DNA of 63,496 nt, the filler included, from Aduncisulcus paluster (Eukaryota), in NCBI GenBank assembly GCA_024181965.1. It is 39 parts of 39 records of this genome, joined end to end, with 100 filler letters (N's around TTAATTAATTAA, not from the genome) between each part and the next. Parts side by side here need not be neighbours in the genome. Positions count along the whole stretch, not along the records: positions 18,281 to 19,621 come from BQXS01004453.1; 38 more parts are not named here. One strand, written 5' to 3'. The notes beneath the pieces are model-generated. The model saw only the letters and a list, made by a program, of their open reading frames with translations. It ran no database searches and had not been told where the DNA came from. Shown here piece by piece: positions 1-63,496 of this stretch (the first letter of the stretch is position 1; each line of letters starts with the position of its first letter). A program made the position numbers and the translations under genes.

Positions 1-11621: not shown

Positions 11622-13364
11622 ATGAGCGCGTATCCGGAGGCTCCTCGCGCAGGCGGCTCATCGCTCACCCTGACCGTCCGGCTCAATACATCAGCGGTCG
11701 ACTCGCGGCGTGGCGTGGTCCGACTTCATCCGGAAGCCATTGCTGCCCTGGGTATCCGGGAGTGGGATGCGATATCTCTGACCGGGTCGCGAACGACGGC
11801 CGCGGTGGTCGGAGTCGCCCCGCGCACGGTTCCGGCCGGGACCGCCCTGCTCGACGATGTCACGCTGTCGAATGCGGGGCTACGCGAGGACGCGTCTGTC
11901 ATCGTCGCGACGGTGACGGTGTACGGCGCGCGGTCCGTCACGGTAAGTGGTTCTTCCCNNNNNNNNNNNNNNNNNNNNTCTTCCCTTACTACCCAGTCTG
12001 TTTCCTCGGCAACGCTTCGGCTGGCCCTGTTGGGCAAGGTGATGACTGTGGGAGACACCGTTTCACTGCTGCCGCGTGACCTTGGGCCCGGTACGTCCAC
12101 CTCGGAGGCGACGACGGCGCTGGCCCGGTNNNNNNNNNNNNNNNNNNNNCTGGCCCGGTCGGTGGGCATCACCTGGACGTCCGAGCTGCTCACGGTGACC
12201 GCGGTCGATCCGGGCGGCCCCGTCAGTGTGCAACCCAATTCGCTTGTCAGCTGGCAGGGTTCGGCTACGCTAAGCCCCAGCACGCCATCGGCGGTCGCAC
12301 AACCCACTGTCATGACCACCGCAGCGACGCCGCCTCCGGTACCGCCACCGACGATATCCGTGGAAGACCTCAAGGGCTCCCAGGCGCAGGCCACCCGCCT
12401 CACCGAATGGCTCAAACTCGCCCTCGATGAACCCGATCTGCTGAAAACACTGGGCGCCCAACCCAATCTAGGCGTGCTGATATCGGGCCCGGCCGGTGTC
12501 GGCAAGACGGCACTGGCACGCGCCGTCTGTGCATCGCGCACGCTCGTCGAGTTGGACGGGCCGGAAGTGGGAGCCACCACCGCGGACGGACGCCTCAACA
12601 CGATCCGCGAAGCGGTGAGCCGGGTCAGGCAGTCCGGCGGAGTCCTGCTGATATCGGATATCGATGCGCTGCTGCCCGCGGCCGCCGAACCCGTGGCGAC
12701 ACTCATCCTCGCCGAATTGCGCTCCGCGGTATCCACTTCCGGAGTGGCGTTCATCGCTACCACCGCACATCCCGATGCGATCGACGCTCGCTTGCGCGCC
12801 CCCGAGCTCTGCGATCGCGAGCTCGGCCTGAGCCTGCCGGATGCCGCCACCCGCAAATCGCTGCTCGAGGTTCTGCTGGCGAAGGTGCCCTCGCACGAGC
12901 TGCAGCTCGACGAGATTGCCGCACGGACACCCGGTTTCGTCGTGGCCGACCTGGCCGCGCTGGTCCGTGAGGCCGCACTGCGCGCGGCCGCACGCGCCAG
13001 CGAGAAGGCCAGCCCCCCGGCACTCGGCCAGGAAGATCTGGTGGGCGCGCTGTCGGTGATCCGCCCGCTCTCCCGGTCTACCACCGAGGAGGTGGCCATC
13101 GGATCGATCACTCTCGACGATGTCGGCGACATGGTGGCCACCAAACAGGCTCTGACAGAAGCCGTTTTGTGGCCACTGCAGCACCCAGACACCTTTCAGC
13201 GGCTGGGCGTCGACCCTCCCCGCGGTGTTCTGCTCTACGGACCGCCCGGCTGCGGGAAGACGTTCGTGGTGCGGGCACTGGCCAGCTCCGGACGACTGTC
13301 GGTGCATGCCGTCAAGGGCGCCGAGCTGATGGACAAATGGGTCGGAGCCTCCGAACAGGCGGTC
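11622..13364 (+). CDS. Cdc48/VCP-like double AAA+ ATPase (Rv0435c-like), 3' truncated
   Basis: N-domain plus two Walker A motifs, GPAGVGKT and GPPGCGKT; lies downstream of pssA as in mycobacteria. Confidence 0.9.
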
Positions 13365-13464
13365 NNNNNNNNNNNNNNNNNNNNNNNNNNNNNNNNNNNN
13401 NNNNNNNNTTAATTAATTAANNNNNNNNNNNNNNNNNNNNNNNNNNNNNNNNNNNNNNNNNNNN

Positions 13465-14594
13465 GACCAAGTAAGAGGTAACTACCTTGTAGGATATAGT
13501 GCTATTGATGTAACAACTGGAAAGTGCTATTTCAATGAAGTGTTTGGTACAAGTGAAGATCCTAGTTTTGCACTTGATGAGGTGTTTAACTATATGAATA
13601 TGCACAAAACAAGTGAAGTGGTGGTGACTTTTTTAGATAAAAGTATCGACCAAAAAGAGGTGTGTGAGTATCTTGAACTTTCCCATAAAACATTTCATAT
13701 CTCACATATACGACCAAAAATCACATACCAAAATGAACTGTTTAAAAATGTATTTCAAATAGAATCGTTGCTGACTCCAATAGAGCACTTAAATATGGAA
13801 CGCTATGCACTAGCAAGTGAAAGTTTAGCCATACTTATAGATTTTGTAATAGGGCACGATAGTAAAATTATTGAAAAACTCTCAACACCTATTAAACTAG
13901 ATGTGAGTAAATATATCTATTTAGGAAACAACGCTTTAGAGCAGTTAAATATACTAGAAACTCCCCATCAACCAAACCTGCTCAAACTCATAAACAACAC
14001 TTCAACAGCGATGGGAAAAAGACTTTTAAAAGAGCGACTTACTCATCCTATAAAAGATGAAAAAGAGCTATTAAGAAGATATAAACTTTCAAGCGATCTG
14101 TATGATTATCATGCACCTATAGAAAATAGTTTAAGTAATATTTACGATATAGAGCGACTTCTACGAAGAATCAAACTAAACCGTCTACACCCTTTTGAAC
14201 TTAATTATCTCTATGACTCTTTAGGTAGTATTAAAGAGGTGGTTACATTTATGGAGAGCTATAACTTTGTAAAACCACCTTGTAGTAGTGAAGAGATTGA
14301 GATATTTATCAAAACCATAGATGACACTTTTGATTTGACAAATTGTGGAAAATTTATGCTCAAAGATATCGACTCAAATATTATAGCACAAGGTATAGAC
14401 AGTAAAATAGATGCATTACTAAAAGAAAATGAAATACTTGAAGAGAAGTTAGATATTTTTAGAACCCATATTTTAAAATTTTTAAAAAGTGAAGATAAAA
14501 ACTTAGTTCCTATAAACCGTTTAGGAAAAGAGGGCTTTTTTATAGGGCTTACAAAAAATAGATATAGTTCGATAAAAAAAGAGCTTTTGGAATC
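13465..14594 (+). CDS. MutS-family protein, connector/core fragment (probably epsilonproteobacterial MutS7-type)
   Basis: SAIDVTTG connector, LGNNALEQLNI, TSTAMGKRLLKERLTHP, IYDIERLLRR. Confidence 0.85.
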
Positions 14595-14694
14595 NNNNNN
14601 NNNNNNNNNNNNNNNNNNNNNNNNNNNNNNNNNNNNNNTTAATTAATTAANNNNNNNNNNNNNNNNNNNNNNNNNNNNNNNNNNNNNNNNNNNN

Positions 14695-15435
14695 CAAAAC
14701 TTTCAGTTCTGGTTTACCAGATAAATGCTCAATATCAACAATTAATGCCTGATAAGAATTTCCATCCAATTCTATCTCATAGTCAGCAGCCGAAACATCA
14801 CGTAAGTGAATTGAATTTTCATTGCAAAGTTCAACATTTCCAGGTCCTTCCAACTTAATTTGATCGAATTTTAACCACGAACCTTCAATTGTTGATAAAG
14901 AAATCTCGTTTCCTCCTTTTTTTATTAACTGACTTGGAATTCGTATTTCAATCAGATATTCAGATGAATCTTTGGGTGAGTTTTCGATTTTTGAATTCGA
15001 ATTAATCACAGGTAGTCTATACTTCCATGAATTTCCATTTACAGATACCTTAAAAAGAGGTAAATCAGCCGGATTGCAATCTAAAATATCAATGATCAAT
15101 TTCCACTCTCCCGCAGTAGAAAGTTGATCTATTCCAAACAAAATATTTAAGGTGCTTGATCTCCATCCGGATGTTCCCCAAGTACCTCCCCAAGTGTCAC
15201 TTATTCCAGGAATAATATATGGCCAATCCTTCTTTTCATCTGATGTTCCAATCAGAAAATACTTGTCTTCCCAACCAAAATCATTGGCTATGTAATGCTG
15301 ATACTCATTGTTCGACAAAGCGAATTCATCACCCGAATTGTCATTCTTACCAATTTGCCATATCACTTTACTTTTCTGTGTGCAAGAAGTAATTGCCAAA
15401 AGGAATAATAAGAATAGAAATGTATTTTTTTTCAT
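14695..15435 (-). CDS. Lipoprotein glycoside hydrolase N-terminus (PL4 domain III-like module, typical of Bacteroidota alpha-mannosidases GH38/GH92)
   Basis: Lipobox ITSC; WQIGKNDNS..EFAL, DWPYIIPG..D.WGG, GSWLKFDQIKLEGP. Confidence 0.7.
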
Positions 15436-15461
15436 TTTATGGGATATTTAAAGATCTGGAT

Positions 15462-15757
15462 TTATTTCATGAATGCTTTAACAACCCTTATTTCTTCATT
15501 GGATTCATTGATAATTTTATAAGATCCGGCAGCGGCAGGAATTACGAAAGTTTCAGCATAATTAAATCGCTGTCGCATCCCATTTTCCGTTTCTACAATA
15601 ATACTTTTCCCTTCCACTAAAGAAAGAACATTGCATCGGTTTTCGGTATCGATATTAACTTCTGTATTTAAGTGATACCTGTGCACGTCGTAAGTATGCT
15701 TATTGTGGGTTGGCAAATGAAATTGTTTCCAACCAGCCCCTTCATTTAACAGATATG
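15462..15757 (-). CDS. Class I mannose-6-phosphate isomerase-like cupin, C-terminus
   Basis: VLSLVEG...[16 protein letters not shown]...VVKAF. Confidence 0.65.
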
Positions 15758-15857
15758 NNNNNNNNNNNNNNNNNNNNNNNNNNNNNNNNNNNNNNNNNNN
15801 NTTAATTAATTAANNNNNNNNNNNNNNNNNNNNNNNNNNNNNNNNNNNNNNNNNNNN

Positions 15858-16683
15858 AAGAGTTTTTTTTATCATAAATATACGGAACTTCTAAAAAACT
15901 TGAGACAAAACCATATTTCCAAAAGTGGGGTAGAGTGTTGAAATTTTCTTTTAGGTTTACTCCTGATATTTGATATGCCTTTTCTAAAATAAATCGCTCC
16001 ACTTGCTCTTTATTTGCAAATTTTTGCTCATTTGTAAGAGTTGGTTGAAGATGTAAAATATAGCTAGAAAAATTATCATAATCATATTTTGAAGAGTTGT
16101 TGATAATCTTTTTGAATATACCACTTTCCATTAGTTTCGATTCATCGATTTGTTCTTTTGTGTTGCTATATATCATCAAAGTTGCTATTGAATCATAAGT
16201 TACCTTTGAGAGTTGCTCTTTTGTCTTTTGCTCTATATTTAACTCTAACTCCAAAACTTGAGAAGCTGGGATAGTGATGATAAGTTTTTCGAAGTTTTCA
16301 TATTTGACCCCATTTTGATCTTTCAAGCTCCAAAGGTTATTTTCATATTTACATGAAACTATTTTAGTATTTTTGATAAAATCACCACTCTCTAAAGAAG
16401 AAGAACAAAGTTTGTTGATGCCATTTGTTGGATAGTAGGTGTTCTTTTTTTTATTCAAAATATTTTCATCTACTTTTACCTCACAAAACTTTTCAAACTG
16501 TTTATCATTTGTTTTGAAAAAAGGTGTACCGTGATCTAGTTTAAAGTTATTGATGTATCGTGTGCTACATCTTCCTCCTGTACCTCTTGATTTTTCAAAG
16601 ATGGTGACTGTGTGTTTTTCTTTTTTGAGTAAACTGTAGAGATGTGTTCCTGCTAGTCCTGCTCCTATGATTGCTATTTTCAT
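15858..16683 (-). CDS. Renalase-like FAD/NAD(P)-dependent oxidoreductase, 3' truncated
   Basis: IAIIGAGLAG, FEKSRGTGGRCSTR, DHGTPFF. Confidence 0.9.
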
Positions 16684-16869
16684 CTGAAGTTCCTTTTATT
16701 TTTTGTGAAATAAAGAGCTAGTTTACGGGCAGTTTTGAAGATGCCATATACTATTTTTGCTAAAAAACTATTATGAAAAACATATTTTTGGATTTTGAAA
16801 AAAGAACCTTTAAAACTACAAACTGTATCAAGGTATTTGATAGCTTCAATTCCTTGTAAAACTTTAGAG
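16680..16869 (-). CDS. C-terminus of a probable DCC1/DUF393 thiol-disulfide oxidoreductase
   Basis: Hand translation ...QGIEAIKYLDTVCSFKG...AKIVYGIFKTARKLAL...; ATGA overlap with the downstream gene. Confidence 0.45.
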
Positions 16870-16969
16870 NNNNNNNNNNNNNNNNNNNNNNNNNNNNNNN
16901 NNNNNNNNNNNNNTTAATTAATTAANNNNNNNNNNNNNNNNNNNNNNNNNNNNNNNNNNNNNNNNNNNN

Positions 16970-18180
16970 TTTTGATTGCATTGGCATATTTGATTTAAAT
17001 ATAATAGTTGTAGGTACCATATAAGTTGGTAGATGTTTTTTAATTTCGAAAATGATTTCATTTTTAGGAAGTTCATTCGCTCCACTATAAACTAATACAA
17101 CTTCTTCCTCAATTTTTTCATTTTCTATACCAAAAACAGCACACTCTTTAATCTCACTTATATTGTTATATACAACCGTTTCTATCTCTAAAGGGCTGAT
17201 TCTATATCCACTCGTTTTAATCATATCATCATGACGAGATACAAAAAAGATATAACCCTCTTCATCTTTATAGACATAATCACCAGTAGCTACAACTACC
17301 TCATCAATGAGTCCATTTCCAAGGTCAATAACATTTTCTAAAATTTTAATACTCTTAAAACTATTATCTGTGTCCTCTTTTGAGTTCCAAAAACCTTTAT
17401 AAATTCCAGCACCTCTATGAATGAGTTGTCCTACTTCTCTAGGTTTACACTCATATCCATCTTCGTTTATAACATACAAGTCCACGTCAGGAATAGCTTT
17501 TCCTATTGAGTTTGGTCTAATTTTTAGTTGACTAGGATCCAAGTATGCAGATCTAAATGCTTCAGTATGACCACTCATAGAATAAAATTTTGCATTTGTA
17601 AAATATGTTTCAATTTGCTCTATCATAGATGCTGTTACATTTCCACCAGAAGAAGTAATTACTCTAACATTCTCAAGTTGCGCTGGACTTGGCAGTCTAT
17701 GGCTATCTTCATCAAACATCATTGTAAAATGAATAGGCATAGCTGCTAGTATTGTAATTTTGTCTTTTAAAATATGTGAGAAAAAGTCACTTGGCGTAAA
17801 AAAGCTATAAATACTAAAAGTAGCTCTTGCATAAAAAGATGTAAATAGTTGATTTAAACCATAATCAAAACTAAAAGATAAAATCCCTGAAAGCACATCA
17901 TTTTCTTGTATATCTAAATAATTATTTACTACTCGTGCACTATCTATAAGGTTTTTGTGAGATATTACTACCCCTTTTGGAAAACCACTAGAAGCAAAAC
18001 TATATGTAATAACAGCATTATCATGCCCTTTGATAGCACACGAGTAATCACTTGTGTAACACTTATAAATCTCTTCAAAAGAAACTAATTTTTTATCACA
18101 TGAATCGATTGTAATAATTTTACCATCAAAAGATGTTTCTTTTAATGTTTTTAATTTTTGCTCATCTGTAATCATACAAG
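16970..18180 (-). CDS. AMP-binding acyl-CoA/acyl-ACP ligase-like protein, fragment
   Basis: PKGVVISH, SFDYGLNQL, TEAFRS, TGD, R.DDMIKTSGYRISP.EIE. Confidence 0.88.
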
Positions 18181-18280
18181 NNNNNNNNNNNNNNNNNNNN
18201 NNNNNNNNNNNNNNNNNNNNNNNNTTAATTAATTAANNNNNNNNNNNNNNNNNNNNNNNNNNNNNNNNNNNNNNNNNNNN

Positions 18281-19031
18281 CTTTACCATCTATAAATATT
18301 TTAGCTCCCACTTCACCTGATACTATCACCTCCTCACTATTATCTCTTGTGATATCTAGGTCTGTTTTAGATGTTGGTTTGTTTGGTGCTGTTGTATCAT
18401 CACTTAAATTTGATGTATCATCTCCTTCACCATCTATAGTTCCATATTCTTTTACATTGTCTGTAGTCTTTTGTAAGTTTGTTTGAGCTGTTGTTTTGTT
18501 CACTTTCCGTAGATTCTTATTATCTGTTTCATTTGAGATAACTGTATCGATGATGTTCTCAATTTGTGAATCATCATACTCTGTAAAATCTTTTTTATCA
18601 GTCACAAGAGTTTCTATCATCTTTGGATCTAGATATATACCATTGTCATGATCTCCATCATTATCAAGTGATTGTAAAAATACTGCCATTCTTGTAACTT
18701 CGGTATTGTTTACATCACTTCTATTTACATCTAATACATCTTGAATAAGAACTATCTTATCATCTGGGAGTTTATCTACTCCACCTAGTTTGATATTTCC
18801 ATAGTAAAAATCTACAGCAGACCCAAGAGGACAAGTGAACTCTCCATCTACATTTGTAAAACCTGTTGTAGTTCCACACTCATAACTTGCATTTCCTATG
18901 GCTCCATCTGCTAGAACTCCTGTAACTGTTGGAGTACCACCTCCTGAACTACTTCCTCCTGAACCACATCCACTTAATGCTATTGCTGTTATGGTACTGA
19001 GTGCTAATATTTTCTTTTTTATTGTTTTCAT
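18281..19031 (-). CDS. Large surface lipoprotein (adhesin-like), 3' truncated
   Basis: Lipobox LSGC after MKTIKKK, Gly/Ser linker, Ca-binding-like FLQSLDNDGDHDNGI, Big/Ig-like start DTTAPNKP; AGG-type RBS before the ATG at 19031. Confidence 0.8.
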
Positions 19032-19055
19032 TGTTTTTTCCCTTTCTTCAAATCT

Positions 19056-19249
19056 ATTGTAAAGTAAACTTTTGGCAACTTTTGTCAATTTGAGCTTTTT
19101 AGCTTCAATTTTGTTTAAATGTTAAAATTTAGAATGTCTCAAAATTCCGTCACCGTTCCGTCAGGAGTTTGTTATAATAATTCTAAATGTAAAAATTTAT
19201 TGAAAAACTTTAATATTTGCCTAAAGTTGACAAAAGTTTTATATACAAT
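19056..19249. promoter_or_regulatory. Divergent promoter pair with matching tandem 10-bp repeats and TACAAT -10 boxes
   Basis: Minus strand: TTGACAAAAG-TTGCCAAAAG-7nt-TACAAT (19088-19056). Plus strand: TTGCCTAAAG-TTGACAAAAG-7nt-TACAAT (19217-19249). Confidence 0.7.
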
Positions 19250-19289
19250 CTTTTAGTAAAGACAAAAACTATAAAAAAAAGGAAAGAAC

Positions 19290-19621
19290 ATGAAGAATAC
19301 AATTAAAGTTATTTTTTTTGTAATGCTATTAACAAATAGTCTGTTTGCTATGCAGATTTTTGTTAAAACTCTAACAGGAAAAACTATTACCTTAGATGTA
19401 GAAGCTGGTGATAGCATAGAAAATGTTAAAGCTAAAATACAAGATAAAGAAGGAATGCCTCCAGAGCAACAAAAACTTATTTTTGCAGGAAAAGAGCTTG
19501 AAAATGGTCGAACATTAAGTGATTATAATATTCAAAAAGAATCAACTTTACATCTCATATTAGTTTTGCGTAATGTACCCCCAACAATTACAAGCACAGC
19601 TCTTACAAATGTAAATGAAGA
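19290..19621 (+). CDS. Secreted protein with an N-terminal eukaryote-like ubiquitin domain followed by a cadherin/Ig-like module (3' truncated)
   Basis: AAGGA RBS; 20-aa signal peptide ending [19 protein letters not shown]...KESTLHL ubiquitin (19350-19571); then [16 protein letters not shown]. Confidence 0.95.
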
Positions 19622-19721
19622 NNNNNNNNNNNNNNNNNNNNNNNNNNNNNNNNNNNNNNNNNNNNTTAATTAATTAANNNNNNNNNNNNNNNNNNNNNNN
19701 NNNNNNNNNNNNNNNNNNNNN

Positions 19722-19857
19722 GTCCCATGTCACGCGGACGAGTTAAACGCAGTTGCTCTTCTCGCTCGATCGAGAGGTGCCACAGACGGCCGTGATGTGC
19801 GAACCGACGAAGAAGCATCTGAGGCACGAAGTGGTGTTTCGTCGGTGTAGATGGCAC
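19722..19857 (-). CDS. DUF4238-like protein N-terminus
   Basis: KHHFVPQMLLRRF signature. Confidence 0.65.
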
Positions 19858-20570
19858 AAGACGGATCGTACGAGCGCCTCCGGCGGGGTGACCGCGATCT
19901 GGATCGAGTGGAGCCGCCACGAGCCCCGCCCGGCCGGTTTGGTGGCCAGTTTGACGGTCTAGTCGCTATGCGGCTGGATGGTGGCTCGTGAAGAGCTACG
20001 CGCGTGAAGAGACGGCTCGGGACCAGGTAGGAATTGCAGGGGTTCGTGAGACAACCCCGGTGCAGCCAGCGTGAGACAAAACCGACTAGCCGCAGGTCAG
20101 AGCGACGATCAGATGTAGCGAATCGTGAGAACCTACAGCCGTTGTAGGGTCCCGAGTTTGATGTCATGTGTTTGTCATTTGTGACACGAACTTGGGACGA
20201 TGGGAGAGAAAAACACATCCGCAATGCGCGGGCTAACCTCAAGCCTCGTCTGGCTTGGGCCAGCCTTGCCCGAAGTTCGCCGAGTTCCATCCGCAGTTCA
20301 TCGGGATGCCGCGCTGGAGCCGGTACTGAAGATCGGCACAACCTGCCCATATGCAATTAGCTTCCGCTGAAGCAGCACTGCCTGTGCGGTGGATTTGATC
20401 GCCTGTCACTGACGGATGAACTCATCGAGCATGTTCGGCATCTTCAACGTCCGGCCATCTGCGGTGGTGTTCAACTGAAAGTCCTTTGGCCAGATGATAT
20501 TTGGACGGATCGGTGACATCGCACTCCACACTCAGCTCAAGCTTTCCCCGAGCCCTTGTGGAGCAAGCGA

Positions 20571-21129
20571 TTAACGCGCCCAAAGCGCGTCCAGGGCCGC
20601 GATCAAGATGGGCTTCCTAAACTCTGGCTCGCCGGGGATATTCGCGATCGAGGCGATGAACGCCAGGATTTGCTCGGCAGTGATGTCGCTGCGCAGCTCA
20701 CCAGACCGGTGCGCCGCCTCAACCANNNNNNNNNNNNNNNNNNNNAATGCGGGCGAAACCATCGTGGAACGCCGGGCTGGCGTCACCTGCAAGTTCGAGC
20801 AGTTCGCTCGCCAGGACGCGCTTATGCAGGAAATAGTCGTAGAAGCGATACAGCCATGCCTGCAATCTCGCTCCGGCGGTCGCGCCCTCGCTAGTTTCGG
20901 CCGCGCGGCAGATCGCGGCTATCTCCTCACCGTAAAGAGCCTCCAGCAAGATGCGTCGGTCGGCGAAGTTGCGGTAAAGGGTGGCCGAGCCGATATTGGC
21001 GCGGCGCGCGATCTCGGCCATCGACACATCTGCCTGGGGATCAGCGAAGGCCGCCCGTGCGGCCGCGAGGATCTTGTCGCGGTTACGTTGCGCATCAACT
21101 CTGCGACGGGCGGGCCGTTCCTGTGTCAT
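20571..21129 (-). CDS. TetR/AcrR family regulator
   Basis: RRVDAQRNRDKILAAA...SMAEIARRANIGSATLYRNF HTH; split by an N gap. Confidence 0.92.
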
Positions 21130-21162
21130 GCCTGGCACCTCGAATTACGATCATATTCTCGA

Positions 21163-21211
21163 CAAGTGGGGAGGGTGTCCGTATTCTTGAAGCGGGCACC
21201 CTCCCCACTTG
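21163..21211. promoter_or_regulatory. Probable TetR operator: 19-bp inverted repeat
   Basis: CAAGTGGGGAGGGTGTCCG ... CGGGCACCCTCCCCACTTG (18/19 complementary) just upstream of tetR. Confidence 0.7.
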
Positions 21212-21364
21212 AGAATACCCAATCAATGCCGCGAAACTGCCGGGTCGCGCCGAACTACCGAGGANNNNNNNNNNNNNNNNNNNNNNNNNNNNNNNNNNNN
21301 NNNNNNNNTTAATTAATTAANNNNNNNNNNNNNNNNNNNNNNNNNNNNNNNNNNNNNNNNNNNN

Positions 21365-21783
21365 ATGACGCGGTGGCCGCCGATCCCTGGTATCGCATGC
21401 GGGTGGCGCCGTCGATCTTCAGGCATGTCTGGGCGGTGCTGCGCATCGCCTGTGAAGGCTTCAACAAGCATGTTCCCCTCGAGGATCGCAAGATCGACGC
21501 GTTGTCGATGTTCGGTATGCAGGCGCGTAAAAAAGCGCTGCTGCAACGCCTCTCGTTTGTCGATGCGCCGTACGACGGGCCCATCGAGAACGCGTTCAGT
21601 CAATTGCCGATGCGGGAGGTGATGGTGGCAATGTCGGGAGCGGTGCGCAGTCAGATCCCGGGACATAATCCAGCGCATGAGAAACTGCCCGCGCTGGCCG
21701 ACGAATGGTTCGCCCGGTACGAGGCCGGTTACGAAGTCACGCAGTGGTACACCGCCGACCGAGCGGGACGGGTGGGCGTTTGA
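21365..21783 (+). CDS. Probable metal-dependent hydrolase C-terminus (mycobacterial)
   Basis: GC3-biased frame; SQIPGHNPAHEKLPALADEWF C-terminal motif. Confidence 0.55.
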
Positions 21784-21785
21784 TC

Positions 21786-22991
21786 ATGTCTGATCTGTGT
21801 GCGCCCACCTTTGCCGATCTGGCGGCGCGGCTGGGATTTTCGTGTGACACCGCGGGTGGTCTCGCCGCGTTGCGCAGCCCATTCGCACTCGAGAACTGGA
21901 CGCTGCCCGTCCTGGAGCTGACGGTGATCGCGGGAGCCGTCTTGGCGCTGGTGTACGCGATCATCCGGCTACGGCGCCACAACGATCCCACGAACGTTGT
22001 GGTGTGGTTCGGAGCGATCGCCTATCTGTTGATCATCGAGCCGCCGCTGTACTTCCCCGGGGCGTTCGGCATCAGTGAGCACGTGGACACGATGTTCGCG
22101 CACAACGTATTTACGGTGGACTTTCTGTGGGGCCGACTNNNNNNNNNNNNNNNNNNNNNNNNNNNNNNNNNNNNNNNNNNNNNNNNNNNNNNNNNNATCT
22201 ACCCGATGATGGCCACCGTGGCCTTTGAGATTGTCAGGACACTCGGGGTTTTTCGCCGCCATGGCGCTTTGGCCGGAGCGGCCTGCGTTGGTTTGGTGCA
22301 TCATGCGTTCTACGAGATCTTCGACCACCTAGGCCCGCAATTGCGTTGGTGGGAATGGACTCTGGACAATCCGATGAACAAACCGTTCTTCGATTCGGTG
22401 CCGATGGGTAGTGTCGTGGTCTTCGCGGCACTGTGGCCGATGTCCCTGGCATTGTGTGCGCAGCTGTTTGTGGGCCGCCACGTGGACGAAGGACGATCCT
22501 TCACTCCCGGTCAGGTTGTCTGGCGCACAGTGGTTATAGGTGTGCTTGCCTCGATCGGTACCGCGGTGCTGCCACTGCCCGCGACCATTGCCGGTGCGGT
22601 ATCGGGCAGCACCACGGTCGTCGGCGTCGTGTACGCGCTGGAGCTGATCGTGCTGGTGGCGGTGGCGGTGCCCGTGCTCATCACACAGTGGCTCGCTGTG
22701 CGCCGCGACGGCACGAACGGCTACACCACGCATCCGGCCATCCTGATTTACGCCGGGGTCTATCTGGCAGTGATGACGCTGCTGTGGGCCACCGCGCTAC
22801 CCGGCTACTTCGGAGCAACGAATGGCGTTACCGCCAAGGGGGATCCCATCGGCAGTCTGTGGTACGCCGTGATGTGTCTGGGCGTCGCGGCGGCGTGCAC
22901 AGCCGCCGCCTGGACCGTCATCGCGCCTGTCCGTCGAGACGGCCTGCGCCGGGAGGTGCGCACAATAGCGGTCAGCACCGGCGAATTCTAG
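21786..22991 (+). CDS. Integral membrane protein of unknown function
   Basis: Multiple TM helices; YEIFDHLGPQLRWWEW motif. Confidence 0.8.
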   Translation: MSDLCAPTFADLAARLGFSCDTAGGLAALRSPFALENWTLPVLELTVIAGAVLALVYAIIRLRRHNDPTNVVVWFGAIAYLLIIEPPLYFPGAFGISEHVDTMFAHNVFTVDFLWGRXXXXXXXXXXXXXXXXXXXXIYPMMATVAFEIVRTLGVFRRHGALAGAACVGLVHHAFYEIFDHLGPQLRWWEWTLDNPMNKPFFDSVPMGSVVVFAALWPMSLALCAQLFVGRHVDEGRSFTPGQVVWRTVVIGVLASIGTAVLPLPATIAGAVSGSTTVVGVVYALELIVLVAVAVPVLITQWLAVRRDGTNGYTTHPAILIYAGVYLAVMTLLWATALPGYFGATNGVTAKGDPIGSLWYAVMCLGVAAACTAAAWTVIAPVRRDGLRREVRTIAVSTGEF

Positions 22992-23021
22992 AGCCAGCCT
23001 GGTCAATCTGGCGGGTCCAGA

Positions 23022-23441
23022 TTGTCCAAACCGGCTATGGCGTACCGGTTGCTTTCGGCTAGACACTCGGTGAATGCGGATGGCATCGACGCACCCGAAT
23101 GCTTGCTGGTGGTCTGGGGTAAGGCCGTGACACGCCCAAAGTTTCGCGGCGCGGAAGCGCGCTTGGATGAGCTGGAGTGGCAGGTCAATGCGGTCTGCCG
23201 CGGGATGTCGACGGACATCTTCTACTTCGCCGAAACGCAGCGCGGCACCTTGCGGAAGCAGTACGAGATACAGGCGAAAAAGATCTGCAACGAGTGCCCG
23301 GTGCGAATGCCGTGCGCGGCTTATGCGATAAGAACCGATGAACCGCATGGTGTTTGGGGTGCGATGACAACGCGCGAGCGCCGAATAGCTATGACGCGGT
23401 CACAGCGTAAGTCCGTCGCAGCGGATCAGCTCACATCTTGA
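23022..23441 (+). CDS. WhiB-family Fe-S transcription factor (start uncertain)
   Basis: AVC...AKKICNECPVRMPC...HGVWGAMTTRERR: four Cys plus GVWG. Confidence 0.9.
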   Translation: MSKPAMAYRLLSARHSVNADGIDAPECLLVVWGKAVTRPKFRGAEARLDELEWQVNAVCRGMSTDIFYFAETQRGTLRKQYEIQAKKICNECPVRMPCAAYAIRTDEPHGVWGAMTTRERRIAMTRSQRKSVAADQLTS

Positions 23442-23541
23442 NNNNNNNNNNNNNNNNNNNNNNNNNNNNNNNNNNNNNNNNNNNNTTAATTAATTAANNN
23501 NNNNNNNNNNNNNNNNNNNNNNNNNNNNNNNNNNNNNNNNN

Positions 23542-24852
23542 AGCACCCGACGCTGCAGCTGGCCATCCGGGAGAACCTCGGGGCGCTGGGCTCCGAACGC
23601 ACCGCCTGCGTGATCGGTACCTCCAACCGGAACGCACCAGATCTATCCGAGCTCACCGCCAACCTCGCCAACCTCGCCGTGCACGATCTCGGCTACAACT
23701 GGGATGCACTACGTACCGAGACATCCCCCGCCGTCTCGCTGCCGCTGCACGATTTCCCGAACGTGCAGAACAACGACATTCCGCTGTGGCTGTCGTACCG
23801 CTCGGCGGGCAGTGCGGTTTCGGTGCCGAACCAACCCGCGACCACGCCGAAACCTGATGCCGCGCAAGACAATATCGACTCGCGGGCCTACCCGCGACTC
23901 CTGCGCGAGGCATGGACCAAGGTGACCCGGCGCTCCATGATGTCGCCCAGGTCCTATGCATTCATAGACGCCTCCGGTGAGGCCGGCCCCCTGCTCGACG
24001 CCCTCCGTGACGGTGCGCCAGATTTCGGCTCGTCGGCCCAGATCGCCACCGACCCCCAGGAATCCGGTATCGGTGACGGCGACACCGTGGTCATCGTGCT
24101 CCCCACGTCGACTCAGCGTGGTGATCACGAGGCCGCCGATGCGGTGGCACAGTTCTTCGGCAACCGCACGTGGTGGCCCGAGCTGTCGAGCACTGTGACC
24201 GGATGCTGGCTCGTCACGGTCGGCGGCGAGCAGGTCGTCGCCGATGACGCGCCATCGCATCCCGTACCCGCCGCCATCGCCGCCGCCTTCCGCTGCATGG
24301 GCACCGAGCATCCCGGAGTCACCTTCCGGCATCTGGACATCACGCCCGATATCGCACGCCCGGACAACGCCGAAATCATCCTCGCCGCACTGCAATCGGN
24401 NNNNNNNNNNNNNNNNNNNNNNNNTGCAATCGGCCGGAGAATCGGAGCTGGCCTTGCGCGCCGATGGCATGTACGCCAAGCGCATCCAGGACGCAGACCA
24501 CGATGGTGACGCAAAGACCGCCACCCCGGTACCCGAGCACGTCGTGATCACCGGGGGCACCGGAAAACTCGGCCAAGAATTCTGCGAGCACTATGCCCGC
24601 CTGGGCACCCGTCAGATCACGTTGATCAGCCGTTCCGGCGAGACCGACGCGGTGACCGGACGCCTCGATGCCATCCGGCGCAGCACCGGCGCCACGGTTC
24701 GTGCACTCCGCTGCGATGTGACCGATCCGGGTGCCGTCGCCGAACTCGCCGCTCAGCTGGCCGAAGCACCCGCGGACCTCATCATCCATGCCGCGGTGGA
24801 CTATTCGGATATCCCGCTCGCCGAGGTCACTGCCGATAAGTTCCAGGAGGCG
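23542..24852 (+). CDS. mbtD: Type I PKS AT-KR fragment, resembling mycobactin MbtD
   Basis: HPTLQLAIRENL end of AT domain; KR VVITGGTGKLG, CDVTD, IIHAA; gene symbol inferred. Confidence 0.65.
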
Positions 24853-24952
24853 NNNNNNNNNNNNNNNNNNNNNNNNNNNNNNNNNNNNNNNNNNNNTTAA
24901 TTAATTAANNNNNNNNNNNNNNNNNNNNNNNNNNNNNNNNNNNNNNNNNNNN

Positions 24953-26039
24953 GCACTATCGCCTGGCCTCACTGCCGCGGCATGCCGGCCCGTTGCTGCG
25001 CTACTGGTGGAACTCGACGCCCGAGCGGCACCGCGAAGCCACCCTCGCCTGGGCGCGGCTGATCGCCCACGCCACAGCAGAGCACGACACGCTGATCCGC
25101 GATGCCCATGCCGACAATCTGATCCGCCGCGCCGGCTATCGCCTGCTGCATCGCGACCCGGCTGCGCTAGAGCAGGCGATCGCGGTCGCAGAAGAGAACC
25201 GGCGCGAGTTCGGCGTGCAGTTTCGCGTGCTCGACGGCCGCGAGCTCGCCAAGGCTGAGACGTTGCTGCGCGACGACCTGCCCGGCGCCATCCACTGGCT
25301 CGGGCCGTGGACCACGTCGGACCCCGGCGGTCTAGTTTCCGCCTATGCCGGATTGTTCGAACATCTCGGCGGCACGCTCTTGCACGGCGACGCGCAGACG
25401 CTGACCGAGACGACCGCCGGCTGGTCGGTCGATACCAATAGCGGCCGGATCGATGCCGCAAACGTCGTGGTCGCGCTGGGACCGTGGTCACCGCAATTGC
25501 TGGGCAAGTTCGGCTACCGGATCCCGCTGGTGCGCAAGCGCGGCTACCACATGCACTATCAGGGCGGCCGCTCGCTCGACCTGCCGCTGGTGGACAGCGC
25601 CAATGGCTACGCGATGGCGCCGATGACCAAAGGCATCCGNNNNNNNNNNNNNNNNNNNNNNNNNNNNNNNNNNNNNNNNNNNNNNNNNNNNNNNNNNNNN
25701 NNNNNNNNNNNNNNNNNNNNNNNNNNCGGCGCGGAGCTCACCAGTCCGGACGCGCCCGCGACGCCGATCCAGCTCGGCTACGCCGAAGCCGCCGCACGGC
25801 AACTGATCGAGATCGGCAGTCGCGTCGAGCCCGAACCCTGGTTCGGCACCCGCCCCTGCACGACCGACATGCTGCCGGTGCTCGGGCCGGCGCCGCGCCA
25901 TCGTGGGCTGTGGGTCAATTTCGGTCACGGCCATCAGGGCTTCACGCTCGGCCCGGCGACCGCGCGGGTGCTCGCCGAAACGATGAACGGCGAGGCATCC
26001 TCGGTGGACACCTCGCCGTATCGGATAGACCGCTTTTGA
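24953..26039 (+). CDS. FAD-dependent D-amino-acid dehydrogenase-like oxidoreductase (Bradyrhizobium-like)
   Basis: VVVALGPWS, KRGYH, WFGTRPCTTDMLPVLG, FGHGHQGFTLGPAT. Confidence 0.88.
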
Positions 26040-26091
26040 CGTTGAACTGAAGCCTGATGAGATCAGGTTGAGCTGGAACGGCGTCGAGTTC

Positions 26092-26111
26092 ACCTCTCCC
26101 TTGGGAGAGGT
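26092..26111. repeat. REP-like palindrome (rhizobial type)
   Basis: ACCTCTCCC-TT-GGGAGAGGT downstream of the stop codon. Confidence 0.55.
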
Positions 26112-26215
26112 CGATNNNNNNNNNNNNNNNNNNNNNNNNNNNNNNNNNNNNNNNNNNNNTTAATTAATTAANNNNNNNNNNNNNNNNNNNNNNNNNNNNN
26201 NNNNNNNNNNNNNNN

Positions 26216-26851
26216 CCCATCGTGCTGCAGCGGCGAAACACCGACGAGCGGCAGTGCCACCGCCAAGAGCGCGATATGCAAAGGCACCGGCGGCCTGGGT
26301 AAATCGACAATCAACAACTTCCGTGCCGCCCTGGTCCCTGCCGCGAAGACCCGAGCGGCAAGCTCAGGCGGCAGATGGTGCAGGGACAACGCGAATATCG
26401 CAAGGTCGTAATGCCCTTCCGGCGCATCGATTTCGGTGGCATCCATTTCTCGAACGGTCGCGCGCGGGTGGCTACCGATTTCACTGGCCGCCACCGCAGC
26501 CACAAAGCTGGGATCGATATCGGTGACCGTCACCTGGGCAGTGGCATGCATTTCCAACAGCTTGTGTGACAGCCCCCCGAGACCTGCGCCCAGTTCGAGG
26601 ATCTTCGGACAGTCCACATCGGCAACCTCGCGCAGTGCCATTCGAGCACATTTCTCGTGGATTCCGATGCGTCGCCGCCGCCCGGCACGGTCGAGTGAAT
26701 GCATGACCTTGCGCTTGAGATCGTCGACATCGTCACGGTCCAGATACTCCAGCCGACTGGTCTGCAATCGCCGGTCCAGCCAGGAAGCGTCCGGGCCGCC
26801 CCGAGGCATCCTGGAAATATCGCGGGCACTGTTCTCCACGTAGAACATCAT
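26216..26851 (-). CDS. Class I SAM-dependent methyltransferase, 3' truncated
   Basis: ILELGAGLG motif I, VTDID, FALSLHHL. Confidence 0.88.
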
Positions 26852-27399
26852 GGATCACGGCGGCGCCGCCCGGTGCACCTGTCGCGAAATCAAATGCCGT
26901 GCAGGGCAGAAAAAGTGCAAGATCTATCCAGTAATAGCGCCGCGCGCCGCGGCAAAGATTTGGGGCCGCTCGTCAGTCAGATTGCAGGCCGTCACCGCGG
27001 ATCAGATTTTGCCACAACATCTCCATGAAGCGGCTAGGCTCCGGACCTATTCGGTTGGTGTGAGTTCGGCCGAGCAGCCGCCAGAAATGCGTTGCAACTG
27101 GGCCATGCGTATATCCAAATCCATTGCCGCTCACAGTGTGAAACAGTCGACGCATGGTCGATAACGAAGGAGTCTGATCGGTGCCAGGGCAGATGCGTCG
27201 TATGCGCGAATCCTTGAGCAGACGGCGTAGATCCAAAAACGCTGTACAGANNNNNNNNNNNNNNNNNNNNNNNNNNNNNNNNNNNNNNNNNNNNTTAATT
27301 AATTAANNNNNNNNNNNNNNNNNNNNNNNNNNNNNNNNNNNNNNNNNNNNAAAAGAAAAAATCTTTTTGGCTTTTGAAGAAAATTGGTAAAAATACCGA

Positions 27400-27789
27400 T
27401 TATCTTTTTGAGAACTGAGGAGATCTTCTCGCTTTTCTTTTCCCTGGCTTCTTTCTTTCAACAACTCTCGCGTCTCTAGTAAGTAAACCATGAGGTTTAA
27501 TGATTGCTCTGAATTGCTCATCATAAGCAACTAAAGCTCTTGAGATACCATGTCTTAAAGCATCAGCTTGTGCAGAATATCCACCACCTAATGTTTTAGC
27601 TACGATATTTACAGATTCTAATTGTTTAGAAACTTCTAGTGGTTGTCTAACTCTTTTTTTAAGAGCTTCGTGACCACCAAGCCATACATTTAATGCTACA
27701 CCATTAACTGTGATTTCACCTGTACCAACTTCTAACCATACTTTAGCTATTGCTGATTTTCTTCTTCCTGTTGCGTATACTTTTGCCAT
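27400..27789 (-). CDS. rpsI: 30S ribosomal protein S9
   Basis: YATGRRK...GGGYSAQA...[18 protein letters not shown]. Confidence 0.99.
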
Positions 27790-27792
27790 TTA

Positions 27793-28353
27793 TTATCCTT
27801 GTACCTGTGCAGTATGAGGGTGATCTGCACCATCATAAACTTTTAAGTTTTTAAGTATTTTTGCACCTAATTTTGTTTTTGGTAACATACCTCTAGTAGC
27901 TAGTTTAAATAACTTTTCTGGGTTATTTTCTAACATATCAGACATTTTATGAGTCTTTGTAGAACCAAAGTGTCCTGAGTGTGTAAAGTAGTTTTTATCT
28001 GCTAATTTAGCACCNNNNNNNNNNNNNNNNNNNNNNNNNNNNNNNNNNNNNNNNNNNNNNNNNNNNNNNNNNNNNNNNNNNNNNNNNNNNNNNNNNNNNN
28101 NNNNNNNNNNNNNNNNNNNNNNNNNNNNNNNNNNNNNNNNNNNNNNNNNNNNNNNNNNNNNNNNNNNNNNNNNNNNNNNNNNNNNNNNNNNNNNNNNNNN
28201 NNNNNNNNNNNNNNNNNNNNNNGAAGGTTTATTTTTCCCTCTTAATATTGTAGCAACTTCTGTAATTAGTCTACCAAAAATTCTATCAGTAGCGTCAATT
28301 ACAATCCAGTCTTTTTTAACATCTACTTGATGTATACTTTGTGTAAATTTCAT
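27793..28353 (-). CDS. rplM: 50S ribosomal protein L13 (gapped)
   Basis: WIVIDA...[31 protein letters not shown]. Confidence 0.98.
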
Positions 28354-28485
28354 ATGAAATATATCCTTTCTTAAAAATAAGTTCGGAATAATAGGTTAAT
28401 AAAGCTTATATAAGGCTTAAATTAAGTGTTTTAAAAGTTTAAATTTTCAAACTCTTTTTTTAGTAAATTTTCAATATAATAACAT

Positions 28486-29368
28486 ATGTTTAATAAAGAA
28501 TTTTTAAAAACCCTAACCGTACTTTATGTGGAAGATGATGACACTGTTCGTTCATCTTTATCCAACCTTCTTGAGAAAGTTTTTCTCAATGTAATTATCT
28601 GTAAAGATGGAGAAGAGGGACTCAATCAATTTAAATCTTTAACACAAGAACAACGAACGAAAATAGATGTTGTTGTTAGTGATATTAATATGCCTATAAA
28701 AAACGGTATAGAATTAGCTCAAGAAATAAGAGCATTAGATGCTGATATTCCTATTATTTTTACAACTGCTCATGCCAAAGCCAAAGACCTGATGGAAGCG
28801 ATACATTTAAAGATATCTTACTATGCACTCAAACCAATCAACACAACAGAACTTTTAGATAATATTTCAAAATTCTGTATGNNNNNNNNNNNNNNNNNNN
28901 NNNNNNNNNNNNNNGTTATTTTAGAAAAATCTGCGCAGATTACAAAATATACATCAATTATTGATAATATAGCATCAATTTTCAAAGTTGATACAAGTGG
29001 AAATATTATTGAGGTCAATGACTTGATGTGTGAAATTTCTGAATATACACAAGAGGAACTTCTTTCAATGCATCTTGATACTATACTCAATAAAGAAACC
29101 ACTTCTATAAAAACATTTCAAGATACTTTGAGTTTAATAGACAATAATGATTTATTTAAAACAAAGTTAAAATGTATTTCAAAATCTGGTGGTACATTTT
29201 ACTTAAATTCTACAATTATTATTTCTAAAAACGAATATTCAGAAGAGATAGAAGAGTATATTTATATCTGTATTGATCAAACAGAAGATGAACTGGAAAA
29301 GCAACAAACTATGCAAAGAGTACGAAAAAATATGATTTTGCAAAGAACAAAAGAATCAGAACTCCTCA
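28486..29368 (+). CDS. Response regulator receiver + PAS domain protein
   Basis: LYVEDD, SDINMP..NG, FTTAH, LKP; PAS NDLMCEISEYTQEEL. Confidence 0.88.
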
Positions 29369-29468
29369 NNNNNNNNNNNNNNNNNNNNNNNNNNNNNNNN
29401 NNNNNNNNNNNNTTAATTAATTAANNNNNNNNNNNNNNNNNNNNNNNNNNNNNNNNNNNNNNNNNNNN

Positions 29469-30551
29469 TAATTACATCACAAGGGATATCTGCAATATTT
29501 TCGATAGACTCAATTGTTGCATTTGCTTGAGCTTCTATAAGTTCTGCAAAAGTTAAACCATCAACATATTCTAAGTCGTCAAAACCATCCAAAGTATTTT
29601 TAGGAATTATAGTCTCTTCCTCAAAATCATTTACTTTAACAAAAGTAACTGTTTTATCTCTTTTCCCTTCTGCTATTAATTGCAGAAAAGAGTGTTGGTC
29701 AACTGGACCTATTAATCCTATTGGAGTTAAAGCTTGTGCTGTTCCATTTACATTTATCTTCCCTAAGCTTTCACCCCAGAGTTGTATATACCATTTGTTA
29801 AATCCTTCCAATGATGAAGAATAGCTAAAAAGTACATTAATATTAAATCGTGTTTTATTTTCAACTAAAAAGCGTGCTTTTTGCATAAGTGGTTCATAGA
29901 ATTCTGTTTGTTCAAAAAAACTATCTCGAACTTTTTTTGCACCATGAAGTAAATTATCAATATCAACACCAATAATAGATAAAGGGAGTAATCCAACAGC
30001 AGAAAAAACAGAAAATCTCCCACCTACATTTTCAGGGATTTCAAATGTTTGCATATCGTGTTTTTGTGCATACTTTGTTAGTTTACTATCAGTTTCACTT
30101 ACAATTACACAATTGTTTTTATCAATTTTTATAAGAGTATGAAAATATTTAAATAAACTAATTGTTTCAATTGTTGTACCCGACTTACTGATAACAATAA
30201 ATAAAGTATCTTCTAAATCTAAGTTATCAAGTCTTGAGCGTATATCCATAGGATCTGTTGATTCAAAAAAATGAAGTTTTTTCTCATAATCATTTGCTTT
30301 TCNNNNNNNNNNNNNNNNNNNNNNNNNNNNNNNNNNNNNNNNNNNNNNNNNNNNNNNNNNNNNNNNAAAGTACTTCCTCCTATACCTATAATAGCTATAT
30401 GTTTTTGTTTTACTGTTGAAGCAAACTCTTTATAAATTGTAGTATTTTGAAGAGGTAGATTATAATAACCTATTTCCTGAACCTCCTCTTTAATACCTTC
30501 AAAAATCGTTTTATTTGATTTTATTTGATAAAAGTTTTTATGATATTGCAT
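29469..30551 (-). CDS. pgi: Glucose-6-phosphate isomerase (gapped)
   Basis: IGIGGS, ISKSGTTIET, VGGRFSV, QLWGESLGK, DQHSFLQ. Confidence 0.96.
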
Positions 30552-30553
30552 AC

Positions 30554-30762
30554 TTACCCTTTATTGTAAAAATAATTTGTAGCTTCAACAAAACCATCAA
30601 CACTTCCACAATCAAATCTTTTCCCTTCAAATTTATATGCTAATACTTTCCCCTCTTTTGCCAAAGTCATAAGCGCATCAGTTATTTGTATCTCTCCACC
30701 TTTACCAGGTTTTGTAGTTTTAATCACTTCAAAAATCTCTGGAGTTAAAATATATCTCCCTA
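30554..30762 (-). CDS. galU: UTP--glucose-1-phosphate uridylyltransferase C-terminus
   Basis: Hand translation GRYILTPEIF...PGKGGEIQITDAL...RFDCGSVDGFVEATN. Confidence 0.92.
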
Positions 30763-30862
30763 NNNNNNNNNNNNNNNNNNNNNNNNNNNNNNNNNNNNNN
30801 NNNNNNTTAATTAATTAANNNNNNNNNNNNNNNNNNNNNNNNNNNNNNNNNNNNNNNNNNNN

Positions 30863-31536
30863 TTATCATCACATTTTTTGACACTATCTTCAAAAAAGAA
30901 TTGTAGATTCTGCTCATCAAAAAACTTCTCATTTGTATCATAAAATACTATTTTATGGTCTTGTATATAAAGTATGTCATATTTTAATTTATACGCTAGA
31001 TTGAGATTATGTGTGATGATGATTTTATTTTGAAGTATTGTATTATCTTCTAAAACTTGAAAACTGTTTTTTATCTTTTGTGGGTCTAGATTTGATGTAG
31101 GTTCATCAAAAATGGTGTATTTTGCATTGTGGAGTATTGCACTTGCTAGAAGTAGGAGTTGTGCTTCACCACTACTAAGTGTTTTGCATTTTTTATCTTT
31201 GATATATCCACAATTTACTAACTTTAAAACTTCATTGATACTTATATCACTATAGAGTTGATTGAGTTTTAAAAATTCCTCTACACTCATAAACTCATCA
31301 TACATTTCAAGTTTTGGTGGAATATAATTAATCAACTGTGTTCTTTTTTCTCCATAAACAGTAGCTAGGTTTTTATCATCTATAGTTACACAAGAGCTTT
31401 TTGTAACTCCTGATAATACTTTTGCCAAAGTTGTTTTTCCTGCACCGTTTGAACCTAAGATGATAAGGTTTTTATTTTCAAGTGTAAAAGATATATCATG
31501 CAATATATCACTATTATAGTTACTTATTTTTAACAT
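30863..31536 (-). CDS. ABC transporter ATPase (cobalamin/iron type)
   Basis: GSNGAGKTT, LSSGEAQ, FDEPTSNLD, HNLNLA. Confidence 0.9.
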
Positions 31537-32245
31537 CTTGCAAAAATCCTTTGAAATCTTCTAAAAAGTATATAAGTCTATGGCTACTTATTCCGGCATA
31601 TTCTTTGTCCAAAACATATATAGCTTTTGTTTNNNNNNNNNNNNNNNNNNNNTTAGCTGCACTTATAGGTAAATCTAGCCAAGGTTTAATCAGTTGCTCT
31701 TTTGTGAGTTGTTTTTGTTTTCTAAATGGTGATAGAAGTATCACAATGTCTGCATCTGTAGCGATAATATTTTCCATATTCAAAATAGGCTGACCAGCTC
31801 TTTTACTTTGAAAAGCATTTGTGTTTCCACTTTNNNNNNNNNNNNNNNNNNNNNNNNNNNNNNNNNNNNNNNNNNNNCCTGCTACAAAGATACGACTATC
31901 AAGTTTTAGGTTATGACCTATGACAAAAAGTATTTTTTTATCTTTGAGTATATTTTTTGTTTGATAGAGTTTTGTTTCAAGAGATAAAAGTATCTCTTGA
32001 GCTTTTGAAGATTTATCTAAAATGAGCCCTATTTGAACAATAGTATCTTTGATATCTTGTAAAGTTGTCAGTTTTACTACTTTTGTTTTGATACCTAGTT
32101 TTTGAAGTTTTTTTGAGAGTTTTATACTACTGTTTTGCATGATTACAAGCTCAGGTTTAAGTGAAAGAATTTTTTCCAAAGAGGGAGAAAAATATCCTCC
32201 AACTTTTGGTTTGTTTTTTGCATCTTCTGGATAATTGCAAAATGT
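31520..32245 (-). CDS. Periplasmic binding protein, BtuF-like
   Basis: FCNYPEDAK..PKVGGY..PSLEKILSLKPELVI. Confidence 0.85.
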   Translation of the reverse strand, partial: TFCNYPEDAKNKPKVGGYFSPSLEKILSLKPELVIMQNSSIKLSKKLQKLGIKTKVVKLTTLQDIKDTIVQIGLILDKSSKAQEILLSLETKLYQTKNILKDKKILFVIGHNLKLDSRIFVAXXXXXXXXXXXXXXXXSGNTNAFQSKRAGQPILNMENIIATDADIVILLSPFRKQKQLTKEQLIKPWLDLPISAAXXXXXXXXTKAIYVLDKEYAGISSHRLIYFLEDFKGFLQDVKNK

Positions 32246-32335
32246 NNNNNNNNNNNNNNNNNNNNNNNNNNNNNNNNNNNNNNNNNNNNNNNNNNNNNNN
32301 NNNNNNNNNNNNNNNNNNNNNNNNNNNNNNNNNNN

Positions 32336-32684
32336 ATCACTTTCATATCTACCTCCTACATACTCACCATTGAGCCCAATATGAAGTTTGTCGATACCAT
32401 AATAATCAATTCCAAATTTAAAAGTATCTTTAGCTCTTCTTCTTAGATACTCGCCATCCTCATTTTTTGCACTCAGTCTTGTGTAAGCCAAAGACAATAA
32501 AGTATCTGAAAATATCTCTTTTTTATAATCAAGCTCTATCCCTTTAAAAGTAGATTTACCTTCAAGATTTTGATATTTGTTATTTTCCCAATCTATTAAA
32601 TCTGTAACTTTACTATAAAAATATGTGAGAACTAAACCTTTATACCCAAAAGAGATATCAGCACTTTTCGTATCTTCTGGATTN
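32336..32684 (-). CDS. TonB-dependent receptor C-terminal barrel fragment (BtuB-like)
   Basis: Beta-strand pattern, LRRRAKD, EYVGGRY; upstream of the BtuF-like and ATPase genes. Confidence 0.75.
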
Positions 32685-32783
32685 NNNNNNNNNNNNNNNN
32701 NNNNNNNNNNNNNNNNNNNNNNNNNNNTTAATTAATTAANNNNNNNNNNNNNNNNNNNNNNNNNNNNNNNNNNNNNNNNNNNN

Positions 32784-32946
32784 AAAGAATATCAACATCA
32801 AAACGAGTTAACGCTTTACTCAAATTTCTTTTTAACTCTTCTGGTGTATTACCAAATTCATCAGGGTCAGTAATAAGATAAGATATAAAAAAAGGAGACT
32901 TCGATGAAGCCTCCTTTTTGATTGTATGCCATGTCACTTCTTTCAT
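32784..32946 (-). CDS. Thiamine-phosphate synthase/TenI-like N-terminus
   Basis: SYLITDP motif; start uncertain. Confidence 0.5.
32889..32919 (-). terminator. Terminator-like hairpin downstream of atpB
   Basis: AAAAAGGAGACTTC-GAT-GAAGCCTCCTTTTT with a U-tract on the minus strand. Confidence 0.6.
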
Positions 32947-32986
32947 GACCCATACTAAATTAATATAACATCAAGTCATATTAAAT

Positions 32987-33686
32987 TTAGTGATCCTCTT
33001 CCGCTAACATAACTGAACCAGAAATATAAACATAAGTAAGAATCATAAAAATAAATGCTTGTAAAATACCAAAAGCAAATAATAAAAAGAATCCTGATAA
33101 AGGTGCAATCCAAGGTACTAACATAAGAAGAACCATTAGGAACATATCATCACCTTTGATTCCTCCAAAAAGTCTGAATGATAATGAAACAACTCTTGAA
33201 AGATGAGAGATAAGCTCAATAGGGAACATCAATGGTGCAAGTGCAGGAACAGGTCCCATCATGTGACCAAAATATTTACCGATACCATTAATTTTAATAC
33301 CAAGGTAGTTGTAGTATACAAAAACAATAACTGCTAGTGCAAGTGTAAAGTTAATATTNNNNNNNNNNNNNNNNNNNNACTGATTCAAAACCTGGAATAA
33401 CACCCATTAAGTTTCCTGTAACAATTAACAATCCTAATGTTGCAATTAAAGGCATAAACCTTTTTGCATTCTCTTTACCCATACTATCTGCACCAATAGA
33501 AACTACACCTTGAATGTAAGCCTCCATAACATTTTGCGTACCAGTTGGAACTAAAGCCATTTTTCTTGTAGCCATTCGTGCAATCAATAAAACGATAACT
33601 GCTGCAAGTATTAAGTGAGCCCCAATGTGTGGTAATTGGTCATGACCTACTAATTCACCTAAGAATGTAAATAATCTACCTTCCAT
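32987..33686 (-). CDS. atpB: F0F1 ATP synthase subunit a
   Basis: [25 protein letters not shown]; split by an N gap. Confidence 0.97.
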
Positions 33687-33835
33687 CTATTTTCCTTTTG
33701 TCTGTAATTAATTATCTCTCTATGAGAATTNNNNNNNNNNNNNNNNNNNNNNNNNNNNNNNNNNNNNNNNTATTTTATAAAAGCTTTTTTATTAAGATTG
33801 TATTATAATAGGATATACGATTTTATAGGAATTTA

Positions 33836-34528
33836 ATGATTATACAAAACAATGCAATATTTATTGCCGATGCTCATTACAATGTTGAAAGAGGAGATCT
33901 ATTTACTCTTTTATCGCATATAAATAATGACCATATACAATGTTCACAACTATTTCTCATGGGAGATATTTTTGATTTTTTAGCTGATGAAATAGAATAT
34001 TTTAAACTTATAAACCAAAAAATAATATCTCTTATAAACGACCTTTCTATAAGCCATGAAGTGATATATTTAGAAGGAAATCATGATTTTAATCTTGCAA
34101 ATATTTTTCCAAAAACAAAAATAATCACTAGAGAGTCACAGCCATTTTATATTGAACAAAATGGGATCAATATTGCTTTAGCTCATGGAGATATTTTCAT
34201 GACAAAGTCTTATGAATTTTTCACATCAATCTTCAGAAATCATAAATTTTTACAATTTATCAACTTTATAGACTTTAGTAACATTTTTACACAGTTTGCT
34301 GAAAAAAAGCTTCTTCAAAAAACAATTTGTCATGAGATGAGTGAGTTTTCCGAATTTATAGATACAAGAATTCAAAATTATAACGACTTGAAAAAAACTG
34401 ACCTTATTATAGAGGGACATTATCATCAAGGATATATAGGAAATAATTATATAAATATTCCATCTTTAGCGTGTAGTAATAAATATTTGATATACCAAAA
34501 CAAGCAATTTAGCTTTAATACACTATAA
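33836..34528 (+). CDS. lpxH: UDP-2,3-diacylglucosamine diphosphatase (metallophosphoesterase)
   Basis: DAH, GDIFD, EGNHD, AHGD, GHYH motifs. Confidence 0.8.
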   Translation: MIIQNNAIFIADAHYNVERGDLFTLLSHINNDHIQCSQLFLMGDIFDFLADEIEYFKLINQKIISLINDLSISHEVIYLEGNHDFNLANIFPKTKIITRESQPFYIEQNGINIALAHGDIFMTKSYEFFTSIFRNHKFLQFINFIDFSNIFTQFAEKKLLQKTICHEMSEFSEFIDTRIQNYNDLKKTDLIIEGHYHQGYIGNNYINIPSLACSNKYLIYQNKQFSFNTL

Positions 34529-34536
34529 TTATATTT

Positions 34537-34624
34537 ATGGATAATTACGAATATACTCAACTATTAAAAAACTTAAATCAAAAACTTCAAAACATAGAAT
34601 TGATACTTAAACCAGATGAGATTA
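34537..34624 (+). CDS. prfB: Peptide chain release factor 2 N-terminus
   Basis: MDNYEYTQLLKNL..KLQNI..ILKP resembles the Campylobacterota RF2 start. Confidence 0.75.
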
Positions 34625-34724
34625 NNNNNNNNNNNNNNNNNNNNNNNNNNNNNNNNNNNNNNNNNNNNTTAATTAATTAANNNNNNNNNNNNNNNNNNNN
34701 NNNNNNNNNNNNNNNNNNNNNNNN

Positions 34725-36171
34725 TCGATGTTCTGGGCCGCTTGCAGGAAGGCTTCGACGGCCGCGAGAAGGAGATCGGCGCGGCATTCCGCTCGCTCAC
34801 CAAGAAGCTTGTGCGCCAGCGCATCCTGAAGGACCAGTTCCGCATTGACGGCCGCGGTGTCACCGACATTCGCGCCCTGTCGGCCGAGGTCGCCGTGATC
34901 CCGCGGGCGCACGGTAGCGCACTGTTCGAGCGTGGCGAGACCCAGATCATGGGCGTCACCACCCTCGACATGATCAAGATGGCCCAGCAGATCGACTCGC
35001 TGGGACCCGAGACCACCAAGCGCTACATGCACCACTACAACTTCCCGCCGTTCTCCACCGGTGAGACCGGTCGCGTCGGTTCGCCGAAGCGTCGCGAGAT
35101 CGGCCACGGCGCTCTCGCCGAGCGCGCGCTCATCCCGGTGCTGCCGAGCATCGAGGAGTTCCCGTACGCCATCCGTCAGGTCTCGGAGGCCTTGGGCTCC
35201 AACGGTTCCACCTCGATGGGCTCGGTCTGTGCATCCACCCTGGCCCTGCTGAACGCCGGTGTGCCGCTGAAGGCCCCCGTCGCCGGTATTGCCATGGGGC
35301 TGGTGTCCGATGACATCGAGCTCGCCGACGGCACCACCGAGCGTCGCTTCGTCGCGCTCACCGACATCCTGGNNNNNNNNNNNNNNNNNNNNNNNNNNNN
35401 NNNNNNNNNNNNNNNNNNNNNNNNNNNNNNNNNNNNNNNNNNNNNNNNNNNNNNNNNNNNNNNNNNNNNNNNNNNNNNNNNNNNNNNNNNNNNNNNNNNN
35501 NNNNNNNNNNNNNNNNNNTCACCGCACTGCAGCTGGACACCAAGCTCGACGGCATCCCGTCGCAGGTGCTGGCCGCCGCGCTGTCGCAGGCCAAGGACGC
35601 CCGCAGCACCATCCTTGAGGTGATGGCCGAGGCGATCGACGCGCCCGACGAGATGAGCCCGTACGCACCGCGTATCACCACCATCAAGGTGCCTGTCGAC
35701 AAGATCGGCGAGGTGATCGGGCCCAAGGGCAAGATGATCAACTCGATCACCGAGGAGACCGGCGCCAACATCTCCATCGAGGATGACGGCACCGTGTTCG
35801 TCGGAGCCGCCGACGGCGCCTCGGCGCAGGCCGCGATCGACAAGATCAATGCGATTGCCAACCCGCAGCTGCCGAAGATCGGTGAGCGCTTCCTCGGAAC
35901 CGTCGTCAAGACAACCGATTTCGGCGCGTTCGTCTCGCTGCTTCCAGGTCGTGACGGTTTGGTGCACATCAGCAAGCTCGGCAAGGGCAAGCGGATCGCC
36001 AAGGTCGAGGACGTGGTCAAGGTCGGCGACAAGATCCAGGTCGAGATTGCCGATATCGACAACCGCGGCAAGATCTCGCTGGTGCCGGTCGCTGACGATG
36101 AGTCCGCGGAGGCGTCCGACAACGCTGACGGCGCGGCGGAGGCCAAGCCGGTAGATGCCGTCGCCGAGTAG
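34725..36171 (+). CDS. pnp: Polyribonucleotide nucleotidyltransferase, 3' part
   Basis: [38 protein letters not shown] and S1 domains. Confidence 0.98.
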
Positions 36172-37038
36172 CGTCCCGAGCGCGGTACGCCGCACGGTTC
36201 TTCCAGGTGGGCTCCGAGTAGTCACCGAGGCAATGCCCTCGGTGCGCTCGGCGTCTGTCGGGGTATGGGTGGACGTGGGGTCCCGCGACGAGGGGCGCAG
36301 CGTCGCCGGTGCGGCGCACTTCCTCGAGCATCTGCTGTTCAAATCCACGCCCACGCGGTCGGCGGCCGATANNNNNNNNNNNNNNNNNNNNNNNNNNNNN
36401 NNNNNNNNNNNNNNNNNNNNNNNNNNNNNNNNNNNNNNNNNNNNNNNNNNNNNNNNNNNNNNNNNNNNNNNNNNNNNNNNNNNNNNNNNNNNNNNNNNNN
36501 NNNTGCTATTACGCACATGTGCTGGACTCCGATCTGGAGCTGGCCATCGACCTGGTGGCCGATGTGGTGCTGCGTGGGCGATGCGCGAGTGACGATGTCG
36601 AGATCGAACGCGATGTCGTGCTCGAAGAAATCGCGATGCGCGACGACGATCCCGAGGACCTGTTGGGGGAGGCCTTTCTCGGCGCCCTGTACGGCGATCA
36701 TCCGATTGGCCGCAGTGTGCTGGGCAGCTCGGAGTCGATATCGGCGATGACGCGCGCACAGCTGCATTCGTTCCATGTGCGCCGGTACCGGCCCGAACGC
36801 ATGGTGTTGGCCGTTGCCGGCAACATCGAGCACGATCGCGTAGTTCGGTTGGCGCGCAAGTACTTCAAGTCGCATCTGGACCCGTCGGCGCTGACCGTCG
36901 CGCCGCGCAAGGGCAACGGCCGGGTCGCGGCAAAGCCCGGGCTGGAATTGGTGTCGCGCGACGGTGAACAGGTACACCTGTCGCTTGGTGTGCGTACCCC
37001 CGGGCGAGGCTGGAAGTACCGCTGGGCGCTGTCGGTGC
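36155..37038 (+). CDS. pepR: M16 zinc peptidase (PepR)
   Basis: HFLEH inverzincin motif; downstream of pnp as in mycobacteria. Confidence 0.88.
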
Positions 37039-37138
37039 NNNNNNNNNNNNNNNNNNNNNNNNNNNNNNNNNNNNNNNNNNNNTTAATTAATTAANNNNNN
37101 NNNNNNNNNNNNNNNNNNNNNNNNNNNNNNNNNNNNNN

Positions 37139-37977
37139 TTGATATGGGATTTGTTGCAGATATTCAAGATATTTTATCTTCTCTAACACTTGTTGAACAG
37201 ATTATTTTATGTTCAGCAACCTTAGGTCCAAATATTAAAAAACTGTCATCACAAATTATGCAAAATCCAAAAGTGATTGAGATAAAAGCAAATGATAGAG
37301 TAAATGAGAGAATTGAACAGATTGCATATCCTGTTACTTTAGAAAAAAAGCTTGAGATGCTTTCATTTTTAATTGGTTCAAAAAATATGAAACAAGTATT
37401 GGTATTTTGTAAAACAAAAGCGAGTGCTGAAGAGATTGTTTCAAACTTAAAACTTGATGGTTTAAAAGCTGCTTCTATTCACGGAGATAAAACTCATGGT
37501 GCTAGAACAAAAGCAATCACTCAATTTAAAGAGGGGCAAATTAGAGTACTCGTTGCAACAGATGTTGCTGCTCGTGGTCTTGACATAGTTGATTTGTATT
37601 ATGTGATAAACTTTGATTTACCTTTTATGCCTATTGATTATGTTCATAGGATTGGACGAACTGCAAGAGCAGGGAAAAACGGTATTGCAATCTCTTTATT
37701 AGATGAGTATGATGTTGCAACTATTCGTGATGTGGAAAAGTATGTAGGACAAAAAATTCCTAAACTTGATTTAGAAGGTTTTGAAGTTGGTACAAGANNN
37801 NNNNNNNNNNNNNNNNNNNNNNNNNNNNNNNNNNNTACTAAAAAAATTGTTGAAACAAAAGATGATATTAAAAGAAAAAAAGTTGGTGGAGCTTTTGGAA
37901 ATAAGAAAAAGAAAAAAGAGCAAAAGAGTACCGCAAAACAAAGAGGAAAAAGAATTATAGGACAAAAAAGTAAGTAA
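37139..37977 (+). CDS. DEAD-box RNA helicase, C-terminal part
   Basis: SAT, LVATDVAARGLD, YVHRIGRTARAG, basic tail. Confidence 0.95.
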
Positions 37978-37979
37978 AG

Positions 37980-38192
37980 ATGTTCGGGAAAAGAATAAAA
38001 CTATTTAAAGTGCAAAAAATATCTTATTTGCTGTTATGTTTTGTTGTTTTTTCAGGATGTGTTCATTCACCAAGTAAAAACATTGTACAAAATAAAATCG
38101 AGATAAAAAAACAAAAAATTATAAAAAATGNNNNNNNNNNNNNNNNNNNNNNNNNTTTTACAGTATCAAATGGCAAAAGAAATGAATTGTAA
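37980..38192 (+). CDS. Small lipoprotein
   Basis: Lipobox FSGC. Confidence 0.55.
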   Translation: MFGKRIKLFKVQKISYLLLCFVVFSGCVHSPSKNIVQNKIEIKKQKIIKNXXXXXXXXXFTVSNGKRNEL

Positions 38193-38273
38193 TCTTCAAA
38201 GTTTTCTGCTTACCCCTTTGTCAAAAATAAAAAGTAGAGTAGCAAAATTTGATAATAGTACTCAAAAGAAAAA

Positions 38274-38497
38274 ATGATGAGAACCTTTATTTTTAAATTT
38301 TTATTCCTGATGACTTTTTTTCTAATCATATTAGATGCAGCAGAATTAAGAGTTGATACATTGTTAGAAAAAGTGCATCATGCTAAAACAAAAAAAGAAA
38401 AAAATTTTTATCTTGATCAATTAAAAAAAGAATTAGCCAATCTCAATAAAAAAGAAAGAGAAGAATCTGATGCCATAATTGAAGCAAAAAAAAAGGT
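38274..38497 (+). CDS. Secreted hypothetical protein N-terminus
   Basis: Signal peptide followed by a charged helix. Confidence 0.5.
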
Positions 38498-38597
38498 NNN
38501 NNNNNNNNNNNNNNNNNNNNNNNNNNNNNNNNNNNNNNNNNTTAATTAATTAANNNNNNNNNNNNNNNNNNNNNNNNNNNNNNNNNNNNNNNNNNNN

Positions 38598-39573
38598 CTT
38601 TTTCTACTTTAACACTTTTTACAATAGCAGGGCTTAAAGCTCGTGCAACAAACATCTCTAAAATAGGTGTGTATTCAATACAGTCAATATTTTCCCCATT
38701 TAGTTGTTCACTAACAGAGTTTATACGAACACCTTTTACTCCAACAATAGCACCAATTGGGTCTATATTTGCTTCAATAGTAGAAAGTGCAATTTTTGCA
38801 CGACTACCAGGTATTCTAGCACTTGCCTCAATTATTATTTTTTCATCTTTAAGTTCAGGTACTTCAAGTGCCAATAAACTTTCTAAATATTTAGGACTTG
38901 TTCTTGATACTTCAACAATTAAACCATGTTGTTTATCAATATTTACACCTTTTACAACAGCTCTTAGCGCATCACCAACTTTAAAAGTCTCACCTTTGAT
39001 TCTGTTTTTTCTTGGTAATATACCTTTTACTTCTCCAATTTCAATAAATGTATTATCATTACTATCTACTCTTGTTACAACACTTGAAATAGTATCTCCA
39101 ACTTGGTCGTTGTATTTGTTAAATAAGTTATCTTCAGTAAATCTTTGAAGTTTATACTCTAAGTTTGAAAATAAAATAGTTGCAGCATTTCGTCCCATAG
39201 ATTCAAACTCTAAATCATAGCTTAAGAAGTCACCAATATCAAGGTCGCTGTCTATCTCTTTTGCTTCTTCAACTGATAAAAAGTTTTCTGGATTGATAAG
39301 TTTACCTTCAACTCCATTTTCTTTTTCCCATTCATTTTGTTCAACTCTCGCTTCACCAGTAAGTTTAATGTCATCATTTGCCACAACTTCAATTTTTTGT
39401 GCAAGTTTTAACTCTTTGTTTTCTCTATCTATTTCTGCTTCATATATGAGTGAATCATCTTGCATTTTTTCAGCAGTTTTGATGAGTGATTCTTTAAGTG
39501 CATTTTCTACATCTGATATTTTTAAACCTTTTTCATAAGCAATTGAATCTATAATATCTATAATTTTTTCCAT
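38598..39573 (-). CDS. nusA: Transcription termination factor NusA, 3' truncated
   Basis: EVSRTSP, LEVPE, ARIPGSRAKIA, DPIGAIVGVKGVRI. Confidence 0.97.
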
Positions 39574-39788
39574 AATTTTATTCCTATAATTTTAGTATGT
39601 TAACAATGCAATGTTTTTTTGGTAATTTGCTTTGTAGGGGTGTATNNNNNNNNNNNNNNNNNNNNNNNNNNNNNNNNNNNNNNNNNNNNNNNNNNNNNNN
39701 NNNNNNNNNNNNNNNNNNNNNNNNNNNNNNNNNNNNNNNNNNNNNNNNNNNNNNNNNNNNNNNNNNNNNNNNNNNNNNNNNNNNNNNN

Positions 39789-40743
39789 TCCATAAGTTTT
39801 GATTGATGATCTGCGATAAGTGGATCAATAATTTCATTGAATAAACCATCATTCATAATTACATCTAATCGGTATAGTGTAAGGTTGATTCTATGATCTG
39901 AGATTCTTCCTTGAGGATAGTTGTACGTTCTAATTCTTGCACTTCTATCTCCAGAACCTACTTGTGCTTTTCTATCTGCACCCTCTTTGTCCATTCTTTC
40001 TTGCTCTTGCATATCAAAAAGTCTTGCTTTTAAAACTTTCATCGCTTTATCTTTATTTTTGTGTTGTGATTTTTGATCTTGATTTGTTACTACAAGTCCT
40101 GTAGGTAAGTGAGTGATTCTGATCGCACTATCTGTAGTATTTACAGATTGTCCACCATTTCCACTAGCTCTCATAGTATCGATTTTTAAATCTTCACTTC
40201 TGATATCAATCTCAACATCATCAACTTCTGGAATAATAGCAACAGTAATAGCAGAAGTATGAACTCTACCTTGTGTTTCTGTTGCTGGTACTCTTTGTAC
40301 TCTATGAACACCAGCTTCAAATTTCATTTTTGAATAAACAGATTCCCCTTTTACAAGAAATACCATCTCTTTGTATCCACCAGCTTCTGATTCACTTGAG
40401 TTCATAATTTCAGTTTTCCAACCTTCATTTTCCGCAAATTTTATATATGCTCTGAACATATCAGCAACAAATAATCCAGCTTCATCTCCACCAGCCCCAG
40501 CTCTAAGTTCAACATAAATATTTTTGTCATCGTTAGGATCTGTTGGTAAAAGAAGAATTTTGATTTNNNNNNNNNNNNNNNNNNNNTATATTCTTTAGCC
40601 GCATCAACGATTTTAGAAATATTTGATTGCTCTTTTGAAAGTTCTGTCATCTTTTTAATATCACTTAATATATCAGGTGACACTAATAGATCATTTATCT
40701 CATTGAATCTATCTATAAAAAGTTGTAGTTTGTCTTGTAACAT
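39789..40743 (-). CDS. prfA: Peptide chain release factor 1 (gapped)
   Basis: PAT anticodon-mimic tripeptide in [22 protein letters not shown]. Confidence 0.98.
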
Positions 40744-40783
40744 TAAAATACCTATTGGTGAATTTTTAGAAATTAAAGAAGAA

Positions 40784-40816
40784 TGAGTTTTCTAATATAG
40801 TAAATTAGAAAACTCA
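40784..40816 (-). terminator. Hairpin terminator after rpsT
   Basis: TGAGTTTTCTAAT / ATTAGAAAACTCA perfect 13-bp stem. Confidence 0.7.
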
Positions 40817-40834
40817 AAAGTTAGTAGAGTGTTT

Positions 40835-41095
40835 TTATAAAGCGTTAACTTTAACTTGTAATCTACTTACTTTTCTAGCAGCAGTTGCTTTTTTAAGAAT
40901 GTTTTTACTTACACAGTGGTGTAAATATTTGTTAGCTTCTTTCATTGCTGTTGTTGCTGTTTCTTTGTCATTTGCTTCGATAGCAACTAAAACTGCTTTA
41001 GTAACATTTTTGATTCTTGCTTTAAAGAATCTGTTTCTTTCAGTTTTTACGATAGTTTGTTTTGCTCTTTTTGCAGCTGATTTATGGTTTGCCAT
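40835..41095 (-). CDS. rpsT: 30S ribosomal protein S20
   Basis: MANHKSAAKRAKQ...AARKVSRL. Confidence 0.98.
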   Translation of the reverse strand: MANHKSAAKRAKQTIVKTERNRFFKARIKNVTKAVLVAIEANDKETATTAMKEANKYLHHCVSKNILKKATAARKVSRLQVKVNAL

Positions 41096-41173
41096 AGCTG
41101 TATCCCTTGTAATAAAAATTTAAGTTTGGAATGTTACTTAAGTTGTCCTTAAATATACCTTTAGTATCAGTTT

Positions 41174-42274
41174 CTAAAGAAGCACCTCTTTTACATCTTC
41201 ATAGATTTTAAAATCAGAAAACACCGATACTTTCGCATTAGGTATCTCTTTTAAGATGATGATTGTTGATAAATCAAAGTGATTATTTTGTGTGATTTTT
41301 GTTCGTAATTTTAGTTCATCATCAAATGAAAGAGGATTATAAACTAGCTCTAAAACAGTTGTATAGTTTGTATTTGCTAGTTGATTAAAAGTATCAAGAG
41401 ATATAATTTTGAGTTCATNNNNNNNNNNNNNNNNNNNNNNNNNNNNNNNNNNNNNNNNNNNNNNNNNNNNNNNNNNNNNNNNNNNNNNNNNNNNNNNNNN
41501 NNNNNNNNNNNNNNNNNNNNNNNNNNNNNNNNNNNNNNNNNNNNNNNNNNNNNNNNNNNNNNNNNNNNNNNNNNNNNNNNNNNNNNNNNNNNNNNNNNNN
41601 NNNNNNNNNNNNNNNNNNNNNNNNNNNNNNNNNNNNNNNNNNNNNNAATAAAATAAAAAATATGAAGGGACAACCTCTTTGTTTATAATGACTTTTGCAT
41701 TTAAAAGTCTATAGTTTAAAAATCGTTGTTTAATGATATCACACTCTTTAAGTTCATTTCTTTTTTGATAGAGTTCTAGTCTTTCTTCTATTGATTCTGG
41801 TTGGATTTGTTGACCTATTGGATATATGAGTTCATCTGTTAGTTTATCTTGTTGTTCTCTTTGGGCATTAAGTCCAAACATACATCCACAATAATTTTGT
41901 CTATAAAGATTATGCTCTTTTACTTGTTTCCCCTGCATCTCCACACCATTGCCACTTCTGTAGTCTTTAAATATAAATTCACAGTTATAAAGAGAGGAAA
42001 GATTTTTTCCTATGATTTCTAATTTATCTTGTGATTTTTTAGGACTGATTAAAAGTGTAGTTGTAAATTTATCGTGACCTAGTTCTATTGCTTTTTTTAC
42101 ACTTGTTTCTAAACGGTTATCAAAACATACAGTACATCTATCACCTTTTTCAGGCTCATTTTCTAAACCTTTTACAAGTTTTAGCCACTCTTCTAGAGCA
42201 TAAGGACCCTCAATAAGCTCGATGCCGAGTTGTTTACAAGAATATTCTACATCTAAAAGTCGCAGTTTGTATTC
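41174..42274 (-). CDS. queH: Epoxyqueuosine reductase QueH (Campylobacterota long form), 5' truncated
   Basis: EPEKGDRCTVCF, FTTTLLISPKK, LYRQNYCGCMF. Confidence 0.9.
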   Translation of the reverse strand, partial: EYKLRLLDVEYSCKQLGIELIEGPYALEEWLKLVKGLENEPEKGDRCTVCFDNRLETSVKKAIELGHDKFTTTLLISPKKSQDKLEIIGKNLSSLYNCEFIFKDYRSGNGVEMQGKQVKEHNLYRQNYCGCMFGLNAQREQQDKLTDELIYPIGQQIQPESIEERLELYQKRNELKECDIIKQRFLNYRLLNAKVIINKEVVPSYFLFYXXXXXXXXXXXXXXXXXXXXXXXXXXXXXXXXXXXXXXXXXXXXXXXXXXXXXXXXXXXXXXXXXXXXXXXXXXXXXELKIISLDTFNQLANTNYTTVLELVYNPLSFDDELKLRTKITQNNHFDLSTIIILKEIPNAKVSVFSDFKIYEDVKEVLL

Positions 42275-42374
42275 NNNNNNNNNNNNNNNNNNNNNNNNNN
42301 NNNNNNNNNNNNNNNNNNTTAATTAATTAANNNNNNNNNNNNNNNNNNNNNNNNNNNNNNNNNNNNNNNNNNNN

Positions 42375-43460
42375 GATTTTAACTATCCTGCTGACTTAAG
42401 TGGAGCTGCTGAACATAGAGTTTGGGTAGATTTAAGCAAAGCTGATAGTGATGGAGATGCTACAACTACTGGTGTTGTTATTGATGATGGATATGGTACT
42501 TTAGTTACAGATGGAACTACAGTAACAGAAGAGGGAATCAAGGGGATTGAAAACCTTGGTGGTACTGAAGCATTCGGAGATACACTTATTGGTAATAATA
42601 GTGAAAATAAAATTTATGGATATGGGGGAGATGATCTTCTTGATGGAAAAGGTGGAGTAGATACACTTTATGGTGGAACAGGTGCTGATATTTTAGTAGG
42701 TGGTTCAGGAGAGGATTCACTTGATGGTGGAGCTGGAAATGATACTTTCTATGGTGGAACAGGTGCTGATATTATAACAGGTGGAGCAAACACAAACACC
42801 GTAGCCTTTGACAAAGTGTGGGATGAAGCTGCTTTTGATGAAAATACAAATAAAATAGAAGTAAATCTTACTTCTCAAACAACTGTAAATGATGGATATG
42901 GTACAAGTGATACTTTATCAGGTATTCAAAGAGTTCTAGGGTCGGACCAAGGTGATATCTTAAGAGGTAGTGATACTGGATATGATGCATTATATGGAAA
43001 TNNNNNNNNNNNNNNNNNNNNGATACAATTTTCTTATCAGATTCTGGTAGTGATCATCTTGATGGTGGAGATCATACAGATGGTGACTGGTTAAGTTTAG
43101 AGTATGCTTATAGAGGAGAAATTGACTTAAACGGAAATAATGGTGGAGGTACTGTAACAGCTACAAATTTTGAAAATATCATTGGTAGTGAAACTACTTC
43201 ATATACACAAAATACAAGAGCTTGGGGAACTACAGCTAATAATACTTTTATTATGTTTGGTGGAGAAGATTATATACTAGGTCGAGCAGGTGATGACACT
43301 TATGATTTAGGTGAAGGAAATGATAGAGCAGCAGCAGGTGGTGGTAATGATATACTTATAGGTGGAGCAGATACCTATACAGCTTGGAATGTATCTGGTG
43401 GTAGTGGTACAGGAGATAGACTAGATTATAGATATGATTATTCAGGTTCTGGTATGAATA
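42375..43460 (+). CDS. RTX/hemolysin-type Ca-binding repeat protein, internal fragment
   Basis: Many GGxGxDxLx nonapeptides (GGTGADIL, GGAGNDTF, GGGNDIL) and IENxxG/DGYG..D motifs. Confidence 0.92.
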
Positions 43461-43560
43461 NNNNNNNNNNNNNNNNNNNNNNNNNNNNNNNNNNNNNNNN
43501 NNNNTTAATTAATTAANNNNNNNNNNNNNNNNNNNNNNNNNNNNNNNNNNNNNNNNNNNN

Positions 43561-44477
43561 CAGCCAAATGTCTAAATGAAGCTACCTGATTATACTCATA
43601 TTGGCTCTCAGCCAGCCATGCAGCAAACAAAGTCAGGACAAGTCCGGTGGCAACCGTCATCGCCACTTCAATATGCTTCATCCAACGGGAGACATAACCG
43701 ATAGGACTAATGCGACGGGCCAGCAATGCCGAACTGGCAGCCAGAATGGAGACCAACGCGAGCACGGTTAGCCCCACCGGCAGCATGGCGCGGACAGCCA
43801 CTTCCCGTTTCCAATCGCGAGCGTCAACATCCATTCCAAGAACTGCAATAAGTTTATTCGTATGCGGATCAACCAGAGGAATAAGGGCTGAAACCCACGC
43901 TCCCCAGCGGTCGTTTACAGGTCCTTCAACAACTGCCGTCTTTGTTTTGAAAACACGCAGGTATGCCTCAGGAACTTCCTCATAGACCTGACCGGCCGGA
44001 GACTCGTCCTCGGATCCTAATGGCTCACTATCTATAAAAAAAAAATATTTCGCTATCAGCCTTTACCGCTGCCGTGTATGCAGGCTCTGCCACCCTGTTT
44101 CCCATCAGGTAAATAAAACGACACTGCGGATTAGCGGTACGAACTGCGGAGAACTGCTCTTTCAGCCTGAGATACTCGGGGGTTCTAAGATCAGACTCCG
44201 ACCCACTCAGTCCTTCAATATTGTTAATATCAAGCGCTTCAGCCACCATACGAGCATGGTTGAGCAGGTTCGCACGCATTTCAATCTCAACCTGAACAGC
44301 CAGCCATCTGGAAAATAACACACCAGCGACAATGATTGCCCCCAATAGGACCAATCCACAACGAAACTTCTTGCAGAAATCTCCATGAGAAAATATTTTT
44401 GGTGCAAAGCTCAACAAATCAAATCCCAATTTGTACTGTTTGAACAAAAATGCGAATTCTAAAAAAGATACATTCAC
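43561..44477 (-). CDS. Membrane sensor protein N-terminus (Cache-like), frameshifted at a T10 tract
   Basis: TM, YLRLKEQ, FIYLMG, then in another frame DSEP...PAGQVYEE...VEGPVNDRWGAWVSAL...LGMDVDA. Confidence 0.8.
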
Positions 44478-44634
44478 CGAAAATCAACTAAAATATTTTT
44501 ATCTCTCCGTTATCCATACACTCTGATCATTGTATCTAATATGCATTATTTTAAACTCAAATACGACCAAAAATTAAGTTAAGAGCATAAGATCTTGTTT
44601 TCAACACCTTTTGTATCGTTTTACCTCTACCCTA

Positions 44635-44793
44635 CCCAACTCCGGCCAGGTGGATATGTATACCTTGCAAAAGCTGCTCACTCGCATAAGCCCCGCCATG
44701 GTCCAAAGATATGCCCACCTGCGGAATGACGCCATACAGCGGGCGAATGAGGTTGCCGGAGATATGTATAAGGCAATGAAGAAAAAAGAGCTC
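44635..44793 (+). pseudogene. Tyrosine recombinase C-terminal remnant
   Basis: SGQVDMYTLQKLLTRISPAMVQRYAHL retains the catalytic Tyr box; the expected His is replaced by Arg; no upstream domain. Confidence 0.7.
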
Positions 44794-45088
44794 CTAGCGA
44801 TATACAGCTATTCGCCCTTTCTCAGTCAACCGATACTTCTGATTTCGACTATTGGGCTTGTCGGGAATGGTCATTTCCACAAGCCCTTCTTCAAGTGCAG
44901 GTTTGAGGTAAAGTTCCCTGAATGACTTGCGATCTTTAAGGTCCAAAGCAGTTTGCAGCTCATCACGGCTCATTTCGCCAGAAATGACTTCAATCAAAGC
45001 TTTAACTTGGGGGGTGACTTGAGGGCTAACTTGGGGGGTGGCAGATGAAACGGCATTCAGAATCATTCTGAGCATGAACTCTATGAAT
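44794..45088 (-). CDS. Fic-family protein C-terminal HTH
   Basis: FIEFML, (TPQV)n, YLKPALEEGLVEMTIPDKPNSRNQKYRLT. Confidence 0.85.
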
Positions 45089-45188
45089 NNNNNNNNNNNN
45101 NNNNNNNNNNNNNNNNNNNNNNNNNNNNNNNNTTAATTAATTAANNNNNNNNNNNNNNNNNNNNNNNNNNNNNNNNNNNNNNNNNNNN

Positions 45189-45372
45189 CCTGGAAAACGG
45201 TGACGTGTTCACCCTGGGGCCGGGCAGCATGTATCTGCTGGACGGTAATGAGCGGCACCAGCTTTCCGCCGATACCGAGATGCGCATGATGTGCGTCTTC
45301 AATCCTCCCGTCACCGGACGGGAGGTCCACGACGAGTCCGGCGCATACCCAGCTGCGCCCGCGCTGTCGTGA
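45189..45372 (+). CDS. ectC: Ectoine synthase C-terminus
   Basis: Hand translation [13 protein letters not shown]...[19 protein letters not shown]. Confidence 0.93.
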
Positions 45373-46315
45373 GTGCCCCCGCGATCACCGATCGCTACCC
45401 GAGCCGCCTCGAGGCCGAGCAGCCTCCGATCCCGCGTAGCGAGCCGGTCGTCTGGAGCGCCACCGACGAGGGCCCGCTGGCCCCACCGGCACTCACGCAG
45501 ATGTCCGAACAGGGTTTCCTGATCCGGCCGAGCACGGTCTACGACGCCACCGTGTCCGCGTTGCGCAACGAGATCGACAGGGTGCCATCGCAGCTCGGTG
45601 ACGATCCGCGAATAATCCGCGAGGCCGGATCACACGAGGTGCGCTCCATCTTCGAGGCACACGTCCTGAGCTCGGTGGTCATGGATGTGGCGTGCTCGCC
45701 GGGTGTACTCGATGTCGCCGAGCAGCTACTGGGCGGACCGGTGTATCTGCATCAATCCCGTATCAACGCGATGCCCGCATTCCGGGGACGTGGGTTCTAC
45801 TGGCACTCGGACTTCGAGACCTGGCACACCGAAGACGGCCTACCCCAGATGCGCACGGTGTCCTGTTCGATCGCGTTGACCGTCAATGTCGCGTACAACG
45901 GGACGCTGCAGGTGATGCCGGGCACGCACCGCACCTTCTACCCATGCGTCGGGGCGACCCCGCGCGACAATCATCGGAAATCGTTGGTGGAGATCGGNNN
46001 NNNNNNNNNNNNNNNNNNNNNNNNNNNNNNNNNNNNNNNNNNNNNNNNNNNNNNNNNNNNNNNNNNGATGCCGCCCTGACGAGCGGTATTGAACTGTTCC
46101 TTGGTCAGCCCGGGGACGCGTTGTGGTTCGACTGCAACTTGATGCACGGGTCGGGGTCGAATATCAGCCCGTATCCGCGTTCGAACGTGTTCCTGGTGTT
46201 CAACTCGGTGGAGAACACGCCGCAAAGGCCCTTCGCCGGATACGAGCCGCGTCCCGAGTACATCGCCGCGCGAGACTTCACCCCGCTGACTCCCCGGTCA
46301 CCGAGTACTTCCTGA
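45369..46315 (+). CDS. ectD: Ectoine hydroxylase
   Basis: Signature [37 protein letters not shown]. Confidence 0.96.
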
Positions 46316-46779
46316 TGCCGACCGCCGGCCCGAACACGGGTGAAACGGAACCTCCCCCGGTCCCCCGACCGGACTTCCAATCACCCGAGGGTCGGCGGCA
46401 GCTGCACCGCGCTATCGCGGCATCGGCGATGGGCAACGCCACCGAGTGGTACGACTACGGCGTCTATGCCGCCACCACCACCTTCCTGACCCAGGCCTTC
46501 TTCCCCACCCTGGGCACCGCATTCACCATGCTGGGGTATGCCATCTCCTTCCTGCTGCGTCCCCTCGGCGGCATGGTCTGGGGACCGCTGGGCGACAAGT
46601 TGGGCCGCAAAAGCGTCATGGCCATCACCATCGTGCTGATGGCCTTGTCCACCACACTCATTGGTGTGTTGCCCAGCTGGGCAACCATCGGGATGGCGGC
46701 GCCCGCGCTCTTGATCCTGTTGCGCGTCGTCCAGGGCTTCTCCACCGGCGGCGAATACGGCGGCGCGGCAACATTCATG
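46315..46779 (+). CDS. ProP-like MFS osmolyte transporter N-terminus
   Basis: GNATEWYDYGVY, RPLGG, GDKLGRK, QGFSTGGEYGGA. Confidence 0.9.
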
Positions 46780-46879
46780 NNNNNNNNNNNNNNNNNNNNN
46801 NNNNNNNNNNNNNNNNNNNNNNNTTAATTAATTAANNNNNNNNNNNNNNNNNNNNNNNNNNNNNNNNNNNNNNNNNNNN

Positions 46880-47263
46880 CGCTACGACTTTGGTCCGTCC
46901 GGTAAGCCGAGTCAGCTTGAATGCGGCCTCATTGGCTTCGGTGCCGGAATTGCAGAGAAAGACCTTGCCGGGAACGCCCAGCCGCGCGATGAGCGCCTCG
47001 GAGAGTTCGATGCCGGGCCCGGTCGCGTACAGATTCGACGTGTGCCCCAGCGTGGAGAGCTGCTGTGTGACGGCATCGATGACAGCTTGATTGCGGTGAC
47101 CCAACACATTGACAGCGATACCGCCCAATAAATCCAGGTACCGCTTGCCGTCGGCATCGGTGACAACGGCACCGTCGCCTTCGGTAAGGACAACAGGCGG
47201 TGTGCCGTAGTTGTTCATCATGACGTGATCCCAGCGCTGCTGAGTCTGGCTGGTGTTGCTCAT
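46880..47263 (-). CDS. argD: Acetylornithine aminotransferase N-terminus
   Basis: YLDLLGGIAVNVLGH, CNSGTEANEAA. Confidence 0.95.
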
Positions 47264-47270
47264 GCTCGCT

Positions 47271-48273
47271 TTATCCATGGCTGCTCCTGACGATCGTTCC
47301 GACACCCTCGTCCGTGAATAGCTCGACCAAGACACAGTGTTCGACGCGCCCGTCGATGATGTGGGCACTGGGCACTCCGCCGTCCACCGCGCGTAGACAC
47401 GCCTCGACCTTGGGAATCATGCCCGATTCCAGGCTGGGAAGGAGCGCACGCAGATCTTCGGCCGCGATCTCCGTGACCAACGATTCCCGATCGGGCCAGT
47501 CGGTGTACAGACCCTCGATATCGGTGAGCATCAGAAGCCGTTCGGCCCCAAGGGCTTCGGCGAGCGCACCGGCGGCGGTGTCGGCATTGAGGTTGTGCAC
47601 CACGCCGTCCGCNNNNNNNNNNNNNNNNNNNNNNNNNNNNNNNNNNNNNNNNNNNNNNNNNNNNNNNNNNNNNNNNNNNNNNNNNNNNNNNNNNNNNNNN
47701 NNNNNNNNNNNNNNNNNNNNNNNNNNNNNNNNNNNNNNNNNNNNNCCGTCCGCATCGGGAGCGAGGGTGGATACCACCGGGATGCGCCCGGCATCGATCA
47801 GGTCGAGGATCGCCTCCGGATTCACCTGTGCCACATCACCCACCAGGCCGATATCGGTCTCGATGCCGTCGACCGTCGCGGTCCGCCGGACGGCGGTGAA
47901 GAGTTGCGCGTCCTCTCCGGTGATTCCCACGGCGTACGGTCCGTGTCCGTTGATCAACCCGACCAGTTCGCGGCCCACTTGGCCGAACAGCACCATGCGT
48001 GCGATGTCGAGCACTTCCGGGGTGGTGACCCGAAAACCGCCCTTGAATTCGCCGGACACGCCAAGCTTTTTCAACATCGAGGTGATCTGCGGGCCGCCAC
48101 CGTGCACGACGACAGGATGGATACCGCAGTTACGAAGGAACACCATGTCTTCGGCAAAAGCGTTCTTGAGGGCATCGTCGGTCATGGCGTTGCCGCCGTA
48201 TTTGATCACGACGATGGTGCCGTGCAGCTTCTTGAGCCACGGCAGAGCCTCTGCCAGTACGCGCGCTTTCTTC
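47271..48273 (-). CDS. argB: Acetylglutamate kinase
   Basis: [27 protein letters not shown]. Confidence 0.97.
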
Positions 48274-48373
48274 NNNNNNNNNNNNNNNNNNNNNNNNNNN
48301 NNNNNNNNNNNNNNNNNTTAATTAATTAANNNNNNNNNNNNNNNNNNNNNNNNNNNNNNNNNNNNNNNNNNNN

Positions 48374-49555
48374 GCATGGACCAATTGTATCTACTGAAAT
48401 ACTGTGCCATGTTCTAGGGGCACGTAGAGTCCCGTGGCCGCGGGGTCTGGTGTCCTTTAACTTCTGGCAGCGTAAACATTCAGCTGTGACACTCTTGGCT
48501 TTGTCCTTTAGATCTTTTATCGTTATTTGTTTTCTTTTTACAAAATTTATCAATCCGTTGGGTCCAATATGTCCCAGTTTATCGTGTAATTCTCGTAATT
48601 TCGTTTTATCTTTGTCAATCTCTCGTACATCCGTAACATTAAGCTCCACGGTTTCCTGTGCTCCAATTCTTGACAGAAAGTCGGCGAATCCGTTGCTTTC
48701 CCCGGAATGTGTCTGATTTCCATATCATACGGGGCAAGTTGTAGTTTCCACCGTAGCAATTTGGGAACTTCCGATTTGTATAGATAGATCAAGTTCTTAT
48801 GGTCTGTCTCTACCACAAACTTTTTCCCCATTAATAAATACTTATTTTTAGTAATCCCATACACTACCGCGAAACACTCCTGTTCAATTACTGTCCAATT
48901 CGCCTCTACTTTTGAAAATTTCTTACTGAAAAGAGCTATAAGCTCCTCTTTATCCGAATCGGGTTTCCTCTGCCAGATTCCACCTCCAATTCCCCTTGTA
49001 GATCCGTCAGTTCTCAAAATAAACGTAGCTGATTTACATGGGTGTTGCAAAGTGATCTTTCTTCGTACTAAATCCTTTAATTCCTTCAAAGCTTGGCTCT
49101 GGGCCTCTGTCCAGTCGACCTTTCCTTCTTTTGTCGCCAATAAATCAGAAATGGGGCTTGCTATTCTGGAATAATCGGGAATAAACCCACGGATATAGTT
49201 CAAACATCCTATTAATTTTTGAACTCCCTTTTTTGTTGAACCGGGATGTAAGGCTTCGATCGCTTCAATTCTATCGTTTTTTACCTTCCTTCCCTCTCCT
49301 GAGATTTCAAAACCTAGGTATTTCACCGTGGTTGTTGCACAATCGGTTTTTTCGTAATTAACGATTAAGTTCGCCTTCCCCAATCTGTCCATTACTTCCT
49401 TTATGTTTTTAATGAATTCTTCTTTGGTCTTACCCATCCCCAAGATGTCGTCTAAATAAACGAAACATCCTTGTCCTAATATATCGCTTAATACCTTTGT
49501 CATGACCTCTTGGAAGTGCGACGGAGCTGTTTTCAGACCAAAGGGCATCCTACTC
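48374..49555 (-). mobile_element. Ty3/gypsy pol: RT-RNase H-integrase Zn finger, frameshifted near 48698
   Basis: MPFGLKTAP, YLDD, TDGS, ETDHKNL, H..GH...C..CQ. Confidence 0.95.
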
Positions 49556-49655
49556 NNNNNNNNNNNNNNNNNNNNNNNNNNNNNNNNNNNNNNNNNNNNT
49601 TAATTAATTAANNNNNNNNNNNNNNNNNNNNNNNNNNNNNNNNNNNNNNNNNNNN

Positions 49656-50692
49656 GGCGGAACAACCTTTGTAGAGAAGCCTTTTTACTGCATCGCGATT
49701 GATACTATGGGACCCTTCACTCCCTCAACACATGGGTACAAGTATCTGATTGTCGCAATCGATGTCTTCACCAGATTTGTAGAGCTCATCCCAACGAAAA
49801 CTCTTACATCTGCCGAAGCAGCTGAAGCAGTTGTGAACGAGGTTTTTCTTCGCTACGGTTTCCCTGATGTGATACGCTCAGATAACGGAACTCAGTTTGC
49901 AAACAAAATTTTCGAACACATGACCAAGGACTTGGAAATGAAGCACCACCGAACTATTGCCTACAGCCCCAAGTCCAACGGAATTGTAGAAAGAGCAAAC
50001 AGAGAGATTTTGCGCATTCTGAGATACGCTGTGATTGACGGGGATAAAAATTGGGTGAAAATGCTACCGGTTGCCCGTTTTGTGCTGAACACTTCTTATC
50101 ACTCCTCAACGGGAACAACTCCATTCATGCTTGTTATGGGCCGCAAGGGTGATCCGAGAAGAGATTTATTCTTGACAAAGAAGAGAGAGGCACACTTCAA
50201 GGATTTTGACGAATGCCAAAGGCAAACGGAAGACTTCCTTGGGAAGCTGAGAGAAGAAGCTTTGAAGGTTCAAATCGAATCAAGGAAGAGAAGGCTCTCA
50301 GCAGAGAAAGACATCGAAAGACCTGAAGAAGGTACCTTTGTCTGGTTACTCCCAGTGGGGAAAAAGAAGGGGAAGCTCTCCAAAAGAAGAAGAGGTCCAT
50401 TTCAAGTAGAGAAAGTCATGCCAAACTTTCTGGTCAAATTGAAAAGCCTCCTCGGTGCCACCACACTTACTGTGCATCAAAGAAGAGTGGCAAAGGTGGA
50501 AGGAGAGCATACTCTTGAAGAAATGAAGAGGATTGCTGCCAGTGGAGAAAACGAATTTCTGGTAGATTGCCTCTTAGATCACAGAGGCAAGTCCAAGAAG
50601 GACTTGGAATTCCTGGTTTCCTGGAGTGGTTACGAACCTGAGGAGAGTACATGGGAACCCCTCAGAGAGCTGAAGGATACTATTGCCTTAGA
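49656..50692 (+). mobile_element. Ty3/gypsy integrase core with a C-terminal chromodomain (chromovirus-type)
   Basis: D...SDNG...NGIVERAN DDE core, GPF motif, LLDHR..EFLVSWSGY...TWEP. Confidence 0.93.
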
Positions 50693-50792
50693 NNNNNNNN
50701 NNNNNNNNNNNNNNNNNNNNNNNNNNNNNNNNNNNNTTAATTAATTAANNNNNNNNNNNNNNNNNNNNNNNNNNNNNNNNNNNNNNNNNNNN

Positions 50793-51764
50793 CTGATTTT
50801 TCATCTCCATCTACATAAGTTTCAAAATATTGTAACTTTTTCATCACACTATATCCTAAGAGTCCAAAAATAATTTGTAATGAAACTACAAAACTTGTTA
50901 ATGTAAACAACGAAGTAGCTGATAGTGGCTGTTGAAAATGGTGGTCAAATCCAAAACTTATTCTTACAAAAGTAATACCCAATAAAGTTAAAATAGGGAT
51001 AATAATCCATAAAGTTGGTGCAGTTTCAGCACTTATTCCATATTTGAACATCCCTTTAAAACCTAAAATAAGTTTAATCAAAAGTAGTAAAAGTGCAATT
51101 GAAGCAAAAAATATCGATGCAAAAATACCAATAGCATTTATTTGTATATAATGACTCATAGCACCAGGTGCTGCAAAACCTACAGCAATCATAGAAAATG
51201 CAAAAATAGAGATCATTTGAGAAAGGTTATTGTTCTTTTCGAAATCAAACTTTCCAGTTGTTAATAAACGAGAGAAATAAACCATAAAAATTTTGATAGC
51301 ATAAAATCCAACTACAGCAAAACCTAATAGTGCAAAAGGAAATAGATATTCTACAATGGTCCAAAGTCCTGGGACAAATAAAGCACCTAATATAAAACAA
51401 ACATTTATAGTCATAGCAAAAGTTAATGGCATTGTCATAAGACTTACTTCTGCATTACTGTTTACTAAAGTAGTATAAGCACTAGTTTCTTTAAAAGCTT
51501 TGTATTGTTTAATATTCCAAAACAATAATTTAAAATGAAAAAACGAAAATGCTATTATAAAAACAATNNNNNNNNNNNNNNNNNNNNNNNNNNNNNNNNN
51601 NNNNNNGTCCCCTCTAATAAGACTGGATAAACATGATCAAATGTTGCCATAGGTGAATTTTTGTGTGGTACTAAAAACATTAGATACATAAAAAATGATG
51701 CAGCTAATCCTCCTGAACCTAGTGATGATAAGAAATATATCGGTGTATATTTTTCTTTTAACAT
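50793..51764 (-). CDS. TsoY-family (seleno)protein-like membrane protein, 3' truncated
   Basis: YFLSSLGSGGL..FFMYLMFLVPH, NAEVSLMTMPL, VEYLFP, PTLWIIIPILTLLGI; family assignment from memory. Confidence 0.7.
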
Positions 51765-51873
51765 AAGTATTCCTTTTTTAAATGATAAGTAATTGTATCA
51801 TAGTAATATTAATTATAAGTAAATATTAATTATTATACTTGCTAAATTAAACCAAATTCATATATAATAAATT

Positions 51874-52008
51874 ATGAGATTAGATAAATATATAACAGAA
51901 AAATTTTCACTGCAAAGTAGAAATAAAGCCGCAGAATTAATAAAAACAAACAAAGTATTAGTTGATGGAATAATCATCAAAAAGCCATCATTTTTAGTAG
52001 ATGTAAAT
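51874..52008 (+). CDS. tlyA: TlyA-like rRNA methyltransferase, S4 domain N-terminus
   Basis: MRLD....SRNKA.ELI....VLVDG....KPS. Confidence 0.7.
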
Positions 52009-52108
52009 NNNNNNNNNNNNNNNNNNNNNNNNNNNNNNNNNNNNNNNNNNNNTTAATTAATTAANNNNNNNNNNNNNNNNNNNNNNNNNNNNNNNNNNNN
52101 NNNNNNNN

Positions 52109-52783
52109 GCAAGAAGAGCCATTAGTGGTGATAGATCAGCTCTCCGCCGTCCCCACAGTGCCTCGGGGGGAGATTCACCCTTTGTTTCCAGCCAGAGTGC
52201 CTGGAATAATATGCTCAGTGATGAGATTGTGAGGGTTTTAGAAGGTGGTCGATCCTTCGATGACCTCTTCCAAATGGTATCAAAGAAGGCCTCCCAGGAC
52301 GGTTTACCTGTCAGGGAGTATATCAGCGAGATTCTGCCAAAGGAATTAAGGAGTCTTGGTGTGGAATTGGGTGAGAATGAATTCATTATTCGTTCTCTTA
52401 GGCGGGCTACAATCCACAGATCAAACTCTGTGTCAAGACTGAGGATTAGGAAGGCTGTATCTAGTGTATCATCGGTGGATGATATGCAACAACGGGCTAA
52501 GTTTTTACTTCAAAGGGCATCAGGTGATGTTCAAGTGCCTGCTTCAAGCGAGGGGAGTGAATTATTCACAAAATTAAAGCAGATTGAAGAACAATACAAA
52601 CCTACGAAAGATGGAAGGAGAAAATCGTTCCAAATGAAAGCCGCAGAAGCTTCTGAAATGCTGAAAAGTGTCTCTACGGAGTCTATTATGACACCAAAGA
52701 AATCTTCTGGAGCAACAAAATCTGTCCGGAACTTGGCGGAATTGCGATCAAGATTTAACAAGGTCAAGCATGGAGGAAAATAG
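52109..52783 (+). CDS. Eukaryotic hypothetical protein C-terminus
   Basis: Open frame with Ser-rich low complexity; AT-rich 3' region. Confidence 0.55.
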   Translation, partial: ARRAISGDRSALRRPHSASGGDSPFVSSQSAWNNMLSDEIVRVLEGGRSFDDLFQMVSKKASQDGLPVREYISEILPKELRSLGVELGENEFIIRSLRRATIHRSNSVSRLRIRKAVSSVSSVDDMQQRAKFLLQRASGDVQVPASSEGSELFTKLKQIEEQYKPTKDGRRKSFQMKAAEASEMLKSVSTESIMTPKKSSGATKSVRNLAELRSRFNKVKHGGK

Positions 52784-53160
52784 ATATAAATAAATAAAGA
52801 ACAATGTCATTTGCATACATCACCATTGTGGAGTACAGTGTACTCATACAGTGGAATCTCACTCGTTGATACTATACAATACTATACTAAGGAAAGCAAG
52901 GAATACCATGTATTATACATGAGAATATGGGCACACACAAGCAGATGATATTTTCCATGGTAACTCAAACAGAGGAGGTGGAGTATCGATAATTGTTCAA
53001 TTGAATTGATGCATCTTTAATTTTGGCATGCTCTTTAGCCATTTCAATTTTTTCTTTCTCTTTGTCAAGCACGAATTGAATGATATAGAAATTGATATTC
53101 TCTTGTTTTCCATCGTACTCGGAGGCTATATCATCATTTACAATTCCTGAAAAAGATATT

Positions 53161-53736
53161 CTACAACCACGGCAACATCGATAATCGTTCAATTGTTGTA
53201 AGTTCACGCTCTTTGGCGGCTTTCATTTTCTCTTGTTCTTTGTCAATCACGAATCGAATGGCTTGCAAAAAAATGTTTCTTTGTTTTCCATCCCACGACG
53301 ATATAACATGAATATCACAAGAAATAACATTATCAAGATCTATTGGGAATTCTTGCCAGAAATAATGATTTGGAGGCATCTCCCCCATTTGATATTCTTT
53401 TGTTATCATCTTTCCATCAGAAGTTGTGAATGTAGCATCGAAATCTTTGATTCCATCAGGATAACTATGATGACTAACAAGAAACTTACTGAGATAATGT
53501 CGTGTAACAAATGGGAGATGTAAATTGGGATTGAAACGGATGTGTTTTTTACCTCTTAAGAATTGCAATAAATCAGAATGATTATGATCATGATGATAAT
53601 CCCCATATGCTTTGGATCCATCAATTTCAGATAGATCTGGATGACCAACAGGGTAGGTGCTTATAAACACTTTGTCCGGATCCGCATAAGTTCCAATATC
53701 TTCAATACATTTGCCAATAATTCTCATCACAAACAA
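53161..53736 (-). CDS. Eukaryotic hypothetical protein of a tandem paralogue family
   Basis: 191-aa ORF; its C-terminus recurs at 54122-54170 and, degenerately, at about 52965-53160. Confidence 0.65.
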   Translation of the reverse strand: MFVMRIIGKCIEDIGTYADPDKVFISTYPVGHPDLSEIDGSKAYGDYHHDHNHSDLLQFLRGKKHIRFNPNLHLPFVTRHYLSKFLVSHHSYPDGIKDFDATFTTSDGKMITKEYQMGEMPPNHYFWQEFPIDLDNVISCDIHVISSWDGKQRNIFLQAIRFVIDKEQEKMKAAKERELTTIERLSMLPWL

Positions 53737-54121
53737 TAAAACAACTATGGATTATCAAATATCAAATTAGATAATAGAATAATAAATACCAATAAACTTC
53801 CAATTGCAAGGAAAAGCACATTTTTACAATTGTCTTGGGAGAGAACAATAATATCCAAAATCGATGTTTCTTATCATTATTAATATATAGACGTAATAAT
53901 AAATCATTTATTTTGTAAACACATTTGTTCTCCAAATAAGGCGTACTAAGACATTATTGACATTATTGACAATACAGCGATATAAACAAGAAAGTGACAA
54001 TATACACATGGCATACATCATATCTCAAGACATGACAGGAAGTAATGGTTCATACAATATGATTGTTATCAAGAAAGAAGTTGTATTCAATCCTTGTGGA
54101 AACGATGATATGAAGGATCAG

Positions 54122-54170
54122 CTATAACCAGGGAAGCATCGATAATCGTTCAATTGTTGCAAGTTCAGCT
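54122..54170 (-). CDS. C-terminus of the upstream paralogue (AELATIERLSMLPWL*)
   Basis: Near-identical to the end of 53161-53736. Confidence 0.7.
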
Positions 54171-54270
54171 NNNNNNNNNNNNNNNNNNNNNNNNNNNNNN
54201 NNNNNNNNNNNNNNTTAATTAATTAANNNNNNNNNNNNNNNNNNNNNNNNNNNNNNNNNNNNNNNNNNNN

Positions 54271-54458
54271 GGTTACATCAACTTCTATGTCTGCAACGGT
54301 GGCGTCATCGCGCCCGAATTCGGAGACCCCGGCGCCGACGAGCGGCCAAGTCCACCCTGGAACGAGTCTTCCCGAACCGCAGGGTGGTTCAGCTCGATAT
54401 CGACGGTATCGCCGCGGGCGGCGGCATCCACTGCGCCACACAGCAGGAACCCCGATAG
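54271..54458 (+). CDS. Agmatine deiminase C-terminus with an apparent 1-nt frameshift
   Basis: GYINFYVCNGGVIAPEFGD in one frame, GGGGIHC-type AAGGGIHCATQQEP in another. Confidence 0.85.
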
Positions 54459-54465
54459 CACCGAC

Positions 54466-55625
54466 TCAGCGCGCGACAGAGCGAGGCGCGCCCGGGCCGG
54501 CATCGATCCGCACCGGGCCGCTGGCCGAGGGTGTCACCGGGAAGTCGAATATCGCCGTCGGAATGTAAACAGTGGCACAGGAATTCGGGATATCGACGAC
54601 CCCGGACAGCCTGCCCTCGATGGGCGCAGCACCCAACAGCAGATACGCCTGCTCCGGGCTGTAGCCAAACTTGGTGAGGTAATCGATGGCGTGCAAACAG
54701 GCCCGCTGGTACGCCAAATGCGAATCCAGGTAACGCTGTTCGTCATCGAGGGTGACGGACGTCCCCGAGAACGCCAACCACTGTGAGTATTGCGGGTCGG
54801 TGTTACCCGGCATGAAGATCGCGTTCTCGGCAACCCCATAGGTATCCATGCCGCCCTTGAGCACATCGACATGCAGATCGATGAAGCCACCCATCTCGAT
54901 GGCCCCGCAGANNNNNNNNNNNNNNNNNNNNNNNNNNNNNNNNNNNNNNNNNNNNNNNNNNNNNNNNNNNNNNNNNNNNNNNNNNNNNNNNNNNNNNNNN
55001 NNNNNNNNNNNNNNNNNNNNNNNNNNNNNNGACCGACAGCTTTCCACCCGGCACGAACACGGGGTAAAACACCCTGCTGCCCTTGGTCAGGTTCTTGATG
55101 TCTTGATTGCCGCCGTTCTCGCGTGGCGGCGCGGTCCGGGCCGCCTCGGCCGCTGCGGTCTCGAAGGATTCGCCACTGAGGGCACCCAGTACCGCGTCCC
55201 TGGGCTCCGGCGGAAGTGCCAGTGCGGGAACGCGGTTGGGGTCAGTAGCGATCAGCGCGCCCTCACGCGCATTCCACCGTGCCAGCAATTCCGCGGACGG
55301 CGCCGTGCCCATCAACCCGGGGTGCACGATCCCGGTGAAACTGACCCCGGGGATATGCCGGGACGTCGCGGTCTGCCCCGAGAAGTCCCAGATTGCCTTG
55401 TACGCGTCCGGGAACTGCTCGGTGAGGAACCCGCCGCCGTTCACGGTCGGGAAGATGCCCGTGTAGCCCCATCCCTGACCTGCCAGCGGACCGGAATCTT
55501 CCTGCGGAATGGGGCCCACGTCGAGAATGTCCACGATCAGCAGGTCTCCGGGCTGCGCCCCTTCCACCGAGAAGGGTCCCGACAACGCGTGCACCGTGGT
55601 CAGCGGAGCATCGCGGATATCGTCG
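54466..55625 (-). CDS. Formamidase/acetamidase
   Basis: HPGLMGTAPS, RENGGNQDIKNL, CGAIEM, SGVVDIPNSC. Confidence 0.93.
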
Positions 55626-55726
55626 NNNNNNNNNNNNNNNNNNNNNNNNNNNNNNNNNNNNNNNNNNNNTTAATTAATTAANNNNNNNNNNNNNNNNNNN
55701 NNNNNNNNNNNNNNNNNNNNNNNNNC

Positions 55727-57447
55727 TATCGTCGGCGCATCGCCGGTGGCCACACCCAGCCGTTGGCTCAGGCCCCTGACGGTGGGTGTCTCAAACACAA
55801 CGGGCACCGGAAGGTCGGCATCCAGCGCCGTATTGATCGCGGCGATCAAACGCATCGCCGAAATGCTGTCTCCCCCAAGGTCGAAGAAGGAGTCGTCGAC
55901 ACCTACCCGGTCAACGCCGAGAATCTGGGCGTAGATACCCACCAGGATTTCCTCGGTAGGTCCTTCGGGCGCACGGTACTGGCCAACGACGTATTCGGGC
56001 GCCGGCAGCGCACCTGTGTCGAGCTTGCCATTGGCGGTCAGCGGCAATGCGCCGAGCACCACCACCGCCGTCGGAACCATGTATGCGGGCAACCGTGTCC
56101 CCAGCAGCGAGCGGATCTCCGCCGGATCGGCAGTGCCGGTGACATATCCCACCAACCGTGTACTCAGTGGGTTATCGTCGCGAGCGACCACGACCGCTTG
56201 CTCGACTCCCTCCAATTCGGCCAGCGCGGACTGGATTTCGCCGAGCTCTATGCGATATCCACGAATCTTGACCTGCTCATCGGCGCGCCCCACATAGTGC
56301 AGCTGCCCGTCGGCTCGCCAGCGCACCAGGNNNNNNNNNNNNNNNNNNNNNNNNNNNNNNNNNNNNNNNNNNNNNNNNNNNNNNNNNNNNNNNNNNNNNN
56401 NNNNNNNNNNNNNNNNNNNNNNNNNNNNNNNNNNNNNNNNNNNNNNNNNTCCGGTGCGATACATCCGCGACGCGGGTTCTCCGAACGGGCATGCCACATA
56501 CCGCGAGGCGGTCAATCCGGCACGACGCAGATACCCGGGCCCGACACCGTCGCCGGCCACATACAACTCACCGACAACACCGGGCGGCACCGGCCGTAAC
56601 CACCCGTCCAAGACAAACAGCGCCGCACCCGGTACCGGCGATCCGATGGGCACCACACCGGATCCCGCCGTCAAGCCCGCACTCACCGAGGCGCAGATTG
56701 TGGTCTCGGTCGGACCGTAGGCGTTGATCATCACCCGCCCCGTCGCCCAGCGGTCCACCAGATCGGCTGGGCACGACTCCGCCCCGAGAACCAATGCCAC
56801 CGACTCCAAGCCCTCAGGTGAGAGGGCACCGGCTGCCGATGGGGTCTGGCACAGGACGTCGACCTTCTCGGCGATAACCAAGGCGCGGAGATCTTCTGGT
56901 GAATGCACGACAGCATCCGGCACCACCACCAGCCGTCCACCGTCCAGCAGCGCGCCCCANNNNNNNNNNNNNNNNNNNNNNNNNNNNNNNNNNNNNNNNN
57001 NNNNNNNNNNNNNNNNNNNNNNNNNNNNNNNNNNNNNNNNNNNNNNNNNNNNNNNNNNNNNNNNNNNNNNNNNNNNNNNNNNNNNNNTCCCACACCGAGA
57101 AGTCGAACGAATACGAGTGGCTCTGCGACCACACACCCGCCTTCGGCAGTCCAGCCTCAAGGGAACCCAACAGCTGCGTGAGATTGTGATGAGTGATGGC
57201 AACACCTTTGGGTATACCGGTGGTGCCTGAGGTGTAGATCACGTAAGCGACACCCGCCGCATCGGGCCACGGCAGCGGTGCCGGGGACTGCACATACACC
57301 GCGAGATCGTCGACATCGATAACGGCGAGATCGTGGCCCAGCAGCCGAGCCCGCAGATCCGACGAAGTCAGCACCGCCACCGGCGCGGCGTCGGCGAGCA
57401 TGAACTCCATCCGATCCGTCGGCAACGCCAGGTCGATCGGCAGATAG
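55727..57447 (-). CDS. NRPS adenylation + PCP module fragment (mycobacterial, GPL Mps-like)
   Basis: [53 protein letters not shown]. Confidence 0.96.
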
Positions 57448-58087
57448 NNNNNNNNNNNNNNNNNNNNNNNNNNNNNNNNNNNNNNNNNNNNTTAATTAAT
57501 TAANNNNNNNNNNNNNNNNNNNNNNNNNNNNNNNNNNNNNNNNNNNNCCAACTTGATTATTGCAGGCTGCAATTTACACAAACAACTCCTATAAAGCTTC
57601 ACATGATTATTATTTTCCACAAAAAGCCAGTAATTTATTTTATAATATGGTCTTAATATGGTAATGACGGAGATATATCCCATTTCTGTATTTTGAGATC
57701 TCTGGGATTTGGTACAAAAAACTTAACGCGATACAGTTACATGGTACTGAGATAAACATTTATTTTGGGTTGACATATTGATATGTGATAAAATAAGTAG
57801 ATTCCATGCACATTAGAATCTAATGATTAGATTTCGTGGAAATATACCATCCCTGATGCAATCTCCGATCTACATGAGCTCCTGCCGCAAAATGTGGAAA
57901 CCTACTATTCAGGTAAACATATAATTACTGTTTGTCGAAGAGATAATATACCAAAACTCGAGACGATAGCACATATGTTGCCGAAAAATAAAAAAAAATA
58001 AAATAATCAATTTCATATTGTTGTTATTAGTTATGGTTATAATTTGTTGTGGTTGTTGTGATCGAAACGTGGTGGAAATGATAGATC

Positions 58088-58553
58088 CTAGAGACATTCC
58101 AGAATAGAGCATACAAAGCCAACAATACAGAAGAAAAGACCCGCAAGCATCGTGATTATGCTTGTAACTGTTACCCACCTCAAATTTCTTGTGCGTTTGT
58201 TGTGGAAATACATGAAAAGACCAGGAATAATAAACATGATTGGAGCACCGAAAAGAGCACCAACAAACGACAAAACAGTATCCAGATCCTCAACACACAT
58301 TGCGACCAATATTGCGATGGCCAGGATGATACCAGAAATAAATCGCTCGGCGGAGGGTGACCCTCGGGATTTCCACACGAGTTTGCATAAACTTACACGC
58401 AATGAAAACTGTGCAATGGGATATGTCAAACATGCCGTGAGAGCCAACGCACACTGTGATATTGTTGTCATGGCATTGTTTGGATAAGACAATAAAACAT
58501 TTCCCTGAGTGTCATCACGCCAAGTGGCATAACCAAGACCAGCGATGACAAAG
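58088..58553 (-). CDS. Eukaryotic amino-acid permease (AAAP/SLC38-like) C-terminus
   Basis: GYATW..DTQGNVLLSY, TYP, VLSFVGA.......FIIPG. Confidence 0.8.
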
Positions 58554-58653
58554 NNNNNNNNNNNNNNNNNNNNNNNNNNNNNNNNNNNNNNNNNNNNTTA
58601 ATTAATTAANNNNNNNNNNNNNNNNNNNNNNNNNNNNNNNNNNNNNNNNNNNN

Positions 58654-59201
58654 CCTAAAAGTGATTGATAGTCTGTAAATTGATGTGGATATACTCCATA
58701 TTTAGTAAAACACTCTTCACTGCTTACGACTTTTTTCTTCATTGGGTCAAACATACATATATCATCATTTATAAGTTGATATAAATCTTTATCGTGACTA
58801 ACGATTCGTATTTGTAAACCATTTGCTACACCATCATGTGCCAATGAAGCGATGATATCATCAGCTTCATACCCTATTTCTGATGCTGTCATAAATCCCA
58901 TTTTCTCTATGAAGTCAATAGCAACTGGAAGTTGTGCTTTTAAATCTTCTGGCGCTTCAGGACGATGTGATTTATACTCCTCATAAATATTACTTCTAAA
59001 AGTTTTACCTTTACTATCAAGTGCAAAAACTAAATAATCTGTTTTAAAATCTCGCCCTATTCCACTTATAAAATTCATAAAACCTGTTAGCATTCCTGTA
59101 GGAAATCCAGTAGCTGATTTTAATGGTGGTAATGCATAATAACTTCTAAATAAAAATCCAAAAGTATCTATAATTGTAAGTGTTTTTTTTTGTTCTTCCA
59201 T
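58654..59201 (-). CDS. polA: DNA polymerase I 5'-3' exonuclease domain
   Basis: IDTFGFLFRSYYA, YKSHR, YEADDIIAS, DKDLYQL. Confidence 0.96.
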
Positions 59202-59244
59202 AGTGTATATATCCCTTTTTATAGNNNNNNNNNNNNNNNNNNNN

Positions 59245-60315
59245 TGTGTTGTACTTTTTTGATGAGTACCTGGTATGTTTGTATGTTCTTTTTGCTTTTC
59301 TAAACTTTTCATAAGTCTTTTCATATATTTAGCTTCTAGCATTTTTAATTTTGTAAGTTGTTGCATAATAAAAGTAAGGTCTTTTGATTTTGGTATGATG
59401 TACGGTGTGACTACAACTACTAAATTTATTTTGTCTTCAATGTCATAAGAGTTTTTAAAAAAAGCTCCAAAGTAAGGTATATCACCTAATAATGGTATTT
59501 TAGAATTTGTAGTTTCTACTTTATTTTTAACTAAACCACCCAAAATAATACTTTCACCATTGTTTACCATAACCGTAGTTATAACCTCTTTTTTATTTGT
59601 ATTTGGATTTCCTGTTTTTGCATCTGTTTCTTTTATATCCTCTAAAACAGTATGGAGTTCTAGCGTTATTTTGTTGTTATTTGATATTCTTGGTTTTACT
59701 ATAAGTTTTAGACCTATATCTTCTCTTTTAAAACTTGTTGTGGTTGTTGTACCTATTGTAGTCCCTGTAGGAATAGAGCGTGTTTCACCAACATAAATAG
59801 AACTCTCTTTGTTATTTAAGCATAAGATAGATGGCTCACTTACTATATCTAAAGCCTTATTTTGTTTCAATAAATTAATAGTTGCACCAAGAGATAATCC
59901 ACTTTGAATATTCTTTGGATTGTATCCATATACGCTGAGTTGTTCTAAGCTAAGTGCATTGTTTATTTGGTTATTATTTAAAGAAGAAGCAAAAGTCATA
60001 ATACCTGAACCAGTATTATCAAAACCATTTAAACCGTACTCGATACCAATATCTTGAATTTTTGATTCACTAATTTCGATTATTTTTGCTTGTACATAAA
60101 CTTGTTGTTTTGAGGTATCAAGTTCTTTGATCAGATTTAAAAATGGAATTATTTTTCTCTCTAATCCTTTTAATATAATTGCATTAGTATCTTTAAATTG
60201 TGCAATTTTAATGTTGTTTTTATCTTTACTCTTCAGCTCTAAACTTTGAAGAATTTCTAAAATATCACTAGCTTTTGTATTTTTTAAATATATTATTTCT
60301 ATATTATCAGATGGT
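59245..60315 (-). CDS. Type II secretion secretin (GspD-like), C-terminal part
   Basis: KQQVYVQAKIIE, SEPSILCLNNKES.I.VG, EDIGLKL.VKPRI, SKIPLLGDIP. Confidence 0.92.
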
Positions 60316-60759
60316 NNNNNNNNNNNNNNNNNNNNNNNNNNNNNNNNNNNNNNNNNNNNTTAATTAATTAANNNNNNNNNNNNNNNNNNNNNNNNNNNNN
60401 NNNNNNNNNNNNNNNCACCGAATTTGATAGTCCAGTCTTGCCAACGGGAAGTAAATTGAGTTTCCAAGGTTCGACGTGCGGGGTGGGAGCGGATTTCACC
60501 GCATGCGTCGACTCAGCCAAACACGGGTTCGTATTGCGTCAGGACGGCAATAGCAGCGGCTTTTAGTCAGGACAGGGGTCCTGGAGATTTTGACGGCGCG
60601 CCTGCGCCAGACGGTCAGCTGAAGCACCGCGCTGACGGCCGCCCCGTCTTCGCAACGCCCGACCCCCGGCGGTTGCCTCACGCCCGGGTGTCGGTTCGGC
60701 TACCGCTGTACGGTCGGCGGCGGTGGGTTTTCTATGATTCGGGCAATAAGGGGGAAGAA

Positions 60760-61431
60760 ATGCCCGATCCATCCGTAGGCGATGACGACGCAGGCGCGCA
60801 TGAGTCGCAGCCGGGCCGGGGTGCTGTGCGGTGGCAAGAGCCCGGTGTCACGAAGCCACGGCCGCCCACGGTCGCTGAGGCGCGAGCCAGAGACAAGGCG
60901 CGCCGGGCTCGTGAAGCCGAGCAGAGGCTGGCCGAGGTGCAGGCGGAGAAGGCCGAGGAACGCCGCCGGACTCGCAAGAACGTCCTGATGGGTTCCGCGG
61001 TCGTGGCCGGCATCGCGGCCGTGGTGGCCGTAGGTTATGCCGTGATCGACCGCGACNNNNNNNNNNNNNNNNNNNNNNNNNNNNNNNNNNNNNNNNNNNN
61101 NNNNNNCCGCGACGACGATGTCGAGGCCACCTGCGTACAACAGGGCTCCAACGTCGTAGCCCCCGAGGAGTACTGCGAGCGCGGCACCTCGTCGTCGGGC
61201 GGCATGTTCATCTATGCGGGGTCGGCGTACCAGTACTACTACGGTGGGCACAACCGTGGCATCGGCACGACCGCCACCGGTGGGAGTTTGGAGCTCCCGA
61301 GAGGTACCACCGCCAAGACCAGCTCGGGTACCCGAATCTCCAAATCCGATGGCTCGGGCAGTGTTTCACGATCACCATCGGTATCGCGCGGAGGCTTTGG
61401 GTCCAGCAGCTCGGGAAGTTCGGGGAGCTGA
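60760..61431 (+). CDS. Single-TM protein with a Cys pair and SRGGFG Gly/Ser tail (YgiB/DUF1190-like)
   Basis: TM helix, CVQ...YC, VSRGGFGSSS tail; overlaps the downstream GSP synthase start. Confidence 0.75.
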   Translation: MPDPSVGDDDAGAHESQPGRGAVRWQEPGVTKPRPPTVAEARARDKARRAREAEQRLAEVQAEKAEERRRTRKNVLMGSAVVAGIAAVVAVGYAVIDRDXXXXXXXXXXXXXXXXXRDDDVEATCVQQGSNVVAPEEYCERGTSSSGGMFIYAGSAYQYYYGGHNRGIGTTATGGSLELPRGTTAKTSSGTRISKSDGSGSVSRSPSVSRGGFGSSSSGSSGS

Positions 61432-62249
61432 TGCGCCGCGAGCATGCGAGGCCCCGCCCCGGCTGGGAGCAGACCGTTGCCTCCCAAGGAATGTGTTACG
61501 GCACACCGGCACGGATGGCCGACGGCAGCGATCGCCCGTACTGGGACGAGTCGGTCCACTACGTCTTCGATATGGACGAGGTGCTTTCCCTCGAAGCCAC
61601 CGTGGAGGTACTGCACTCCATGTGCCTGGAAGCCGTCGAGCAGGTGGTTCTGCTGGGCCGCTACCGCGATTTCGGTTTACCGGAATGGACGTGGGAACAC
61701 GTCGAAAAATCCTGGCGCAGAAACGATCCGCATCTATACGGTCGCTTTGATCTCCGATACGACGGACAGCGGCCTCCGGTTCTGCTGGAGTACAACGCCG
61801 ATACCCCCACCTCGTNNNNNNNNNNNNNNNNNNNNNNNNNCCTCGTTGTTGGAAGCGTCTATCTTGCAATGGTATTGGAAGACAGAGGTGTTTCCCGAGG
61901 ACGATCAATGGAACTCCCTGCATGAACAGCTGGTGGCGCGCTGGAAGCAGATCGGCGGCCAACTCCCCGGCACGGAAACACATTTCACCTGGTCGTCGGC
62001 GGATCAGACCGGCGAAGATCATGTGACCCTGGCCTATTTGCAGGAGTGCGCGGCCGAAGCCGGGCTCAACACCGTCGGCCTACCCATCGAGGAGATCGGC
62101 TGGGACCGCGACCTCAACCGCCTCGTCGATCTGGAAGAGGCGCCGATCGAGTCGATCTTCAAGCTCTATCCGTGGGAGTGGATGCTCGACGACGACTTCG
62201 GCCGCCATGCCGTGGATCTGCTGCCCGAGACTCTCTGGATCGAACCGCT
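61431..62249 (+). CDS. Glutathionylspermidine synthase-family ATP-grasp protein
   Basis: YWDES, LYGRFDL, LLEYNADTPTS, QWNSLHE, FKLYPWEW, WIEP. Confidence 0.93.
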
Positions 62250-62416
62250 NNNNNNNNNNNNNNNNNNNNNNNNNNNNNNNNNNNNNNNNNNNNTTAATTA
62301 ATTAANNNNNNNNNNNNNNNNNNNNNNNNNNNNNNNNNNNNNNNNNNNNGCGGCTGTCGGGCCCGCGCCGCGAGCTGATCGAGCCGGCGCGGCGAAGCAA
62401 CGTCTCTTCAATCTAG

Positions 62417-63496
62417 CTAGTCCGCTTCTCGCGGCACCTGGAGAGACGCCGGTGCCCGCGCGAACGGCACCAGCAGCAATCCTGCGATCGCCACGCAGGC
62501 GAGCATTGCCCATGCCTCGTTGACGGTGAGTGCGAGCGAGGCCCGTTCGATCAGCGGCCGGATGAACGCCACCGTCGCCTCGTCGGGCGGACCCAGCGGT
62601 CGGTTGATCAGCAACATCGGATCGAGCCCGATCGCCTGCGCCGCGTTGATATCGCCTGCCAGCAGGCGTGCACGAAAATCCTCGCCATAGATCGGGCTGC
62701 GCCCGTAGAGGATGGTGTCGATCAGGGCGATCCCGATCGCGCCGCCGAGATTTCGCATCAGGTTGAACAATCCGCTGGCGTCGGCAATTTCGTCCTCTGG
62801 CAGCGAACCCAGTGCAAACCGTGTCGGCGGCAGCAGGCAAAACATGATGGCGATGCCGCGCACGACCTGCGGCCAGACCATCTCGCCGAAATCGGCCGTA
62901 CGAGGCTGGAAGGCGCTGAGACCCAGACCGAACGCGAACAAGGCAAAGCCCGTCGCGGTCAACGCCAGCGCGCCGACGCGACTTTCGAGGAAGGCCGCCA
63001 GCGGCGCGGCGACGAGCTGCGCAGCTCCCGTGACCAGCATGGTGGTGCCGATCTCGAAGGCGTCATGGCGGCGGACGAAGCCGAGGAAGACCGGCATCAG
63101 ANNNNNNNNNNNNNNNNNNNNNNNNNNNNNNNNNNNNNNNNNNNNNNNNNNNNNNNNNNNNNNNNNNNNNNNNNNNNNNNNNNNNNNNNNNNNNNNNNNN
63201 NNNNNNNNNNNNNNNNNNNNNNNNNNNNNNNNNNNNNNNNNNNNAAGTCGATCCGTAGAGACCGACGCCGAGGCAAAAGCTCAGGCCGCAGCCGATCGCG
63301 AACGAACGCCGCCGGAACAAGGTCAATTGCGCGATCGGATCCGCCGCGCGGAGCGTGCGCCGGATCAGCAGCGCGATCCCGGCAACGCTTCCGATCAGCA
63401 GGCTGAGGCAGAGCATCGAGGCCCAGCCGCGCTGCGGCGCTTCCTTCAGCCCGATCATCAGGCTTGCGAGGGCCGCTGCGAGCAGGATCAGCGACG
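62417..63496 (-). CDS. DHA2 (EmrB/QacA) MFS efflux permease (Bradyrhizobium-like)
   Basis: ASGLFNLMRNLGGAIGIA and multiple TM helices. Confidence 0.9.

Follow-up and report, generated by a model that had tools for sequence, protein, structure and literature searches.

In teaching, ubiquitin is usually presented as a covalent tag that works inside the cell and is strictly confined to eukaryotes. The initial annotation of a reading frame in the Aduncisulcus paluster assembly GCA_024181965.1 described a bacterial exported protein capped with an almost canonical ubiquitin and continuing into a cadherin/Ig-like stalk. Such a locus raises three questions: whether the gene is genuine, which organism carries it and what an exported ubiquitin might be for.

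A near-canonical ubiquitin directly behind a predicted signal peptide

The DNA analyzed here (the window, 63,496 nt) consists of 39 short contigs, ranging in GC from 0.27 to 0.68 and chained by N44-TTAATTAATTAA-N44 spacers. The reading frame lies on a contig of 1341 bp and GC 0.31 (18281..19621, no strand assigned), which is bounded at both ends by artificial N/TTAATTAATTAA spacers. From an ATG at 19290, the frame stays open into the N-run at the contig end (19290..19621, +), and the gene is thus cut after codon 110 because the contig ends there, not for a biological reason. A Shine-Dalgarno-like AGGA, read directly from the sequence, lies six bases 5' of the ATG (19280..19283, +), while a scan of the intergenic region for sigma-70 patterns returned two, against 1.6 expected, i.e., not above chance. 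The other gene on the contig is divergently transcribed and encodes the 5' part of a lipoprotein (MKTIKKKILALSTITAIALSGCGSG...; 18281..19031, -), recognized by reading the ORF and from its ortholog in the closed genome G001. That ortholog is 904 aa long from the same Met (the ORF spans 923 aa from an upstream TTG) and contains five DUF285 repeats (Pfam PF03382, E 5.1e-134); a Pfam search with the 250-aa window fragment gave no match.

The first 20 codons (19290..19349, +) encode a predicted Sec-type (signal peptidase I) signal peptide with a basic n-region, a hydrophobic core, Ala at -1 and no Cys, and these features point to cleavage between LFA and MQ. Immediately behind it lies a ubiquitin domain (19350..19571, +; precursor residues 21-94), which aligns without gaps with residues 1-74 of polyubiquitin-C chains in the PDB (E ~1e-38, per-domain ~1e-35) and matches Pfam PF00240 over profile positions 1-69 of 72 (E 1.3e-28, 99 bits against a cut-off of 25.4). 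Counted by script against an animal-type ubiquitin read from contaminant contig L075, 63 of 74 residues are identical, the 11 differences being E16D, P19A, S20G, T22S, I36M, D39E, R42K, Q49E, D52N, V70I and R72V. This bears out the description of a signal peptide followed by near-canonical ubiquitin, and once the signal peptide is removed, the mature protein would begin with Met1 of a ubiquitin of eukaryotic type. All seven lysines (K6/11/27/29/33/48/63) are present, as are L8, I44 and H68, which together with V70 (here Ile) we take to be the canonical recognition patch.

The C-terminus is a different matter. Residues 71-76 read L-V-L-R-N-V, with N-V in place of G-G at 75-76, and the chain runs on; a conjugation-competent end (LRLRGG with a free Gly76) is absent from the window ubiquitin. 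Since the chain continues into the next domain and has no free C-terminal Gly-Gly, the head is incapable of activation or conjugation, and lacking Gly-Gly, it therefore offers no DUB-type processing site. The eukaryotic-type but non-conjugatable ubiquitin of the initial annotation is thus upheld by the PDB match and by N-V at 75-76.

The gene belongs to an Arcobacteraceae chromosome

The source assembly is fragmented and mixed, as its 39 contigs and wide spread of GC attest, and about a dozen of 80 related loci are short polyubiquitin contigs resembling eukaryotic contamination of bacterial assemblies. Both observations would suit an artefact, either a chimeric ORF wrongly assembled from bacterial plus eukaryotic reads or a contig that is eukaryotic altogether. 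Against this, the carrier contig is 96-97% identical to G001:C1:1775376-1776726, and G001 is a single closed contig of 2.35 Mb, 99% complete and assigned to the Arcobacteraceae, in which the same locus (96% identity) holds the gene as an intact ORF of 878 aa. All comparisons at the genome level were made with G001, as the nearest genome, and with relatives of it. Both the signal peptide/ubiquitin and the ubiquitin/He_PIG junctions are bridged by contigs from independent metagenomes, which cover locus L005 at 10321-10744 and beyond (X2 record 21), at 9441-10703 (X4 record 27) and, with 0 mismatches, at 10146-10652 (X11 record 3). Full-length homologs P0029 and P0030 are present in NCBI and ENA data. 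Codon usage is likewise host-like, with GC3 at 0.12 in the ubiquitin part and 0.12 in the rest of the ORF; any transfer must therefore be old, or its source equally AT-rich. The closed chromosome and the junction-bridging contigs together refute the chimera or eukaryotic-contig reading, to which we give a negligible chance. The locus is thus shown to be a chromosomal Arcobacteraceae gene for a modular protein with predicted Sec export, in keeping with the annotated bacterial, Campylobacterota origin. In a genome of the same family as G001, locus L088 is identical to the Malaciobacter halophilus locus L058.

Around the gene, a 20-kb stretch of G001 holds lipoproteins (recognized by Pfam) together with two-component sensors and regulators and a GGDEF protein (recognized by reading the translations). 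No E1, E2 or JAB protein was recognized in this stretch, for which 4 of 16 listed ORFs were scanned with Pfam and the rest judged from their translations. Against five genomes of the same genus, the 20-kb locus gave only scattered matches at ~70% identity, and its surface-protein stretch (7.4-14.8 kb) gave zero; at such divergence, missing synteny is no proof of an island.

A putative Ig-like domain and a beta-propeller follow the ubiquitin

The last codons of the window copy (19572..19621, +) form the apparent start of a He_PIG Ig-like domain, ended by the contig end. The 16 residues past the ubiquitin in the window are too short to be scored alone, so we used the corresponding stretch of the G001 ortholog, where the part before the propeller matches He_PIG (PF05345) over positions 1-58 of 96 (E 1.9e-6, 28.6 bits against a cut-off of 24); the equivalent stretch of P0029 matches positions 2-56 of 96. 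Searched alone, the stretch behind the propeller gave no He_PIG match. Pfam recognizes ubiquitin, six NHL repeats (PF01436, E 9.4e-51) and SbsC_C in the ortholog, and an AF2 model of residues 21-520 reached a mean pLDDT of 84.4, with 97-99 in the propeller. A six-bladed NHL beta-propeller thus seems to be inserted into the He_PIG domain, a split-Ig reading drawn from the half-profile match and from a part of the model with low confidence (pLDDT 53-75).

The domain order of the G001 ortholog is, accordingly, signal peptide, ubiquitin, He_PIG/NHL propeller, SbsC_C-type Ig, a Thr/Pro linker and further Ig-like C-terminal modules. For the C-terminal 279 residues, an Atlas search gave only He_PIG/Ig-like leads, with scores <0.9 and TM <0.5. 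The annotated cadherin/Ig-like stalk therefore survives as a probable He_PIG-type Ig fusion but not as a simple stalk, given the swappable propeller that seems to interrupt it. The surface or secreted adhesin also proposed is a putative one. A signal peptide is predicted, but no anchor, barrel or sorting signal was recognized in the 878-aa ortholog, nor did it match the autotransporter barrel PF03797, and its exit from the periplasm and exposure at the surface are inferred.

Natural alleles differ in a central cassette

Comparison of P0001 with the homologs P0029 and P0030 revealed a marked mosaic. The signal peptide is the same in all 20 residues, the ubiquitin is identical in 70/74 and 73/74 residues, respectively, and the C-terminal 358 residues are 94-98% identical; the propeller, by comparison, matches in only 81/298 and 86/298 positions (27-29% identity). 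This pattern indicates that natural alleles exchange a central He_PIG/propeller cassette by recombination, between a head and a C-terminal body that are near-constant (94-100% identity).

Nucleotide comparison with G001 places the left breakpoint of this cassette at 19597..19598 (+). To its left (19215-19597), there are zero differences from G001, while to its right, 8 substitutions fall within 24 nt. Across the signal peptide and ubiquitin, 0 of 306 nt differ, compared with 29/751 and 13/258 in the flanks. The window peptide is identical to P0030 in 109/110 residues, and its junction matches this non-NHL allele over 16 residues only, the window copy ending before the propeller. A loose end in a contig from a mollusc metagenome marks the same break. 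Mollusc run X2 is without the NHL cassette, and on inspection by eye its loose ends correspond, in frame, to the junctions of P0029 and P0030.

Signal-peptide ubiquitins recur across bacteria

The initial annotation knew of no characterized system with this architecture in the phylum. The protein is nevertheless no isolated case but belongs to a large, cross-phylum set: of 86 loci examined, drawn from many phyla, at least 64 have a signal-peptide-like prefix that ends directly before ubiquitin Met1, with Ala at -1 in 51 of these 64. Judged from these sequences, placing ubiquitin directly behind a signal peptide is a widespread bacterial habit, and the predicted pattern recurs in hundreds of species. 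The module is N-terminal in varied proteins, i.e., propeller adhesins, autotransporters, proteins with PEP-CTERM-like tails and long Ig proteins, and its carriers are often free-living soil or freshwater bacteria with no obvious common host.

Gly-Gly is kept in only 5 of 63 signal-peptide ubiquitins, and D16 and/or S22 occur in 53 of the 63. Among 11 polyubiquitin-type contaminant contigs, 10 have E16/T22, while L021 has D16; the D16/S22 signature hints only weakly at a bacterial lineage in common.

Since proteins of very different kinds all carry the ubiquitin at their extreme N-terminal end, it might be a structural cap, a stable, fast-folding, protease-resistant beta-grasp that guards the N-terminus or aids export or folding, with its surface unread. 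Carriers living in many habitats with no shared host would fit such a role, and so would the finding of PF00240 in only 1 of 21 proteins that share the C-terminal body, from which it follows that the body works without ubiquitin. Homologs of the same family and architecture also appear to tolerate loss of the canonical surface. Thus, G071 has the same ubiquitin/He_PIG/propeller arrangement but has lost that surface, with changes (read by eye from the alignment) that include I44M, H68S, V70Y, K48N and K63A, and the ubiquitin of G155 is only 41/74 identical to animal ubiquitin.

Conversely, in two genomes from sister genera in the same family (G040 and G151), signal peptide and ubiquitin are mounted on classical autotransporters (PF03797, E 5.8e-40 and 1.6e-47), where ubiquitin is the only recognizable passenger and there is nothing else to cap. 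Mean conservation across the 63 signal-peptide ubiquitins is nearly the same at 17 functional-surface positions (0.938) as at 14 core positions (0.944) and falls to 0.505 in the tail (71-76), figures that are inflated by a biased sample, the best 80 of 403 loci by similarity to the query. Finally, two strains that differ by 4-5% in the flanks share a signal-peptide/ubiquitin module without a single nucleotide difference (100% identity). We therefore consider the structural cap possible but doubtful.

Origin of the ubiquitin segment

In a ubiquitin tree of 83 rows and 72 columns, 0 of 72 inner branches had strong support, and the tree thus allows no statement on the donor, the number of acquisitions or the monophyly of the Arcobacteraceae copies. 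It was built without L090 (indel-bearing and very divergent), L038 (68 aa, too short) and L076 (start motif unmatched). Outside G001, the ubiquitin segment had no nucleotide match better than 82.5% identity, a value reached by L037, where a MAG contig encodes a free ubiquitin, and by L151, a giant-virus MAG; no recent donor emerged among the 174 loci compared, 80 of which were IMG/VR loci, mostly giant-virus MAGs. Searches of 50,697 phage records (0 matches) and 72,556 plasmid records (3 matches, none close) showed nothing that would place the signal peptide/ubiquitin module on a known mobile element.

Relation to known ubiquitin systems

To our knowledge, BfUbb and BoUbb, both from gut Bacteroides, are the only ubiquitins exported by bacteria that have been characterized. 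They are secreted ubiquitin homologs of Bacteroides fragilis and B. ovatus, respectively (PMC3352274, PMC5705921, PMC11467351). BfUbb is described as a small stand-alone protein that has an N-terminal signal sequence and a C-terminal Cys, has no terminal Gly-Gly and is exported (PMC3352274). BfUbb and the Arcobacteraceae protein are alike in being bacterial, eukaryote-type ubiquitins with a signal sequence directly in front and no Gly-Gly. They differ in that the Arcobacteraceae ubiquitin, found in another phylum, opens an 878-aa chain of Ig and propeller domains, contains no Cys in its ubiquitin part and is 85% identical to animal ubiquitin.

By analogy with these proteins, the head, released or attached, might enter competitors and poison a periplasmic target, with the propeller picking the victim's receptor. 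Both BfUbb and BoUbb are antibacterial, depending on SusCD-type import (ButCD for BfUbb) and a periplasmic PPIase target (PMC11467351). A conserved, effector-like module joined to a polymorphic receptor-binding cassette resembles bacteriocin logic, and in G001, a gene for an 84-aa lipoprotein starts 2 nt past the stop codon of the ubiquitin-fusion gene. Such an antibacterial weapon is nonetheless improbable. The protein lacks the C-terminal Cys reported for BfUbb (PMC3352274), its ubiquitin is internal to an 878-aa chain with no recognizable release site, and the SusCD-type importers have been characterized in Bacteroides. Moreover, the ubiquitin-autotransporter genes of G040 and G151 lie among housekeeping genes, with no conserved partner genes and no immunity-like neighbor.

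Among other surface proteins, the closest in design are of the type of P0098, listed at NCBI as 'putative Ig domain-containing protein [Arcobacteraceae bacterium]', which share the He_PIG half/NHL propeller/He_PIG half order and Ig or cadherin repeats but, unlike the fusion described here, carry no ubiquitin. The C-terminal, SbsC_C-containing body is found in 20 of 21 relatives, and PF00240 in only 4 of the 120 full-length matches listed, one of them a polyubiquitin. Eukaryotic polyubiquitin, Ub-eL40 and Ub-eS31 resemble the Arcobacteraceae protein in having ubiquitin as the first domain of a fusion and in sequence and fold, whereas the latter has no Gly-Gly, a predicted cleavable bacterial signal peptide, and a bacterial chromosome and codon usage. 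In Bil/Bub-type systems, Pup and SAMP, a cytoplasmic Ubl with a reactive C-terminus is encoded beside E1/E2/JAB-type enzymes; the Arcobacteraceae protein, by comparison, has a signal peptide, no free C-terminus and no E1, E2 or JAB recognized nearby. In the open-access article texts searched, we found no description beyond BfUbb and BoUbb of a signal-peptide ubiquitin class, a ubiquitin autotransporter or an Arcobacter ubiquitin; bacterial signal-peptide ubiquitins seem to be undescribed as a class.

A proposed recognition module on a putative exported binding protein

The reading that we favor, and to which we give an even chance, is that an outward-presented, non-conjugatable ubiquitin would serve as a recognition module on a surface-associated or released binding protein. 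The protein would leave the periplasm, for which a type II secretion cluster in G001 could provide the route; this cluster comprises GspG, pseudopilins, a PDZ protein, a 668-aa GspD, GspE and GspF, while GspL (PF05134) was not found in G001, G040, G151 or G071. Once exported, it would act as a surface-associated or released binding protein, with the swappable propeller setting what is bound. The constant ubiquitin head would face outward as a non-covalent ligand or mimic, read via its canonical surface. Candidates for the reader are a ubiquitin-binding protein from a eukaryote, either host or grazer, and, as for BfUbb, a bacterial receptor. The initial annotation had also conjectured a decoy for host ubiquitin-binding domains, DUBs or E3s, probable DUB resistance, an interbacterial toxin and a possible association with protists.

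A more specific proposal is ubiquitin mimicry toward hosts or protist grazers by a programmable, ubiquitin-presenting adhesin or effector, whose propeller would dock on a eukaryotic or microbial surface and whose non-removable head would be recognized by ubiquitin receptors or serve host ligases as a site of extension. Bacteria of many phyla would practice such mimicry, the Arcobacteraceae doing so in settings that include molluscs, microbial mats and seawater. Any mimic, also that of the favored reading, is made less likely by the diverged ubiquitins of the same-family homologs G071 and G155, and the many free-living carriers likewise speak against the favored reading. In its specific form, the proposal seems to us rather unlikely.

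In a marine Campylobacterota lineage, the locus thus has a near-canonical ubiquitin as the constant head of a polymorphic, predicted extracytoplasmic binding protein, and relatives mount the same head on autotransporters. If ubiquitin-binding proteins read this head, bacteria would be practicing a widespread and unstudied kind of molecular mimicry where they meet eukaryotes. Even as no more than a stable cap, the head would be a striking example of how a domain from eukaryotes can be domesticated for use in the bacterial envelope. For testing such ideas, the Arcobacteraceae are a tractable group, combining a cultivable-type lineage, a closed genome and defined natural cassette alleles.

In run X12, only guessed to be RNA and hence not counted as evidence of transcription, one 161-nt contig spans L005 10379-10539, and in the RNA runs X18-X20, 0.05-0.07 of sampled words were present.

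A predicted exported ubiquitin encoded by a bacterium

The initial annotation had described an exported bacterial protein headed by an almost canonical ubiquitin, and this observation was confirmed. The start codon of the open reading frame is the ATG at 19290, with an AGGA six bases before it, and no stop intervenes before the contig ends at 19621. An ungapped alignment pairs residues 21-94 with residues 1-74 of PDB ubiquitin chains, and this segment matched PF00240 (E 1.3e-28). An animal-type ubiquitin for comparison was taken from a contaminant contig; 63/74 residues were identical to it, the 11 changes being E16D, P19A, S20G, T22S, I36M, D39E, R42K, Q49E, D52N, V70I and R72V. All seven lysines, L8, I44 and H68 are retained, and the conjugation tail is lost, with N-V instead of G-G at positions 75-76. 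Like a substrate of signal peptidase I, the 20-residue prefix is organised into n, h and c regions; it ends in Ala at -1, lacks a lipobox Cys and would be cleaved between LFA and MQ.

The window, 63,496 bases long, is not one genomic stretch; it comprises 39 short contigs (1.0-3.7 kb each; GC 0.27-0.68) with artificial spacers (N44-TTAATTAATTAA-N44) between them. The ubiquitin ORF lies at the 3' end of an AT-rich contig of 1341 bp (18281-19621; GC 0.31), whereas the next contig is GC-rich, with a TetR gene at 20746-21138, and the second one downstream (21365-23441) carries a WhiB-family regulator gene (23022-23438). At least two organisms are therefore represented in the assembly: it is highly fragmented and contaminated or co-cultured, with Arcobacteraceae-like AT-rich contigs among GC-rich ones. 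The nearest genome among those compared was G001, a member of the Arcobacteraceae, which has 31% of the window's sampled words in common with it.

G001 is a closed single-contig genome (2.35 Mb, 99% complete) that contains the whole contig 18281-19621 at 96-97% identity, with the ORF intact at 878 aa. Locus L088, from a further genome of this family, was identical to L058, a locus whose record names Malaciobacter halophilus and places it in Arcobacteraceae, Campylobacterota. All or part of the stretch also occurred in 20 public runs from 16 studies, labelled as mollusc, microbial-mat, seawater and plastisphere metagenomes. When contigs of four runs were mapped onto the G001 gene (locus L005), a mollusc contig spanned 10321-10744 and continued beyond, crossing both the signal-peptide/ubiquitin junction (10455/10456) and the ubiquitin end (10677), a microbial-mat contig covered 9441-10703, and a seawater contig covered 10146-10652 with 0 mismatches. 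GC3 in the ubiquitin segment was 0.12, equal to the rest of the ORF. The initial annotation had raised the concern of a chimeric assembly or a eukaryotic contig; the intact G001 locus, the junction-spanning contigs and the uniform GC3 rule this out, and we give an artefact practically no credence.

Ubiquitin heads a modular protein with a recombining cassette

In the full-length G001 ortholog, the signal peptide (residues 1-20) and ubiquitin (21-94) are followed by a He_PIG stretch (profile positions 1-58 of 96; E 1.9e-6), six NHL repeats (E 9.4e-51), an SbsC_C-type Ig domain (510-592; E 2.4e-16), a Thr/Pro-rich linker and ~270 further residues, for which the Atlas gave Ig/He_PIG-like leads only. 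An AF2 model of residues 21-520 had a mean pLDDT of 84.4, with 97-99 for a six-bladed propeller, 66-82 for ubiquitin and 53-75 for two flanking beta-stretches. Ahead of the propeller only half of the He_PIG profile was matched, here as well as in the homolog P0029, in P0098 (an Arcobacteraceae putative Ig domain-containing protein lacking ubiquitin) and in the genome G071. An LSGTPT...D.G motif appears where the sequence resumes past the propeller, and a profile search with this post-propeller half alone gave no He_PIG match. From the half-profile before the propeller and the motif after it, we read the propeller as a probable insertion into a loop of the He_PIG Ig domain, and an Ig domain split in this way by a whole beta-propeller seems to be present in several Arcobacteraceae proteins. 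In G001 the two parts of the split unit lie at L005 10675-10860 and 11833-11955; the nested unit occurs twice in P0098 and, by eye, also in G071 (L091 4959-8231).

Two full-length homologs were found among the 120 matches listed, P0029 (901 aa, NCBI) and P0030 (909 aa, ENA). Their identity to the G001 protein was, respectively, 20/20 and 20/20 over the signal peptide, 70/74 and 73/74 over ubiquitin, 36/52 and 35/52 over the N-terminal He_PIG half, 81/298 and 86/298 over the propeller, 36/42 and 34/42 over the C-terminal He_PIG half, 172/180 and 176/180 over residues 521-700, and 169/178 and 168/178 over residues 701-878. The propeller repeats of both differ in type from NHL, and the two homologs shared only 163/350 residues with each other over this part. 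The window's 110 residues, to which no further pieces of the gene could be added within the window, shared 99.1% identity with P0030, 96.3% with G001 and 91.8% with P0029. At the nucleotide level, window and G001 differed at 29/751 columns of the upstream gene and 13/258 of the intergenic region, at 0/306 over the signal peptide, ubiquitin and NVPPTITS, and by 8 substitutions in the 24 nt right of 19597. The flanks together show 32 substitutions over 1009 columns, a rate that predicts ~9.7 differences for a 306-nt segment, and by our own arithmetic the Poisson probability of none is ~6e-5. The NHL cassette was without cover in the mollusc run, where loose contig ends at ~10744, 11789 and 11843 corresponded to P0030-like and P0029-like junctions (in frame, by eye), and the NHL allele was covered throughout by the microbial-mat run. 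The locus therefore keeps its ubiquitin head and its body constant and recombines the He_PIG/propeller cassette between them.

The gene with the NHL allele occupies L005 10396-13032 in G001. The non-NHL alleles carry a 'GFS...IPYVVYKD...VMKF' repeat, both of their junctions are present in a single mollusc metagenome run, and head and body are 94-100% identical among alleles.

Ubiquitin heads in the family and beyond

The 110-aa query found matches in 6/184 Arcobacteraceae species genomes (4/22 genera), including 1/28 in G001's own genus; in an even sample of the phylum 3/401 genomes matched, and only 1/377 outside the family. In sister genera, G040 (475 aa; L092 6244-7671) and G151 (485 aa; L093/L087) each encode a protein in which the signal peptide and ubiquitin (62-63 of 74 residues as in animal ubiquitin) are joined through a low-complexity linker to a PF03797 barrel (E 5.8e-40 and 1.6e-47, respectively), such that a near-canonical ubiquitin is the only recognisable passenger of a classical autotransporter. 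No conserved partner gene was found beside these two genes, whose neighbours are housekeeping genes. The same signal-peptide/ubiquitin head in G150 (Malaciobacter halophilus) is ended by the contig end. G155 has a diverged ubiquitin (41/74) and a 300-residue C-terminal part without a Pfam match, which resembles those of the two autotransporters and may form a barrel. G071 has a strongly diverged ubiquitin at the head of a protein of at least 1091 aa with He_PIG/propeller units and cadherin-like repeats (by eye; the Pfam scan comprised the first 600 residues).

The C-terminal 358 residues of the G001 protein had only 44 relatives (E <= 0.001) among 1.84 billion cluster representatives. SbsC_C was present in 20 of the 21 best relatives scanned, several of which carried NHL, FG-GAP or RCC1-like propellers, He_PIG, cadherin or SLH domains, and ubiquitin occurred in the G001 protein only. 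Ubiquitin was therefore added to modular proteins of surface type that already formed a family without it.

In a search that took a single genome for each bacterial and archaeal species, a relative was encoded in at least 403 of the 600 stretches that matched the pattern. We examined 86 ORFs, i.e., the best 80 of these loci, five family loci and G001; one pair among the 86, L058 and L088, is the same sequence. A recognisable ubiquitin start was found in 85; in 64, Met1 directly follows a prefix resembling a signal peptide, and the residue at -1 is Ala in 51 of these. 'FA' at -2/-1, seen in 21/64 loci from many phyla, may reflect shared ancestry of the signal-peptide/ubiquitin module or a cleavage-site constraint. 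G75-G76 was kept in only 5/63 signal-peptide ubiquitins, and the length after ubiquitin ranged from nothing to ~1200 residues. Carriers, complete genomes included, were labelled Pseudomonadota, Bacillota, Bacteroidota, Verrucomicrobiota, Planctomycetota, Fibrobacterota, Actinomycetota and others. About a dozen short contigs encoded polyubiquitin and look like eukaryotic contamination.

Seawater run X11 contained other ubiquitin genes at least 88% alike in nucleotides over the ubiquitin core only (L005 10452-10659); one continues, by eye, as ...LVLRLRGGC-stop, and another has a different hydrophobic leader. Among plasmid records, matches came from two large replicons of Pseudoalteromonas shioyasakiensis, of which one was from abalone. 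Their proteins, with the annotations 'Ig-like domain-containing' and 'tandem-95 repeat', have an N-terminus ~40% identical to the signal peptide plus ubiquitin and possibly represent diverged ubiquitin heads on giant adhesins.

A possible role for the ubiquitin head

We propose that the protein would be exported by Sec with cleavage of its signal peptide, would leave the periplasm with the G001 type II secretion cluster as a candidate route, and would display ubiquitin for non-covalent recognition, with the choice of target left to the propeller. We put the chances of such a recognition module at about even. In its favor, functional-surface positions were conserved at 0.938, level with core positions (0.944), and the tail had decayed to 0.505, in a sample of 63 signal-peptide ubiquitins biased towards query-like sequences; moreover, ubiquitin is all that the G040 and G151 autotransporters have to display. 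Two observations speak against a surface that is read: G071 and G155 retain the domain without its canonical surface, and many carriers are free-living. Ubiquitin could instead be a purely structural cap, which we regard as unlikely although still worth weighing, given these diverged domains on the one hand and the conserved surface on the other.

The closest characterised relative, the BfUbb of Bacteroides fragilis, is described as exported, with a signal sequence and without Gly-Gly, features also found in the Arcobacteraceae protein (PMC3352274). The same text gives BfUbb as stand-alone, 63% identical to human ubiquitin and ending in a C-terminal Cys (PMC3352274); the Arcobacteraceae protein, in contrast, is neither small and stand-alone nor Cys-ended, and we therefore do not assign it to the BfUbb family. 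BfUbb is reported to be toxic to other bacteria, which take it up through a transporter of the SusCD type (PMC11467351). An antibacterial role of that kind strikes us as improbable for the Arcobacteraceae protein, and a small share of the probability is assigned to none of these readings.

The interpretation in the initial annotation of a displayed, non-conjugatable ubiquitin was upheld in part: the lost tail and the modular protein behind it stood, and the function of the head, for which we favor a recognition module, is putative. Exported bacterial ubiquitin is already known; distinctive here is the constant ubiquitin head joined to a recombining propeller and an Ig body. In openly available full texts, our searches found neither signal-peptide ubiquitins treated as a class nor ubiquitin autotransporters nor an Arcobacteraceae ubiquitin. 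The ubiquitin-carrying Arcobacteraceae lineage should be experimentally tractable.

Export route and gene neighborhood

The type II secretion cluster of G001 (L175 1424-11558; G001:C1 ~1547400-1557600) encodes GspG, pseudopilins, a PDZ protein, a 668-aa GspD, GspE and GspF; GspL was not found in G001. The genomes with propeller-type ubiquitin proteins, G001 and G071, have long secretins (672- and 722-aa frames), compared to only 472-567 aa in the two autotransporter carriers, an anecdotal comparison at n=4. Upstream of the ubiquitin gene, a divergent lipoprotein gene on the minus strand (window 18281-19031; L005 7422-10193) encodes five DUF285 repeats, its G001 ORF measuring 923 aa, or 904 aa from the lipoprotein Met. 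An 84-aa lipoprotein gene begins 2 nt past the stop of the G001 ubiquitin gene, a lipoprotein of 453 aa that weakly matches Fib_succ_major is also encoded downstream, and together with the DUF285 lipoprotein these form a small cluster of envelope proteins.
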